A DNA stretch of 64,000 nucleotides from an uncultured Candidatus Rokubacteria bacterium (GTDB taxonomy: Bacteria; Methylomirabilota; Methylomirabilia; Rokubacteriales; DASRDR01). This document shows, one piece after another, positions 1-64,000 of the stretch. How positions within the stretch are numbered: the first letter of the stretch is position 1; the number at the start of each line of letters is the position of its first letter. A model generated the notes under the pieces. It searched no databases and was not told the DNA's origin. It saw nothing but the letters and a program-made list of their open reading frames with translations. Position numbers and translations under genes: made by a program. The stretch spans positions 1-64,000 of the forward strand of contig CAVPSB010000011.1 in assembly GCA_963708025.1 (NCBI GenBank). Direction: 5' to 3'.

Positions 1-1499
1 GACGCTCGTCGAGGCCCTCGAACGCGCGAGGACGCCCGGCGTCGCCGGGACCCCGGGGCCGCGGGGCCGACACGGTCGCCGGTCGCGGCCCTTCGGGCGC
101 GTACGAGGCCCGCTGCCGCGAGGCGAATGCGTTCGACTTCCTGGACCTGCTGGTCGAGCCCCTCGCGCTGTTCGCGCGCGAGCCGGCCGTGCGCGCGGCG
201 CTGCGCGGCGCGCTTCCAGGCCGTGCTGGTTGACGAGGCGCAGGATCTGTGCGCGCTCCAGCACGGGCTCATCGAGGCGCTCGCGGCCCCGGACGGCGCG
301 ATGACGCTCGCCGGCGACGACGACCAGGCCATCTACGGCTGGCGGGGCGCCGACCTGACGCGCCTGCACGCCTTCGAGCGCACGTACCCGGGCGGCACGG
401 TGCTCGCCGTCGGCCGGAACTACCGCTCCACGCCCCAGATCGTGACCACCGCGGCGCGGCTGATCGCGCACAACCGGGCCCGGCGGCCGAAGCCGCTCGC
501 GGCCGTGCGGCCGGCGGGGCCGGTGCCCACGGTCCTCACGTGGCCCGACGACCGGGCGGAAGCCGAGGGGCTGGCCGCCGCGTGCGCCGAGTGGCTCCAG
601 ACCAGTGGTCCCCCGATCGCCGTCCTCGCGCGGGTGACCGCGTGCCTGGGGCCGATCGCGCGGGCCTGCGCGGCCCGTGGGCTCACCGTCCGGGTCCTCA
701 CGGACCGGCCCCTGGCCGAGCGCGCCGCGGTCCGCGATGGCCTCGCGGTCTGTCGCGTGCTCGTCAACCCCGCCGACTGGCCGGCCTGGGATCGGATCCT
801 GCGCGGGCTCCGCTGCGGGATCGGCGCGAAGACCCTCGCCGATGCTCCGCGCTCGCGCCGCCGGCGTGGGGATCGCCGCAGCGCTGACCGACGCCGCGCG
901 GACCCGGCCGCGCCTGGCCGCGCTCCTCCAGCAGCTCGCGGTCTGGCGGGCCGCGCCGCCCCCGGTCAGCCAGCTTCTCGAGACGCTGGCGCCGGAGTTC
1001 CACGACCATGGCCCGGACGGACGGAGCGCGGCGACGCGACGCCCGCGATCGTCGCGCCGAGGACATGGCCGCGCTGGTCGCCCTCGCACGGCGATGGGAG
1101 GCGGACGGCGGCGGGAGCCTGGGCGAGTTCCTCGACACGGTCGTGCTGAGCGAGGACGACACCGTCGCCCCGGCCACGACGCAGGTGCTCGGCCTCACGC
1201 TGCACGCGGCCAAGGGGCTCGAGTTCGACACCGTGGTCATCGTCGGGGTCGAGGAGGGACTCTTGCCGCACTACCGCCACACCGTTCCCGAAGCGCTCGT
1301 CGAGGAGCGGCGACTCTGCTACGTCGGCATGACCCGCGCGCGTCAGCGGCTCGTGTGCTCTGTCGCCCGGATGCGCCGCCTCTGGGGCGATGTCGCGTTC
1401 CGGCCGCCCTCCCGCTTCCTCCGAGAGGCGGGTCTCGACATCCGGCCGGCTGCGAACAGGACCATCACGACACCCACCGTGGAGGTCACCCCGTCATGA
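1..1499 (+). CDS. UvrD/PcrA/Rep-family SF1 helicase (5' end outside window; frameshifted)
   Basis: Motifs across ORFs 127..1149 and 1008..1499: VLVDEAQD, AGDDDQAIYGWRGA, NYRSTPQI, LTLHAAKGLEFD, EERRLCYVGMTRAR. Confidence 0.9.
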
Positions 1500-2860
1500 G
1501 CACGACCGCCGTCCGGATGGACACGGACAGGCTCCCGCGGGTCAGCCCGTCCCGCCTCGAGGCCTGGGACCGGTGCCCGGCCGCCTACCGATTCGAGCAT
1601 GTCCTGCGACTCCCGCAACCGATCGCGGACCAGGGGCCCCGCCTGCTCGGCTCGGTGGCCCACGCGCTGGTCGAGGCCTACGTCCGCGAGGCCCAGGCGA
1701 CCGGCACTCGGCCGCCGCTCGATCGGCTGCCCGCCCTCGCACGGGATCTGGTCACCCAGCACGCCCTGCCGGAGGAAGCGGGGACGGCGCTCGCCCGCGA
1801 GGCCACGGCGCTCGCTGAGCGCGTGGCTCGCGCGCGGGGTCGTCCCGCTGGAGCACGCCGTGGCCGTCGAGCACGCCCTCGCGATCGATGCCGGAGGCCG
1901 GCACGTCGAGTGGGACGCCCCGGACGCCTTCCTCCGCGGCCGGCTCGATCTGGTCGCCGTGGATGGCCGGCAGGCGACGGTCTGCGACTGGAAGAGCGGC
2001 TGGGTCACCGAGGACGACGAGACCCTGCCGTGGGCGTGGGCACCGGGCTGCTACGCGGCGCTGCTGTGGGCGTGGGCGCCGCGGCTCGAGGCGGTCACCG
2101 TCGAGTACCACTACCTGCGCACCGGTCGGGTCGCCCGCACGGCCTTCACCCCGGCGGACGCCGCCGAGACGCTGGCCTGGGCGCGGACGACCGCGGCCCG
2201 CATCGCCCAGGCCCTCGCCACCCCGGACGATCCCGGCGCCTTCCCGCCCCGGCCCTCGACCGCGTGCGGCGACCTGCCCCTGGGTGAACCGGTGTCCGGC
2301 CGGCCAGGCCGCCCTCGAGGCCATGGACGAGGCACCGATCCCCGACGAGGCCGAGGCCCGCCGCCTCGCGGCGCTCCTCCTGACCGGTGAGGCCCGCGTG
2401 GGGCGCCTCCGCGAGCGCCTCCGGCACTACCTCCAGGACCGCGAGCCCCTGGCGCTCGACGGGCATGGAGCTCGGCTTCTTCCCCACGAAGGGCCGGTAC
2501 GACCCGGCGGCCGTCTTCCGCGCGGCCACCGAGGCCGGGGTCGATCCCTGGCCGCTCCTGGCCACCGACGGCCGCACGCTCGCGGCCTTCCTCAAGCGCC
2601 GGCCCGACGCGGAGCGGAGCCTGGCCTCCGCGTGGACCGCTTCGCCGCCGTGGTTCGGCCACCGGAAGACGAAGAATGCCAGGAGGGGTGCCGGCGAGCC
2701 CGACGATCGGCCGTCGCGGGGAGACGAGATAGCAGCGAAGGCGCATGCGACAGGACAACCCGAGTCTCCGGGCCACCACTCTCTGGACACCGCCCGACGG
2801 CCAGCGGTCCGGCGTGCTGATCATGGGCGCGCGTCGGGGCGACGTCTTCGTCGCGACTGA
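1496..2860 (+). CDS. PD-(D/E)XK (RecB/AddB/Cas4-like) nuclease with probable 4-Cys Fe-S motif (frameshifted; 3' end approximate)
   Basis: ATG 1496 overlaps the helicase stop. SPSRLEAWDRCPAAYRF, GSVAH, LRGRLDLV, VCDWKSG and C-terminal C..CPWVNRCP, spread over ORFs 677, 1599, 1888 and 2387. Confidence 0.8.
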
Positions 2861-2999
2861 GGTTCTCATCTCCGCGGATACCCTCGGTGACGAGGCAGCC
2901 ATCCGAGCGTGGCTCGCCCAGCACGACATCCACGTCGCGCCCCCGTGCCGCAGCACTGCCTCCACGCCGAAGGGCTCCACGGAGGGGATCGGCTCATGA
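2745..2999 (+). CDS. Hypothetical protein of the mobile element
   Basis: 84-aa ORF with protein-like composition, co-oriented with neighbours; no recognisable motif. Confidence 0.4.
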   Translation: MRQDNPSLRATTLWTPPDGQRSGVLIMGARRGDVFVATEVLISADTLGDEAAIRAWLAQHDIHVAPPCRSTASTPKGSTEGIGS

Positions 3000-3047
3000 C
3001 GGGGCCGGGCGGTGACCCGAGGACACCGGGACAAGCGGGGACGACTG

Positions 3048-3483
3048 ATGACCACCGAACAGGCTGAGGCCTTCGCTCAGCTGCGCACGCTGGCCGCCGC
3101 GTCCCGCCTTCGGGTTCGGCCGGACGCCGAGGGCTGGCCGGTCATCCCGGGGCGCCTCGGGCAGATCGAGTACCACGACGGCCGGAACCTGGCCGTCTTC
3201 ACCGACCGGCCGCGGCTGCACGCGAAGCTGTGGGCGATCCCCGGCGGTCCGCCGGCACCAGACCGGCGACCAGGAGATGCGCGCGCTGTTCCCGCCCGAG
3301 GCGCTCGAGCAGGTGGCCGGGGTCATCCGGGCCCGGCGGCGGCGGACGCTCTCGCCGGAGAGGGCGCGAAGATTGGGCGTCCAGACGGCGTACAGGGCGA
3401 CTTCCCGGTCCCTGGACCGCGTCGGCGCGTCATCCCGGGCTTCCGAGGTGGGGTCCGGCGCGGCGCCCGAGACTGGGCCCTGA
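3048..3483 (+). CDS. Hypothetical protein (frameshift near 3245)
   Basis: MTTEQAEAFAQLR...KLWAIPG continues in another frame as ...EMRALFPPEALEQVAGVIRARRRR; stop 3483 overlaps the next ATG. Confidence 0.5.
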
Positions 3484-3728
3484 TGGACACCCCGATCCGC
3501 CCCCGACGCCCCCGCCTTGACGCTCCCGCGCCCCCGGGTCAGGATGGCGCCGCGGCGGCGATGCGCGTGGTGATCGTGGAGCAGCCGGATCCCAACGGCG
3601 ACCGTTGGGCGGCGGCGTTCAGCGTGCTGCTCGACGCGCCGGGGCCGGCGCGCGAGGCCGGGCGTTCGGGGCTCGTGGGGCCGTCGGGGGGCGCGGAGTC
3701 GCCCCCCAAGCGCGACGGCGCCCAATGA
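3483..3728 (+). CDS. Small hypothetical protein
   Basis: TGATG coupling at 3481-3485 and ATGA coupling at 3725-3728. Confidence 0.45.
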   Translation: MDTPIRPRRPRLDAPAPPGQDGAAAAMRVVIVEQPDPNGDRWAAAFSVLLDAPGPAREAGRSGLVGPSGGAESPPKRDGAQ

Positions 3729-4336
3729 ACGCGGTCGCGCCGTCCCTGGACAACCTCGCCGCCCACCCGGAGCGGGCGCGCGACCTCGCGCCGGCCGTGG
3801 CCGCGGACCTCCTCGCGCGGGTGGCCGGGCTTCAGCCGGTACTGCTCGCGCGGGCGCTCGCGTCGGCCGGGGGCGCCTCGACGGCGTCCGAGGCCCCCGA
3901 TCCGCGGCTCTTGACGATCCGCGAGGTGGCGGTCCGGCTCGGCGTCGCGCCCGCCTACGCGTACGAGCTGGCGCGGCGGGGCGACCTCCCGGTGGTCCGG
4001 GTGGGCCGGCGATACGTCCGGGTGTCGGCCGCGACACTCGCGGCGTGGATCGAGCGGCAGGGACTTGACAGCGGAAGTCTGCCGATGGTATGGTTCCCGC
4101 ATGGACCCCGACGAGGTTCGGCGACTCCGCGAGCGGCTCGGCCTGACGCAAGCCCAGATCGCCGAGCGGCTCGGCGTCACGACGGTCGCGGTGTGGCGGT
4201 GGGAGAAGGGCGTGAAGCCCGGAAGCCGGCGACGCATACCCGAGCCGGCGGCGCGGCTCCTGCGGCTGCTGGCCGCGCACCCGACCTTGATGGCCGAGGT
4301 GATGGCGCCGGCTCCGGCACCGACAGGACGACGTAG
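3725..4336 (+). CDS. Excisionase-like HTH (HTH_17/MerR-like) DNA-binding protein
   Basis: RLLTIREVAVRLGVAPAYAYELARRGDLPVVRVGRRYVRVS upstream of an integrase. The tail overlaps the XRE gene, so the functional part probably ends near 4070. Confidence 0.75.
   Translation: MNAVAPSLDNLAAHPERARDLAPAVAADLLARVAGLQPVLLARALASAGGASTASEAPDPRLLTIREVAVRLGVAPAYAYELARRGDLPVVRVGRRYVRVSAATLAAWIERQGLDSGSLPMVWFPHGPRRGSATPRAARPDASPDRRAARRHDGRGVAVGEGREARKPATHTRAGGAAPAAAGRAPDLDGRGDGAGSGTDRTT
4065..4094 (+). promoter_or_regulatory. sigma70-type promoter (TTGACA-N18-TATGGT, extended -10) giving a probably leaderless XRE-int transcript
   Basis: TTGACA 4065-4070, TG 4086-4087, TATGGT 4089-4094, ATG 4101; no SD. Confidence 0.6.
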
Positions 4337-4358
4337 GCGGACGCGGGGAGGGCGTTGA
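4101..4358 (+). CDS. XRE/Cro-CI-family HTH regulator
   Basis: VRRLRERLGLTQAQIAERLGVTTVAVWRWEKG. Confidence 0.85.
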   Translation: MDPDEVRRLRERLGLTQAQIAERLGVTTVAVWRWEKGVKPGSRRRIPEPAARLLRLLAAHPTLMAEVMAPAPAPTGRRRRTRGGR

Positions 4359-4360
4359 CG

Positions 4361-5545
4361 ATGGCGTGCATTCGCAAGCGACGGGGGAAGTGGGTCGTTG
4401 ACCACCGGGACGCGGCCGGCATCCGCCGGTGGGTGACGTGCGAGACGCGGAAGGACGCCGAGGCCGTGCTGTCCGATCGGCTGCGGTCCGCGCGGCAGCC
4501 GACCCGCCCACTCGTGGACCCGAGCATTACCGTCGCAGCATACAGCGCACGGTGGCTCGGCGTCGTCGGCGCCACTTCGAAGCGCCGGACGCTCGAAACC
4601 TATCAAGGGGCGCTCCGTCTGCACATCCTCCCCACCCTCGGCGGCTGCAGAGTGGCGCAGCTCCACCGCGGCCAGCTCAAGGTGTTCTTCGCCGAGAAGC
4701 GCGGCACCCTCTCCCGCAACTACGTCAAGCTTATCCTTGGGGTCCTTCGCGCGATGCTCGGGGGCGCCGTCGATGACGGGGTGATCGCGGCGAACCCCGC
4801 AGACAAGCTCGGCCGTCAGCTTCGGCTGGGCCACACACGGGCCGCGCGACAGGAACACATCAAGGCCATGACGCGGGAACAGGTCGCGCACTTCCTGGCG
4901 ACCGCCGAACGCGTGGCCCGGCGTTACTTCCCGCTCTTCCTCGCCATGGCCCGCATGGGTCTTCGAGTCGGCGAGGCACTCGCAGTGCAGTGGGCGGACC
5001 TCGATTTCGCCGGGCGGGAAGCCAGGATCGAGCGGGCTTTCTCCGCCGGCCGGCTCGAAGACACGCCGAAGGGGAACCACGGTCGTACGGTCGAGATGAG
5101 CCAGCAGTTGACGCGCCTGCTCCAGCGGCTCGAAGTAGAGCGGAAGGCCGAGACGCTACGTCGGGGCTGGCGAGACGTGCCGCCGTGGGTGTTCTGCTCG
5201 GAGGCCGGCGAGCCGCTCACCGCGCGGTCCGTGGACCGCCTGTTCAAGCGGGTGCTCAAGGCCGCGGGGCTGCCGGGTCACTTCACCCCGCACGGCCTTC
5301 GGCACTCCTATGCGTCGCTGCTCTTGCAGGCCGGGGTGAGCCCCGTCTACGTCCAGCGCCAGCTCGGCCACACGTCGATTCAGATGACCGTGGACCTCTA
5401 CGGGCGGTGGCTCCCGATGGGAAACAAGGCCGCCGTCGATTCGCTCGACGGGCCGAGTGGTAGCAAAACGGTAGCAGCGGCGGCCGAGCCCGGGGAAACC
5501 CGCGATCTTCCAAGGGTTGCGACGGTGGGTCCACGAAGCCCTTGA
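4361..5545 (+). CDS. int: Tyrosine recombinase / phage-type integrase
   Basis: N-terminal IRKRRGKWVVDHRD arm-binding-like segment; catalytic GLRVGE, TPKG, HGLRH, QLGH, DLY. Confidence 0.95.
   Translation: MACIRKRRGKWVVDHRDAAGIRRWVTCETRKDAEAVLSDRLRSARQPTRPLVDPSITVAAYSARWLGVVGATSKRRTLETYQGALRLHILPTLGGCRVAQLHRGQLKVFFAEKRGTLSRNYVKLILGVLRAMLGGAVDDGVIAANPADKLGRQLRLGHTRAARQEHIKAMTREQVAHFLATAERVARRYFPLFLAMARMGLRVGEALAVQWADLDFAGREARIERAFSAGRLEDTPKGNHGRTVEMSQQLTRLLQRLEVERKAETLRRGWRDVPPWVFCSEAGEPLTARSVDRLFKRVLKAAGLPGHFTPHGLRHSYASLLLQAGVSPVYVQRQLGHTSIQMTVDLYGRWLPMGNKAAVDSLDGPSGSKTVAAAAEPGETRDLPRVATVGPRSP
5459..5476 (+). repeat. Tandem GGTAGCA repeat, putative integrase arm-type site
   Basis: GGTAGCA at 5459-5465 and 5470-5476 (11-bp period), ~55 bp from the inferred junction. 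Confidence 0.5.
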
Positions 5546-6248
5546 TGGCGGCCAGCGGCGTCCGCAGCTCGTGGGAGACGCTGCTCAGGAACTCGGACTT
5601 CAGCTCGTCCAGCTCGCGCAGGCGCGCGTGCGAGTCGGCCAGCTGCCGGTTCGTCGCCTCCAGTTCGGCCGTCCGCGCCCGGACCTTGGCCTCCAGCTCG
5701 GCCGCCGAGCGCTCGAGACGCGTGTACAGGCGGGCGTTCTGGATCGCGATGGCGGCGTGAGCGGCGAAGACGGTGAGTAGATGGACGTCCTTCGGCGAGA
5801 AGCCCCCGGGCTTGTTGCCCATCGACACCATGCCGATGATCCGATTCTCCAGCGTGAGGGGGACGACGGTCACGTTGAAGAGGGCGAACGGGCGAAGGTA
5901 CTCGCGCTGGGCGGGATGGAAGTCATCCGGATGCTTCTTCACCATGGGACCCTGGGTCCGGAAGTTCCAGGCATCCCGGAGGGTATCCACCCGGTAGCGA
6001 AAGGTGCGGATCAGCTCGTCCGGGACGCCGTACCCGGGCGCCTGCCCCACCATCTCCCGCGTGGCCGGGTCGAAGAGGGAGATGACGCACTTCTCGGCCC
6101 CGATCAGCTCGGCGATCCGACGCGTGAGGCGGCCGTAGGTCTCCTGGATGTCGGTCATCGCCGCGAAGGCCTGGGAGATCTCGTGGAGACCCTCCAGCTC
6201 CCTGTACCGGCGGCGGCGCCCGAACAGGCGGGGGAGGGCGGCGTTCAC
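5529..6248 (-). pseudogene. GAF + HisKA histidine kinase, 5' half only (interrupted after the H-box; ORF runs on to 5283)
   Basis: GAF domain, coiled coil, LKSEFLSSVSHELRTPLAAIKGFVD, then non-homologous antisense-integrase sequence; no HATPase_c. Confidence 0.8.
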
Positions 6249-6362
6249 CGCGGCCCACCTTCGGAGGCGTAGATAGCAAGCAGGGCGTCATCGTGGGACG
6301 ACGCCCTCTGATCGGCTGGACGTCCGGCCGCCCGACGGCGGCGGCCCGGCGCGACTTGAAGG

Positions 6363-6629
6363 CTACTTCTTGGTGGCCGGCTTGACTCCCGGATTGTCCT
6401 TGAAGAACTGCTTGTTGAGCTCGGTGAAGTTCTTCCACTGATCCGGGACTTCGTCCTCGGCGAAGATAGCCTTGACGGGGCAGACCGGCTCGCAGGCGCC
6501 GCAGTCGATGCACTCCTCGGGGTGGATGTACAGCATCGTCTCCCCCTCGTAGATGCAGTCAACCGGGCAGACCTCCACGCAAGCCTTGTCCTTCACGCCG
6601 ATGCACGGCTCGGCAATCACGTAAGGCAT
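6363..6629 (-). CDS. fdxA: 7Fe/8Fe ferredoxin (FdxA-type)
   Basis: CIGVKDKACVEVCPVDC and CIDCGACEPVCP; SD GGAGG. Confidence 0.93.
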   Translation of the reverse strand: MPYVIAEPCIGVKDKACVEVCPVDCIYEGETMLYIHPEECIDCGACEPVCPVKAIFAEDEVPDQWKNFTELNKQFFKDNPGVKPATKK

Positions 6630-7278
6630 TCAGTCCTCCCCCGAGTGAGTTTCCAGGGCGGCAGACTCCACTTCCCGGCTTCGGGCGACGCTCGACTTGC
6701 CTGGGGCGGATGGGCCCGAACGGGTAATTGGTACTATGGGTTGGCTCGGGTGTCAAGCGATTCGAGCCCGTCCACCCCACCCGGGTCCCGTCTCGGCGTC
6801 GCCCCTCGATCCTCGGGAACGGTCTGCGCCCGATCGTGCGGAGTCGGGTTGGTGATGAGAGGGTGCCGGTCCTCGCCCGGCGTCCGCTCCCGACCCCGCC
6901 GACCGCCCGACCCCGGCCTCGCCGTCGCTCGCGCCCGCCTGCGTGATGGTCGCGATCGCCCGCGCGCTGCCTCGACCGGGCTGGCTTCCTCTCGCTGGAA
7001 GCAGTCGCCGGAGGGTGCAACGAGAGTGCCACGGGGCCTCGCATCGCAAGGCCGCGCCGAACGCGAGGGGCGCTTGTGAACCTGGGCACAGCTGCACACT
7101 GGAGTGTGCAGTGCTGCACTGTTTCGTGTACAGCAACAGGTGGCGAGTAAGGATCGGCAGCGGCGCGAACTTGCGGCGACGGCCGGGAGGGCCGGTTGTG
7201 AATCCCGTTGGGAGATGGCGAGGTTCGGCGCTACCGTCGCGATCCGCTCGACCGCGGCCGCCATCTCCTGAGACGCCC

Positions 7279-7306
7279 TTGACAGTGCACGGGCGCCCTG
7301 TAGCCT
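7279..7306 (+). promoter_or_regulatory. Putative sigma70 promoter, leaderless start
   Basis: TTGACA 7279-7284, N16, TAGCCT 7301-7306, GTG 7313. Confidence 0.4.
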
Positions 7307-7312
7307 GCTGGG

Positions 7313-7711
7313 GTGCCCTTCGCAGCCGCTCAGTCCCGGCTCTGGATTCTCCTCGCCGATGACGACATGCGAGTGCGCGAGCTCTGGCTTCATGTCTTGA
7401 CGCGCGCCGGCTATCGGGTCGTCGCCGCGAGTGACGGCCGCCAGACCCTCGAGCTGGCGCGCGCTATCGTTCCGGACTTGCTCGTTCTCGATCTGAAGAT
7501 GCCGGGTGTCTCCGGCCACGGCGTCCTGGCCGCCCTGCAGGCCACGCCCATCGTGCCACGGCTGCCCGTGCTGATCGTCTCGGGTTTCCTCGAGGATCCC
7601 GAGGCCGGCGCCGAGCTTGGCCTCACCATCGTGGGCCGCCTGGCGAAGCCCCTGTCGCTCAACGCGCTGCTCGAGGCCGTCCGGCTGGCGCTGGCGCGGC
7701 GGCCGGCGTAG
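7313..7711 (+). CDS. Single-domain response regulator (CheY-like receiver)
   Basis: ILLADDD, LLVLDLKMPG, IVSG, LAKP. Confidence 0.9.
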   Translation: MPFAAAQSRLWILLADDDMRVRELWLHVLTRAGYRVVAASDGRQTLELARAIVPDLLVLDLKMPGVSGHGVLAALQATPIVPRLPVLIVSGFLEDPEAGAELGLTIVGRLAKPLSLNALLEAVRLALARRPA

Positions 7712-7811
7712 TGCCCCCGTTCGGTCGATCGGAGCTGGTGCCATTCTGATCGACTGAACCGAATCTCGCCGAATCTGCCCTTCAGGGGCTTGTGTAACGC
7801 GCACTTAGCCC

Positions 7812-7827
7812 TGGCGCGTCTCTTGCT
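7812..7827 (+). promoter_or_regulatory. sigma54 (-24/-12) promoter
   Basis: TGGCGCG-TCTC-TTGCT vs consensus TGGCACG-N4-TTGCW; GG-N10-GC spacing exact. Confidence 0.55.
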
Positions 7828-7912
7828 CATTGAGGCAAGCCGGCGGCTGACAGTGAGACACCACCTATGCGTCCCGGGGCGCTTCCCGAAGTGCCCATCG
7901 TGCTTTCACGGA

Positions 7913-7993
7913 ATGATCGGCGTGTGGTTGCTGGTGACCATCCTCCTGGTCGGGGTGGGGGTGCTGGTGCCGATCATCCTGGCCGCCCTATGA
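7913..7993 (+). CDS. 26-aa single-TM micropeptide
   Basis: MIGVWLLVTILLVGVGVLVPIILAAL, fully hydrophobic, downstream of the sigma54 motif. Confidence 0.4.
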   Translation: MIGVWLLVTILLVGVGVLVPIILAAL

Positions 7994-8083
7994 GCCCGGA
8001 CCTTGCCCGCTGGACCAACTCTCGATCGCGCTGCGAGCCAGCCCGACCGATCTCGCCCGGCTGATTCAGCGCGTGGTGAATCA

Positions 8084-8561
8084 TCAGCGGCCCGGGCTGT
8101 GGGTAGACCACGCGACGGTGACCGCTTGGCAGACGCGCGCTCCGGAGGCCTGGCGCGAGGCGTCCGCCTGGCTGGCGCACCGCGGGATCCCGGTGTTCGT
8201 CATTTCGAGCCGGCCGCGGCTCGACGCGGAATGAGCGGCGCCCTCACCCGCGATCCGCGTCCCGAAGTTCCGCCGGTCCGAACGCCCGTGCGAGCCGGGC
8301 GGCCAGGTCCCTCCGACGAGTGAAACAGATACTAGGCGGTCGTGGCGATTGATGAGTGCCGCATCAGCGCTTGAAAGGAAACGTCGGGGACCTGGCCGGG
8401 CTTCAAGGTAGGACCGCACAGCGATTCCCCTGGACGGTCTCGATCCTCTGTCCGTGATGGCGACCTCGAAGACGCCCTCGCTTCGCGGTGCCACCGCCAC
8501 ATCCGGCGAGGGGCCCTGTGGTCGCTACGACCACGAGTCCCGCGCTTAGCCAGTGCCGCAT
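8084..8561 (-). pseudogene. Possible degraded lipoprotein gene
   Basis: MRHWLSAGLVVVATTGPLAGC lipobox after GGAGG, then a frameshift; the remainder is unrecognised. Confidence 0.25.
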
Positions 8562-8749
8562 CACCCCACCTCCCCTCTCCCGACGTCCTCTCGTTGGCGA
8601 GCGTTGGCCAATTCCCGGCGGAGCGGTCCCGGACCTGGCGCGGTGGTTACCGCCCTCTGATGGCGTTCCTGGACGGATGACCTGCGGTCCATTCCTGGGC
8701 GAGGGAGCTGAACCAGCGGCGCAGCCAAATGCACAGCCCAATGCGCTAT

Positions 8750-8778
8750 TTGACTACCTGGGTCCTCGCTGATATCCT
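8750..8778 (+). promoter_or_regulatory. sigma70 promoter of the kaiC-like operon
   Basis: TTGACT 8750-8755, N17, TATCCT 8773-8778 with TG extension. Confidence 0.5.
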
Positions 8779-8828
8779 CGGCTCACCGGTTCCCACTGCC
8801 TGCTGGCAGGACCCGAGAGAATGGTTTC

Positions 8829-9200
8829 GTGAGCCGTAGCGACCAGGGCGCGACGTCCGCGGCAGAGTTGTTCGATCTCCTGTGGGAGTCCCTCGCCGAT
8901 GTCCTGGGAACCGCCGCCACCGCCACCCTGGTGCGTCGCGCGATCAAGCAGGCCACGTCCCAGACCTCGTGGTCCGAGTCGGTCGTCGTGGTCCGCAACG
9001 GCCTGGACTACGAATACCGTCTCCCCGAGACATGGAAGCAGCCCGGCAACGAGGAGGCCTTGGGCGCGCTCCGGGTCGTGGCGGCCGAGCTGCGCGTGCT
9101 CCTCGTCGAGCTGACCGGACCGGTGGTGGTCAGGCGGCTCGGGCGTCTGGCTCCCTTCCGCGAGCGGGGGATCGACTTCAGCGACGAGGCGCCGAAATGA
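8829..9200 (+). CDS. Hypothetical helical protein coupled to the KaiC-like gene
   Basis: 123 aa (LFDLLWESLADVLGTAATATLVRRA...LLVELTGPVVVRRL); ATGA overlap with kaiC at 9197-9200. Confidence 0.75.
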   Translation: MSRSDQGATSAAELFDLLWESLADVLGTAATATLVRRAIKQATSQTSWSESVVVVRNGLDYEYRLPETWKQPGNEEALGALRVVAAELRVLLVELTGPVVVRRLGRLAPFRERGIDFSDEAPK

Positions 9201-10704
9201 CTGAGCGCCGCTTCAACCCTCGAGCGGCTGAGCACCGGATCCGCCGCGCTGGATGCGATTCTGGGCGGTGGGATTCCCGCCCGGTCGGTGACGGTCGTCG
9301 CCGGCGAGCCGGGCTCGGGAAAGACCGTCTTCACGCTCCAGGCGCTCTTCCACCACGCTCGACAGGGGAAGAAGTGCCTCTACTTCACCACGCTCTCCGA
9401 GCCGGCGCTGAAGGTCATCCGCTACATGCAGCTCTTCTCGTTCTTCGACGCCCGCCTGATCGAGGACCGCATCGTCTTCGCCGATCTCGGCTCGACCCTC
9501 CGTAGCGGCGGCGTCGAGCAGGCGCTGGCGCAGATGATCCAGCGCGTCGAGAGCGAGGAACCCGACCTCGTGGCCGTCGACAGCTTCAAGGCCATCCACG
9601 ACCTCCTGCCCAGCGACGGCCACGGCCGGATGTTCGTCTACGACCTCGCCGTCGGCATGGCGGCGTGGGGGGCCACGACGCTGCTGGTCGGCGAGTACAC
9701 GCCCGAGGACATCGGCGTCGCGCCCGGAGTTCGCCATCGCCGACGGCATCGTGCGTCTCACCACTGAGCGCCAGGAGCTGACGACGGCCCGGCAGCTCGA
9801 GGTTCTGAAGTTGCGCGGCGCGAACTACGTGACCGGGCGCCACTTCTTCGAGATGGACGCCGACGGGCTCACGTTCTACCCGCGCGTGCGGGGACCGGAG
9901 ATGACCGGCGAGCCGCCGGTCGACCTCGCGGATCGGGTCGCCACCGGTGTCGCCGGACTCGACGCGCTCCTGCTCGGTGGCCTGCCGCGAGCGAGCGCGA
10001 CGATGGTCGAGGGCGGCACCGGGACGGGCAAGACGCTCGTGGGCCTGCACTTCCTCCTCGAGGGCGCGCGCCGGGGGGAGCCGGGGATCCTCTTCACGCT
10101 GGAGGAGACGCCCGCGCAGATCCGGGCGATCGCGAACAACTTCGGCTGGGAACTCGCGCCGCTGGAGGCTCAGGGCCGGCTCCTCATCAGCTATACCTCG
10201 CCGGTCGAGCTCTTCACCGATCGCTTCCTCGACGCGGTGCGGCGGCAGATCGAGAGGGTCGGCGCGCGCCACGCGGTGCTCGACAGCCTCACCAGCATGG
10301 CGCTCGGCGTGCCCTCGCAGCGCCGGTTCCGCGAGCTGGTCTACGCCCTGACCAAGCACTTCCGGGCCGCCGGGGTCACGCCGCTGATGACCATGGAGGT
10401 CGCGGAGCTGCTCGGCACCGCGCAGCTCACCGGCCACGGCGTCTCTTCCACCGCCGACAACCTGATCTTGCTGCGCTACGTCGAGGTGGACGGGCGTCTG
10501 GAGCGCGCCGTGTCCGTACTCAAGGCGCGCGGGACCGGCCACGTCACGGAGCTCCGCCGCTTCCTGATCGACGGCCGCGGGGCGCACGTCGGAGAGCGGT
10601 TCGAGGATCTGCGCGGGGTGCTGACAGGGGTCCCGCACCCCGAGCGCGCAGCGGGACGTCTCGTCGCGCGGCGCTCGTCCAGGACGAAGAGTCGCAGGCG
10701 ATGA
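9197..10704 (+). CDS. kaiC: KaiC-like double-domain RecA-family ATPase (frameshifts near 9220 and 9720)
   Basis: CI: STGSAALDAILGGG, GEPGSGKT, AVDS, LEVLKLRG. CII: ATGVAGLDALLLGG, GGTGTGKT, TLEE, VLDS, GVSSTADNLILLRYVE, VLKARG. Confidence 0.9.
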
Positions 10705-12343
10705 CGCCGCATCACCCGGACCCCGCGAACCTCGTCGGGTCGGTCGCCCGCACGCTCTACGATATCGGGCAGGGCTTCGACTCGCCTCTCGACAGCCGAG
10801 CCCCGGCTCCGGCGCGCGCTCGGACTGCTCCGCCGCATCGTGCCCTACGACCGCTGCGCGCTTCTCGAGGCGCCGGCGGCCGGCCCGGCGCGCCTCGTGG
10901 TCGAGCCCGACGCCCCGGAGGCGCGGGAATCTCTGAGCCGGGTGCTGACGCGCTTCTTGACCGTCGTCACCGACGAGTCGCAGCGGGCTGGCCGACTGGC
11001 TGCCACCGGATGTCGCCCACCTCGTGCCCTGCGCCTCGCACCTGGCGGTCCCCCTCGTCGGGCTCGACCGGGTGCTGGGCGTGCTCTTCGTGAGCCACCA
11101 AGAGGCCGACGCCTACACGGACGACCATCTGCGACTCCTGTCGGTCGTCGCCAGCCAGATCGCCGCGTATCTCACCGCCTGCCGGCTTCGCGAGCAGGAA
11201 GCGCAGATCGCGAGCGAGCACGAGGCAGCCCGAGCAGCGGCCGAGGCGGAGAACCGCGCCAAGGACGAGTTCCTGGCGATGCTGGCCCACGAGCTGCGCA
11301 ACCCGCTCATGGCTATCCGGATGGCCATGCAGACGATCCGGGGCCAGGCCGAGCGCGATCCCATCGTCCAGCTGGCGAGGGATGTCGTGGAGCGGCAGGT
11401 CAAGCACCTGGCGCGTCTGCTCGACGACCTGCTGGACGTCTCCCGCCTGACGCGCGGCAAGATCGAGCTGCACAAGGAGACGGTCACGCTCCAGATGGTC
11501 GTCGCCGCGGCGCTCGAGACCACGCGAGGCATCATCGACGCTCGGAGGCATGTCGAGTCGATGTCGCTGCCGGCGGAGCCGCTCTGGTTCGAGGCCGATC
11601 CCACGCGGATCACCCAGGTCGTGGGCAACCTGCTCGACAATGCGACGAAGTACACACCGCGGGGCGGTGAAATCTCGGTGACGGGATATGGCGAGCGCGC
11701 CGAGGTCGTGCTGCGCGTGCGCGATACCGGCATCGGTATCTCGCCCGAGATGGTGCCACGGGTCTTCGATCTGTTCGTCCAGGCCGATCGGCCCCTAGCC
11801 GGCTTCGAGAGAGGCCTCGGCGTGGGTCTCACGCTGGCCCGCACCCTGATCGAGCTCCACGGTGGAACGATTACCGTCGAGAGCGAGGGGCCGGGCCGGG
11901 GGAGCGAGTTCGTCGTGCGCCTGCCCGTCGGCGTGCCGGTTGGGTCCCGGGGACGCGACGATCGTCGACGAGTCGCGGTCCAGGCCCGGCACATCCTCCT
12001 CGTCGAGGACGACGACAACGTCCGAGAGGCTCTGCACAGGATCCTGGCGCTCGACGGCCACCGGGTCGAGGTGGCTCGCGACGGCCCCGGGGGCGTGGAG
12101 CTCGCGCTGGCGACCGCTCCGGAGGTCGCGTTCATCGACATCGGCCTTCCCGGCATCGATGGCTACGAGGTCGGCCGGCGCATCCGGACCGCGCTCGGGA
12201 GCCGGGTACTCCTCGTCGCACTGGCGGCCTACGGCCAGGAGCGGCGATCGAGCGAGGCAGGGTTCGACGCCCATCTCGTGAAGCCCGTCAGCTATGAGGA
12301 TCTCACCCGGGTCCTTGGCCGGGCCGCCGGCGGGGACGGCTAA
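10701..12343 (+). CDS. GAF-HisKA-HATPase-REC hybrid histidine kinase (frameshifted at the 5' end)
   Basis: KDEFLAMLAHELRNPL, NLLDNATKY, DTGIG, GLGVGL, receiver EDDD...FIDIGLP...LVKP; ATGA overlap with kaiC. Confidence 0.9.
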
Positions 12344-12344
12344 G

Positions 12345-14142
12345 TTGGGACTGCGCGACCTGCTGCTCCGCGCGGTGCGCGGGCGGTCGACGTTCGTGCT
12401 GGCGGACCGTCTGCGGTTCGAGACGCTTCTCTCGGAGCTGTCCGCCGGGTTGATTCACGTCCCCGCCGGGGAGATCGACGTGGCGCTCGTGCGCGCGCTC
12501 CAGCAGGTGGTCACGTTCCTGGACGTGGATCGAGGCAATCTCGACGAGAACGCCGATGGAGGGCCGGGGGTCCGCCTCTCGTGGGCGCGGCCGGGCCTCG
12601 AGGAACCGCCGCGAATCGGGGCAGGCGACCAGTTCCCCTGGGCTGCCGAGAGACTGCGGCGCGGGGACGTCGTCCGATTCTCTCGCCTCGATGAGCTGCC
12701 CGAGGCGGCGGCGATCGATCGGGCCAGCTTCGAGCGCGTGGGCACACGCTCGAAGGTGGCGCTCCCGCTCCGTGCCGGTGGACCCATGCTCGGCGTGCTC
12801 TCCTTCGGCTCCGTTCGGGGCGAACGCGCCTGGCCGGACGAGCTGGTGGAGCGGCTCCGTCTCCTGAGCGAGGTCTTCGCCAGCGCCCTGGAGCGAAAGC
12901 GGATGGAGCTCTCGCTCGCTGAGCGCCTGCGCTTCGAGAAACTCCTGTCCACCCTGACGGCCGCGTTCAGCCATCTGTCGGCCGGCGATTTCGATCGAGA
13001 GATCCAGCACGGGCTTCGCCAGGTCGTCGACTTCCTGGGGGTCGATCGCGGCAGCTTGATCGAGTTCTACCCGGGACGGCACGACCGCCCGGTCATGGGC
13101 AATCGAGGAATGGATCGATGTGGGAGAGTTCCCGTGGATGACGGAGCGGCTGCAACGTGGGAACCTCGTCAGCGTTTCGCAACTCGAGGAGCTTCCGGAC
13201 GAGGCGGCCGTGGATCGGCGGAGCTATCTCACGCACCGCGTCAAGCCCCAGGTCGCGGTGCCGCTGCTGGTGGGGGGAACCGTCGTGGGGGGGCTCGTGT
13301 TCAGCACGGTCGGCGCCGAGCGCTCGAGGTCGGACGAGCTGATGCAGCAGCTCCGCCTCCTCGGGGAAGTCTTTGCCAATGCGTTGTCGCGCAAGCAGGG
13401 GGAACTCGAGGCGCAGCGGCTCCGGCAGGAGCTGACGCACATCGGCCGGGTCTCGGCCCTGGGCGAGCTCACCGCGTCGCTGGCCCACGAGCTGAGCCAG
13501 CCGCTGACGGCGATCCTCAGCAACGCTCAGGCGGCCCAGCTCCTGCTCGCGGCCGACGTCGTGAGGCTCGACAAGGTGCGCGAGTTCCTGAGCGACATCG
13601 TTTCGGACGACAAGCGGGCTGCGGCCGTGATCCACCGACTGCGCGTCCTGCTCAAGAAGGGTGACCCCGAATTCGTGTCCCTCGACCTCAACGACATCGT
13701 CGGGGAAGTGGCGTGGCTCATGCGGAGCGATGCGATCATCCGTAACGTGCCGATTCGCCTCGAGCTCGCGGCCGACCTGCCGAGAGTCCACGGCGACCGG
13801 GTTCAGCTCCAGCAGGTGGTGCTGAATCTGGTGCTCAATGGCCTCGAAGCCATGCGGGAGTCCGGCGCGGGGGATCGAACCCTCGTCATCCGGACAGCCA
13901 GGGACGGCGCGGCCACCGTCGCGGTCGCGGTCCAGGACTCAGGGATCGGGATCGACGAGAAGGAATTGGACCGCCTGTTCCAACCGCTCTACACGACCAA
14001 AGCCGAGGGACTGGGCATGGGCCTGGCCATTGCACGCACCATCGTCGCCGCGCACGGCGGCCAGCTGGGCGCCGCGAACAACGTGCACGGCGGGGCGACA
14101 TTCCATTTCACGTTGCCAGTGGGCACCGACGACACGCGATGA
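12345..14142 (+). CDS. Tandem-GAF histidine kinase, FixL/NodV-type transmitter (start uncertain; frameshift ~13080)
   Basis: Two repeats beginning LA(D/E)RLRFE.LLS.L...DVDRG/GVDRG; LAHELSQPL, NLVLNGLEAM, DSGIG, GLGMGL. Confidence 0.88.
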
Positions 14143-14765
14143 TCGCGGTCGCGCCGATGGTCTTCGTCGTGGACGATGACCCCGCCGTACGGACGAGCCT
14201 GACTCGATTGCTTTCGGCGGCCGGGTACGCGGTCGAGGCGTTCGCGTCGGCCCGAGAGTTTCTGGCGCGCGAACGGTACACCGGTCCGTGCTGCCTGGTC
14301 CTGGACGTGCGGATGCCCGGTCTGACCGGGCTCGAATTGCAGGAAGCACTGGCGGCGGCGGGGCACCGGATGTCCATCGTCTTCGTCACCGGCCACATCG
14401 ACGTCCCGAAGAGCGTCAGAGCCATGAAAGCCGGGGCAGTCGATCTTCTCACCAAGCCGGTCGATGTCAAGGATCTCCTGGCCGCCATTCAGCGGGCCGT
14501 GGCGAAGGACGTGGAGGAGCTGGGCGCCGAGGCCCGCGTCGCAGAGATCCGGGAGCGCGTCAAGACGCTGACCCCGCGCGAGACCGAGGTGTTCGCCCTC
14601 GTCGTGACCGGCATGCTGAACAAGCAGATCGCGTTCCAGCTCGGCGTTGTCGAGAAGACGGTCAAGGTGCACCGCGCCAAGGTCATGGAGAAGATGCGGG
14701 CGGGATCGGTCGCCGAGCTGGTTCGGCTGGCTGACCGAGTGAGCGTGATCGTGCCGAAGTCCTGA
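14139..14765 (+). CDS. FixJ/NodW-family response regulator (REC + LuxR HTH)
   Basis: VFVVDDD, LDVRMPG, LTPRETEV...NKQIA..LGVVEKTVKVHRAKVMEKM. Confidence 0.93.
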   Translation: MIAVAPMVFVVDDDPAVRTSLTRLLSAAGYAVEAFASAREFLARERYTGPCCLVLDVRMPGLTGLELQEALAAAGHRMSIVFVTGHIDVPKSVRAMKAGAVDLLTKPVDVKDLLAAIQRAVAKDVEELGAEARVAEIRERVKTLTPRETEVFALVVTGMLNKQIAFQLGVVEKTVKVHRAKVMEKMRAGSVAELVRLADRVSVIVPKS

Positions 14766-14802
14766 TCGCCGCCCACCCTCGCCTCGCCGCTCTCTCTGGA
14801 CC

Positions 14803-14824
14803 CTATTGGACCAAGGTCCAATAG
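14803..14824. promoter_or_regulatory. 22-bp perfect palindrome, candidate operator (copy 1)
   Basis: CTATTGGACC-AA-GGTCCAATAG; a second copy lies at 17557. Confidence 0.65.
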
Positions 14825-14992
14825 CTCCCCCGCCGGCCCCCGCCTAGAGTCTTTCCTGAGGCGATCACGCCGTCGGCCTCTGTGGCCGACGCGCCAGTCA
14901 TCGCCGCCCTCGCGTCGGAGCGAGAAGGGGCCGCTCCGAGCCCGGATGACCGACCGCTGAATGGACCGATGAGCTCAAGGAGGTCTCCGACC

Positions 14993-15652
14993 ATGGCGTA
15001 CAAGGTTCCGCCGTTGCGATTCGCTTACGATGCCCTCGAGCCGTACATCGACGCCGAGACGATGGAGCTCCATCACGACAAGCATCACCAGACGTACGTC
15101 GACAACCTGAACAAGGCGATCGAGCCGTATCCGCGACTCGCCGATCTCACGATCGAGGACCTGCTGCGTCGCCTCGACCAGGTGCCCGAGGCGATCCGGA
15201 CGGCCGTTCGGAACCATGGTGGCGGCCACGCCAATCATCAGTTCTTCTGGGAGATCCTCGGGCCGAACGCGGGCGGTTCGCCGAAAGGCGCGATCGGCGA
15301 TGCCATCAAGAGGGACTTCGGCTCGTTCGAGCGATTTCAGTCTTTCTTTACCGACGCGGCAGCGAAGCATTTCGGCTCGGGGTGGGCGTTCCTCGTCGTG
15401 AACCCACCGATGGACCGGCTCGAGATCATGTCGCTGCCCGACCAGGACAGCGTGCTGTTGCACGGCAAGCGGGGGCTCCTCTGCTGCGATGTCTGGGAGC
15501 ACGCGTACTACCTGAAATACAGGAACAGACGCCCGGACTACCTCCGTGCCTGGTGGAACGTCGTCGCCTGGGACGTCGTCGACCAGAAGCTGCACGACGC
15601 CATGGCCAGGCCACTGCTGCCATTTCCGGAGACAGGACTCGCCCCGCGTTGA
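14993..15652 (+). CDS. sodA: Superoxide dismutase, Mn-type signature
   Basis: [40 protein letters not shown]. Confidence 0.93.
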
Positions 15653-15686
15653 GCGGGGCGGTACCGGTCAGACGAGGAGGACCACG

Positions 15687-15976
15687 ATGAGAACCAGTGA
15701 GACGTTTGTCCTGGGAGCGATCATGGGCGCAGTCGTCGTATGGATCTGGGGCAAAGAGATCGAGAGCTATGTGGGGGAGAAGACGCGCGGGGTGCGCGCC
15801 AAGGCGGCGGAGGGCCTTCGGGCGGTGGAGGAGAGGACCGGGACGGTGCTGGACCACGGCGGGGATGCCTGCGTCGCGCCGAGGAATTCGTGCAGGACAC
15901 GAAGGAACACGTCAGCGGGGCTCTCCGAGCAGGGCAGGACACGATTCGCCCGGCACCATCAACGGGAAGGGCATGA
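15687..15976 (+). CDS. YtxH-like small membrane-anchored stress protein (frameshift ~15870)
   Basis: FVLGAIMGAVVVWIWG followed by an amphipathic charged helix; SD GAGGAGG. Confidence 0.55.
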
Positions 15977-15988
15977 CCCGGGAGTGAA
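15960..15988 (+). repeat. 29-bp direct repeat, copy 1
   Basis: CAACGGGAAGGGCATGACCCGGGAGTGAA; 26/29 identical to 17512-17540. Confidence 0.7.
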
Positions 15989-16091
15989 GAAAGGCGACGA
16001 AACTGGGCCGACCGATGGCCCCCACTCAGGCATTTCACCCAATGAAGACTTGCTGGCTCGCGATAGGTCATGGGGTGCCGGGAGGTGCACT

Positions 16092-16571
16092 GTGGCTGAC
16101 ATCAGAGAGCGGCTCGAGCAGGACCTGAAGACGGCGGTATCCCGACTGCGCCACCTGGCTGGAGCGGCGGCGATCGAGGAGCTGTCCTGGACGATCCGGG
16201 ACAGCGGCCCCTTTGCGGACGAGGTGGACGGGATCCAGGCCAACGAGAGTCGGGAGGTCGGCTTGGCCACGCGCGAACTGTTGATGGAGCGCGTGAATCG
16301 TCTGTCGGCGGCGCTCGATCGGATGAGCGAGGGTGCGTACGGCACCTGCGTGGAGTGTGGCGAAGCGATCTCGGCGGCGCGACTGCACGCCATGCCCGAG
16401 GTGCAGACCTGCGTCCGCTGCCAGGACGGCATCGAGCGTCGCGGTCGCCAGTCCGATCTGAGGAGACGCAGCGTGTTCGCAGTCGGCGAGGACGACACCA
16501 TGAGCGCGGCGAGTCTCGCATCGGTCCGTGCCGCGAGTGCCGTGACTCCATGCCCCACGCCGTGCCGCTGA
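16092..16571 (+). CDS. TraR/DksA-family C4 zinc-finger regulator
   Basis: DEVD coiled-coil tip; YGTCVECGEAISAARLHAMPEVQTCVRCQ. Confidence 0.88.
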   Translation: MADIRERLEQDLKTAVSRLRHLAGAAAIEELSWTIRDSGPFADEVDGIQANESREVGLATRELLMERVNRLSAALDRMSEGAYGTCVECGEAISAARLHAMPEVQTCVRCQDGIERRGRQSDLRRRSVFAVGEDDTMSAASLASVRAASAVTPCPTPCR

Positions 16572-16924
16572 TCTCCATCGTGGACGACGACCTCTCCGTC
16601 CGGCTGGCGCTCGGTCGATTGGTCGAGTCGGCAGGCTACAGCGCCGAGATCTTCGCGTCGGCCCGCGAGTTTCTCGGCTCATTCGCGCTGGGCCGAACGG
16701 CATGCCTGGTCCTCGACATCCACCTGGGGGAGATGAGCGGATTCGAGCTTCAGGAGCGGTTAGCGGCGGACGGTAGCGCCATCCCGATCATCCTCATCAC
16801 AGCCCATGACGATGGCCCAACGCGCAAGCGCATCGAACGATCCGGCGTAGCTGCCTCCCTGCTCAAACCGTTGGACAAGCGAGCCTTGCTCGATGCGATC
16901 CGGAGGGCAGTCGGGCAGGCGTGA
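16550..16924 (+). CDS. Single-domain response regulator (FixT/FixJ-like receiver)
   Basis: ISIVDDD, LVLDIHL, ITAH, LKP. Confidence 0.88.
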   Translation: MPHAVPLISIVDDDLSVRLALGRLVESAGYSAEIFASAREFLGSFALGRTACLVLDIHLGEMSGFELQERLAADGSAIPIILITAHDDGPTRKRIERSGVAASLLKPLDKRALLDAIRRAVGQA

Positions 16925-16993
16925 TGTCCGGAGCCTCCGGAGAGATCGGCGGCCGCCCGCACAGAACCTTCCGGGCACCAGGAGGTACGGGCG

Positions 16994-17470
16994 ATGACGG
17001 TAAACGGAGTCCACGCTCTCAGCCGCCGGTTGGAGGCCCTGGCGCGTACGATCACGCGATTCACCGGAAGCGCGATGGGGTTTGCCCTCGCGCTCGGAAC
17101 CATCGTGGTCTGGGGCCTGACCGGTCCCCTATTTCACTTCTCCGACACGTGGCAGCTCGTGATCAACACCGGAACGACCATCGTGACGTTTCTGATCGTC
17201 TTTCTCATTCAGCGGTCCCAGAACAAGGACTCGCTGGCCCTCCAGCTCAAGCTGAACGAGATCGTGGCCGCACTCGACGGAGCGAGCAATCGTCTCGTCA
17301 ACGTCGAGGATCTCACGGAGGCGGAGCTGGATGTTCTCCACGACCATTACGCCCAGCTTGCGACGATGGCCAAGCGGGACGTCGATCTGATGCAGTCTCA
17401 CTCGGTCGACGAGGCGACGACCCGGCATGAGATGAAGCACGGCCGAAAGACCAGTGGGCGAGAGTCGTAG
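16994..17470 (+). CDS. Low-affinity iron permease (Fet4-like) family protein
   Basis: FSDTWQLVINTGTTIVTFLIVFLIQRSQNKDSLALQLKLNE. Confidence 0.9.
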   Translation: MTVNGVHALSRRLEALARTITRFTGSAMGFALALGTIVVWGLTGPLFHFSDTWQLVINTGTTIVTFLIVFLIQRSQNKDSLALQLKLNEIVAALDGASNRLVNVEDLTEAELDVLHDHYAQLATMAKRDVDLMQSHSVDEATTRHEMKHGRKTSGRES

Positions 17471-17511
17471 GGCGCGCCTCAACCCAGGCGCTGGCTGGCT
17501 GGGGCCGGAGG

Positions 17512-17540
17512 CAACTGGAAGAGCACGACCCGGGAGTGAA
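17512..17540 (+). repeat. 29-bp direct repeat, copy 2
   Basis: CAACTGGAAGAGCACGACCCGGGAGTGAA. Confidence 0.7.
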
Positions 17541-17556
17541 CTCACGGGCAATCGGG

Positions 17557-17575
17557 TTGGACGAAGGTCCAATAG
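17557..17575. promoter_or_regulatory. Palindromic operator, copy 2
   Basis: TTGGACGAAGGTCCAATAG, 18/19 identical to 14806-14824. Confidence 0.6.
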
Positions 17576-17851
17576 CCAGGCCGGATGACGTTGACTAGAT
17601 TCTGGGCGAGGGCGCATGACGTGTGACCACTCTCGCACGCGTGGTGGTGGCCGGACGTCCCGCCATGAATCACAGGAGGAGGTGAACCTAGTGCTGCCAT
17701 GGGCCGGTGCCATCTCTGGTTCTCCTGAGTGTCCTTCTTCTGTCGCTGCGCGGCAGGACCTCGAAGGAACCGGCTTGCTGTTCAACCTAGCCCGAGCCCC
17801 TTCGGCTCAGACTTGCTATCAACAGAACAGCAGAACGAGGCGAGAAAGAAC

Positions 17852-17926
17852 ATGAACAACGTCTTCTACATCATCGGAGTCGTGGTTGTCGTGTTCGTCA
17901 TCCTGGGATACTTCGGGCTCCGTTAG
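17852..17926 (+). CDS. 24-aa single-TM small protein
   Basis: MNNVFYIIGVVVVVFVILGYFGLR. Confidence 0.65.
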   Translation: MNNVFYIIGVVVVVFVILGYFGLR

Positions 17927-18039
17927 GAATCGGACACCTGTCTCGGGGGGCGTCCTTTTGTCGACGCATCCGGTAATTGTCGAAGCCGCCCCAGCGAGGT
18001 CCTCAAACGCTTGCGGTTGTCAGGGACAGGAGAGACGTG

Positions 18040-18234
18040 ATGAACGAGTTCGTCGTGGGCGTGGTCGTCCTTGCGTTGCTTGGGAGTGGCGTCTTGGTGG
18101 GATGCGAGAAAGGTCCGGCCGAGAAGGTGGGTGAGAAGCTCGACAGGGCTCTGGACAAGTTGAGCGGGAAGGGACCAATCGAGAAGGCTGGCGAGCGGAT
18201 CGACAAGGCCGTGGACGAACTCAAGAAGAAGTAG
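18040..18234 (+). CDS. Small lipoprotein with repeated GPxEKxGExxD unit
   Basis: Lipobox LVGC; GPAEKVGEKLD and GPIEKAGERID; SD AGGAG. Confidence 0.75.
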   Translation: MNEFVVGVVVLALLGSGVLVGCEKGPAEKVGEKLDRALDKLSGKGPIEKAGERIDKAVDELKKK

Positions 18235-18268
18235 AGGCGGCGCGGGCCGGCTTGCTCCGGAGAGCTGT

Positions 18269-19420
18269 GTGAGCGATACAAAAGAGGTCGGGGACCCCAC
18301 CACGACGGCCGTGGCGGGTGCGTCATGGTCACAGACGCGGGTCCTCTTGCGTGTCATCTTCATGGCGCTCGCTGTTGCGGCGACAATGTGGATTCTCTAC
18401 GTGCTCAGAGGCGTGATCCTGCTCGTCGTGCTGGCGATCTTCTTCGCCTATCTGCTGGCGCCGCTGGTGGAGCTTTCGTGCCGTCCATTCACTGTGCGGG
18501 GGCGTGCGCACGTCATGCCCCGCGCGCTGGCGATCGGTGTGGTGTATCTCCTCACCTTCGGGTCCCTGGCGATCGGGACCGCCCTCTTGCTCCCCCAAGT
18601 TGGCACTCAGATCACCCAGTTCGCACAGGAGGCTCCGATCTACCTCGATCTTGCGCGCTCACGGGCGCTCGGGTGGACCACCTCCTATGAGGAGTATCGG
18701 CTCCCAGCCGCCGTCCGCGATGCCATCAATAAGAGTGCGACGCGCGCGGTTGAAACCGCAGGGACGTATGTGACGGAAGGGCTAGGCAACTTCCTCATCC
18801 AATTGTTCGGGTTTCTCCCGTGGCTCATCTTGATACCGATCCTCGCCTTCTTTCTCCTGAAGGATTCGGCCAGCTTTCGCGCGATCGCGTTGCAGACGCT
18901 CCCGCGGGGGCGTTGGCACTGGCGCGGCCGCAAGGTCCTTCAGGACATCAACGCGACCTTGGCCGTGTACATCCGCGCGCAGTTGATCGCCTGTCTGTTG
19001 ATCGGCACCGTCTGTACCGTTGGCTTCTATCTCATCGGCGTGCGTTACGCACTCGTGCTGGGCATCGTCTCGGGCCTACTCGAATTCATTCCCCTGATCG
19101 GGCCGCTCGTCGTCGCGCTGATCGTCACGCTGATCGCCAGCTTCTTCTCGATCAAGCAGGCCCTCGGCGTGGTCGTGTTCTTGGGTATTGTGCGCATCGT
19201 TCACGACTACGTCATCTACCCGCGCATCATCGGACACGGCATGCCTCTCCATCCGTTCGCGGTGATCGTGGCGATCCTGTGCGGCGCGGCGCTGGCAGGC
19301 GTGCCGGGAGTCTTTCTGGCGATTCCGACCGTCGCGATCCTGTCCGTCGGGTATCGCCACTGGCTGGAACACACAGGCAGTGACGGTCTGGTGGCGGACC
19401 TGCTGAAACGACGTGAATAG
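18269..19420 (+). CDS. AI-2E family transporter
   Basis: Multi-TM; FFAYLLAPLV, YIRAQL, LEFIPLIG, IYPRIIG..LHP, GVFLAIP. Confidence 0.92.
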   Translation: MSDTKEVGDPTTTAVAGASWSQTRVLLRVIFMALAVAATMWILYVLRGVILLVVLAIFFAYLLAPLVELSCRPFTVRGRAHVMPRALAIGVVYLLTFGSLAIGTALLLPQVGTQITQFAQEAPIYLDLARSRALGWTTSYEEYRLPAAVRDAINKSATRAVETAGTYVTEGLGNFLIQLFGFLPWLILIPILAFFLLKDSASFRAIALQTLPRGRWHWRGRKVLQDINATLAVYIRAQLIACLLIGTVCTVGFYLIGVRYALVLGIVSGLLEFIPLIGPLVVALIVTLIASFFSIKQALGVVVFLGIVRIVHDYVIYPRIIGHGMPLHPFAVIVAILCGAALAGVPGVFLAIPTVAILSVGYRHWLEHTGSDGLVADLLKRRE

Positions 19421-19509
19421 ATCGTCGCCGCCCCCGCTTCAGCGGATCCCGATTCAGAGGGTGTCCGGCCTGGATGCCACCCGCATCGCCCTTTAGGCGG
19501 GGCAGGACC

Positions 19510-19680
19510 ATGGCCATGACCACGCAAGGGTCGAGGTCTTGGCCAGATCGTGACCAGACCCTTTGGGCCAGAGCGGTGCGCGTGAAGGGATCGCCCCTCG
19601 ATTTCGCGCTGCGCGTCGTGTCTGGCTTCAACCGGAGCCAGGGGCTCCTTCTGTCCGGCGCGCTTGCCTAACTACGCGAC
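19510..19680 (+). pseudogene. Truncated YihY/BrkB-family membrane protein (N-terminus only)
   Basis: FALRVVSGFNRSQGLLLSGALA(YY) resembles a YihY N-terminus; it ends abruptly against a convergent gene. Confidence 0.55.
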
Positions 19681-19723
19681 GACGATTCGGTCCCCGCGCG
19701 GCCCGCTCAGGTGGCTGTACCGC

Positions 19724-20191
19724 CTACTCGGGTGGGGGCGCGGGCAGTGTCCCGTAGCGCGCCCGGAGCTGCGCCTCGTACTCCTTGAACCGGCGCTCGG
19801 CCTCCTCGTACTGCCGCTGCATCGCTTGTTTCGTCTCCGGCCGATCCTCCTCGGAGATCCGCCCGAAGATCTCGGCCACGGCACGCCGGAGGCGAACGAG
19901 CTCGGCGAGCTCCCAGGGCGGAGGCGGCGTCGTCGCGGCCGGAGTCGCGACAGCAGGGGCCGGAGCGGGTGCCGGGGCCGGCGACGCGGTGGAACCAGGG
20001 GCCTTGGTCGCGGCGATGCCACTCGGCGGCGACGCCTTCGATGCCGGTCGGTCGGGCGCTGGCGCTCGCGGCGAAAGCTCGACCGTGGGCGCCGGCACCG
20101 TGCCTTGCCAGCTGACCCAGATCGCGGCGGGCACACCGACGGCCACGCCAAGGACGATCACGACCCAGAGAACCGTCTCGATTCCTCGCAT
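19724..20191 (-). CDS. Hypothetical membrane-anchored protein with Pro/Ala linker and C-terminal helices
   Basis: N-terminal TM, APAPAPAP linker, charged helical end. Confidence 0.6.
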   Translation of the reverse strand: MRGIETVLWVVIVLGVAVGVPAAIWVSWQGTVPAPTVELSPRAPAPDRPASKASPPSGIAATKAPGSTASPAPAPAPAPAVATPAATTPPPPWELAELVRLRRAVAEIFGRISEEDRPETKQAMQRQYEEAERRFKEYEAQLRARYGTLPAPPPE

Positions 20192-20488
20192 GGCCGTCTA
20201 CTCGAGCTCGAGTTGCGCCTGGGAAGCTGGCGGGACCGGACTCACGCCGGGCGCCCTCCGGTGTGGAAATGGTCGGACGCTGCGGAAGCGGCGGATGCCG
20301 AGGGTGGCGCAGACGTCGTCGTGCCCTCCTCCGATCGCGCCAGGATTATACCCTTCCTGGAAGGGGAACCCGCGGCGATTGTCGATGAGTCGAGGGACCG
20401 CACCACCTGACCGGAATGGGCAGGCGGGCGCGGGCCAGGGGGCCGGGACCGGAGAGCTCGCCGACCCGCGGCCGGTGCCGCGCGGCGA

Positions 20489-20791
20489 TCAGCGAGCCGG
20501 GAATCGGGGCTGGAGGGTGCGCGGCTCCTCGACCGCCCTGACCCACGGCAGGTCGAGCACCGCCCCGAGGGCCGCCGGGGTCACCGCCACCACGATGGCG
20601 CCCGCACCGGCGCTCTCGACCTGCACCCCGAGCCCCCGCAGCTCCCGTTCCGCGTCCTCGGGCGCCGTGGAGTACGCGGGGCGCAGCACGACCGTACGAC
20701 GCTCGTCGGCCCCTGCTTCCCGGGCCCAGCGGGCGAGCGTCCCGGTCATCTTGTCGCGGCCCGGCGTCGTACCCGAGGGCTCCACTGTCAC
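20489..20791 (-). CDS. Stand-alone subtilase prodomain-like (I9-like) protein
   Basis: Aligns by eye to the prodomain of the adjacent S8 peptidase (see findings). Confidence 0.7.
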   Translation of the reverse strand: MTVEPSGTTPGRDKMTGTLARWAREAGADERRTVVLRPAYSTAPEDAERELRGLGVQVESAGAGAIVVAVTPAALGAVLDLPWVRAVEEPRTLQPRFPAR

Positions 20792-20857
20792 CCTCAGGCT
20801 AGCACGGGAAGCGCGGGCTCCGCGCGCCGGCGACGCCGTCCAGGGACCGGGTCCCGG

Positions 20858-22657
20858 TCACCCCTGGTAGTCGAGCAGCGCCTGGGCGTCCAGCTTGCCG
20901 AACCCGAAGCCCGAGGCCCACACCGGCCCTGTCTGCCCGTCGCGCCGCGCGGTGATGCGAAGCCGCTGCTGGACCTCCTCGGGCGTGAGCCGCGGCTCGC
21001 GCTGGAGCAGCAGGGCCACGACCCCGGCGACGAACGGCGTGGCCATGCTCGTGCCCTGGATCGTGATGTACTGCCCGGAGGGATGGTGGCGCGGCGTGTA
21101 GCGCGGATCCGTCGCCATCTCCGAGCCCGCGGCGAGGGCGGCCGTGACGTACTGACCGGGGGCCGCGATGTCCGGCTTGAGGGCGCCGTACCGGGTCGGG
21201 CCGAGGCTCGAGAAGGGCGAGAGCTGACCGACGATCAGGCCGTTCGCCGTGAGCACGCCGCCGGTGACCGGGAACTGCGTGCGGCTCACGAACGAGCCCA
21301 CCGCCAGGCAGCGCTCCTCGCTCGCCGGCATGCCGAGCGAGTAGCCGTCGTCGGTGGTCCCGGGGAAGAGGTGGGCCGAGGTGGAGGGGGAGACGGTGCC
21401 GCCCCAGGCGTGCACGGCGCCGTGCACCACGGCGTTCGCGTGAAAGCGGATGTGCCAGGTCTGATTGATCCGTCCCTGGGCGACGAACAGGGTGAGGTTC
21501 TGGTCGCGGTTGATCGGGTCCTCCTGCCAGTGGGCCTCGAACAGTCCGAAGACCGTGGTGACGAGATTGCCATCCGGAGCGTGCTGGACGCCGTCGGGCG
21601 TCTCGACGACCACGTCCACCTGATCGCCCCGCGGGACCCAGACGTTGACGAACTGGAGATCCGGGTCGGCGATGCGGATCGGGACCACGAGGTCCTGCCC
21701 CGCCGTCAGCTGACCGTGCCAGTGGATGCCGTCGCCCCCCTCGTTGCCGGCAGCGACGACCACGATGCGTCCCGGCCCGGACTCGCGCGCGATGACGTTC
21801 TCGATCGCCGAGGTCCCGTCGTGCGGTCCGAGGTGGCCCCCCAGGCTGAGGCTCACGACCGCCGGGCGATCGCCCGCCAGCTCGAAGACGCGCCGGATGC
21901 CCCAGATCGTGTGCGTGTCGAGCAACGGCTCGCTCCGCACCCCCACCAGCGCCGCCTCCGGCGCCACCCCGTGGAGCGGCCCGCCACTGGCCCGCCCGTT
22001 GCCCCCCGCGATGGAGGCGCAGTGGGTGCCGTGACCCTGGGGATCGCCCTGCGGCACCTGGCCCTGACCGGCCAGGGCGTCGTTGATGGCCTTGGCCGGG
22101 AACTCGTCGAAGACCGAGACCTGCTGGCCCTGGGGCTGCCGGGCGTGGGCGAAGAGCTCGAGCCGGGTGGAGCCGTCGGCGTTCCGGAAGTCCGGATGCC
22201 GCCAGTCCAGGCCGGTGTCCACCAGGCCGAGGACCACGCCGGCGCCGGTCAGGTGGTGGACCGCCACCGCGGCGTCGCTGCCGGTGACCGGCCCCCGCGC
22301 CTCGTCGAGGCGGGGCAGGAGCTGCCGCGGCGCCTCCGCGCGGCGGATGCCCGGGCAGGCCTGGAGGCGGGGCAAGACGTCGGGCGGCAGCTCCGCCAGG
22401 AGCACCTGCTCGCCGTCCGACAGCACGGCGCCGCCTGCCGCGCGGACCCAGTTGGCGGCCTCGCGCTCGCGCCCGGCCTGGGTGATCAGCTTGAGGCTCA
22501 CGCGCGGCGGCGTCGGCGGCGGAGGCGCCGCCGCCCGGCGGCGAGCGGCCAGCGCCTCGAGCGGCACCGGGACCAGGGTGGCATCGGGGGAGGCGGCCTT
22601 GATCGCGAGCGAGGACAGGGCGGCGTCCATGATGGTACGGGTCGCTGGACGGGTCAT
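20858..22657 (-). CDS. S8 subtilisin-family serine peptidase (CspA-like, inserted beta domain), no signal peptide
   Basis: GLVDTG, GHGTHCASIAGG, AAGNEG, KPDIAAPG, GTSMATPFVAG. Confidence 0.95.
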   Translation of the reverse strand: MTRPATRTIMDAALSSLAIKAASPDATLVPVPLEALAARRRAAAPPPPTPPRVSLKLITQAGREREAANWVRAAGGAVLSDGEQVLLAELPPDVLPRLQACPGIRRAEAPRQLLPRLDEARGPVTGSDAAVAVHHLTGAGVVLGLVDTGLDWRHPDFRNADGSTRLELFAHARQPQGQQVSVFDEFPAKAINDALAGQGQVPQGDPQGHGTHCASIAGGNGRASGGPLHGVAPEAALVGVRSEPLLDTHTIWGIRRVFELAGDRPAVVSLSLGGHLGPHDGTSAIENVIARESGPGRIVVVAAGNEGGDGIHWHGQLTAGQDLVVPIRIADPDLQFVNVWVPRGDQVDVVVETPDGVQHAPDGNLVTTVFGLFEAHWQEDPINRDQNLTLFVAQGRINQTWHIRFHANAVVHGAVHAWGGTVSPSTSAHLFPGTTDDGYSLGMPASEERCLAVGSFVSRTQFPVTGGVLTANGLIVGQLSPFSSLGPTRYGALKPDIAAPGQYVTAALAAGSEMATDPRYTPRHHPSGQYITIQGTSMATPFVAGVVALLLQREPRLTPEEVQQRLRITARRDGQTGPVWASGFGFGKLDAQALLDYQG

Positions 22658-22802
22658 GCTCCTACCTCCTTCCGGTCACGGCAAACCAGGCGCACGAGGG
22701 GCCGCGGCGGCGGTCTCCCACGTGCGCGATGCTCATCGCTCTGACGATGAGCCCGTGCGCGGACGGCCGTCAAGCGTCTAACGCGGTTGGACCGCGAGCG
22801 GA

Positions 22803-23654
22803 TCAGGACTCCTCCACGATCGGGTTCCGGAGCACGCCGATCGAGCTGATGTCCACCTCCACCTCGTCGCCCTTCTTCATCCAGACGGGCGGATCACGCC
22901 GCGATCCCACGCCACCGGGCGTCCCGGTGGCGATGACGTCGCCGGGGGCGAGCGGCGTGAAGCTCGTGACGTAGGCGATGATCACCGGGATCGTGTAGAT
23001 GAGCAGGTCCGTCGTGGCGCGCTGCAGCTCGCGGCCGTCGAGGCGCGTGGACAGGGTGAGCCGCGTGGGATCGGGGATCTCGTCCGTCGTCACCACCCAG
23101 GGTCCGAACGCGCCGGAGGCGCGGAAGTTCTTTCCGGGGGTCCACTGGGTGGTGTGGCGCTGGAAGTCGCGCACCGAGCCATCGTTGAAGCACGCGTAAC
23201 CCGCGATGCACCCGAGGGCCTCCGCCTCCGGCACGCGCCAGGCCGGCTTGCCGATGACGACGGCCAGCTCGCCCTCGTAGTCGAACTGCTCGCTGAGCCG
23301 GGGCTTGACCATGGGCTGGCCGTGCCCGACGACGCTGTCGATGAAGCGCACGAAGATCGAGGGATGCGGCGTCTCGGTGCGCCCCGTCTCGGCGACGTGC
23401 GTCTTGTAGTTGAGGCCGACGCACAGGAGCTTCTCGGGATCCCGGATCGGCGGCAGGAGCTCGACCTCGTCCAGCGCGGCGTCGGGCGGCTGGCCGGCGG
23501 TGGCCGCCCGGACCTCGCCGAGGGCCTCGGCGGCCAGCACGCCCCGCAGCCCCGCATAGCGGCCAGCCAGGCGTCGCCGGGCATCGACGACCCCGCCGTC
23601 AACGGCCACCCCGAACGTCTCGACTCCCTTGTGCCGATACGTGACGAGCTTCAT
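22803..23654 (-). CDS. Fumarylacetoacetate hydrolase family protein
   Basis: CVGLNY, DYEGELAVVIG, NDGSVRD, GKNF, GDVIATGTPGGVG. Confidence 0.95.
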   Translation of the reverse strand: MKLVTYRHKGVETFGVAVDGGVVDARRRLAGRYAGLRGVLAAEALGEVRAATAGQPPDAALDEVELLPPIRDPEKLLCVGLNYKTHVAETGRTETPHPSIFVRFIDSVVGHGQPMVKPRLSEQFDYEGELAVVIGKPAWRVPEAEALGCIAGYACFNDGSVRDFQRHTTQWTPGKNFRASGAFGPWVVTTDEIPDPTRLTLSTRLDGRELQRATTDLLIYTIPVIIAYVTSFTPLAPGDVIATGTPGGVGSRRDPPVWMKKGDEVEVDISSIGVLRNPIVEES

Positions 23655-23699
23655 GCACGCCTCCCTGAGTGGTGACCGCCCTGGTGAAGGATCCGCGCC

Positions 23700-25558
23700 C
23701 TACGCGACGATGGCCGGGTCGAAGCGGAGCACGACGTAGCCGCCGACCGCGCCGGCGCCGAAGCCGGGGGCGAAGATCCGCATCGGCCGCGTGATCACGC
23801 CCTCCTTCACGGCGTCGACCAGGGCGATGGGAATGCTGGCCGACGAGGTGTTGCCGACCCGCTCGATGTCGAAGTAGAGCCGCTCGGGGGCGATGCCGGC
23901 CGCCCGCGCCAGGCCGACCACCATGGTCTTGTTGGCCTGGTGGGGGACGATCAGGTCGATGGCGTCGAGCAGGGAGCCGGCCCCCCCGTCCGGGTGCGGG
24001 AGGGCCGCCAGCTCGCCGATCATCTGGCCGAGGTAGCGCTTGACCAGCGCCTTCACCTCCGGCCCGTACACGGTGATGTTGTTGTCGAACTCCGGGTTGG
24101 GCCAGATGATCGAGTCCACCTCGCTCATGGGCCCGCTGGCGTAGGTCTGGAAGAGCTCGATGTCCGGGGCCGCCCCGATCGGGGCGGGGCCCACGACGAG
24201 GGCGCCGGCGCCGTCGCCGAAGATCATCCGGGAGGTCCGCACGGTGCCGATCTTGTCCGAGAACTTCTCCCCGCAGACCACCAGCACCGGCCGCTCGACC
24301 TCCTGGAGGAGCCGCACCGCCTCCGACAGCCCGTACGGCAGCCCGGCGCAGGCGGCAACCAGGTCGCAGGAGACGTGGGTCTGGAACATGCCGAGCTGCC
24401 CCGAGAGCCAGGTGGCCAGGGACGGCATCATCTTCGCGCTGGTGCAGGAGCAGAAGAGCACCGCCCCGATCTCCTCGGGACGCCGGCCCGGCCTTGTCCA
24501 GCGCCTGCTGGGCCGCGATCAGCGACATGTGGTCGAGGTCCAGCTCGGTGTAGCGCCGCTCGACGATCCCGGTCTTCTCGCGGATCTCCTCGGCGCTCAT
24601 GGGTGACCAGCAGTAGGCCGCGTTGCGGATCAGGTCGTCGTTCGTGCACACGCGCTCGCCCTTGTAGACGGCGAGGGCCTCCAGCCGCGGCATCACCACG
24701 AACCGCTTCCGCACGTCCACCGGCGGATAGGGGGCGGCCGGCGGGCGCGACGGGGCCGGCGCCGGCTTGCGGGGCCGGCTACGCGGGCCGCGCTTGACCC
24801 GGCGGATGAACTGGAGGACCTCGTCGTTGCGGGGGTGGAAGACGACCACGAAGTCGTCGTCGTGGAGCTTGCCGACCTCGGTCGCCCGCGTCTTGGCCCG
24901 GTCCCAGCGGTACTGGTTGTGGAGCACCATGGCCTGGCGCAGGAGCGCCTCCAGCTCGGGCACCTCGTGCGCGCACTCGATGATGTCGTCGTGGCCGTAG
25001 CCCGGGTAGTCGGCGTCGTAGTCGAGGAGGTGGTAGGTCAGGTTCCGGGGATCGCCCAGGATCTCCGGCACGGTGGGCTTGATCGCCGGCAGCTCCGCCC
25101 CCGCCCCCTTCTTGTGGCGGAAGACGTCGAGCAGGATGCGAGAAGACCTTGTCCTCGGTCCCGAGGTCCCAGCTGGCCGGCAGCGCCCGGTAGCCGGCCT
25201 CGATGGCCGCCGACAGCTCGAGGGCGTCCCAGGGCTTGTAGACCGGGAGGAAGACGTCGTCGCGGCGCCGCGGCACGTCGCGCCAGCGGGTCGGGCGCTT
25301 GACGTACATGGTCAGCGCGTAGCGGTTCACCCAGAAGAGGTTGAGCGCGAGGTCGCGGAGCAGCTCGTAGCGGCTGCGGTACCCACGCGACTCCACCCGG
25401 GCCACGATGTCGGTTTCCGTCGGCGCCTTCTCCTCGAAGTCGCGCTTGATGACGCCCGCGAACTGGTCGAGCGTCTCGAAGATCGAGAAGTCGAGCTCCG
25501 GGAAGAAGTTCCCGGGAAAGACCATGCGGCCATAGCGGTTGAGCAGGAAGGGCTTCAT
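23700..25558 (-). CDS. 3-oxoacyl-ACP synthase III (FabH-like) with ~280-aa N-terminal extension (2 frameshifts)
   Basis: IREKTGIVERR, DLVAACAG, FGDGAGA, PHQAN, GNTSSASIP, FGAG. Confidence 0.85.
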
Positions 25559-25658
25559 CGAGGAGACCTCACTTCCGTGGCGACTGGAGCAGCGACCGGG
25601 TCCGCGGCGGGCACCCTGCCGGCCATTCTAGCAAAGCCGTGAGGGGGCCGGGGGGCGC

Positions 25659-25688
25659 TTGACACCCCCGACGGCGCTCGGCTATAAG
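25659..25688 (+). promoter_or_regulatory. sigma70 promoter of the opp operon (with a divergent extended -10 TGCTAGAAT at 25625-25633)
   Basis: TTGACA-N18-TATAAG. Confidence 0.5.
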
Positions 25689-25862
25689 GGAGCCAGCATC
25701 CCTCGTGATCGGCCGACTGACCGTTCCCCGAGGCCTTTGTCCACGCGGCCTTAGGCGCACCCGACTGGCTGGCAGGCGCTCCGCGCCGCGCCGGCGCCGC
25801 CCGGGTGGTCGGACCGCCAGGCCACCGGTTCGGCTCGCGCCGGGCACCGGCTCCTGACCCCG

Positions 25863-26858
25863 ATGGGTGTCCTCCTCGACGTCCGCTCGCTCTCCACCGA
25901 GTTCGCCACGCGGGGCGGCGTCGTGCGCGCCGTGGACACCGTGTCCTGGGACGTCCTGGAGGGCGAGACCGTGGCGCTGGTCGGGGAGTCGGGCTGCGGC
26001 AAGAGCGTGACCGCGCTCTCGATCATGCGGCTGGTGCCGGCGCCGGGCGGACGGATCGTGGGGGGACAGGTGCTGTTCAAGGGGCGCGACCTCCTCGCCC
26101 TGTCCGAGGAGGAGATGCGCCGGGTCCGGGGCCGCGAGATCGCGATGGTCTTCCAGGAGCCCATGACGTCCCTCAACCCGGTGCTGACGATCGGCCGCCA
26201 GCTCACCGAGGGGCTCGAGATCCACCTCGGGATGACGCCGGCCGAGGCCCGGCGCCGCGCCGAGGAGCTGCTCGGCCTGGTCGGCATTCCCGACCCGGGC
26301 CGCCGCCTCCCCCAGTTCCCCCACCAGTTCAGCGGCGGGATGCGCCAGCGGATGATGATCGCGATGGCGCTCGCCTGCCAGCCGGCGCTGGTCCTGGCCG
26401 ACGAGCCCACCACGGCCCTGGACGTGACGATCCAGGCCCAGATCCTCGAGCTGATGAAGGACCTCTCCCGCCGCCTGGGCGCGGCGATGCTCGTCATCAC
26501 CCACAACCTCGGCGTGGTCGCGCGGTACGCCGACCGCGTCAACGTCATGTACGCCGGCAAGATCATCGAGCGCGGCACCGCCCGCGAGCTGTACGCCAGC
26601 CCCCGGCACCCCTACACGCTCGGCCTCCTGCGGTCGGTGCCGCGGCTGGACGAGCCGCGGCGGGCCCGGCTCCAGCCGATCGAGGGCCAGCCGCCCGACC
26701 TGACGCGCCTGCCGCCCGGCTGCGCCTTCACGCCCCGCTGCGCGTTCGCGGTCGAGCGCTGCCGTCGCGAGCGTCCGACCCTCCGTCCGGCCGGTGACGA
26801 CGGTCACGTCACCGCCTGCTGGGAGGCGGAGCGGCTGGCCGCGGAGGCGCTCCGGTGA
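25863..26858 (+). CDS. oppD: Oligopeptide/dipeptide ABC ATPase
   Basis: [26 protein letters not shown]-terminal Cys. Confidence 0.93.
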
Positions 26859-27848
26859 GCGGCAACGGCGCCGCCGGCGAGGTCCTCCTCGAGGTCCGCG
26901 ACCTCGTCAAGCACTTCCCGGTCGGCGGGGGCCTCTTCCGCAAGCCGCGCGGCCTCATCCGCGCCGTGGACGGCGTGAGCTTCGCGATCCGGCGGGGCGA
27001 GACGCTGGGGCTGGTCGGCGAGTCGGGCTGCGGCAAGACGACGACCGGCCGCTGCATCCTCCAGCTCGAGCGGCCGACGTCGGGGAGCGTCGTGTTCGAG
27101 GGCCGGGATCTCACGCGGCTCGACCAGACGGCGCTGCGGGCGGTCCGCCGCCGGATGCAGGTGATCTTCCAGGACCCCTACAGCTCGCTCAACCCGCGCA
27201 TGACGATCGGCCAGATCATCGCCGAGCCGCTGGCCGTGCACCGGATCGTGACCGACCCCGCCGCCCGGGCGGCGCGCGACGCAGAGCCTCCTCTCCCACG
27301 TCGGGCTCCTGTCCCAGCACGCCCACCGCTACCCGCACCAGCTCTCGGGCGGCCAGCGCCAGCGGGTCGGCATCGCCCGGGCGCTGGCCATGGAGCCGTC
27401 GCTGATCGTCTGCGACGAGCCGGTCTCGGCCCTCGACGTCTCCATCCAGGCCCAGATCATCAACCTGCTGGAGGATCTCCAGGCCGAGTTCGGCCTGACC
27501 TACCTCTTCGTGGCGCACGACCTCTCGGTCGTCCGCCACATCTCGGACCGGGTCGCGGTGATGTACCTCGGGCGGATCGTCGAGATCGCCGACCGCAAGG
27601 CCCTCTACGACGACCCCCTCCACCCCTACACCCGGGCCCTCCTGTCGGCCGTCCCCATCCCGGACCCGGTGGTGGAAGCCCGGCGGGAGCGTCTCGTCCT
27701 GGGCGGCGAGGTCCCCAGCCCGCTCAACCCGCCGTCAGGATGCGTCTTCCACCCCCGGTGCCCGATCGCCGTCGAGCGCTGCCGGAGCGTCGTCCCCGAC
27801 TTCCGGGAGGTCAAGCCGGGACACTGGGCGGCATGTCTCCTGACTTGA
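26855..27848 (+). CDS. oppF: Oligopeptide/dipeptide ABC ATPase (frameshift ~27280)
   Basis: [32 protein letters not shown]. Confidence 0.9.
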
Positions 27849-27904
27849 TACACTGTCTGGCGAGCTCCCGCGCCGGATCCACCCGAGCCTCCGGAGGTCG
27901 TCGC

Positions 27905-29499
27905 ATGCGTCGTCTCTCGGTCTGCGTCGCCCTGCTGGTCGCCACCGTCGTCGCCGGGCCCGCCGCCGCCCAGGAGAAGCCGCGATCGGGCGGCGAGCTG
28001 CTCTTCGTGGTGCCGGCCGAGCCGCCCTCCTACGACGCCCACCGCGAGTCAACCTTCGCGTTGATCCACCCGGCGGCGCCGCACTACAACACCCTGCTCC
28101 GCACCGACCCCACCGAGAAGAGCGGCACCAAGATCATCGGCGACCTCGCCGAGTCCTGGACCGTGTCCAAGGACGGCCGCACCTACACCCTCAAGCTCCG
28201 CCAGGGGGTGAAGTTCCACGACGGGAGCGAGCTGACGTCGCGGGATGTCAAGGCCACCTACGACAAGATCATCAGCCCGCCGGCGGGCGTGGCCTCCGAG
28301 CGGAAGGGCGAGTACGTCAACGTGGAGGCGGTGCAGGCCCCGGATCCCTCCACGATCGTCTTCCGGCTGAAGTGGCCGTCCGGCTCTTTCCTCTCGTCGC
28401 TGGCGTCGCCGTGGAACTGGATCTACAAGGCGGACCTCCTGGCCAAGGATCTTCACTGGTACGAGAAGAACGTCATGGGCACCGGGCCCTTCACCTTCGT
28501 CGAGCACGTCAGGGGCTCCCACTGGGTCGGGAAGAAGAACCCCGGCTACTGGGACAAGGGCAAGCCCTACCTCGACGGCTACCGGGCCATCTTCGTCAGG
28601 GACGACGCCGCCCAGGTCGCCGCCGTCCGCGGCGAGCGCGCGATGATCCAGTTCCGCGGCTTCTCGCCCGCCCAGCGCGACGCGATGGTCCAGGCGCTCG
28701 GCAACAAGATCACCGTGCAGGAGAGCCCGTGGGACTGCGCGCTGTGGGTGGCGCCGAACCACGAGCGGAAGCCGTTCGACGACAAGCGCGTGCGCCGGGC
28801 CCTCTCCCTGGCGCTCGACCGCTACCAGGGCTCCCAGGCGCTGTCCAAGATCGCCATCGTGAAAGAGGTCGCCGGCGTCGATGGTGCCCGGCACTCCGTT
28901 CGCCACGCCGCCGGCGGAGCTGGAGAAGCTGGCCGGTTACGGCCGCGACATCGCCAAGAACCGAGCCGAGGCCAGGCGGCTCCTCCGGGAGGCGGGCGTC
29001 CCCGACGGCTTCGGCTTCAAGCTGCTGAATCGCGGCCGTCCCGATGCCCTACGAGCCGATCGGGGTGTGGCTCATCGACCAGTGGCGCCAGATCGGGCTC
29101 AACGTCACCCAGGAGTTCGCGGAGACCGCGAAGTACTTCGCCGATTTCCGCGGGGGCGGCTTCGACGTGGGCGTGCACTTCCAGTGCGGGTACATCGTGG
29201 AGCCCGATCTCGACCTCTACATGTTCCAGTCCAAGGAGATCAGCCAGGCCAACTACGCCCGCTACACGGACAAGGCCCTGGACGAGCTGTACCAGAAGCA
29301 GAGCCGGACCGCTGACCCCGAGGAGCGGAAGAAGCTGGTGCGGGAGTTCGAGAAGCGCCTCCTGGACGAGGAGGCCCACTACGTGGCGACGCTCCAGTGG
29401 CACCGGATCATCCCGCACAGCGCGAAGGTGCGGGGGTGGACCATCACCCCGAGTCACTACCTGAACCAGCAGCTCGACACGGTGTGGCTGGCCGAGTAG
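27905..29499 (+). CDS. ABC peptide-type substrate-binding protein, family 5 (frameshifted)
   Basis: Signal peptide; GDLAESW, VKFHDG, GTGPF; paralog of the next gene. Confidence 0.9.
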
Positions 29500-29526
29500 G
29501 CCGGCCGACACGGAGGAGGTGTCCCG

Positions 29527-31119
29527 ATGCGACGCTTTCTGACGCTAATCGTCGCGCTCATCACGGTGGTGGCGCTCCCGGCGCCGGCCCCGGCCCAGGA
29601 GAAGCCCCGCCTCGGGGGGGAGCTGGTGTTCCCGGTGCCGTCGGAGCCCCCGTCCTACGACGGGCACCGCGAGACGACCTTCGGGCTGATCCACCCGATC
29701 GCGCCCCACTACAACACGCTCCTGCGCATCGACCCGACCGACCGGAGCGGCACCAAGCCGGTCGGCGACCTGGCCGAGAGCTGGACGGCCTCGCCCGACG
29801 GGCTCACCTACACCTTCAAGCTGCGCTCGGGCGTCAAGTTCCACGACGGGAGCGACATGACCTCCCGCGACGTCAAGGCCTCCTACGACCACATCATCTT
29901 CCCGCCGGCCGGGGTCCTGAGCGCGCGGAAGGAGACCTACCAGGTCGTGGAAGCGGTGGAGGCCCCGGACCCCCAGACCGTGCGCTTCCGGCTGAAGTGG
30001 CCGGCGGGGTCCTTCCTGTCCTCGGTCGCCTCGCCCTGGAACTTCATCTACAAGGCGGACCTCCTGGCCAAGGATCCCCACTGGTTCGAGAAGAACGTCA
30101 TGGGCACCGGGCCCTTCACCTTCGTCGAGCACGTCAGGGGCTCCCACTGGGTCGGCAAGAAGAACCCCAACTACTGGGACAAGGGCAAGCCCTACCTCGA
30201 CGGCTACCGGGCGATCTTCATCAAGGACGACGCGGCCCAGGTGGCGGCGGTCCGCGGCGAGCGGGCCCACATCCAGTTCCGCGGCTTCTCCCCGGCCCAG
30301 CGTGACAGCATCGTGCAGGCGCTGGGGTCCAAGGTCACCGTCCAGGAGAGCCCCTGGGACTGCATCCTCATGGTCGGCATCAACCACCAGAAGAAGCCGT
30401 TCGACGACCGGCGCGTCCGGCGGGCGCTGACCCTGGCCGTTGACCGCTACCAGGGCTCCCAGGCGCTGTCGAAGATCGCCATCGTCAAGGAGGTCGCCGG
30501 GGTCCAGGTCCCCGGCACGCCGTATGCCACACCGCCGGACGAGCTGGCCAGGCTGGCGGGCTACTCGCGGGACATCAACGCGGCCCGGGCCGAGGCCCGG
30601 CGGCTCCTCAAGGAGGCCGGCGCCGAGAACCTCTCCTTCACCCTGAAGAACCGCGGCATCCCGATGCCGTACGAGCCGCTGGGCGTCTGGCTCATCGACC
30701 AGTGGCGGCAGGTCGGGCTCACCGTCCGGCAGGAGATCATCGAGCCGGCCACCTACTACACGGTGCTCCGGAAGGGCGACACCGAGGTCCACCTCGACTT
30801 CCAGTGCGGCTACATCGTCGAGCCGGACCTCGACCTCTACAAGTTCCTCTCGTCCAGCAAGAACCCCGACAACTTCGGCTACTACGACGACAAGGTCCTG
30901 GACGACCTGTACCTCAAGCAGAGCCGGTCCATCGATCCGGAGGAGCGCAAGCGGTTCGTCCGTCAATTCGAGAAGCGGCTCCTCGACGAGGAGGCCCACT
31001 ACCTCATGACGCTCCAGTGGAACCGGATCATCCCGCACAACGCGAAGGTCCGGGGCTGGACGATCACGCCCAGCCACTACCTGCACAACCAGCTCGATAC
31101 CGTCTGGCTGGCGGAGTGA
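29527..31119 (+). CDS. ABC peptide-type substrate-binding protein, family 5
   Basis: Signal peptide; GDLAESW, VKFHDG, GTGPF. Confidence 0.93.
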   Translation: MRRFLTLIVALITVVALPAPAPAQEKPRLGGELVFPVPSEPPSYDGHRETTFGLIHPIAPHYNTLLRIDPTDRSGTKPVGDLAESWTASPDGLTYTFKLRSGVKFHDGSDMTSRDVKASYDHIIFPPAGVLSARKETYQVVEAVEAPDPQTVRFRLKWPAGSFLSSVASPWNFIYKADLLAKDPHWFEKNVMGTGPFTFVEHVRGSHWVGKKNPNYWDKGKPYLDGYRAIFIKDDAAQVAAVRGERAHIQFRGFSPAQRDSIVQALGSKVTVQESPWDCILMVGINHQKKPFDDRRVRRALTLAVDRYQGSQALSKIAIVKEVAGVQVPGTPYATPPDELARLAGYSRDINAARAEARRLLKEAGAENLSFTLKNRGIPMPYEPLGVWLIDQWRQVGLTVRQEIIEPATYYTVLRKGDTEVHLDFQCGYIVEPDLDLYKFLSSSKNPDNFGYYDDKVLDDLYLKQSRSIDPEERKRFVRQFEKRLLDEEAHYLMTLQWNRIIPHNAKVRGWTITPSHYLHNQLDTVWLAE

Positions 31120-31149
31120 TCCGCGGCCTCCGCGACCCCCTCGGCTCGG

Positions 31150-31174
31150 CCCTCTCCCCCTCCGGGGGAGAGGG
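31150..31174. repeat. REP-like CCCTCTCCC...GGGAGAGGG hairpin
   Basis: 11-bp stem, 3-nt loop. Confidence 0.7.
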
Positions 31175-31212
31175 AACGGGTCCCGTCCTTCGCCGGAGAG
31201 GGCGAGAGACCG

Positions 31213-32166
31213 ATGCTGAAGTACGTCGTCAAGCGGCTGCTCCTGATGGTCCCGACGCTGCTGGGGGTCGCCGTGCTGATCTTCGTCCTGATGCGCGTCG
31301 TCCCCGGCGACATCGTGGAGATGCGCTTCGCCGGCGAGAGCGCCTTCGCCCAGAAGGCCGCCCTGGACCAGGAGCGAGCCCGCCTGGGCCTCGACCAGCC
31401 GATGTGGAAGCAGTTCCTCACCTGGCTCCGCGGCATCGTGGTGTTCGACTTCGGCACGTCGATGTGGACGGGAGCGCCGATCCGAGAGGAGATCCGGCTG
31501 CGCTTCGCGCTGAGCCTCCAGCTCGCGGTGATGGCGACCGTCGTCGCCGTCTGTCTGGCCATTCCCCTCGGCGTGCTGGCCGCCCTCAAGCAGGACAGCT
31601 GGGTGGACTACGCCGTCCGCATCTTCTCGATCGCCGGGCTGGCCACCCCGTCCTTCTGGCTCGGCATCATCTTCATCCTGACCCTCCTGATCGTCTTCAG
31701 GTGGCTGCCGCCCATGGTGTACACGCCGTTCTGGGTGAACCCCTGGCAGAACCTGGCCCAGCTCATCTGGCCGGCGCTGGCCGTCGGGTACCGCTACTCG
31801 GCCGTCGCCACCCGCATGACCCGCTCGGCGATGCTCGAGGTCCTCCGGGAGGACTACATCCGGACCGCCCGGGCCAAGGGGCTCGCCCAGAAGCTGATCC
31901 TGTCCCGGCACGCGCTGAAGAACGCCATGCTGCCGGTGCTGACCGTCATCGCCCTCGAGTTCGCGTTCCTGATGGGCGGCCTGGTGGTCACCGAGCAGGT
32001 CTTCAACCTGAACGGGCTGGGCATGCTCTTCGTCGAGGCGGTGGCCCACCGGGACTACACGCTGACCCAGGCCCTGGTGCTCCTGGTCGCGTTCGTGTTC
32101 ATCTTCGTGAACTTCCTGGTCGACCTGGCGTACGCCTGGATCGACCCCCGGATCCGGTTCCGATAG
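31213..32166 (+). CDS. oppB: ABC peptide permease
   Basis: TRMTRSAMLEVLREDYIRTARAKG, HALKNA. Confidence 0.93.
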   Translation: MLKYVVKRLLLMVPTLLGVAVLIFVLMRVVPGDIVEMRFAGESAFAQKAALDQERARLGLDQPMWKQFLTWLRGIVVFDFGTSMWTGAPIREEIRLRFALSLQLAVMATVVAVCLAIPLGVLAALKQDSWVDYAVRIFSIAGLATPSFWLGIIFILTLLIVFRWLPPMVYTPFWVNPWQNLAQLIWPALAVGYRYSAVATRMTRSAMLEVLREDYIRTARAKGLAQKLILSRHALKNAMLPVLTVIALEFAFLMGGLVVTEQVFNLNGLGMLFVEAVAHRDYTLTQALVLLVAFVFIFVNFLVDLAYAWIDPRIRFR

Positions 32167-33063
32167 TGGCCGACGTCACCGCGACCCTCGCCGACGCCGC
32201 CGCCCTGGAGGACCGCCGGGGCTGGTGGGCGGTAGTTCGCGAGTTCAGCCGGGCGCGCCCGCTGGGGGCGATCGGCGCCGCGGTCGTGATCGTGAACCTG
32301 GTGGTGGCGATCGGCGCCAACGTGCTCGCGCCCTACGACCCGCTGACCCCCGACTACGGGGCGATGCTGGCGGCCCCCGAACGCGGCCCACTGGCTCGGC
32401 ACCGACGCCTTCGGCCGCGACGTGCTCTCCCGCATCGTCTACGGCTCGCGGACGGCCATGCTGGTCGGCTTCACCTGCGCGTTCTTCGGCGCCACGATCG
32501 GCGCGGTCCTGGGCGTGACCAGCGCCTACTTCGGGGGACGCGTCGACCTCCTCCTCCAGCGGGTCATGGACGTCTTCCTGGCCTTCCCGCTGATCATCCT
32601 GGCCCTGGCCGTCGTCTCCATCCTCGGGACCGGGGTCTCCAACGTCATCCTCGCCATCACGGTGCCCATGATCCCCCGGGCCGCCCTGGTCGCCCGCTCG
32701 AGCGCGCTGGCGATCCGCGAGATGCCCTACGTCGACGCCGCCCGGGCCGCCGGCTACCGCCACGGCCGCATCATCCTCCGCCACATGCTGCCGAACGTGA
32801 TGGCGCCCTACCTGATCCTGCTGACCGCGTACCTCGGCCAGGCGATCCTGCTCGAGGCCTCGCTCTCGTTCCTCGGTCTCGGCGTCGCCGAGCCGACGGC
32901 GGCCTGGGGGCTCATGCTGCGCGGGGCCGCCGTGCAGTTCGCCGAGTCCGCCCCGTGGATGGCGATCTTCCCGGGGCTCGCCATCAGCCTGGCCGTCTTC
33001 GCCTTCAACCTCTTCGGCGATTCCCTGAGGGATGCGCTGGATCCGCGGCTTCGCACCCAGTGA
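32166..33063 (+). CDS. oppC: ABC peptide permease (frameshift ~32380)
   Basis: GTDAFGRD, YVDAARAAG, HMLPN, FNLFGDSLRDALDPR. Confidence 0.9.
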
Positions 33064-33142
33064 TACAGCCCGGGGCGCCTGGCGGGGCCGATACCCGGCT
33101 AACCCTGATTCGAAAGAATCGAGTCGGCTGTGAACTCTCTTA

Positions 33143-33238
33143 CCCTCTCCCCCAGTTGGGGGCGAGGGTAGGGTGAGGGAGGAGACGCATCGGCCCCACC
33201 CTCACCCCAACCCTCTCCCTCCCGAGGGAGGGAGAGGG
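33143..33238. repeat. Inverted doublet of REP-like CCCTCTCCC/GGGTGAGGG units (REPIN-like)
   Basis: Hairpin+TAGGGTGAGGGG, spacer, CCCTCACCCC+hairpin. Confidence 0.75.
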
Positions 33239-33307
33239 AGCGGATAGGAAGCCACGCTCGTCGCGTCTGGGCGGCATCAGGAATATCGGATTGGGGCGGC
33301 TAGCTCG

Positions 33308-34096
33308 GTGAGCGCGCTCCTGTCGGTGCAGGAGGTCTCGATGCGGTTCGGCGGCATCGTGGCCCTCGACGGCGTGTCGCTCGCCATCGACGAGGGGCGG
33401 ATCGCGGGACTCATCGGTCCGAACGGCGCCGGCAAGACCACCCTCTTCAACTGCATCAGCCGGCTCTACACGCCGCACCACGGCGAGATCGTCTTCGACG
33501 GGCGCTCGCTCCTCCGGCTCCCGCCCCACCGGATCGCCGCGCTCGGGGTCGGGCGGACGTTCCAGAACCTGGCGCTCTTCCCGCGGATGACCGTCCTCGA
33601 GAACGTGATGATCGGCGTCCACTCCCGGACGCGGAGCGGCTTCCTCGCCAACGCCCTCCGCCCGCCTTCGGTCGGCCGCGAGGAGGACGGGATCCGGGCG
33701 GCGGCCATGGAGCTGATCGCCTTCCTCGAGCTGGCCGCCGTCGCCCACCACCCGGCCGCCGGCCTCCCCTTCGGGACGCTGAAGCGCGTCGAGCTGGCCC
33801 GGGCCCTGGCGGGTCACCCCAAGCTGCTCCTCCTCGACGAGCCGGCCGGCGGGCTGAACCACGAGGAGGTCTCGGTGCTGGCCAGCCTGCTGCGAGCGAT
33901 CCGCGATCGCTGGGGCCTGACCATCCTGCTGGTCGAGCACCACGTGGGCCTGGTCATGCAGGTCTCCGACCGGGTGTTCGTCCTCGACTTCGGCCGCAAG
34001 ATCGCCGACGGCCCGCCGGCCTCGGTCCAGCAGGACCCGGCCGTGATCCGCGCCTACCTCGGCAGCAGCGGGGGAGACGGGAGGAGCGACAACTGA
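33308..34096 (+). CDS. livG: Branched-chain amino acid ABC ATPase
   Basis: GPNGAGKT, RTFQN, LDEPAGG, VEHH, AYLG. Confidence 0.93.
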   Translation: MSALLSVQEVSMRFGGIVALDGVSLAIDEGRIAGLIGPNGAGKTTLFNCISRLYTPHHGEIVFDGRSLLRLPPHRIAALGVGRTFQNLALFPRMTVLENVMIGVHSRTRSGFLANALRPPSVGREEDGIRAAAMELIAFLELAAVAHHPAAGLPFGTLKRVELARALAGHPKLLLLDEPAGGLNHEEVSVLASLLRAIRDRWGLTILLVEHHVGLVMQVSDRVFVLDFGRKIADGPPASVQQDPAVIRAYLGSSGGDGRSDN

Positions 34097-34185
34097 CAGA
34101 CCGTGGTCAGCCGCAAGATCCCGGGACCGTGGACGTCCGGCCCGAAGAGACCGGGATCGGGCAGCGGCGGAATCGCGACGGCCGG

Positions 34186-34230
34186 CCCCCCTCCCCCCGG
34201 TGGGTGGGGAGGGGACGGGGGTGGGGGAGG
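34186..34230. repeat. C-rich/G-rich REP-like hairpin variant
   Basis: CCCCCCTCCCCCCGGTGGGTGGGG, near-identical to 45732. Confidence 0.6.
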
Positions 34231-34239
34231 TTACGGATA

Positions 34240-34953
34240 ATGCCGGCCCTGCTCGAGGCGGAGGCGCTCGAGGCACACTACGGCCGGACCAAGGTGCTGC
34301 ACGGCGTCGCCTTCGCGGTGGAGGAGGGCGGGATCACCACGATCCTTGGGGCCAACGGGGCCGGCAAGACGACGACGCTCCGCGCCGTCTGCGGCATGGT
34401 GAAGACGGCCGGGGCGATCCGGTTCGCCGGCCAGCGGATCGACGGCCAGGCCACCGAGACGATCGCGCGGCTCGGCATCGCCCACGCCCCCGAGGGGCGC
34501 GGCACCTTCGTCCAGCTCACCGTCGAGGAGAACCTGCGCCTCGGCGCCTACGCCCGGCGGGACCGGGGTCGGCTGGCCGATGACTTCGAGCGCGTCTATG
34601 GCTACTTCCCCGTCCTCCGCGAGCGGCGGAGCCAGACCGCCGGCACGCTGTCGGGAGGGGAGCAGCAGATGCTGGCGGTGGCCCGCGCGCTCATGCTGCG
34701 GCCGCGCCTCCTCCTCCTGGACGAGCCGTCCCTGGGTCTGGCTCCCATGATCGTCCGCGAGATCTTCCGCATCGTGCGGGCCATCAACGCGGACGAGGGG
34801 GTCAGCGTGCTCCTGGTCGAGCAGAACGCGACCCTGGCCCTGGAGCTGGCCGATCACGCCTACCTGATGGAGACCGGCCGCGTCGTCGTCAGCGGGCCCT
34901 CCGAGCTGCTCGGTCGCGACGACGCGGTGCGCCGCTCGTACCTGGGGTACTGA
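34240..34953 (+). CDS. livF: Branched-chain amino acid ABC ATPase
   Basis: GANGAGKT, PEGR, LSGGEQQM, DEPSLGLAP, VEQN. Confidence 0.93.
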   Translation: MPALLEAEALEAHYGRTKVLHGVAFAVEEGGITTILGANGAGKTTTLRAVCGMVKTAGAIRFAGQRIDGQATETIARLGIAHAPEGRGTFVQLTVEENLRLGAYARRDRGRLADDFERVYGYFPVLRERRSQTAGTLSGGEQQMLAVARALMLRPRLLLLDEPSLGLAPMIVREIFRIVRAINADEGVSVLLVEQNATLALELADHAYLMETGRVVVSGPSELLGRDDAVRRSYLGY

Positions 34954-34955
34954 CG

Positions 34956-35837
34956 GTGGACATCTTCCTCCAGCAGGTCGTCTCCGGGCTGGCCACCGGC
35001 GGGATCTACGGGAGCCTGGCCCTGGCGCTGGTGATGATCTACCAGGCGACGGACGTCGTGAACTTTGCCCAGGGCGAGATGGCGATGTTCAGCACGTACC
35101 TGGCCTGGACCATGCTGAACGCCGGACTCCCCTACTGGGTGGCGTTCGTGGCGACGCTGGCCATCGCCTTCGTCGGCGGCATCCTGATCGAGCGGGTCGT
35201 GATCCGGCCGGTCGAGAGCGCGCCGATCCTGACGATCGTCATCGTGTGCATCGGGCTCCTGGTAATCCTCAACAGCGTGGCCGGCTGGATCTACTCGTAC
35301 ATCCAGAAGCCCTTCCCGAGCCCGTTTCCCGAGGCGCCGATCCGGGTCGGCGCCGTCGTCTTCGGAGCCCACGACCTCGGCGCCATCGGGGTGACCCTCG
35401 TCGTGCTGTTCCTCCTCTACGCGTTCTTCCGGTACACCACGCTCGGCCTCGCCATGCGGGCCGCCGCCCAGAACCCGGCGTCGAGCCGGCTCTGCGGCAT
35501 CCGGGTCGGCTGGATGCTGGCCCTCGGCTGGGGCCTGGCCGCCCTGGTCGGGGCCGTGGCCGGCATGATGGTCGCGCCCAAGGTCTTCCTCGACCCCAAC
35601 ATGATGGCGGGAATCATACTCTACGCCTTCGCCTCGGCCACCCTCGGTGGCTTCACGAGCCCGCTGGGCGCGGTGGTCGGGGGGCTGCTGGTCGGGGTCA
35701 CCGAGAACCTGGTCGGCACCTACGTCCGCTTCATCGGCACCGAGCTGAAGCTCACCGTCGCGCTGGCGATGATCCTCGTCGTGTTGCTGGTCAGGCCGAG
35801 CGGGCTGTTTGGCCGCGCCGTGGTCCACCGGGTGTGA
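34956..35837 (+). CDS. livH: Branched-chain amino acid ABC permease
   Basis: VNFAQGE, GLAMRAAAQN, RPSGLFG. Confidence 0.92.
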   Translation: MDIFLQQVVSGLATGGIYGSLALALVMIYQATDVVNFAQGEMAMFSTYLAWTMLNAGLPYWVAFVATLAIAFVGGILIERVVIRPVESAPILTIVIVCIGLLVILNSVAGWIYSYIQKPFPSPFPEAPIRVGAVVFGAHDLGAIGVTLVVLFLLYAFFRYTTLGLAMRAAAQNPASSRLCGIRVGWMLALGWGLAALVGAVAGMMVAPKVFLDPNMMAGIILYAFASATLGGFTSPLGAVVGGLLVGVTENLVGTYVRFIGTELKLTVALAMILVVLLVRPSGLFGRAVVHRV

Positions 35838-35838
35838 C

Positions 35839-35962
35839 GGGCGGGGCCGATGAGCGTCGCATCGCGTCGTCCTCGGTCATCGCCGATCCTCGGCGTACTC
35901 GGAGTACGCCTGCGGTCGGCGACTCCCTGCGTCCTAGCGCTGCTCGCTCCTCGGCCCCGCCC
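35839..35962 (-). repeat. Structured intergenic repeat (MITE/RPE-like), copy A
   Basis: 12-bp terminal IR GGGCGGGGCCGA; core GACCGCAGGCGTACTCCGAGTACGCCGAGGATCGGC on the minus strand. Confidence 0.85.
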
Positions 35963-36013
35963 AGGTAACCTTGGGGCACCTGCCATGACGTTGGACCTTC
36001 GAGGAATCTAGCG

Positions 36014-37036
36014 GTGGGAGACGCGGAGCTCACCGCCCGCGAGCTGGCCGGCGTGCCGCGCGCCACGCTGGCCGGGATGTCGCTGGCCTCGCTGCGGCTC
36101 ACCGCGCTGGCGGTCGTGCTGGTGGTCGCCGGTGCCTTGCCGTTCTTCCTGAGCGGCTTCCGGCTGTTCCAGTTCACGCAGGTCTTCGTCTACGCGATCG
36201 CGCTGCTCGGGCTCAACATCCTCACCGGGTACAACGGCCAGATCTCGCTCGGCCACGGGGCCTTCTACGCGCTGGGCGCGTACACGACGGCGATCATGAT
36301 CGACCGGTGGAGCGTGCCCTACGGGTGGACGATCCCGGCCGCCGGCCTCTTCTGCCTGGTGGTCGGCTTCCTGTTCGGAATCCCTGCCATCCGCCTGGAG
36401 GGCCTCTACCTGGCCCTGGCCACCTTCGCCCTGGCGCTGGCGGTGCCCCAGATCCTCAAGTACTTCGAGCACTGGACCGGCGGCTCCCAGGGCATCGTGC
36501 TGAGCAAGCCCGACGCCCCCGGCGGCCTGCCGCTCACCCCCGACCAGTGGCTGTACGTCCTGAGCCTGGCCGTGCTCGTGATCCTGTTCGTCCTGGCCTG
36601 GAACCTCCTCCGCGGCCGGACCGGCCGGGCGATCGTCGCCATCCGCGACAACCCGATCGCCGCCGAGGCGATGGGCGTCAACACCGCGCTCTACAAGGCG
36701 CTGACCTTCGGTGTCAGCGCCGGCTACACCGGCGTGGCCGGCGCCCTCAGCGCGCTCGCCATCGCCTTCGTGGCCCCCGATGCCTTCAACGTGTTCCTCT
36801 CGATCACGTTCCTGGTGGGGATCGTGGTCGGGGGCCTGGCCTCGATCTCGGGCGCCGTGTTCGGCGGTCTGTTCATCCAGTTCGTCCCCAACTGGGCCCA
36901 GGACATCTCCAAGGCGGCGCCCTGGGCCATCTACGGCCTGTTCCTGATCGCCTTCATGTACGTGATGCCGCACGGGATCGCCGGCGCGCTGCGCGCCATC
37001 GGGCTCCGCCTGGCGAGGAAGGGGGCGGTAAGGTGA
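36014..37036 (+). CDS. livM: Branched-chain amino acid ABC permease
   Basis: GYNGQISLGHGAF, GLYLALAT, GRAIVAIRDN. Confidence 0.92.
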   Translation: MGDAELTARELAGVPRATLAGMSLASLRLTALAVVLVVAGALPFFLSGFRLFQFTQVFVYAIALLGLNILTGYNGQISLGHGAFYALGAYTTAIMIDRWSVPYGWTIPAAGLFCLVVGFLFGIPAIRLEGLYLALATFALALAVPQILKYFEHWTGGSQGIVLSKPDAPGGLPLTPDQWLYVLSLAVLVILFVLAWNLLRGRTGRAIVAIRDNPIAAEAMGVNTALYKALTFGVSAGYTGVAGALSALAIAFVAPDAFNVFLSITFLVGIVVGGLASISGAVFGGLFIQFVPNWAQDISKAAPWAIYGLFLIAFMYVMPHGIAGALRAIGLRLARKGAVR

Positions 37037-37089
37037 GACCGTTCGCCTCGTCGCCCCGTCACCGACAACCCCGGAAACAGGAGGCACTC

Positions 37090-38298
37090 ATGAGTCGGAA
37101 GCTTCTGGCCCTCGCGCTCTCGCTGGCGCTCGGCCTGGCGCTGTCGGCGCCGGCCGGCGCCCAGACGCCCGGCGTGACCGCCACCGAGATCAAGCTCGGC
37201 AACACCAACCCCTACAGCGGCCCCGCCTCGGCCTACGGCACGATCGGCAAGGTCATCGGCGCCTACTTCAAGAAGGTCAACGACGAGGGCGGCATCAACG
37301 GGCGCAAGATCAACTACATCACCTACGACGACGGCTACAGCCCGCCCAAGGCGGTCGAGATGGTCCGCCGGCTCGTCGAGCAGGACCAGGTCCTGCTGCT
37401 CTTCCAGACCCTGGGCACCCCCACCAACAGCGCCATCCACAGGTACGTCAACCAGCAGAAGGTGCCGCACATCTTCGTCGCCACCGGCGCCACCAAGTGG
37501 GGCGATCCGCAGAACTTCCCGTGGACGATGGGCTGGCAGCCCACCTACCAGGCCGAGGCGAAGATCTACGCCCAGTACGTCATGAAGAACATCCCCGACG
37601 CCAAGGTCGGGATCCTCTACCAGAACGACGACTACGGGAAGGACTACCTGAAGGGCTTCAAGGACGGCCTGGGAGAGGCGGCCAAGAAGCTGATCGTGAT
37701 GGAGCAGAGCTACGAGGTGACGGACCCCACGGTGGACTCGCAGATCGTGAACCTGAAGAACAGCGGGGCCAACGTGTTCTTCAACATCACGATCCCGAAG
37801 TTCGCCGTCCAGGCGATCAAGAAGTCCCACGATCTCGGCTGGAACCCGCTCCACCTGCTGAACAACGTCTCGAACTCGGTGGGGACCGTCCTGAAGCCGG
37901 CCGGCCTCGACGCCTCCAAGGGCCTGATCACCACCTTCTACCTGAAGGACCCGACCGATCCGCAGTGGAAGGAGGACGGCGCCATGAAGGAGTGGCGCGC
38001 CTTCATGGCGAAGTTCTACCCGGAGGGGAACGTCGACGACGTCTTCAACGCCTATGGTTACACGGTCGCCCAGACCCTGGCCCACGTCCTCAAGCAGGCC
38101 GGCAGCGACCTGTCGCGGGCGAACGTCATGAAGCAGGCGGCGAGCATCAAGGACCTGGCGCTGCCGCTCTTCCTGCCCGGCATCAAGATCAACACGAGCC
38201 CGACCGACTTCTACCCGCTCGAGCAGGAGCAGCTCGCCAAGTTCGACGGCGAGCGCTGGGTGCTCTTCGGCGAGATCTACGACGCCTCGAAGAAGTAG
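37090..38298 (+). CDS. Branched-chain amino acid ABC substrate-binding protein (LivJ/K family)
   Basis: Signal peptide; GGINGRKI, DDGYSP, YQNDDYG. Confidence 0.92.
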   Translation: MSRKLLALALSLALGLALSAPAGAQTPGVTATEIKLGNTNPYSGPASAYGTIGKVIGAYFKKVNDEGGINGRKINYITYDDGYSPPKAVEMVRRLVEQDQVLLLFQTLGTPTNSAIHRYVNQQKVPHIFVATGATKWGDPQNFPWTMGWQPTYQAEAKIYAQYVMKNIPDAKVGILYQNDDYGKDYLKGFKDGLGEAAKKLIVMEQSYEVTDPTVDSQIVNLKNSGANVFFNITIPKFAVQAIKKSHDLGWNPLHLLNNVSNSVGTVLKPAGLDASKGLITTFYLKDPTDPQWKEDGAMKEWRAFMAKFYPEGNVDDVFNAYGYTVAQTLAHVLKQAGSDLSRANVMKQAASIKDLALPLFLPGIKINTSPTDFYPLEQEQLAKFDGERWVLFGEIYDASKK

Positions 38299-38313
38299 CC
38301 TTCCGGGAGACCC

Positions 38314-38340
38314 GGCGGAGGGGGCCGCGCCCCCTCCGCC
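38314..38340. terminator. GC hairpin between convergent genes, possible terminator
   Basis: GGCGGAGGGGGC-cgc-GCCCCCTCCGCC right after the SBP stop; no U-tract. Confidence 0.45.
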
Positions 38341-38508
38341 ACCAGCCGGACCACACTGACGCCCAGCTAGCCGCGTCGCCGCGCGCTCCGCCTTGCTCGC
38401 CCGCGGCTCGACTGCACCCGTTGGCCCCCGAGCCGACCGATTCGGCCTCGCCGTCTCCTTGCCGGGCTTCCGGCCGCCCACTCCGCGGCCGGAAGCCCGG
38501 TCATCGGA

Positions 38509-39829
38509 TCAGAGAGCGTTCAGGAAGGCCACCAGGTCGGCTCGCTCCTGGTCGGTGAAGACGAAGCCCAGGTGAGTCTCGTAGTGACGGACCACGTCCT
38601 CGAGGGTCGCGGCGATGCCGTTGTGGAAGTACGGCGCGCGCGCGGCGAGGCCGCGGATCGTCGGGGTCTTGAAGCGGCCGAGGTCGTTCCAGGCCCCGGT
38701 GACGTTGCCCCGGCCGGCATCGGTCAGCTTCCGGATCTCGCTCGTCGTGGTGTTCTTGAACGTGTACAGGGGCAGGTCCGGAGTGCGGGCCGCTTCCGAC
38801 GCCGTGCGCGACGTCGAAGAGGGTGTTGCTGACGTTGGTGCCGTTGTTCGCCGAGTTGTGGCAGGCGCCGCACCGGCGTCCACCGGGGTTCGGATTGTTG
38901 AACAGCTCCTGACCCCGGAAGATCTGGCGGCGGTGCGGGCTCCCGTGATGGGCCCAGGCGTCGAAGAGATCGAACCGTCCCGCAACCTTCGTCATGTCCG
39001 ACATCGCCTCGGGGCCGCCCCGGGCGCCGTCCGAGTCGAGACGCCCCACGCCCGGCACGATGAGCTGCGCGGTGAAGAGCGAGTTCTCGAACCCGACGAT
39101 GTCGCCGATGATCGCGTCGAAGGGTGGGTCGAGGGGAAGGGGGAACGTGGGAAGGACGTCGCCCTGCTGACCACCCGTCACGTTGCGTCTGGCCTGGTTT
39201 TGGAGTCCACCGAGCTGGTCGGTCCCGATGCTGTTGCCGCCGTCCCAGTTGATGGTCGCGCTGCCGAGGGGGAAGTTGATCGTCGGCATCACGCGCCGCC
39301 AGTGCACGAGCCGGGTGAGGTTCGCGAACCCGTGCGGGTCCTCCACGGCGATCAGGTTCCACTCCCGGGGGGTCCGGAGAGCGCCGCCCCGGCGGAACAC
39401 GCCGCGGCTCAACAGCATGCTGTACGCGGCCCGGCGCCCTTCGACCGTGGAGAAGTTCCCCGTCAGCGGGTTGTTGGCGTCCAGCGGGTTGAAGACGGGG
39501 TGCGTGCCGCCCGTCTCGTCGAACAGGCGCTGCAGGGTGCCGGGGTTGATGCTCCAGGCCTCCTGCGGGATGTGGCACGAGGAGCAGCTCCGGCCGTTCG
39601 TGCCCTGAGCCTGGAAGTACTCGCCGATGAGATCGACGAGGCCCTCGGTGCTGAACGTCGCCGAGTGTCCACCCGGATTCAGAACCGGGTGGTTGTTGGG
39701 GATGCTGGCCGGGTCCGCCTCGGCGCGTAGCACGTGGTCCGGCGCCCACCCCAGGCCCAAGACCAGCGCAACCGCCGCGACCGCCGCGCGCAGCCGACTG
39801 CCGGGACCCCGCGAACTAGACCGCCTCAT
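38509..39829 (-). CDS. Diheme cytochrome c peroxidase/MauG/BthA-superfamily protein (frameshift ~38810)
   Basis: Signal peptide; CSSCH and [31 protein letters not shown]...LEDVVRHY...DLVAFL. Confidence 0.85.
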
Positions 39830-39983
39830 GTCAGTCCCTCCCTTGTGGAACGAACGCTGTTGGGCAGGGAATCCCCAACGTGGAGACACCGATTCAGCCC
39901 GGCCCGGCCCCAGGCAGAACCAGCGTCGCCATCGTGTGGCCTCCCCAGCCGACGACTTGGTCAACACGTCGGCCGGATCGGAG

Positions 39984-39999
39984 TGCAAGCGGCGAGCCA
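39984..39999 (-). promoter_or_regulatory. sigma54 promoter upstream of the diheme gene
   Basis: TGGCTCG-CCGC-TTGCA on the minus strand. Confidence 0.55.
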
Positions 40000-40189
40000 C
40001 GGCTCGATTCGGTCCGGAATCGCAACCGGGCTCGCAGCAGATTGCGGTCGCTGCGACCGGCACCCCCGGAGGTGAGGATTCACGGTGTCCGGCGGACTCG
40101 GCCGGTCAGCCGGTTGCCAGGGGACGGCGCTGGACTGGCCAGTCGATTGCCGGGAAACGTCTCAAGTGGGACGCCGCAGGGAGCTGAAA

Positions 40190-40709
40190 CCCGGCGTGCC
40201 GCGGCGGTGCTCGACCAGGTGCTCGGCCTCTATCCGGATTTCCCGCCGGCGCTGATGGCGCGCGCTACCGAGCGGCTGCTTCGACGCGAGATCGGGCCCG
40301 CGATCGCCGACCTCGGAGCTATCCGATGTTGCGGGCGCGCGACGTGAAAGCGCTGACCCTGCGCGCCGGGATCTGGATGGAGGTCGGGGAGGGCGAGCGG
40401 GCGCCGGGCGACTGGAACGCGGTGCCGGAGGTCGATGCCGACGATGCAACCGGACTACTGAATCGCTCCCGGGTCCTGATCAACCTCGATCGATCCGAAG
40501 AAGCGCGCCGCGACCTCGACAAGCTGCTCGGCGCCCGGCCGGATCTACCCGAGGCCCACTATTTCCGTGCCGGGTGCCGCGAGCGGCTCGGTGACGCAGC
40601 GGGCTCGGCGGATGACTTCGAGCGCGCGCTGCCGGCAGTCGGCGACGCCGCCGGCCGTACCCGGATCGAAGAGCGCATCGCGCGACTGCGCGGCGGGCCT
40701 CTGGTCTAG
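40190..40709 (+). pseudogene. TPR-repeat protein fragment
   Basis: TPR-like helices (ALMARATERL...AIADL; LLNRSRVLINL..EEARRDL; AHYFRAGCRERLGD..GSADDF); no clear start. Confidence 0.55.
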
Positions 40710-40745
40710 AGCGGGCCACTCACGGGGGCTTCGGGCGCTCGGAGC

Positions 40746-41070
40746 TCACCGGCAGGCATCACGTTCGTTGCCGGGAGCAGTTGGGCGGGCTGGTGCTACT
40801 GTCGGGCCCGCAGCCGCCAGATGGCCCGGCTCGGGCATCCGCTCACTCTCGGTAGTCCAGCCCCACCGCAGCGAGCCTGGCCTTGAAGGCGGCCCGGTCG
40901 CGAACCGGATGAAGGCTCGCCCCAGCTCCGGCGCCATGCTCTGGGCACCCAGGACGGCCGAGTAGGTGGTCACCTTCTGGAGCTCTTTCGGCAAGGGTCC
41001 GACCAGCCTGACACCTCTCACGGGGATGATCTCGCTGATCCGGTGGACGACCAGCTCGATCTCGCCCAGA
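40746..41070 (-). pseudogene. Fragment of a ModA-like (SBP_bac_11) substrate-binding protein
   Basis: GEIELVVHRISEIIPVRGVRLVGPLPKELQKVTTYSA only. Confidence 0.5.
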
Positions 41071-41430
41071 CGAAGGTCATCGTGAACACGGTGGAGGCGG
41101 CGCCCCACCACCCCTGGTACGTGATGGTCGTCCGGACCGACTTCCTGAAGGAGAACCGTGACGCGGTGGTCCGGGCCGTCGACTCACCTCAGCCTCACGA
41201 CGCGATGCGACGCTCATCGGCCCGCCCACTAGCGCGGATCATTCGCGAGGCGTGGTGAACTGCGAGGAGCGGATGGCGTCGGGGGCCGCTCCCAGCGCGG
41301 AGCATCCCGTTTCTAGGGGCTCGCGGGCTGGCTTCAAGTTGGGGACGAAACCGGCGGGCGCATGTAGGGCCGCAGATGCGAGCACTGGGAGCGGGCGCCG
41401 GCGCCAGGCCCTGCCCCCCCCACGACGGCT

Positions 41431-42707
41431 TCACGAATGGATCGGGCTAGGGCAGCGGTCGCGGCGCATCGCGCCGCGGAGGATCGGGGCCACCTCCCCG
41501 TACAGCTCGGTGACCGCGCGGGCGATGCAGGGCCAGCCGAAGCCCCGCGCCCACTCCGCGGCCCGGGCGCCGAGCCGACGCCGGCAGCCCTCGTCCTCCA
41601 GCAAGTGCGCGATCGCGCCGGCGAGAGCCTGGGCATCGCCCTCGGGCACCAGGAGGCCGGTCACCTCGTCCTGGACGGTGACCGCCAGCCCGCCGACCCG
41701 GGAGCCGACCACCGGCACGCCGCACGCCATGGCCTCCAGCGCCACCATGCCGAAGGACTCGTAGAGCGAGGGCATCAGGCAGACATCGGCCGCGACGTAG
41801 TAGTCGGGGAGCCGGTCCTGCGGCTGGGGGCCCCGGAAGTCCACCCACGCCGCGACGCCGAGGTCGGCGGCCATGCGCCGGAACGGCGCGCGCGCTCCGC
41901 GTCCCAGTGCTCCTCCTTGTCCCCGCCGACCACGACCAGCCGGACGTCGGCGCGGCCCAGGCCGTTGGCCTTGGCGGCCGCCAGGGCGTGCAGGAGCGTG
42001 GTGAGGCCCTTGATGGGCGTGAGCCGACCGACGAAGAGGAGCACGCGCTCGGCGTCGAGCCCCAGACGCGATCGGGCCTGCCGCGCGTCCCCCGGCTGGA
42101 ACAGCTCGAGGTCCACGCCGCACGGGATCACGCGGATCCGCTCGACGTCCGCGCCGAGGGCCCGGGCGAGATGGGCCCGCTCCACCGGGTTGGACGCCAC
42201 GACGCGATCGGCGGAGGCCGCGAGGCGCCGCTCGGCCGCCAGCCGCTCCTCGGGCTCCCGCTCGGCCTCGCTCCGGGCGACGGCGTTCTTCAGCGCCCCG
42301 AGCGTGTGGAACATCTGGATGACCGGGCGGTCCCAGCGACGGCGCAGCTCGAGGGCCGCCACCCCCGACAGCCAGTAGTGGCTGTGCAGGAGCGCGTAGT
42401 CGAGGCCCTCCCGGCGGCGGAAGGCCTCGACGCCGTCCACGAAGGCATCGAGATGCGCCAGGAGCGCGCCCCGCGGCAGCGGCCGCGCCGGCCCGGCCGG
42501 GACGTGGATCACGCGCGCGTCCGGGCCGAGCGTCACGACCTCGGGAATGGCCGGGTCCTGGCTTCGGGTGAAGACGTCCACCGGGACGCCGCCCCGCCCC
42601 AGCTCCCGCGCCAGCTCCCGGACGTAGACGTTCATCCCGCCCGTTTCCTTGCCGCCGAGAGCGGCCAGGGGGCAGGTGTGGACGGAAAGCAGCGCGACCC
42701 GCGCCAT
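41431..42707 (-). CDS. MshA-like GT4 glycosyltransferase (frameshift ~41890)
   Basis: SVHTCPLAALGGKETGGMNVYV, HSHYWLSG, FHTLG, FVGRL..IKG, ESFGMVALEAMACG. Confidence 0.9.
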
Positions 42708-43702
42708 CAGCTCCGCTCCAGGGTGATGCGAAGCACGTCCGTCGGGACCGCGCCGAACCCGTACTTGTACGGCTCGTCGCCGCGCAGGAAGTCGTAACGC
42801 CGGAAGCCGCGGGCGATGGCGTCCTCGATCGTCCGGGCGATCAGCACGACCCCGGGCGACAGCGCCCGGGCGGCGGGGTCGAAGCCGGAGTTGTAGAGGC
42901 CAATCGACCCGCCGTACTCGAGGCAGAAGAGCGCCGCCGCCGGCTGGTCCTCGAGCCAGAGGAGCCAGAGCGCCGCCCAGCCCGCCGCGGCGAGCTCGGC
43001 GCCGACGTCCCGGAAGAAGCGCTCCATCGTCTCGTCCATGAAGCGCGCCTTGCCGACCTTGGACTTCCGATGGAGGGCGACGAAGCTGTCCATGAGGGCG
43101 GTGATCGCGGCGGGGCTGCGCGCCACCTCGATCCGCGGATTGCCGCTCTCGGCCCGGCGGAGCTTCCGCCGAAGCTCGTGGCGGTCCTTGCCGGACAGGG
43201 TGGCCAGGTAGTCGTCCCAGGACGGGGGCAGCCCGATGACCGGACAGCGCTCCTCGCGCTCGACGCGACAGCCGAAGCCGGCCGCCCGCGCCAGATCCGG
43301 AAGCAGCGCGGCGGTGGGCGAGCCGGCGGGCACGGGGCGGAGGTCCAGGGCGTGCCACGGGGTCTCCGGGAGGACGGCCAGCGCCGCCTTCCACACGGCC
43401 TCCTCGTGACCGGCCACGGCGACCAGGTCGAGGTAGTCCGCCACGTCCACCCCACCCACCAGGCGCAGGACGCGACCTTCGGCGGTCTCCGTCTCGTACA
43501 GCGGCAGCGCGCCCACCCACTCGGCGGCGGCGTCCTGGAATCCCAGGAGGTGCAGAGACCCCTCCCCGAAGGCCCGCCACCATCGGGTCTGGAACTGCCA
43601 GGTGAGGAAGGGGACGCAGGTATGCGAGCGCTCGACCAGGCGATTCCAGGTCGCCTCGTCCAGGCCCTGCGCGCCCCAGGCAGGGAGGCGCTCTATCCGC
43701 AC
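42707..43702 (-). CDS. GNAT-family (CelD/BcsL, Acetyltransf_6) protein
   Basis: PFLTWQF, DYLDL, WDDYLATLSGKDRHELRRKLRR, SPGVVL, YDFLRGDEPYKY. Confidence 0.88.
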   Translation of the reverse strand: MRIERLPAWGAQGLDEATWNRLVERSHTCVPFLTWQFQTRWWRAFGEGSLHLLGFQDAAAEWVGALPLYETETAEGRVLRLVGGVDVADYLDLVAVAGHEEAVWKAALAVLPETPWHALDLRPVPAGSPTAALLPDLARAAGFGCRVEREERCPVIGLPPSWDDYLATLSGKDRHELRRKLRRAESGNPRIEVARSPAAITALMDSFVALHRKSKVGKARFMDETMERFFRDVGAELAAAGWAALWLLWLEDQPAAALFCLEYGGSIGLYNSGFDPAARALSPGVVLIARTIEDAIARGFRRYDFLRGDEPYKYGFGAVPTDVLRITLERS

Positions 43703-43789
43703 CGGTCTGCTCCGAGCATCCCGCTCCCCGATGATGAGATGTGAAATCGTGAGGGGTCGATGCCGCTCAGCCCCTCCCCGAAAAGAAAC

Positions 43790-44164
43790 TCAGAGGCCGT
43801 CCGAGTCCGACTCGCCGGAGGGCTCCGACGTGTCTCCCTCGCCTCCGGCTTCCTGCTCGGTGACCTCGTCGACCATCTCGTTCCAGTCCTCACCGACGTC
43901 GTCGCCCATCGCCCCTCCCATCTTCTTCATCCACCGGGCGACGCTTCGCGGGTCGTTCTCGTCGAGGTCGCCGAGCTGACCGGGATCGGCCAGGGACTCG
44001 AGTCGGTCATCCTCCGAGCGGATCGTCGCGAATCGAGACATGAGCCGCGTCAGTTGCTGTCCGCCACACTGGGGACAGTGGGGAGTGGCCGGGTCCGAGA
44101 TGCGCATCACCAGCAGGCTCACCCGTCGGCGGCAATCTGCGCAGTGATACTCGTAAATCGGCAT
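43790..44164 (-). CDS. FmdB-family zinc-ribbon protein
   Basis: MPIYEYHCADC...CPQCG; promoter TTGACC-N17-TAGAAT at 44209-44181. Confidence 0.88.
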   Translation of the reverse strand: MPIYEYHCADCRRRVSLLVMRISDPATPHCPQCGGQQLTRLMSRFATIRSEDDRLESLADPGQLGDLDENDPRSVARWMKKMGGAMGDDVGEDWNEMVDEVTEQEAGGEGDTSEPSGESDSDGL

Positions 44165-44387
44165 CGGGAGCTCCGCCCGAATTCTACTGGTGAGACACGG
44201 GCCGGTCAAGGAAGCCCAGGAGGTAACAGTCACTTATGAGCCGGGACGGGAAGCAGACCGATCAGGCAAGATCTCGCGCGACGAGGTGCGGCGGGCAGGC
44301 GCAGCCGAGCCGAAGCGCCGGGACGCTCGACTGCCGGTTCGCGCCGACCGCTGACGGCGTTGTCAGGGCCGGCCGCGGCCGACCGTG

Positions 44388-44582
44388 CTACCAGCCGTGC
44401 TTCATCAGGGTCAGCATGATGACGATCGACGTCACCACCGAGGCCAGGTAGCCGATCACGATTCCGACCAGGTAGTCATGCCCGCCCTGTGGCGCGCCCC
44501 GATCGAGGTGACCCTCGGCATGAGCCGTCGGCGGCCGCCAGGCGACTGCGTCGAACCCTCGGGCCTTCCAGGGACCTCCCAT
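44388..44582 (-). CDS. Small protein with C-terminal TM helix
   Basis: SD GGAGGAGG; YLVGIVIGYLASVVTSIVIMLTLM. Confidence 0.6.
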   Translation of the reverse strand: MGGPWKARGFDAVAWRPPTAHAEGHLDRGAPQGGHDYLVGIVIGYLASVVTSIVIMLTLMKHGW

Positions 44583-44638
44583 GGCGCTCACCTCCTCCTG
44601 CTCAGTCCATGCTGGCGAGTGTGCCTGCCCATGTACCA

Positions 44639-44654
44639 AGCAAGTGCAATGCCA
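44639..44654 (-). promoter_or_regulatory. sigma54 promoter
   Basis: TGGCATT-GCAC-TTGCT on the minus strand. Confidence 0.65.
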
Positions 44655-44831
44655 CGGAACGGCGCCTCGGTCCCGAGAGAGGTAACTGCACGTCCGGTCA
44701 CGCATTTGGGACGGTGCGGGCCCTCCCGGCTCGTCGGGTGGGCGATCCCGTTCGTCCGGCAGGGACTGCACACGAGACGGGCAGGCTGGCCGGCACCGAG
44801 GCACCCTGGCCCGTTTCTGACCTGCCAGGGG

Positions 44832-45695
44832 TCAGCGGGCGAGGGCGACGCAGGCCACGCCGGCCAGGATGACGGCGGCCCCGGCCAGCCGCGGCCCCAG
44901 CCGGCCCTCCCCGAGCCACCAGCTCCCGATGAACGCCGAGAGCACGATGGAGAGCTCGCGGGCGGCCACCACGTAGCCGACCTTCGAGAGCCGGAAAGCG
45001 AACAGGACCAGAAGGTACGCGGTGAGGTTCAGGGCGGCGGCGACCAGGATGGCCCGCCGGTTCACCGCCCACTCGCGACGCAAGGCCTCGGGATCGCGGA
45101 GGACGGCGGGAGCGAGGAGCAGTGCCGAGCCGATCCCGAGGAGTGCGATGTACGGAACGGGGTTGAGGCGGGCGACGCCGGCCTTGTCGACCAGCGAGTA
45201 GGCGGCGATCGTGAGGCCGGTCAGCACGGCCCAGAACGTCCCGGGGCCGGTCGGGGGGGTGCTGACCGGACCGGCGGCGGCCGGAACCCGATGGACGGCG
45301 ACGATCCCGACGACGACCAGGAAGACCCCGAGCGCTCCCAGCCCGGACAGGCGCTCGTCGAAGATGCTCCAGGCGAGAGCCGGAACGAGGGCGACGCCCA
45401 GTCCCCGGGCGATCGGATAGACGCGGGAGAAATCGCCGGAGCGGTAGGCTCGGCCGAGCGCGTAGAAGTAGAGGGCGTGGAGGAGCACGGTGGCCACCAC
45501 GAACGGCCAGGCGCCGGGCGGCACGCCCCCCGCTCGCCACGCGATCCAGAGACCGACCGGACACAGCACGAGTGAGGCCAGCGAGACCGAGGACCACAGG
45601 AAGGGCAGCGGCTCCCGCGCCCGCTTGGCGAGCGCGTTCCACGTGGCGTGGAGGATGGCGGCGCCCACGACCAGCGCCAGCGCCGCCGGAGTCAC
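44832..45695 (-). CDS. EamA/DMT-family transporter
   Basis: LHATWN, GDFSRVYPIARG, YSLVDK, ARELSI. Confidence 0.92.
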   Translation of the reverse strand: MTPAALALVVGAAILHATWNALAKRAREPLPFLWSSVSLASLVLCPVGLWIAWRAGGVPPGAWPFVVATVLLHALYFYALGRAYRSGDFSRVYPIARGLGVALVPALAWSIFDERLSGLGALGVFLVVVGIVAVHRVPAAAGPVSTPPTGPGTFWAVLTGLTIAAYSLVDKAGVARLNPVPYIALLGIGSALLLAPAVLRDPEALRREWAVNRRAILVAAALNLTAYLLVLFAFRLSKVGYVVAARELSIVLSAFIGSWWLGEGRLGPRLAGAAVILAGVACVALAR

Positions 45696-45731
45696 GGCTC
45701 AGAGGGTGTGAAGGAATCGGGGCCTCCGGCT

Positions 45732-45780
45732 CCCCCCTCCCCCCGGTGGGTGGGGGAGGGGGGCTGGGGGGGTGGGAGGG
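45732..45780. repeat. C-rich/G-rich REP-like hairpin variant
   Basis: Near-identical to 34186-34215. Confidence 0.6.
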
Positions 45781-45794
45781 AGGTCCCGAACATC

Positions 45795-47444
45795 TCAGAT
45801 CGCGAGACTACCGCCGCCTTCGCGGCGGTACGCCGTCGGGTCGAGGATCACGTTGAGGCAGGCGACCCGCCCCGAGGCGAGGGCGCGCTCGAGGGCCGGG
45901 CGGAGGCGCGTCGGATCCTCGATCGTCTCGCCGATCCCGCCGAGCGCCTCGGCGATCCGGTCGTAGCGCGTCAGCGGGAGCGAGGTGCCGACCAGGCGCT
46001 CGCGGCCGTAGAAGCTCTCCTGGATCGTCCGGATCATCCCCCACCCGCCGTCGTTCCCCACGACGCAGACCAGCGGCAGGTCGAAGCGCACCGCCGTCTC
46101 CAGCTCCATGCCGTTGAGCCCGAAGGCGCCGTCGCCCGAGAGCAGGAGCACCCGCCACTCGGGATGGAGCAGCTTCGCCGCGATGGCGAACGGCGGGCCG
46201 ACCCCGAGGACACCGAGCGGCCCCGGGTCGAGCCACTGCGCCGGCCGGGAGAGCGGCACGATCTTGGACGCGCAGGTGACGACGTCGCCGCCGTCGGCGA
46301 CCAGGCAGGTGGCCGCGTCCATCACCGCGGCCAGCTCGGCGGCGAGACGGTAGTGGCTGATGGGCGTCTGGTCGGAGGCGGCCAGGACGGCCTGCTTGGC
46401 CTGCTCCGCGTCCTCCTTCTCCCGGAGGCGGCGGCGCCACGCCTCGGTCCGCCGGGCGGCGCCGGCCGGCACGGCATCGGCCAGCGCCGCGAGGGCCAGC
46501 CGGATGTCGGCGGCGAGGCCCACGTCCACCGGCCGGTTCCGCCCGAAGTCGCCGGCGTCGGCGTCCACCATCACGAGCCGCGCCCCCTCGGCGATCGCCG
46601 GCGGCCGGCCGTAGCCAAGCCGGAAGTCCAGCGGCGTGCCGAGGACGAGGACGAGGTCGGCCTCCCGGAGCGCCGTGCCGCGGGCGAGCTGGAACGCCAT
46701 CGGGTGCGCGCCCGGGAGGCAGCCCCGGCCCATTCCGTTGGTGAAGACCGGCACCCCGGACCGCTCGGCGAAGGCCGCCAGGGCCGCGGCGGCGCCGTCC
46801 CAGTAGACCCCGCTGCCCGCGACGACCGCCGGCCGCTCGGCGGCGGCGAGGAGCGCCGCCGCTCGCTCGATCTCGGCCGCCACCGGCGCCGGCCGACCGA
46901 CCGGACCTCGCTCGGGGAGCGGGGCGTCGGCGGCGTCGATACTGCCCATGAGGAGATCGACCGCGATCTCGACGAAGACGGGACCGGGACGGCCGTCGAG
47001 CGCCGTCCGGACGGCCCGGGTCAGGTACTCGGGGATCAGCCGCGTCTCCGGCACCGCCCAGGCGCCCTTGGTGATGGAGCGGAAGAGGGCGACCTGCTCC
47101 ATCTCCTGGAGGGCGCCCATCCCCTTGAGCGCGAGCGGCGAGGCGCCACCGATCAGGAGGAGCGGGCTCCGGGCGGCGAAGGCGTTGGCGACGCCGGTCA
47201 CCGCGTCGGTCACGCCGGGGCCCGGCACCACGGCCGCCACCCCGAGCCCCCGGGTGAGCCGGGCGTACGCGTCGGCGGCGTGGGCGGCCGCCTGCTCGTG
47301 GCGGGTGTTGACGACCGCGATGCCGTCCTTGAGGCAGGCGTCGTAGATCGGCAGGATGTGGCCGCCGCAGAGCGTGAAGAGATGCCGCACGCCCTCCCGG
47401 GCTAGCACCTTCGTCACCAGCTCGCCACCCGTCACGTCCGCCAT
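45795..47444 (-). CDS. TPP-dependent enzyme (acetolactate synthase-like / 2-hydroxyacyl-CoA lyase-like)
   Basis: RHEQAAAHAAD, GPGVT, GDGAFG...NDGGWG. Confidence 0.92.
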   Translation of the reverse strand: MADVTGGELVTKVLAREGVRHLFTLCGGHILPIYDACLKDGIAVVNTRHEQAAAHAADAYARLTRGLGVAAVVPGPGVTDAVTGVANAFAARSPLLLIGGASPLALKGMGALQEMEQVALFRSITKGAWAVPETRLIPEYLTRAVRTALDGRPGPVFVEIAVDLLMGSIDAADAPLPERGPVGRPAPVAAEIERAAALLAAAERPAVVAGSGVYWDGAAAALAAFAERSGVPVFTNGMGRGCLPGAHPMAFQLARGTALREADLVLVLGTPLDFRLGYGRPPAIAEGARLVMVDADAGDFGRNRPVDVGLAADIRLALAALADAVPAGAARRTEAWRRRLREKEDAEQAKQAVLAASDQTPISHYRLAAELAAVMDAATCLVADGGDVVTCASKIVPLSRPAQWLDPGPLGVLGVGPPFAIAAKLLHPEWRVLLLSGDGAFGLNGMELETAVRFDLPLVCVVGNDGGWGMIRTIQESFYGRERLVGTSLPLTRYDRIAEALGGIGETIEDPTRLRPALERALASGRVACLNVILDPTAYRREGGGSLAI

Positions 47445-47454
47445 GCGCTTGCCC

Positions 47455-48159
47455 CTACCAGAATTTCTCGTAGCGAATCTTGCGGCGCTCCATCCCACGC
47501 GCCAGGCAGAGCTCGCGCGCCGTCTTGACGAGCGCGCCACCCCCGCACAGGAGCGCCTCGTGGTCCTCGAGCCGCCCGGTGGATCGCTCCACCACCGCCA
47601 GCACCGAGCCGACCTCGCCGGGCCAGGCGGGATCCGGGGCCGACAGGATCGGCCGGTAGCGGAACCGGGCGTGGCGGGCGGCAAGAGCCTGGAGTTCGGC
47701 GTCGTAGAGCAGGTGCCCAGGCATTGGCGCGGTGAAGTAGAGGGTCATCGGGCGCGGGAAGCCCTGCTCCTCCTGGGCGAGGAGGATGGAGCGAAACGGG
47801 ACGACGCCGATCTCTTCCGCGACCATCAGGACCGGTGCCGTCGAATCCCGGATCAGCGTCAGCGTGCCGAGCGGGGGCTGGAACCGCACCTCGTCCCCCA
47901 CCCGCAGGTCTCGGAAGTAGCGGGAACCCGAGCCGCCCGGCTTGACGTCCACGCAGAGACGGATCAGCCGGCGCTCCGACGGCGGCGAGGCCATCGAGTA
48001 GGGCCGGACCGTCTTGGCGTCGAGCGGGATCGCGATCCACTGGCCGGCCTCGAAGGCCAGCTCGGGCGGCTCGACCATGGCCAGGTCCACCTCGAGGACG
48101 ATGGGGTCCAGCCAGCGGACGGCGGCGACGCGAGCGCGACACGAGGGCGCCCTCGGCAC
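47455..48159 (-). CDS. FAD/NAD(P)-binding oxidoreductase (FNR-like)
   Basis: AGQW, RPYSMAS, GSGSRYF, LCGG, EKFW. Confidence 0.88.
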   Translation of the reverse strand: MPRAPSCRARVAAVRWLDPIVLEVDLAMVEPPELAFEAGQWIAIPLDAKTVRPYSMASPPSERRLIRLCVDVKPGGSGSRYFRDLRVGDEVRFQPPLGTLTLIRDSTAPVLMVAEEIGVVPFRSILLAQEEQGFPRPMTLYFTAPMPGHLLYDAELQALAARHARFRYRPILSAPDPAWPGEVGSVLAVVERSTGRLEDHEALLCGGGALVKTARELCLARGMERRKIRYEKFW

Positions 48160-48171
48160 GGCGCCGCCCCG

Positions 48172-49107
48172 TCATTCCCGGCGGAACTGCGGGAGGACGT
48201 CGGCCGCGAAGCGCTCGATCTGCTCGGCCGCCCGCTCCACGCCGGCGGTGAAGCCCAGCACGAAGGTCCGGGCGCCGGCCTCCACGAAGCGGGCGAGCGT
48301 CTCGGCGCACTGCGCCGGCGGCCCGAGCACGGCGTACTTCTTGACCAGCTCGTCGAATGGCTGGTTGTACTGGCGGGTGAGGTAGCGGGTGGCGGCCGCG
48401 CGCGCCTGCTCCCAGTCGTCGTCGATGACGGTGAAGGCGAGGTGCGCGGGCTCGAAGCCGCGACCGTCCTCCAGCGAGCGGCCCGCCTCGTTCGCGAAGG
48501 CCCGGATCTTCTCGAGGCTCTCCCGGTAGCGCTCGGGCGTCACCACGTAGGAGATCCAGCCGTCCCCGACCCGCGCCGCCCGACGGAGCGCGTGGTCGGA
48601 TCGGCCGCCGATCCAGATCGGGGGACCGCCTTCCTGGACCGGTCGCGGCGAGAGCGAGACGTCCGTGAAGCGGAGGAAGCGGCCCTCGAACGAGGCAGGC
48701 GCCTTCGTCCAGAGGAGCCGGCACACCTCGATCCCCTCGTCCACGCGCCGGCCCCGCTCGGCGTGGGGAACGCCGACGGCCTCGAACTCCTTGGGGAACT
48801 CGCCGCCCACGCCCACGCCGAAGACGAGCCGCCCGCCCGAGAGGACGTCGACGGTGGCCGCGGTCTTGGCCGCGATCGTCGGCTGGCGGAGGGCGAGGAG
48901 GTAGACCGACGTCCCGAGGCGCACGCGGCGGGTGAGCGCCGCCAGGTGGCTCAGGAGGGTGAGCGACTCGAAGGTCGGGTTGTGGAACTGGACGTGGTCA
49001 CCGGTCCAGATCGAGTCGTAGCCCAGCGCCTCGATCCGCGTGGCGAGCGCCCGCACGGTGTCCGGCGGCGCGAAGGCCAGGCTGACACCGAAGCGGACCT
49101 CGGGCAT
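48172..49107 (-). CDS. LLM-class flavin/F420-dependent oxidoreductase
   Basis: GYDSIWTGDH, LSGGRLVFGVGVG, PPIWIGG, GDGW. Confidence 0.92.
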   Translation of the reverse strand: MPEVRFGVSLAFAPPDTVRALATRIEALGYDSIWTGDHVQFHNPTFESLTLLSHLAALTRRVRLGTSVYLLALRQPTIAAKTAATVDVLSGGRLVFGVGVGGEFPKEFEAVGVPHAERGRRVDEGIEVCRLLWTKAPASFEGRFLRFTDVSLSPRPVQEGGPPIWIGGRSDHALRRAARVGDGWISYVVTPERYRESLEKIRAFANEAGRSLEDGRGFEPAHLAFTVIDDDWEQARAAATRYLTRQYNQPFDELVKKYAVLGPPAQCAETLARFVEAGARTFVLGFTAGVERAAEQIERFAADVLPQFRRE

Positions 49108-49210
49108 CGTGGCTCAGTCGGGCCGGGGGGGAGCTACGCGCTCCTCCCCCGGCCCCCCCCTCCGGCTGACCCGACGGTCACCGAGCAATATGCCACGAAA
49201 TGCACGCCTC

Positions 49211-51272
49211 TCACCGCGGGAACGCGTCGCGGACGCCGCCGTTGACGGTCAGCGTGCAGCCGGTCGTCTTGGCCGACCGGTCGGAGGCGAGGAACAGGAC
49301 CGACTCGGCCACGTCCTCCGGCAGGACGGAGACCCCGAGGAGGTTGCGCTTCCGGTAGAACTCCTCGAGCTGCTCGACGCCGATCCCCTGGGCGCGCGCC
49401 CGCTCGCGCCGGACCTCCTCGGACCACAGGCCCGAGTCGCGGAACACGGCGTCGGGGTTCACGATGTTGGCGCGGATGCCGTGGGGGCCGCCCTCGATCG
49501 CCGCCACCTTGGCGAGCTGGGCCTCGGCCGCCTTCGCGGCGCTGTAGGCGGCGAAGTCCTTGCCGGGCGACATGACGTTCTTGGTCGCCACGAAGACGAG
49601 GCTGCCGCCGAGTCCCTGGGCCTTCAGGACGCGGAGCGCCTCGCGCGTCACCAGGAAGTGGCCGCGCGCGTTCACGGCGAAGCTCCGCTCCCAGTCGGCC
49701 AGGGCCATCGTGTCGAGCGGCGCCGAGTGGGCGATCCCGGCGTTCGACACCACGATGTCGAGCCCGCCGTAGGCCTCGACGGCCGCGCGGATCCCGGCCT
49801 GCACCGACGTCTCGGAGGTGACGTCCATGGCCACGCCGAGCGCGCGGCCGGACCCGGCTTCCTTCCCGATCTCGTCCGCGGCCCGCGCCGCCCCTGCCCC
49901 GTCCAGGTCGGCCACCACGACGTGGGCGCCCTCCCGGGCCAGCCGCCGGGCGACCGCCCGCCCGATCGCCCCGGCCGCCCCGGTGACGAGGACGATGCGC
50001 CGGGCCAGCTCCTTCTCGGGCGGCGCCAGCGCCAGCTTGTACAGCTCGAGCGGCCAGTACTCGACGCCGAACGCCTCGGCCGGCGGTCAGCGAGACGTAG
50101 CGGCCGACGCCCGAGGCGGCCCGCAGCACCCACGCGGTGTGGTGATAGATGTCGGCGACGATCCCCGCCGTCCGGGCGTCCTTGCCGCTCGTGAACATGC
50201 CGAGGCCGGGGAGGAGGATCACCCGCGGATACGGGTCCGCCAGCGTGGCGCCCTCGAACCGGTGGGCCTCGAAGTACGCGGTGTAGTCGCGCGCGAAGGC
50301 GTCGAGGGCCGGCCCCAGCGCCGCGACGACCGCGTCGGGCGAGGTCGGGTCGGCCAGCGGCACGAAGCACGGCAGGCGCTTCGTGTAGATGGTGTGGTCC
50401 GGCGTGGCCGGGCCGACCCGGGTCAGCTCCCCCGCCTCCGGCGCGCTCGCCAGCTCGCGCACGCTCTCGCCGTCGTCGAAGCGGAGGACCACGCGCCGAT
50501 CGCGCCCGAGGAGCCCGCGCAGGACCGGCGCCACCGCGGTGGCGACGCCGCGGCGGGTGGCCGCGTCCGGCGCGGGGACGGTGGGCGGGCCGAAGACCCG
50601 GCGGCGGCGGGCGGCGTCGGCGAGACGCTCCTCGGCCCGGGTCACCAGGTCGAGGGTGCCGAGATAGGCCTCCTCGACGGTGGCTCCCCACGTGAGCAGG
50701 CCGTGCTTCTCGAGAACGATGCCCCGCGCCTCGGGATGGGCCCGCACGGCGTCGGCGACTTCCCGGGAGAGCCGGAACCCCGGCCGGCGGTACGCGATGC
50801 CGGCGACGTCCTTGCCGAACAGCTCCTGGACCACCTCGCGGCCGCGGTCGGTGTTGGTCAGGGCCACGATCGCGTCGGCGTGGGTGTGGATCACCGCCTC
50901 GAACGGGAGGAAGCCGTGGAGCAGCGTCTCGATCGAGGGACGGGGCGAGCCGGGCTCCTGGAGGCAGCGGGCCAGGTAGTCCACCATCTCCTGGTCGCCC
51001 ATGTCGGCGCGGGCCACGAGCGGGCGGACGTCGTCCAGGCGGACCCCGGGGAAGTCCTTGCGGGTGACGCTCTTGAGGTCCGAGCCGCTCCCCTTGACGC
51101 GCAGGACGGGGATCGGCCGCCCCTGCAGGTCGGGCTCGGTCAGCTTGATCGAGGTGTTGCCGCCGCCCCAGACGGCCAGCGAGGTCTCGGCGCCGACGAG
51201 GCGCGAGGCGTAGACCAGGAGATCGAGGGGATCGAGACCGCGCGCGGCCTCGTCGTTCCAGTGGCTCTGCAT
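49211..51272 (-). CDS. Bifunctional class II aldolase / short-chain dehydrogenase (rhamnulose-1-P aldolase-SDR fusion type; frameshift ~50080)
   Basis: GGGNTSIK, KGSGSDL, PSIETLLH, HTHAD, TPDH; SDR SNAG, YSAAK. Promoter TTGACG-N17-TACGAT at 51321-51293. Confidence 0.9.
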
Positions 51273-51344
51273 GCGGGTGGGACCCGGCCCGTATCGTAGT
51301 CGGCCGCTCGCGCGGCGTCAAGGCACGCGCGATCCGTTCGAGGG

Positions 51345-51554
51345 TCAGCCGGCCGCCCGACCCGATTCCGGGGGCTCGCGTCCGTAGACGAGCGCCGGCA
51401 GGACGAGGACGAGAACCGACCACACCGGGTTGACGTGATCCCGCCGCGGCTCCACGAGGAGCTGCAGCAGCCCCAGGAGCCACGCGATCGAGGTGAGCGC
51501 CGTCCAGACGCCGAAGAGCTTGAGGCCGACTCGCCCCAGCTCACGCAGATCCAT
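51345..51554 (-). CDS. Small 2-TM hypothetical protein
   Basis: Two hydrophobic segments. Confidence 0.5.
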   Translation of the reverse strand: MDLRELGRVGLKLFGVWTALTSIAWLLGLLQLLVEPRRDHVNPVWSVLVLVLPALVYGREPPESGRAAG

Positions 51555-52752
51555 CTGGCGTTCCGCGAGCCGGCGGCGCGGACTCCCCCCGGTGGAGCCG
51601 TTCGGCGTCGGGAAGGCTGGCCTGCCAGCCCTCGGTGAAGAGGGTCTTGCCGCCCCAGTATTCCTGGAACGGGTGGGCGAGGGCGGCCGCCTCGTGCAGC
51701 TCGACGCCGAGCCCCGGCCGGTCGGACACGACGATCTCTCCGTTCACGACGCGGGGGCCGCCCTCGACGACCTCGTCGATCCAGGGGGCCTGGGCCACGA
51801 AGTACTCCTGGATGAGGAAGTTCGGGATCACCGCGTCGAGCTGGACGGCGGCGGCGGTGCCGATCGGCCCCGAGGCGTTGTGGGGCGCCACCTGGACGTA
51901 GTGGGCCTCGGCCAGGGCGGCGATCTTCTTGACCTCGGTGAGCCCGCCGGCGTGGCAGAGGTCGGGCTGGACGATGTCCACCGCCCGGCGCCGGAGCAGC
52001 TCCTGGAACGCGAACTTCGTGCAGAGCCGCTCGCCGGTCGCGACCGGGATCCGGATCGCCCGCGCCACCTTCACCAGGGCATCGACGTTCTCGACGGGGA
52101 CCGGCTCCTCGTAGAAGAACGGATCGAAGGGCTCGAGCCGACGCGCCATGGCGATCGACCAGGCCGGGGCCAGCCGGCCGTGCACCTCGATGCAGAGGTC
52201 CACGTCGGGGCCGACCGCCTCCCGCACCGCCGCCACGTTCGCCACGGCAGCCCGCATCGCCACCGCCCGCATCGTCAGGTCGGCGTCGCCGAAGGGGTCC
52301 CACTTGAGGGCCGTGTAGCCCTCGGCGACGACCTTGGCCGCCGCCCGGGCGAACTGCTCGGGCGTCTCGCAGCCCCAGTACCAGGCGTTGGCGTAGGCCC
52401 TGAGCTGCCCGCGTCGCTTCCCGCCGAGGAGGGCGTGGACCGGCACCCCCAGCTTCTTCCCCTTCAGGTCCCAGCAGGCCTGGTCGATCGCGCTGATCGC
52501 GCTGTTGATGATGAGGTCGTTCCGCCAGTAGCTGTCCCGGTAGAGCCGCTCCCACAGGGCTTCGGTCGCCCCGGCGTCCGCGCCCCGGATCCGGGCGCAG
52601 GTCTGGCGGAGGCAGGCTTCGGCGGCCAGCTCGTTCCACTCGACGGTCGCCTCGCCGACGCCGGTCAGCCCGTCCTCCGTGTAGAGCTTGAGGAAGACGA
52701 AGCTCCGGTAGCCGTCGTGGACGATGAAGGTGCGGAAGTCCTCGATCCGCAC
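51541..52752 (-). CDS. Mandelate racemase/enolase-superfamily acid-sugar dehydratase (DgoD-like)
   Basis: SAIDQACWDLKGK, KWDPF, EVHG, EEP, TGER, QPD, PHN. Confidence 0.9.
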   Translation of the reverse strand: MRIEDFRTFIVHDGYRSFVFLKLYTEDGLTGVGEATVEWNELAAEACLRQTCARIRGADAGATEALWERLYRDSYWRNDLIINSAISAIDQACWDLKGKKLGVPVHALLGGKRRGQLRAYANAWYWGCETPEQFARAAAKVVAEGYTALKWDPFGDADLTMRAVAMRAAVANVAAVREAVGPDVDLCIEVHGRLAPAWSIAMARRLEPFDPFFYEEPVPVENVDALVKVARAIRIPVATGERLCTKFAFQELLRRRAVDIVQPDLCHAGGLTEVKKIAALAEAHYVQVAPHNASGPIGTAAAVQLDAVIPNFLIQEYFVAQAPWIDEVVEGGPRVVNGEIVVSDRPGLGVELHEAAALAHPFQEYWGGKTLFTEGWQASLPDAERLHRGESAPPARGTPDGSA

Positions 52753-52767
52753 GGGTGGGCGGCGGCG

Positions 52768-53832
52768 CTACCGGACCTTGCCGCGGGCGGCGATCGGCCA
52801 GACGACCTCGACGCGGTCGCCGCGCACGCCGTAGACCTCGTCCACCATGTTCGACACCACGCAGCAGTGGTTCGGCACCACGTGGACGACGTCGCCCACC
52901 GCGGGGCGCTCGGGACAGGCCGAGAGGTCCAGGGTCCCGTGCTCCTCGGAGAGCCCGGTCACGGCAGCCGCCGGATACTCCATGACGTGGCCGTAGCCCT
53001 TCATCCCGTAGAGGTCCGAGGTCAGCACCTTGGTCCCGGCGTCGATGATGGCCCGGGTATCGGTCGGCCGGCTCACCACGGTGACCCGCACGCGCATGGC
53101 GCACTCGTCCCAGGTGGCGTTCTTCGCCAGCTCCACGACCATCGCGTCGTTGTAGACGCAGGTGCCGGCCCGGTGCTCGGTCAGCATCGGGAACTTCCCC
53201 ACGGTGGCCAGGGCCGGGGTGCCCCCGCCCGAGACGATCGGGACCGGGATCCCGGCCTGCTTGAAGAGGGCCAGGGCGCGCTCGAAGAAGGCCCCGGTGC
53301 CGGGGTCGCGGTTCGGGAACGTCATGAGCCCCTGGAAGTCCATCCGGGGCAGCTTCATCGCGGCCCGGGCCAGGTCGAACGCCGCCTCGGGACTCTGGAC
53401 CCCGTTCCGGCCGAAGCCGGTGTCGCACTCGACGAGGAAGCGCACGTCTACGCCGTGGCGGGCGCCGGCCTCGGAGAGCCCCCGGGCCACCGTCTCGTTG
53501 TCGAGGGCCACGGTGAGGCGGCGCACCCGAGGAGCCAGCGCCATGAGCCGGTCGAGCTTCGGTCGGCCGAGGATGTTGTAGCTGAGCAGCACGTCCTGGG
53601 CGACCCCGGCGTCCACGAATACCTCGGCCTCGCCGACCTTCTGGACCGTGATGCCGATGGCGCCCGCCGCCATCTGCATCTGGCCGATGGCGGGGATCTT
53701 GTGGGTCTTGACGTGGGGCCGGTTGCCGACGCCGTGGCGGTCGAGGAGCGCCTGCACCCGCCGGATGTTGGCCTCCATGACGTCCAGCTGAACGGTCACG
53801 GCCGGCGTGTCGAGCTCACGGACGTCGTTCAC
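52768..53832 (-). CDS. D-threonine aldolase/DSD1-family PLP enzyme
   Basis: RPHVKTHK, SGGGTP, HRAGT, DAGTK, SEEHG, PNHCC. Confidence 0.92.
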   Translation of the reverse strand: MNDVRELDTPAVTVQLDVMEANIRRVQALLDRHGVGNRPHVKTHKIPAIGQMQMAAGAIGITVQKVGEAEVFVDAGVAQDVLLSYNILGRPKLDRLMALAPRVRRLTVALDNETVARGLSEAGARHGVDVRFLVECDTGFGRNGVQSPEAAFDLARAAMKLPRMDFQGLMTFPNRDPGTGAFFERALALFKQAGIPVPIVSGGGTPALATVGKFPMLTEHRAGTCVYNDAMVVELAKNATWDECAMRVRVTVVSRPTDTRAIIDAGTKVLTSDLYGMKGYGHVMEYPAAAVTGLSEEHGTLDLSACPERPAVGDVVHVVPNHCCVVSNMVDEVYGVRGDRVEVVWPIAARGKVR

Positions 53833-53900
53833 CTACGCCTCCTTATGGCGGGGCCAGGCCTTTGAAGCGCCAGAGTCATTGCAGTCGGGTCAAGTTCCTT

Positions 53901-54101
53901 GGGGCGGGGCCGAGGAGCGAGCAGCGCCCACAGGCCGAAGGCCGTCCAATGGACGCAGGGAGGAGCCGACCGCAGGCGTACTCCGAGTACGCCGAGGATC
54001 GGCTCCGACCGAGGACGACCAGAGGTCGGGACGGACGCGAGGCCGTAGGCCGAGCGCGTCCCGGCCGAGATGAACGTTGCGACGCTCATCGGCCCCGCCC
54101 C
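53901..54101 (+). repeat. Structured intergenic repeat, copy B
   Basis: 13-bp terminal IR GGGGCGGGGCCGA; same core as copy A plus GGCCGAAGGCC inserts. Confidence 0.85.
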
Positions 54102-55031
54102 CTACAGCACCTTGCGGGGGTCGATCGCGTCCCTCAGCCCGTCCCCGATGAAGTTGATGGCAAGGACGGTCAGGAAGATGGCGGTGCCGGGGAAGATCGC
54201 CCAGTGGGGCGCGAAATCGAGGTTGTCCTTGGCGTCGAACAGGATGCGGCCCCAGGTCGGAATGTCCGGCGGGAAACCGAGGCCCAGGAAGGAGAGCGAG
54301 GACTCGGCGATGATGGCCGCCGCCACGTCGAGGGACGCCGCCACGATGACGGGCCCGATGGCGTTCGGCAGGATGTGGCGCGCCACCTGACGAAACACCG
54401 GCACCCCGAGCCCCCGGGCCGCCTCGACGAACTCCTTCTCCCGGAGCGACAGGAACTGGGCCCGGACCAGCCGGGCCACCGGCATCCAGCGGAGTCCTCC
54501 GATCACGACGACGATCAGGATGAAGACGCCGGCCTCCGGCCCGAATGCCCGCCTGAGGGAGTCCCGGAACAGGTAGACGATCAGGAGCAGGAGCGGGAGC
54601 TGGGGGAGCGAGATGAACAGGTCGGTGACCCGCATCAGGGCGTTGTCGAGGACGCCCCCGAACTGCCCGGACAGCGCCCCGACGAGGGTGCCGGCCGTGA
54701 TCGCGATGAGCATGGCCGCGACCCCGACGGCCAGCGAGATCCGCCCGCCGTAGAGCATCCGGGCCAGGAGGTCCTGGCCGAGGTCGTCCGTCCCCAGCGG
54801 ATGCGCCTGGGAGGGTCCCTTGAGCTTGGCCTTGAAGTCGATCTCGTCGATCGGGACGCGGTAGACGAAGGGGCCGGCGAGGACCGCCAGCACCATGAGC
54901 GCGAGCACCACCCCGCCGAGGACGGCCAGCCGGTGGCGCCGGAAGCGCCGCCAGGCCTCCAGCCAGAGCGAGTCGGACCGGCGCACCGCCACCACGCGAA
55001 CGCCCGCCACCACCGCCTCGGACGCCGCCAT
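54102..55031 (-). CDS. oppC: ABC peptide permease
   Basis: HPLGTDDLGQD, EFVEAARGLG, HILPN, GDGLRDAIDP. Confidence 0.92.
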   Translation of the reverse strand: MAASEAVVAGVRVVAVRRSDSLWLEAWRRFRRHRLAVLGGVVLALMVLAVLAGPFVYRVPIDEIDFKAKLKGPSQAHPLGTDDLGQDLLARMLYGGRISLAVGVAAMLIAITAGTLVGALSGQFGGVLDNALMRVTDLFISLPQLPLLLLIVYLFRDSLRRAFGPEAGVFILIVVVIGGLRWMPVARLVRAQFLSLREKEFVEAARGLGVPVFRQVARHILPNAIGPVIVAASLDVAAAIIAESSLSFLGLGFPPDIPTWGRILFDAKDNLDFAPHWAIFPGTAIFLTVLAINFIGDGLRDAIDPRKVL

Positions 55032-55049
55032 CACCCTACCCTGGTGTCC

Positions 55050-55335
55050 CGGCCGTGGCCGAGAAGCGAGCAGCCCTAGGACGCAGGGAGTCGCCGACCG
55101 CAGGCGTACTCCGAGTACGCCGAGGATCGGCGACGACCCCAAAGGCCGAAGGCCGTCCGGAGGACGACGGAATGCGAAGCTTATGGCCCCTCGGGATCCT
55201 CGAAGGGCAACGGCCGCAGACCTGCGGGGGCAAGGTCGAGGAGCGAGACGCCCACAGGCCGAAGGCCGTCCGAACGACGCAGGCCGAGCGCGTCCCGACC
55301 GAGATCGACGTTGCGAAGCTTATCGGCCACGGCCG
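55050..55335 (+). repeat. Structured intergenic repeat, copy C (composite)
   Basis: 13-bp terminal IR CGGCCGTGGCCGA; same core; partial second unit inside. Confidence 0.85.
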
Positions 55336-56295
55336 CTAGCGGTAGCTGATCCGGGGGTCCAGCCAGCCATACACGATATCCGCCACCAGGTTGAACGCGA
55401 CGACTAGGCACGCGAAGACGAAGGTGATGGCCATCACCACCGGGGTGTCGTTCGACAGGATGGAGCTGATCAGGAGCGCGCCGATCCCGGGGACCCGGAA
55501 GATCTGCTCGGTGATCACGGCCCCGGTGAAGATGGCCGGGATCTGCAGGGCGACCAGGGTCACCACCGGGATGAGCGCGTTGCGGACGACGTGCTTGAGG
55601 ATCGTGAAGCGCTCCGAGAGCCCCTTGGCCCGCGCCGTGTTGATGTAGTCGAGGCGGACGACTTCCAGCACCCCCGACCGGACGAAGCGCGTCAGGGACG
55701 CGCCCTGGAAGACCCCCAGCACGGTGATCGGCATGATCCCCTGCTTGAGGTTCTCCCACACCCACCGGAGCCCGGTGGCCTGGATGTCCGAGCGGTAGAT
55801 GAACGGGAGCCAGTCCAGGTAGATGCTGAACAGCAGGATGAAGAGGAGGCCGGTGAAGAACGTCGGCAGGGAGAAGCCGACGAAGGCCAGGGTGGTGGCG
55901 ACCTGGTCGAAGACCGAATATGGTCGGACCGCCGAATAGATCCCCACCGGCAGCGCGATCAGGAGTCCCAGGAGCTGGGCCAGCCCCAGGACGAACAGCG
56001 TCGTGGGCAGCCGCTGGAGGATCAGGGTGTCCACGTTCACGCGGCTCACGAAGGAGAAGCCCCAGTCGCCCTTCAGCATGGAGACGAACCACCGGACGTA
56101 CCGCAGCGCGATGGGATCGTCGAGGCCGAACTGGGCCCGGAGGTTCATCCGCACCTCGGGGGGGACGTTGGGGTTGGTGGCCAGCTCCTCGAAGGGGTCG
56201 CCGGGGGCCATGGCGAGGATGGTGAACAGGATGACGCTGATCCCCATGAGGACCGGGATCATCGTCAGCAGCCGGCGGATCAGATAGGTGCGCAT
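55336..56295 (-). CDS. oppB: ABC peptide permease
   Basis: DYINTARAKGL, HVVRNAL, TEQIF. Confidence 0.93.
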   Translation of the reverse strand: MRTYLIRRLLTMIPVLMGISVILFTILAMAPGDPFEELATNPNVPPEVRMNLRAQFGLDDPIALRYVRWFVSMLKGDWGFSFVSRVNVDTLILQRLPTTLFVLGLAQLLGLLIALPVGIYSAVRPYSVFDQVATTLAFVGFSLPTFFTGLLFILLFSIYLDWLPFIYRSDIQATGLRWVWENLKQGIMPITVLGVFQGASLTRFVRSGVLEVVRLDYINTARAKGLSERFTILKHVVRNALIPVVTLVALQIPAIFTGAVITEQIFRVPGIGALLISSILSNDTPVVMAITFVFACLVVAFNLVADIVYGWLDPRISYR

Positions 56296-56300
56296 CGGAG

Positions 56301-56331
56301 CGGGGCCCGGAGGTTCAGGCTCCGGGCCCCG
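56301..56331. other. Intercistronic hairpin after the SBP gene
   Basis: CGGGGCCCGGAG-N7-CTCCGGGCCCCG. Confidence 0.55.
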
Positions 56332-56340
56332 GATGGATTC

Positions 56341-58137
56341 CTACGCTTCCCGATACCAGTTCGCCAGGTTCCAGAAGCTCGAGTCCCAGCCGCTGATGTC
56401 GGTGCCCTTCAGCTTGTTGGAGACGCCCGAGACCCAGCTCCGCCAGATGAGGGGCACCACCACGACGTTCTGGACGACGAGGTCGTTCATCCGGATGAAG
56501 GTGGCCGCCCGCTTGACGGGGTCCATCTCGGTCTCGGCGGCCTTGTACAGCCGGTCGAACTCCTCGTTGTGCCAGCGCGTCGTGTTGCGGCCGGACCACT
56601 TGTTGTCCTTGGTCGCCACCTCCCAGGACGCGAATACCCGCATCGACGCCTGGGGATCGACGTCGAACTGCCAGGCGTACATCTGGAGATCGGCGCCGAA
56701 CTTCGCGAGGGTGTCCGGGTTCCCGGGGTCCGACCCGAAGAACACGGACGCGACGATCGTCTTCAGCTCCATGTCGATCCCGGCCTTCGCCGCCGCCTGC
56801 TTGACGATCGCCTGCTGCTTCTGGCGGGCCGCGTTGATCGACGTCTGGAAGAGGAACTTCAGCCGCTTGCCATCCTTGGCCCGGATGCCGTCGGCACCCC
56901 GCTTCCAGCCGGCGTCGTCCAGGACCTTGTTGGCCTTCTCGACGTTGAACTCCCACTTCGTGTTCTTGGACTGGAACCGGGAGGGCGCGTTGAGGTAGTT
57001 CCCCGTCGCCTGGCCGCCTCGGCCGTAGACCTGCTCCTGCATGGATCCGCGATCCACGATCAGGGTCAGGGCCTGCCGGACCGCCGGATCGGCCAGCAGC
57101 GGGTGCTTGGTCTTGACGCTGGACTTCTCGCCGTCCACCTCGGTCCAGGGGTCGGTCTGGTTCACGTTGATGTGCTCGATGGTTCCCGACGCGACGAAGT
57201 CCACCCGTCCCTTGCCGCCCTGCTCCATGCGCTTGAGGATGTCGTCCTCGACCTGGAGGTTCCAGGCGAAGTCGTACTCGCCCGTCTGGATGACCGCCCG
57301 TGCCGCGGAGACCGCGTCCCCACCCCCCTTCATCTCGACCCGGTCGAAGAAGGGCCGGTTGGCCACGTGGTAGCTCGGGTTCAGCTCCCCCCGCACCACG
57401 TCGTTCGGCTTGAAGTCGGCGTAGCGATAGGGCCCGGTGCCGACGGGCTTCATGTTCGCTGGGGCCTCACGCGACTTCGCCCCCTTGAACGGTTCGAACA
57501 CGTGCTTTGGGATGATGAGGCCGGACCCCGTCAAGCAGAAGGCGATCGGCCAGAAGGGTGTGGGGCTCTTGAAGACCACTTTGACCGTGTGGCTGTCCAG
57601 CTTGTCCACCCGGACGACATCCCGGTAGGTGCCGATGCTCGTGGCCGCGGTGGCCGGATCGGCCGCGAACTCCCAGGTGAAGACGACGTCGTCGGCCGTG
57701 AACGGCTTCCCATCGTGCCACTGGACGCCGCGCTTGAGCTTCCAGGTCACCGACAGGCCGTCCCTAGCGACCCCGCCGTTGTCCAGACTCGGCAACTCGG
57801 CGGCGAGGATCGGCACCAGGTTGCCGTCGGGGTCGAAGCAGGCCAGCGGCTCGTAGAAGAGCCGGGACCCGTCGTTGTCCTTCACCCCCACCGCCAGGTG
57901 AGGATTGAGGATGCTCACGGCCTGCCACCAGAGGACCTTCAGCTCCCCGCCCCCGCCCCGCTTCGTCGGGTTGAAGGCCGGCCGGGTCTGGGCCTGGGCC
58001 AGGCCGGCCGACCCCAGCATCTGGGCGGCCAGGGGAGCGGTGAGTCCCATCCCGACCATGAGGCGCGTGAAGGCGCGCCGGCTCAGGACGCCGGCCTCGA
58101 CCGATCCGATCAGCTCGCGCAGCCCGCGCTCGTCCAT
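56341..58137 (-). CDS. ABC peptide substrate-binding protein, Tat-like signal
   Basis: SRRAF, WHDGKPFTADDV, GTGPY. Confidence 0.93.
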   Translation of the reverse strand: MDERGLRELIGSVEAGVLSRRAFTRLMVGMGLTAPLAAQMLGSAGLAQAQTRPAFNPTKRGGGGELKVLWWQAVSILNPHLAVGVKDNDGSRLFYEPLACFDPDGNLVPILAAELPSLDNGGVARDGLSVTWKLKRGVQWHDGKPFTADDVVFTWEFAADPATAATSIGTYRDVVRVDKLDSHTVKVVFKSPTPFWPIAFCLTGSGLIIPKHVFEPFKGAKSREAPANMKPVGTGPYRYADFKPNDVVRGELNPSYHVANRPFFDRVEMKGGGDAVSAARAVIQTGEYDFAWNLQVEDDILKRMEQGGKGRVDFVASGTIEHINVNQTDPWTEVDGEKSSVKTKHPLLADPAVRQALTLIVDRGSMQEQVYGRGGQATGNYLNAPSRFQSKNTKWEFNVEKANKVLDDAGWKRGADGIRAKDGKRLKFLFQTSINAARQKQQAIVKQAAAKAGIDMELKTIVASVFFGSDPGNPDTLAKFGADLQMYAWQFDVDPQASMRVFASWEVATKDNKWSGRNTTRWHNEEFDRLYKAAETEMDPVKRAATFIRMNDLVVQNVVVVPLIWRSWVSGVSNKLKGTDISGWDSSFWNLANWYREA

Positions 58138-58141
58138 GGGC

Positions 58142-59953
58142 CTAGCCCTCTTTGTACCAGTAGGCGTGGTTGTAGAGGTTCGAGTCCCAGCCGCTGATGT
58201 CGGTGCCCCTCAGCCGGTTGGACACCGCCGAGATGACGCTCCGCCAGAGGACCGGGACGACGATCACGTTCTGGATGAGGAGGTCGTTCATGCGGATGAA
58301 GTTGGCGGCCCGCTTCACCGGGTCCATCTCGGTCTCGGCGGCCTTCCAGAGCCGGTCGTACTCCTCGTTGCGCCACCGCGTGATGTTGCGGCCGGCCCAC
58401 TTGTTCTCCTTCGACGCGACCTCCCACGAGCAGAACTGCTCCATGAACCGCTGGGGGTCCGGGTTGTTCATCGTCGTCGTGTACATCTGGATGTCGGTGT
58501 AGAAGTGGGGGTAGGTGTCCGGATTGCCCGCATCGGAGGCAAAGAAGACCGACGACACCACCGACTTCAGCTCCATCTCGATCCCGGCCTTGGCCGCCGC
58601 CTGCTTCACGATGGCCTGGGTCTTCTGGCGGGGCGCGTTGATGGCGGTCTGGAAGACCATCTTGAGCCGCTTGCCGTCCTTGGCCCGGACGCCGTCGGCG
58701 CCCCGCTTCCAGCCGGCGTCGTCCAGGATCTTGTTGGCCTTCTCGACGTTGAACTCCCATTTGTTGTTCTTCGAGTTGAAGCGGGACGGGGCGTTCAGGA
58801 AGTTGGCCGTGCTCTGGCCGAGACGGCCGTAGATCTGCTCCTGGACCGACGCGCGGTTGACGAGCAGATTCAACGCCGACCTCACCGCCGGGTCGGTCAG
58901 GAAGGGGTGGGATGCCTTCAGGCTCGAGCGCTCGCCGTCGATCTCCTTCCAGGGATCGGTCTGGTTGCACTGGATGTGCTCGATGTTGCCGGCCACGGCG
59001 ATGTTGACCTTCCCCTTGCCGCCCTGCTCCATCCGGCGGAGGATGTCGTCTTCCACCTGCAGGTTCCAGGCGAAGTCGTACTCACCCGTCTGGATGACGG
59101 CGCGCGCCGCCGAGACCGCGTCCCCACCGCCCTTCAGCTCGAGCTGGTCGAAGAACGGCCAGTTCGGGACGTGGTAGCCGGGGTTCGCCTCGGCCCGGAT
59201 CATGTCGCCCGGCTTGAACTCGACGAGCCGGTAGGGGCCGGTGCCGATCGGCTTGAGGTTCGCCGGCGCCTCCCGGGACTTCGCCCCCTTGAACGGCTCG
59301 AAGACGTGCTTGGGGACGATCTGGCCGCCGGGGCCGCAGAAGGCGATCGGCCAGAACGGGGTGGGATTCTTGAAGACGACCTTGACCGTGTGGCTGTCCG
59401 GCTTGTCCACCCGGGCGATGTCCCGGTAGAAGCCGATCGTCCAGGCGGCGGTGGCGGGATCGACGGCGTACTCCCAGTTGAAGACCACGTCGTCGGCGGT
59501 GAACGGCTTCCCGTCGTGCCACGTCACGCCCCGCTTGAGCTTCCAGGTGACGGAGAGCCCGTCCTTCGCGACGGCGCCGTTCTGGAGGCTGGGGATCTCG
59601 GCGGCGAGATTCGGCACCAGGTTGCCGTCGGGGTCGAAGGAGGCCAGCGGCTCGTAGAAGACCCGGGAGCCGTCCTGGTCCTTCGTCCCGTTCGCGAAGT
59701 GGGGGTTCAGGAGCGTCGGGGCCTGCCACCAGAGGACCTTGAGCGGCCCGCCCATGCCGCGCCGGGTCGGGGTGAACGCCTTGGTCTGCGCCTGCGCCAC
59801 GCCGCCGAGGCCGCCAATGCCCAACGATGCCAGCATCTGGCCGACCATGGGCGCCGCCAGGCCGAGCCCGACCATCATCCGCGTGAAGTCGCGCCGGCTG
59901 ACACGCCCGTCCTTCACGCGGCGAATCCAATCCCGAAGCTCGCGCTCATCCAT
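58142..59953 (-). CDS. ABC peptide substrate-binding protein, Tat-like signal
   Basis: SRRDF, WHDGKPFTADDV, GTGPY; promoter-like TTGACC-N18-TAAGAT at 60073-60044. Confidence 0.93.
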   Translation of the reverse strand: MDERELRDWIRRVKDGRVSRRDFTRMMVGLGLAAPMVGQMLASLGIGGLGGVAQAQTKAFTPTRRGMGGPLKVLWWQAPTLLNPHFANGTKDQDGSRVFYEPLASFDPDGNLVPNLAAEIPSLQNGAVAKDGLSVTWKLKRGVTWHDGKPFTADDVVFNWEYAVDPATAAWTIGFYRDIARVDKPDSHTVKVVFKNPTPFWPIAFCGPGGQIVPKHVFEPFKGAKSREAPANLKPIGTGPYRLVEFKPGDMIRAEANPGYHVPNWPFFDQLELKGGGDAVSAARAVIQTGEYDFAWNLQVEDDILRRMEQGGKGKVNIAVAGNIEHIQCNQTDPWKEIDGERSSLKASHPFLTDPAVRSALNLLVNRASVQEQIYGRLGQSTANFLNAPSRFNSKNNKWEFNVEKANKILDDAGWKRGADGVRAKDGKRLKMVFQTAINAPRQKTQAIVKQAAAKAGIEMELKSVVSSVFFASDAGNPDTYPHFYTDIQMYTTTMNNPDPQRFMEQFCSWEVASKENKWAGRNITRWRNEEYDRLWKAAETEMDPVKRAANFIRMNDLLIQNVIVVPVLWRSVISAVSNRLRGTDISGWDSNLYNHAYWYKEG

Positions 59954-60091
59954 GATCGCCCTCCTGAAATCAGAGGTTCGCGGACGGAATGGGCGGCCCA
60001 CGGCCGGGAGCCGGCACGTGGCCCAGAAGCCAGGATTGGGGCGATCTTAGCTCCACGCCGCCCACCCGGTCAAGACGGCTGGACGCTCCTG

Positions 60092-60472
60092 TCAGTGGCC
60101 CCCGGCGCCTTCGTAACCGATCAGCAGGTGCTCGGTGACGAGGGCGACGCCAGCACCCGGGCTGGCGCTCGCCCGATAGTACATGTACGGAATGCGAAGC
60201 GCCCTGGCAACGTAGCGCTCGGTGCCCCGAAAATACCACTCGCCCGGATACTCCTGGCTCTGGGCCTCCTCGAGGCGCAGGCCGTACAGGATGTTGACCG
60301 GCACGCGGGGAAGCGCGACATTCGGGGGCACGACCGGCGCGGGAACCGGATCGGGAATCAGAGGCGGCACGCCGATCCAGTTCTGATTCACGGGTGGTCC
60401 CGGGAGTGGTACCGCCGCGTACGGATTCATCACGTAGACGTACGGGCCCAGATTCGCGACCGGAACGGGCAT
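60092..60472 (-). CDS. Hypothetical Pro/Tyr-rich protein
   Basis: SD GGAGG; 126 aa ending EHLLIGYEGAGGH. Confidence 0.7.
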   Translation of the reverse strand: MPVPVANLGPYVYVMNPYAAVPLPGPPVNQNWIGVPPLIPDPVPAPVVPPNVALPRVPVNILYGLRLEEAQSQEYPGEWYFRGTERYVARALRIPYMYYRASASPGAGVALVTEHLLIGYEGAGGH

Positions 60473-60607
60473 GATGACCCTCCCTCTGGCGGCTAGGGGT
60501 CCGAGGCCACAGGGCGGGCGGCACTTGGTCGAGCCTGCGCATCGGCTCGCACAGGGCCGCTCCCTTTGTCAGAGGCGTTCGCGAGACCGAGCGGAGCCGG
60601 CCTCACC

Positions 60608-60727
60608 CTACTTCGTCGGCCTCTCCGTCCCTTCTTTCATGGCCTTCTGGAGGGCCGCCATCTCCGCATTCAACCGAGCGATCTGGTCCCTGATCGAGAT
60701 CAACAACGGCACGATCTGATCGACCAT
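60608..60727 (-). CDS. 39-aa coiled-coil micro-protein
   Basis: SD AAGGAGG; MVDQIVPLLISIRDQIARLNAEMAALQKAMKEGTERPTK. Confidence 0.6.
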   Translation of the reverse strand: MVDQIVPLLISIRDQIARLNAEMAALQKAMKEGTERPTK

Positions 60728-60868
60728 GGCTTCCTCCTTTGCACGATCGGGTTCTGCGCCAACAGGCCCCTCCGAGTCTATCGTCGGAGCGAGGAACGAA
60801 GCAAGGCCCACGCGGCTGCTCGCAAGCCCGTGCTCACGCGGGTTCCCGCGCGCCCGGTGGCCGGGCCG

Positions 60869-63800
60869 TCACGCGGACGGCGGGTCTTCCAGAGCGGCGA
60901 GGGCCGCTCGAACGCGCGGGGGTTCGTCCAGCGTCCCCAGTGTCTCGAAGAGCGCAAGGGCGTGCTCGAGGAGCACTCGCGCGCCCGCAGCGTCGCCGCC
61001 CACGTGGCACAGCTGGGCCTGGGCCACCCACGCCTTGGCCAGCTCGTCTCGGGCGCCCATGGTCTCGAGGATGCCCACCGCCCCCGCCAGGTGCACCGTC
61101 GCCGCCGCCCGATCCTCCAGCATCAGGATCTCGCCGAGCAGGCGCTCGGCCACGCCCTCCAGAAACCTATAGCCGCCTTCACGGCTCTTGTCGAGAACCT
61201 CCTCGAAGCAGGCCCGGGCTCGCTCGCGGTCGCCCAGCCGCAGGTATCCCTCGCCCAGCCGGATCACGAACGACCACCGCGTGTAGTGCAGCCGCGAGCG
61301 CTCGAACCAGGCGACCGCCTCGCCGAGCCCCGTGGTCCCGGCGGCGGCGTCTCCGCCCTTGACGAGCCCGTACCCTCTCATGGCTCCGACCATGGCAGCA
61401 TCGAAGGGGATCGGCGAGGAGGGCCAGGGCTTCCTCACAATACCGGAGCCCGGTCGTCGGGTCGCCCCGAAGGATGTGCGTCGAGCCGGTGCGCCACAAG
61501 CCCACAACCTTCAGACGGAGGTCGTTGACCGCCTGGCCATGATCGAGAGCACGGCGGCAGTAGTCCAAGGCACGCGCCCATTCGCCGAGGGCGTTGGCGG
61601 CGGTGCTCAGGACCCACAGCGTCCGGCAAGCCCACCACACGTCGCCACGGGCCTCGAAGCTCGCGAGGGCGCGCTCGCCGACGTCCACGGCGTCTCGCAG
61701 ATCGCCCGCCAGTCCGTACACGTGGGCGAGGCAACAGTCGGCGAACCCGCGGATGTCGTCGAGGCCGGCCGCATCGGCCAGCGCGGAAGCCTCGCGGCAA
61801 TAGCCGATGGCGACCTCCGGGCGGGCGCCGGTCAGGCTGTGGAGGAAGCCCGTCCAGTAGTACCAGGCGGCCCGGCGCCGGGGATCCGGGCAGCCCTCGA
61901 CCAGGTCCCGGATGCCCTCCAGCGCGCGAATGTGGTCCGCGTGCTCCCCCAGCGCGAACTTGACCTCCGCCTGCTTGACGACCGCGTCGATGCGTCGGAG
62001 CCGGTTCGCCTCGCCGTCCGGCATCCCGGCCAGGCGCTCGAGCGCCACGTCGAAGTGGGCCAGCGCCTGCGTGTTGGCCCACCGCCGCTGGGCCTTCTGG
62101 GCGGCGAGGATCGCGTAGTCGACCGCCTTCTCGTCCTCGCCGCTCTGCCGGTAGTGGTGCGCGAGCAGCTCGACGATCTCGTCGATCCGGCCCGCGTACT
62201 GCTGTTCGAGCACCGCCCCCACGGCCGCGTGGTAGCGCCGGCGATCCGGCTCGAGGAGGGTCGCGTAGGCCACCTCCCGGGTCAGCGTGTGCTTGAAGAC
62301 GTGGGCGGGCTCATCGAGCCCCATCTGCTCGACCAGGAACTCGTGCCGGGTCAGATCCCGGAGCCCGGCGGCGAGGTCACCGGGTCCGTCCCAGATCCCC
62401 GCCAGGAGCCGGAGCGGCACGTCCGGCCCGAGCACGGAGGCCGTCTGCAGCAGCCGCCGCAGCGGATCGGGCAGCCGGTCGATGCGCCCGAGGATGAGCT
62501 CCTGGATGGTGTCCGGGACCGCGGCGGCCACCTCCGGGTCCGCCTGCTCGCCAACGCTCCGGGCCAGCTCCTCGAGAAAGAACGGGTTCCCCTGCGCCTT
62601 GGCCACGATGCGCTCGGTCAGCTCGGGCGACAGCTCCCGCGCCCTCAGGGACGACCGGACCACCGCCAGGCTCTCCTCGGCCGAGAGCGGTCGCAGCACG
62701 ACCTGCGTCGCGTACGAGCGCTCCATCCAGGCGGGACGGTATCCCGGCCGGTAGGTGGCGATGCACATGATCGACGCCCGCCCGAAGCTCTCCACGAGCG
62801 AGGCGACGTATTCCTCCGACGTCCGGTCGATCCAGTGCAGGTCCTCGACCACCATGATCAGCGGGCGCGCGAGACTCGCCCTCAGGCTCATCTGCCGGAT
62901 GGTCTCGAAGGTCCGGGCGTTGATCACCTCCGGGCTCAGCGCATCGAGCGCGAGCCGTCCCCTCCTTCACACCCAGCAGGTGGAGGAGGCAGGGCGCCGA
63001 CCCCTCGTCCTCCATGCCCAGCTGCGAGAGCGCCGTGCCGACCTTCGTCCGGATCACCTCGGGGGTGTCGGTGTCGAGGATCGCGCAGCTGTCCCGGACC
63101 AGATCGAGCAGCGGCAGGTAGGGCATGGTCGTTCCGTAGGAGACGCAGTAACCCTCGAGGTACGTGACCCGCTGGTCGGCGAGGCTCTGGCGGAACTCCA
63201 GGAGGAGCCGGGACTTCCCGATGCCAGCCTCGCCGACGATCGCCACCACCTGGCCCTGCCCGCGCGCGGCCGACGTGAAAACGCCCCGGAGCAGCTCCAG
63301 CTCGTGCTGCCGCCCGACGAACCGGGCCATCCGCCGCTTCAGGCCGGCGCGGTCGAGCTTCCCGAGTCGGTAGCCCCGGCCGGTGGTCCCGGTCAGCGGC
63401 GCCGGGGAGAGCTCGAAGCGACGCTCCAGCAGCCGCGCCGCCGGCTCGCTGACCAGGATGGTCCCCGGCTCGGCGCCGGCCAGGAGGGCGTCGAGGACGA
63501 GCCATGCCGGTCGCTTGGCGTCCTGATCGATCTCGACCCGTGTGCCCAGCCGCCCGAGCAGGAACGGGCCGGCGTGGATCGCCGCCTTGACCGCGAACGG
63601 CGCGGCCAGCCCGTCCCACTGGCGCGCGGCCGCTCTCTGGATCGCCAGCGCGGCGTGGGCGGCCCGCGTGGGCGCGCCTTCCACGGGCTCCAGCCCGAAC
63701 GCGGCGACGATGCCGTTGAGTCCCAGCTCCACCAGGCGACCGCCGAAGGTCTGGACCTTTTCCACCACCAGGGCGAGCGGCCGACTCCGATCGGCATCCC

Positions 63801-64000
63801 CCGGGTCCTCGCCCGGCGACAGGAGCACCGCCCGCAGCAGCGTGACACGGCGGCGCTCCCACCGGACGACCGCCGCCGACGGGACCGGGGGCGGCGGCAC
63901 GGTCACCGGCGCGACGGCCAGGGGCACGGCGGGCGCCGGCGCGGGAGGCGGCGGGCCCGGGCGCGCCGCCCTGCGGGGACGAGGCGCGCCGCCACCCTCC
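60869..64000 (-). CDS. STAND-like multidomain protein: degenerate class III cyclase + AAA_16 ATPase + TPR (5' end outside window; frameshifted)
   Basis: WERRRVTLL, FVGRQHEL, GEAGIGKSRL, VVEDLHWID, GNPFFLEE, FKHTLTREVAY, TPR array. Confidence 0.88.

Follow-up and report, generated by a model that had tools for sequence, protein, structure and literature searches.

The Interrupted Kinase Gene

The locus described here lies near the start of the window, by which we mean the whole stretch of DNA analyzed, 64,000 nucleotides from an uncultured Candidatus Rokubacteria bacterium. The minus strand carries an ORF of 321 amino acids (5283..6248) that encodes a GAF domain, a coiled coil and an H-box. 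Pfam places the GAF domain at residues 32-170 and a HisKA domain at residues 217-239 only, i.e., profile positions 2-24 of 66, and a Pfam search of the ORF finds no HATPase_c domain. Over residues 1-240, identity to the kinases of 16 related genomes is 64-84%, a tally that takes in the unpublished genome G038, on which no conclusion depends, and the homology to these orthologues stops after ...IKGFVD, residue 240 being the last kinase residue. Because the kinase homology ends after GFVD, the break is placed between bases 5528 and 5529. The 5' half of the kinase gene (5529..6248, minus strand) consists of the GAF domain, the coiled coil, the H-box with His226 and the first 14 residues past this histidine, as judged from Pfam, the orthologues and two intact 446-amino-acid alleles (P0003 and P0183). 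The other 81 codons of the ORF (residues 241-321; 5283..5528, minus strand) are a nonsense tail, antisense of the 3' end of an integrase gene, and the same tail is present in the public proteins P0001 and P0002.

Upstream of the kinase is a ferredoxin gene (6363..6629, minus strand; Pfam Fer4), which belongs to the host flank. The gene order is the same in relatives, and in two of them, G010 and G011, the ferredoxin, kinase and regulator genes are contiguous.

The first-pass annotation of this DNA had proposed that the kinase reads GAF, coiled coil and H-box and then passes into antisense integrase sequence at about position 5529, that no HATPase_c domain follows and that the junction abuts the integrase 3' end. 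Pfam and homology bear this out on each point, with the integrase stop codon (5543-5545) falling inside the kinase remnant.

The Missing Half and the Intact Orthologues

A 3' half of the kinase on the minus strand, with the rest of the dimerization domain and HATPase_c, had also been predicted, and it is present in the same genome at C17:103005-103616 (minus strand). Its first codon is the next one after the break (NLLDG...) and lies at the final base of contig C17, which ends exactly at the break; both halves of the kinase are kept and zero codons are lost. The C17 piece contains HisKA positions 31-66 plus HATPase_c (Pfam, E = 6e-30), that is, the remainder of the kinase, and is followed by a sigma-54 response regulator. 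It is 70-72% identical to the C-terminal halves of the orthologues and has 204 open codons, with the N, G1, F and G2 boxes visible by eye. Pairwise dN/dS values for the 3' half are 0.28-0.39, versus 0.28-0.48 among the intact orthologues, a comparison that is powerless for a recent split because dS between the genomes is 0.55-0.99. The HisKA and HATPase_c domains of a HisKA-type sensor kinase are both encoded, divided between the window and C17, and since they sit on two pieces, what is encoded here is no working kinase.

The orthologues might have been expected to end naturally after the H-box if the window ORF were a complete gene; instead, the relatives read through to HATPase_c. Eight of the nine translated ORFs from relatives go on with ...GF/Y-V/A-D NLLDGV... 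and then a complete HATPase_c half, and the ninth (L010) is out of frame further on; two of the 11 relatives' loci have no ORF with the motif. The kinase gene is 443-493 amino acids long in the relatives and 446 in the near-identical alleles. The relatives thus have the ORF whole where the window has the break, as with gene-interrupting elements that restore their target on excision.

The Integrase and the Other Element Genes

The plus strand left of the junction encodes a tyrosine integrase of 394 amino acids (4361..5545, from the ATG at 4361). It ends with a stop codon at 5543-5545 and thereby shares 17 bases with the kinase remnant. The Phage_integrase match (Pfam PF00589, E = 8.3e-31; PHROG 1, E = 2e-66) covers residues 171-349 and puts the protein among the tyrosine recombinases/phage integrases; an N-terminal SAM-like domain (Phage_int_SAM_3, PF14659) precedes it. 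The close copies of this integrase are all 394 amino acids long (3/3) with 4 and 36 differences, up to 9%, and all three have GLRVGE, HGLRH (H-x-LRH), LGHTS and DLYGRW. Judged by eye against the general consensus, these motifs may contain the catalytic residues (box I Arg, box II H-x-x-R, His/Trp and the Tyr nucleophile).

Two genes for putative regulators adjoin the integrase gene. One (3605..4336, plus strand) encodes an HTH_17, excisionase/AlpA-like protein that probably starts downstream of 3605; the domain is at residues 102-152 (Pfam, E = 1.4e-11), and the PHROG match is 'excisionase and transcriptional regulator' (E = 1.8e-9). This protein is a candidate recombination directionality factor and would be the excision factor of the element. 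The other (4065..4358, plus strand) encodes an Xre-type HTH regulator (Pfam HTH_31, E = 1.4e-10; PHROG transcriptional repressor, E = 1.6e-11).

Further left, all on the plus strand, are two ORFs (2387-2860 and 3012-3728, spanning 2387..3728) without a Pfam, PADLOC or PHROG match, and two cargo genes. The first of these encodes a PD-(D/E)XK nuclease (1599..2390; Pfam PDDEXK_1, E = 5.6e-9; PHROG exonuclease, E = 1.7e-4). The second, a UvrD/GajB-like helicase gene (1..1499), is cut by the contig start and lies in at least three frames, with Pfam UvrD-helicase and UvrD_C matches on two ORFs in different frames. It is 89% identical to an uninterrupted paralogue of 643 amino acids elsewhere in the genome (C18:473512-475443), from which it differs by indels near bases 60, 95, 207, 840 and 1020-1060. 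The window copy is probably decayed or mis-assembled, to judge from these indels. A search for its N-terminal part, lost at the contig start, matched only the C18 paralogues; the matches listed from a tblastx scan for this part were mostly noise. The C18 paralogue matches GajB in PADLOC (E = 5e-82), and the GajB plus GajA (OLD-family nuclease) pair of a Gabija system was not found, the tested neighbors having no PADLOC match.

The paralogous element at C18 has genes for the helicase, RadC, SSB, an HTH_17 protein and an IS110 transposase, and the genome contains several further members of this element family that are dead relics. Virion, packaging and lysis genes are absent from the visible 5.5 kb and from the C18 element, and on its visible part the window element would not be classed as a prophage. 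It may still be mobile.

The Junction and the Predicted Attachment Core

The predicted att core is the stretch of 15-16 bases (5529..5544) with which the kinase 5' half ends, and it includes the codons K-G-F-V-D. The kinase homology starts here, and four ORFs from other metagenomes point to a second copy at the far junction. These ORFs (P0121, P0178, P0180 and P0182, on six contigs of 2.4-5.4 kb) are 213 amino acids long and encode the 3' half of the kinase, and all four open with LNKGFVDNLLDG (LNKGFVD|NLLDG), where the intact genes there read AIKGFVDNLLDG. The KGFVD codons would therefore be repeated at the far junction, since 4/4 of the ORFs begin LNKGFVD|NLLDG. Both halves of the gene are accordingly accompanied by a short, frame-keeping direct repeat, which is known at the protein level, from 4/4 3'-half ORFs in other metagenomes; the length of about 15-16 bp is deduced from the five codons. 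A core duplication at GGCTTCGTGGAC had been anticipated, and the four ORFs imply it at this protein level. The far junction of the present genome would resemble that of the 213-amino-acid ORFs. An alternative view of the junction as aberrant, in which C11 and C17 have no visible repeat and the dnaJ-type identity block is absent, was dropped given the KGFVD repeat of these ORFs.

In the present assembly, the core occurs once as an exact copy, no contig end overlaps the end of C17 and the far junction was not found. The GGTAGCA doublet that accompanies the integrase (see below) does not occur within 600 bases of any contig end, and a similarity search with an attP-like relic at C26 gave as its only match an unrelated gene start in C48. 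The exact junction word had zero matches in the viral contigs and in the species-representative genome collections. An attP or circle form, which the first-pass annotation had suggested looking for, was not found among the close integrase ORFs, 3/3 of which end in the integrated configuration.

The near junction is no artefact of this assembly. A contig was counted as bridging it only with at least 31 letters past it, and one from run X2 spans 5013-5578 with six differences, 516 letters to the left and 50 to the right of the junction. The public 321-amino-acid proteins P0001 (4 differences) and P0002 (38 differences in 321) have the identical junction and nonsense tail. The concern that positions 5400-5700 might be mis-assembled was thus not borne out. 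Chimeric assembly, in which the kinase 5' half and the integrase would be neighbors in no cell, is extremely unlikely: it could draw on the 49 contigs of the assembly, an estimated contamination of 8% and the fact that C17 stops exactly at the break, and against it stand the independent X2 contig and two more protein records with the fusion tail, one of them clearly from another strain. In all four runs (4/4), the summed contig depth is lower for the integrase than for the kinase, contig depth not being a copy number.

Usual Targets of the Integrase Family

Right after the integrase core are two GGTAGCA words, 11 bases apart (5456..5481, plus strand), an arm-type doublet that is conserved in the integrase family. 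Most of the homologue loci listed have it after the integrase, as do five of the nine relatives' loci listed, and there is an exact 26-base copy in the same genome at C38:7766-7791. Between the doublet and the core is an element-side flank (5482..5528, plus strand), the P' side of the att site, which by eye is about 70-80% similar to the flanks next to dnaJ 3'-end sequence at C38 and C26. In relatives, a block of identity with the target begins about 50 bases beyond the doublet, and the geometry in the window is alike.

A tRNA gene is directly past the doublet in 11 of the 21 homologue loci, and partial tRNA pieces can be seen by eye in others; dnaJ 3' ends adjoin the doublet in G012 and at C38. 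The integrases at tRNA genes and dnaJ 3' ends (Rokubacteria, Nitrospirota and Acidobacteriota) are 51-66% identical to the window integrase and have in common with it the C-terminal WLPMGNKAAVD, the GGTAGCA doublet next to it and the target block about 50 bases on. However, they target the 3' ends of genes, and such integration is harmless because the element rebuilds the gene 3' end, whereas the window lineage uses a mid-gene site and destroys the gene. This lineage is one 90% cluster of three sequences, its next relative being at 66% identity. Given that the rest of the family is found at tRNA genes or at dnaJ 3' ends, it seems to have switched to a site within a gene. The kinase site is like the dnaJ 3' end: GGCTTCGTGGAC and GGCTTCCTGGAC agree in 11/12 positions and AACCTCCTCGACGG and AAGCTCCTCGGCGG in 12/14, and such matches have genome-wide frequencies of 1.8e-5 (11/12) and 3.7e-5 (12/14) per position.

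Split and Intact Alleles

The comparison with relatives that the first-pass annotation had called for shows that near-identical strains carry the whole 446-amino-acid gene. Intact alleles of this length are present in public protein sets (P0003 and P0183), and P0181, a fragment with an intact junction, differs from the split P0121 at 2/204 residues. For comparison, the split alleles differ among themselves at up to 12 of 204 positions, and the C17 3' half differs from the intact P0003 at 13/204. The near-identical JGI alleles came from a protein search; a metagenome locus search with the 3' half gave, among the matches listed, none above 72% identity. Homologues with 83% identity carry the name Rokubacteria in their source records. 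In the maximum-likelihood analysis, 99% of 200 bootstrap trees call for two changes between split and intact. The AU test (p = 0.30) does not reject one insertion that was then inherited vertically.

A Proposed Mechanism

The break, both halves of the gene, the core repeat and the intact alleles together argue for a site-specific integrative element whose attB is inside a GAF-HisKA-HATPase_c kinase gene, and whose precise excision would restore this gene. We consider this probable. The insertion point would be in the first helix of the dimerization/phosphotransfer domain of a cytoplasmic kinase, 14 codons past the phospho-accepting histidine. The 5.5 kb of the element that are visible, the remainder being absent from the assembly, would include the integrase, the HTH_17 excisionase-like protein, the Xre-like regulator, the PD-(D/E)XK nuclease and the UvrD/GajB-like helicase. 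With the core (about 15-16 bp, 5529-5544) at both junctions, integration would leave two pieces: a 5' ORF with the GAF domain, the H-box and the 81-residue nonsense tail, and a 213-amino-acid 3' ORF with the second half of HisKA and HATPase_c, followed by the sigma-54 response regulator. Recombination of the two core copies by the integrase would yield the intact 446-amino-acid gene. In the integrated state, the kinase would be unable to autophosphorylate because helix 1 is interrupted and the histidine belongs to a different polypeptide from the ATPase, and the regulator gene would be severed from the ferredoxin-kinase promoter region. The GAF/H-box remnant could possibly serve as a phospho-accepting stub.

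The first-pass annotation had gone further and suggested an excision-controlled signaling switch, which we keep as a hypothesis. The split structure, the 3' half, the core repeat and the intact alleles of that suggestion hold; the attP form, looked for among three integrase ORFs, did not appear. In a regulated switch, excision in response to a signal or developmental state would turn the kinase/sigma-54 pathway on and re-integration would turn it off, as with comK or skin/sigK. The core repeat, an intact integrase, a candidate excision factor and a neighboring regulator are all present as it would need, and split and intact alleles are nearly identical. Another indication could be in run X1, where one contig (5066-5558) has 30 letters to the right of the junction, too few to count as bridging, and another begins at 5529, an overlap of 30 letters. 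Logan contigs are presumably built with 31-letter words, and the overlap fits a graph branch at the core edge, with both occupied and empty sites present in a single soil sample; however, strain mixtures account for this branch equally well. Against a switch, neither excision, nor attP, nor a link to a condition was observed, the helicase cargo looks decayed, and the same junction in lineages with 9% integrase divergence fits long-term residence. In addition, we know of no differentiation program in this organism. Such regulated switching is unlikely in our judgment.

Alternatively, the element could be locked in. A tRNA/dnaJ-targeting integrase would have entered a secondary site once and the element would now be immobile, with the kinase a pseudogene and the intact lineages never having had the element. 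The habits of the family (tRNA genes at 11/21 loci, dnaJ 3' ends), the resemblance of the kinase site to the dnaJ 3' end (11/12 and 12/14), the frameshifted helicase and the many element relics in the genome suit this explanation, and the AU test (p = 0.30) leaves a single origin unrejected. However, the core repeat is intact in 4/4 3'-half ORFs and the integrase in 3/3 copies, and the 3' half is without decay. One old event would hardly leave an intact and a split allele at a distance of 2/204, and the two changes required in 99% of the bootstrap trees also speak against it. We regard an immobile relic as doubtful.

A rearrangement is very unlikely. Here a reciprocal exchange between an att site and the kinase would have joined C17 to C7 and the integrase to the kinase 5' half. 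The 9-mer GGTTGCGAC occurs in the first 12 bases of C7 and at window positions 5515-5523, five bases left of the core, and has a count of 33 in 16.3 million positions; the first bases of C7 and the last bases of C17 have GAGGTT in common, and C7 carries housekeeping genes, one of which G010 and G011 have close to the kinase locus. However, in the 213-amino-acid ORFs, the core and then the LN codons stand before the 3' half, and the end of C7 does not encode LN. Furthermore, the 9-mer match was a post hoc observation at one of 98 contig ends.

Comparison with Known Gene-Interrupting Elements

With site-specific integration as the preferred reading, the window element would join a known kind of element, that of skin in sigK, the comK prophage and the nifD element. 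In Bacillus subtilis and Clostridioides difficile, skin is an element remnant with a recombinase and a directionality factor inside sigK, and its precise excision rebuilds the ORF. The Listeria prophage phi10403S has its attB inside comK, and its reversible, non-lytic excision restores function (active lysogeny, a 'phage regulatory switch'). Heterocystous cyanobacteria have the nifD, fdxN and hupL elements (XisA, XisF and XisC, respectively), and the tyrosine recombinases XisA and XisC excise their elements from inside genes via short direct repeats. The window element is like the nifD and hupL elements in its tyrosine recombinase, predicted short direct repeats and in-gene location; however, the excision of the nifD, fdxN and hupL elements is programmed and irreversible in heterocysts and their targets are nitrogen-fixation genes, as opposed to a signaling gene. 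It shares with phi10403S an attB within a gene, but phi10403S is a full inducible prophage, while the visible 5.5 kb of the window element contain no virion genes.

Three reports (PMC5025042, PMC6957869 and PMC10747680) deal with intervening elements in sporulation genes, among which are skin in sigK and yin in yabG of C. botulinum. The window element resembles them as a mobile element with its own recombinase inside a regulatory gene. Skin and yin mostly have serine recombinases and belong to a terminally differentiating cell and to sigma-factor or spore genes; the window element has a tyrosine integrase and interrupts the kinase gene of a two-component system, in a soil lineage that is uncultivated and has no known differentiation. 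Outside subscription journals, the full-text literature searched gave no description of an attB inside a histidine kinase gene.

Most known elements that split genes and restore them on excision come from cultivated bacteria, where they interrupt genes for sporulation, competence, mismatch repair or heterocysts; the present case has this architecture in a two-component sensor kinase from a high-G+C soil lineage that is uncultivated. A more speculative and, we think, improbable proposal is that the integrase lineage moved from harmless tRNA and dnaJ ends to the phosphotransfer helix of a GAF kinase and was kept there because reversible excision provides a heritable, population-level switch for a sigma-54 two-component system. 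If true, a switch of this kind would be without precedent both in bacterial signal transduction and in an uncultivated soil phylum. In a bolder version, the GAF/H-box stub and the free ATPase half would each be active by themselves during integration. The short att sites, the 394-amino-acid integrase and the small candidate excision factor make a testable system, which opens the questions of whether mobile elements toggle signaling pathways in soil and how an integrase family that uses tRNA and dnaJ ends changes its target.

A Sensor Kinase Gene Split between Two Contigs

The assembly consists of 49 contigs (8.17 Mb, 71% G+C). With its 64 kb, the window covers the beginning of contig C11 (77,748 bp), so the element described here continues beyond the contig start. 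The first-pass annotation had claimed that a kinase is truncated after its H-box without an HATPase_c domain and that it switches at about 5529 into antisense integrase sequence, and both statements are confirmed. The truncated ORF (5283..6248, minus strand) encodes 321 aa; Pfam finds a GAF domain at residues 32-170, HisKA profile positions 2-24 only (of 66) at residues 217-239, and no HATPase_c domain. Homology to orthologous kinases ends after GFVD, which places the break between bases 5528 and 5529, and the last 81 codons of the ORF are the integrase 3' end in reverse reading.

The same annotation had pointed to relatives with an intact kinase as the comparison to make, and these orthologues do run on past the H-box. 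Clear orthologues are present in 16 of 41 related genomes (64-84% identical across residues 1-240, at E values no higher than 2.6e-88), with open frames of 443-693 aa. Eleven loci were fetched, nine of which yielded an H-box ORF and two of which have no such ORF; eight of the nine read ...GF/Y-V/A-D NLLDGV... and have a complete ATPase half. The ninth, from genome G018 (G018:C19:629134-632844), has an open frame of 693 aa and goes out of frame about 100 codons into the C-terminal half, owing either to a frameshift or to a mistake in the assembly.

The kinase 3' half that is absent from the window is in the same genome, on the minus strand of contig C17 (103616..103005). This piece is matched by the C-terminal halves of four orthologues at 65-72% identity (the next paralogue is at 46%), and it carries HisKA positions 31-66 and HATPase_c. 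The match begins on the very last base of the contig, at the query residue right after FVD. The gene that follows encodes a receiver/sigma-54-activator/Fis regulator, and ferredoxin, kinase and regulator are contiguous in that order in the related genomes G010 and G011. Therefore, no kinase codon has been lost, and the insertion sits between two adjacent codons. C17 breaks off right at the border of the presumed att core (about window 5529-5544, codons KGFVD), and the far junction is absent from the 49-contig assembly. No decay is seen in the 3' half; its frame is open and its boxes are present by eye, and its dN/dS is within the range of the intact orthologues, in a test that has little power for a recent event.

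Some neighboring features are also recorded here. Contig C7 begins (C7:1-12) with a 12-mer containing the 9-mer GGTTGCGAC, which is also present at window 5515-5523 and has 33 copies genome-wide; its first bases and the last bases of C17 have GAGGTT in common, and its genes include housekeeping ones (HD, HEAT, menaquinone synthesis). Farther along the window (8829-12343), one ORF resembles, by eye, a double ATPase of the KaiC/RecA type (9288-10704), and the next (11024-12343) resembles a GAF-type hybrid histidine kinase that has a receiver domain.

The Junction and the Core Repeat in Other Data

The junction might have been a misassembly, but other data argue against an artefact. A contig from soil run X2 spans window 5013-5578 with six differences, and two public proteins of 321 aa have the same fusion and tail. 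P0001 shows four differences; P0002 shows 12 within its kinase portion and another 26 within its tail. By these independent sequences, the junction is real. Two contigs of soil run X1 overlap here, the first ending at 5558 and the second beginning at 5529; if these contigs were built with 31-letter words, as we presume, the ends can be read as a graph branch at the exact core edge, as would be expected if a single sample contained both occupied and empty sites, or two strains.

Searching proteins with the kinase half from C17 led to a cluster at 95% identity with four full members. Four 213-aa metagenome proteins (P0121, P0178, P0180 and P0182; six contigs of 2.4-5.4 kb) all begin with LNKGFVD and continue with NLLDG..., and at the LNKGFVD position the intact genes have AIKGFVDNLLDG. 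This difference indicates that, in split strains, the last five codons of the 5' half are repeated directly before the 3' half, and that foreign sequence precedes the repeat. Thus, the duplicated core that had been predicted is found at the protein level, in other metagenomes, and the repeat would be 15 bases long, or 16 should both copies also have the C just before it.

Intact alleles also exist. P0003 is an intact 446-aa allele that differs from our genome at 12 of 240 and 13 of 204 positions, and P0183 is likewise intact at 446 aa. P0181, a fragment with an intact junction, differs from the split P0121 at only two of 204 positions, while split proteins differ from each other at up to 12. 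On a maximum likelihood tree of the C-terminal halves, the split state has to be gained or lost twice in 99% of 200 bootstrap trees. A single origin is compatible with the AU test (p = 0.30). Repeated movement at the kinase site is therefore likely.

Gene Content of the Element

To the left of the core are a 47-base flank and an arm doublet of two GGTAGCA words (5456-5481). The tyrosine integrase (plus strand, ATG at 4361 in public gene calls, stop at 5543-5545; 394 aa, PF00589 E 8e-31) is followed leftward by an Xre-type HTH gene, an HTH_17 gene (PHROGs 'excisionase and transcriptional regulator'), two ORFs that match no family, a PD-(D/E)XK nuclease gene and, last, a UvrD-like helicase gene that is cut by the contig start. 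No virion genes are present in the visible part of the element. All three close integrase copies are 394 aa long, one differing at 36 positions, and retain sequences that look by eye like the motifs of boxes I and II; all three end in ...GPRSP, which is the integrated configuration; an excised form would continue otherwise.

An uninterrupted paralogue on C18 shares 89% identity with the window helicase, in which indels shift the frame at least three times. The paralogue matches PADLOC GajB models (Gabija, E 5e-82), and PADLOC found no GajA partner among the proteins tested. Copies of the helicase/nuclease module, 80-91% identical, are at window 1-2674, C18:472340-474991, C18:37080-38857 and C14:486996-488786; a C18 copy is accompanied by RadC, SSB, HTH_17 and an IS110 transposase. 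Compared with the window, contigs from each of the four soil runs have single-base deletions within the helicase and the nuclease gene (207, 1813-1814, 2268-2271 and 2464-2465), the one at 207 in the same place as a frameshift relative to the C18 paralogue. Some of the frameshifts may thus be errors of our assembly, or the deletions may reflect cross-mapping of paralogues.

Targets of the Integrase Family

Integrase homologue loci were examined in species-representative genomes (21 of 23, the two weakest being dropped). In 11 of the 21, the arm doublet is soon followed by a gene for tRNA-Lys, -Thr, -His, -Met or -Arg on the other strand; in about six more, incomplete 3' pieces of a tRNA can be recognized by eye, and four have none. 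Window 1-12000 contains no tRNA genes. The kinase-targeting lineage is narrow, a single 90% cluster of three sequences with the next relative 66% identical.

In genome G012 and on our contig C38, the same flank abuts the 3' end of a Pfam-confirmed dnaJ. The kinase site and the dnaJ end are similar in two blocks, each rare in the genome (11 of 12 bases, frequency 1.8e-5 per position; 12 of 14 bases, frequency 3.7e-5), a likeness that may mark the path of a target shift. At C38:7766-7850 (L135 1767-1851), an exact 26-base copy of the arm doublet and a related flank abut the dnaJ stop codon, and an IS with an rve_3 transposase occupies the expected integrase position; the site has the appearance of a remnant left by a sister element that targeted dnaJ. 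Other relics include two attP-like sites, one on C26 (about 9120-9300; flank, 15-codon dnaJ-like end and GGTAGCA doublet) and one on C4 (18150-18480; integrase stub, tRNA-Lys 3' half and doublet), and a 135-aa integrase C-terminus beside tRNA-Lys(ttt) on C15 (381380-381940).

Predicted Consequences of the Insertion

In the integrated state, the phospho-His and the ATPase would be encoded on separate polypeptides and DHp helix 1 would be cut 14 residues past the His, so autophosphorylation of the kinase should fail. The element would also part the regulator gene from its upstream promoter region. We found no description of an attB inside a histidine kinase gene in the literature searched.

In conclusion, the sequence comparisons identify a site-specific integrative element in a sensor-kinase gene, present in some wild strains and absent from other, nearly identical ones. 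It joins the gene-splitting elements already known, for which comK, skin and nifD provide the comparison, and one can hypothesize that it is used as a regulated switch.
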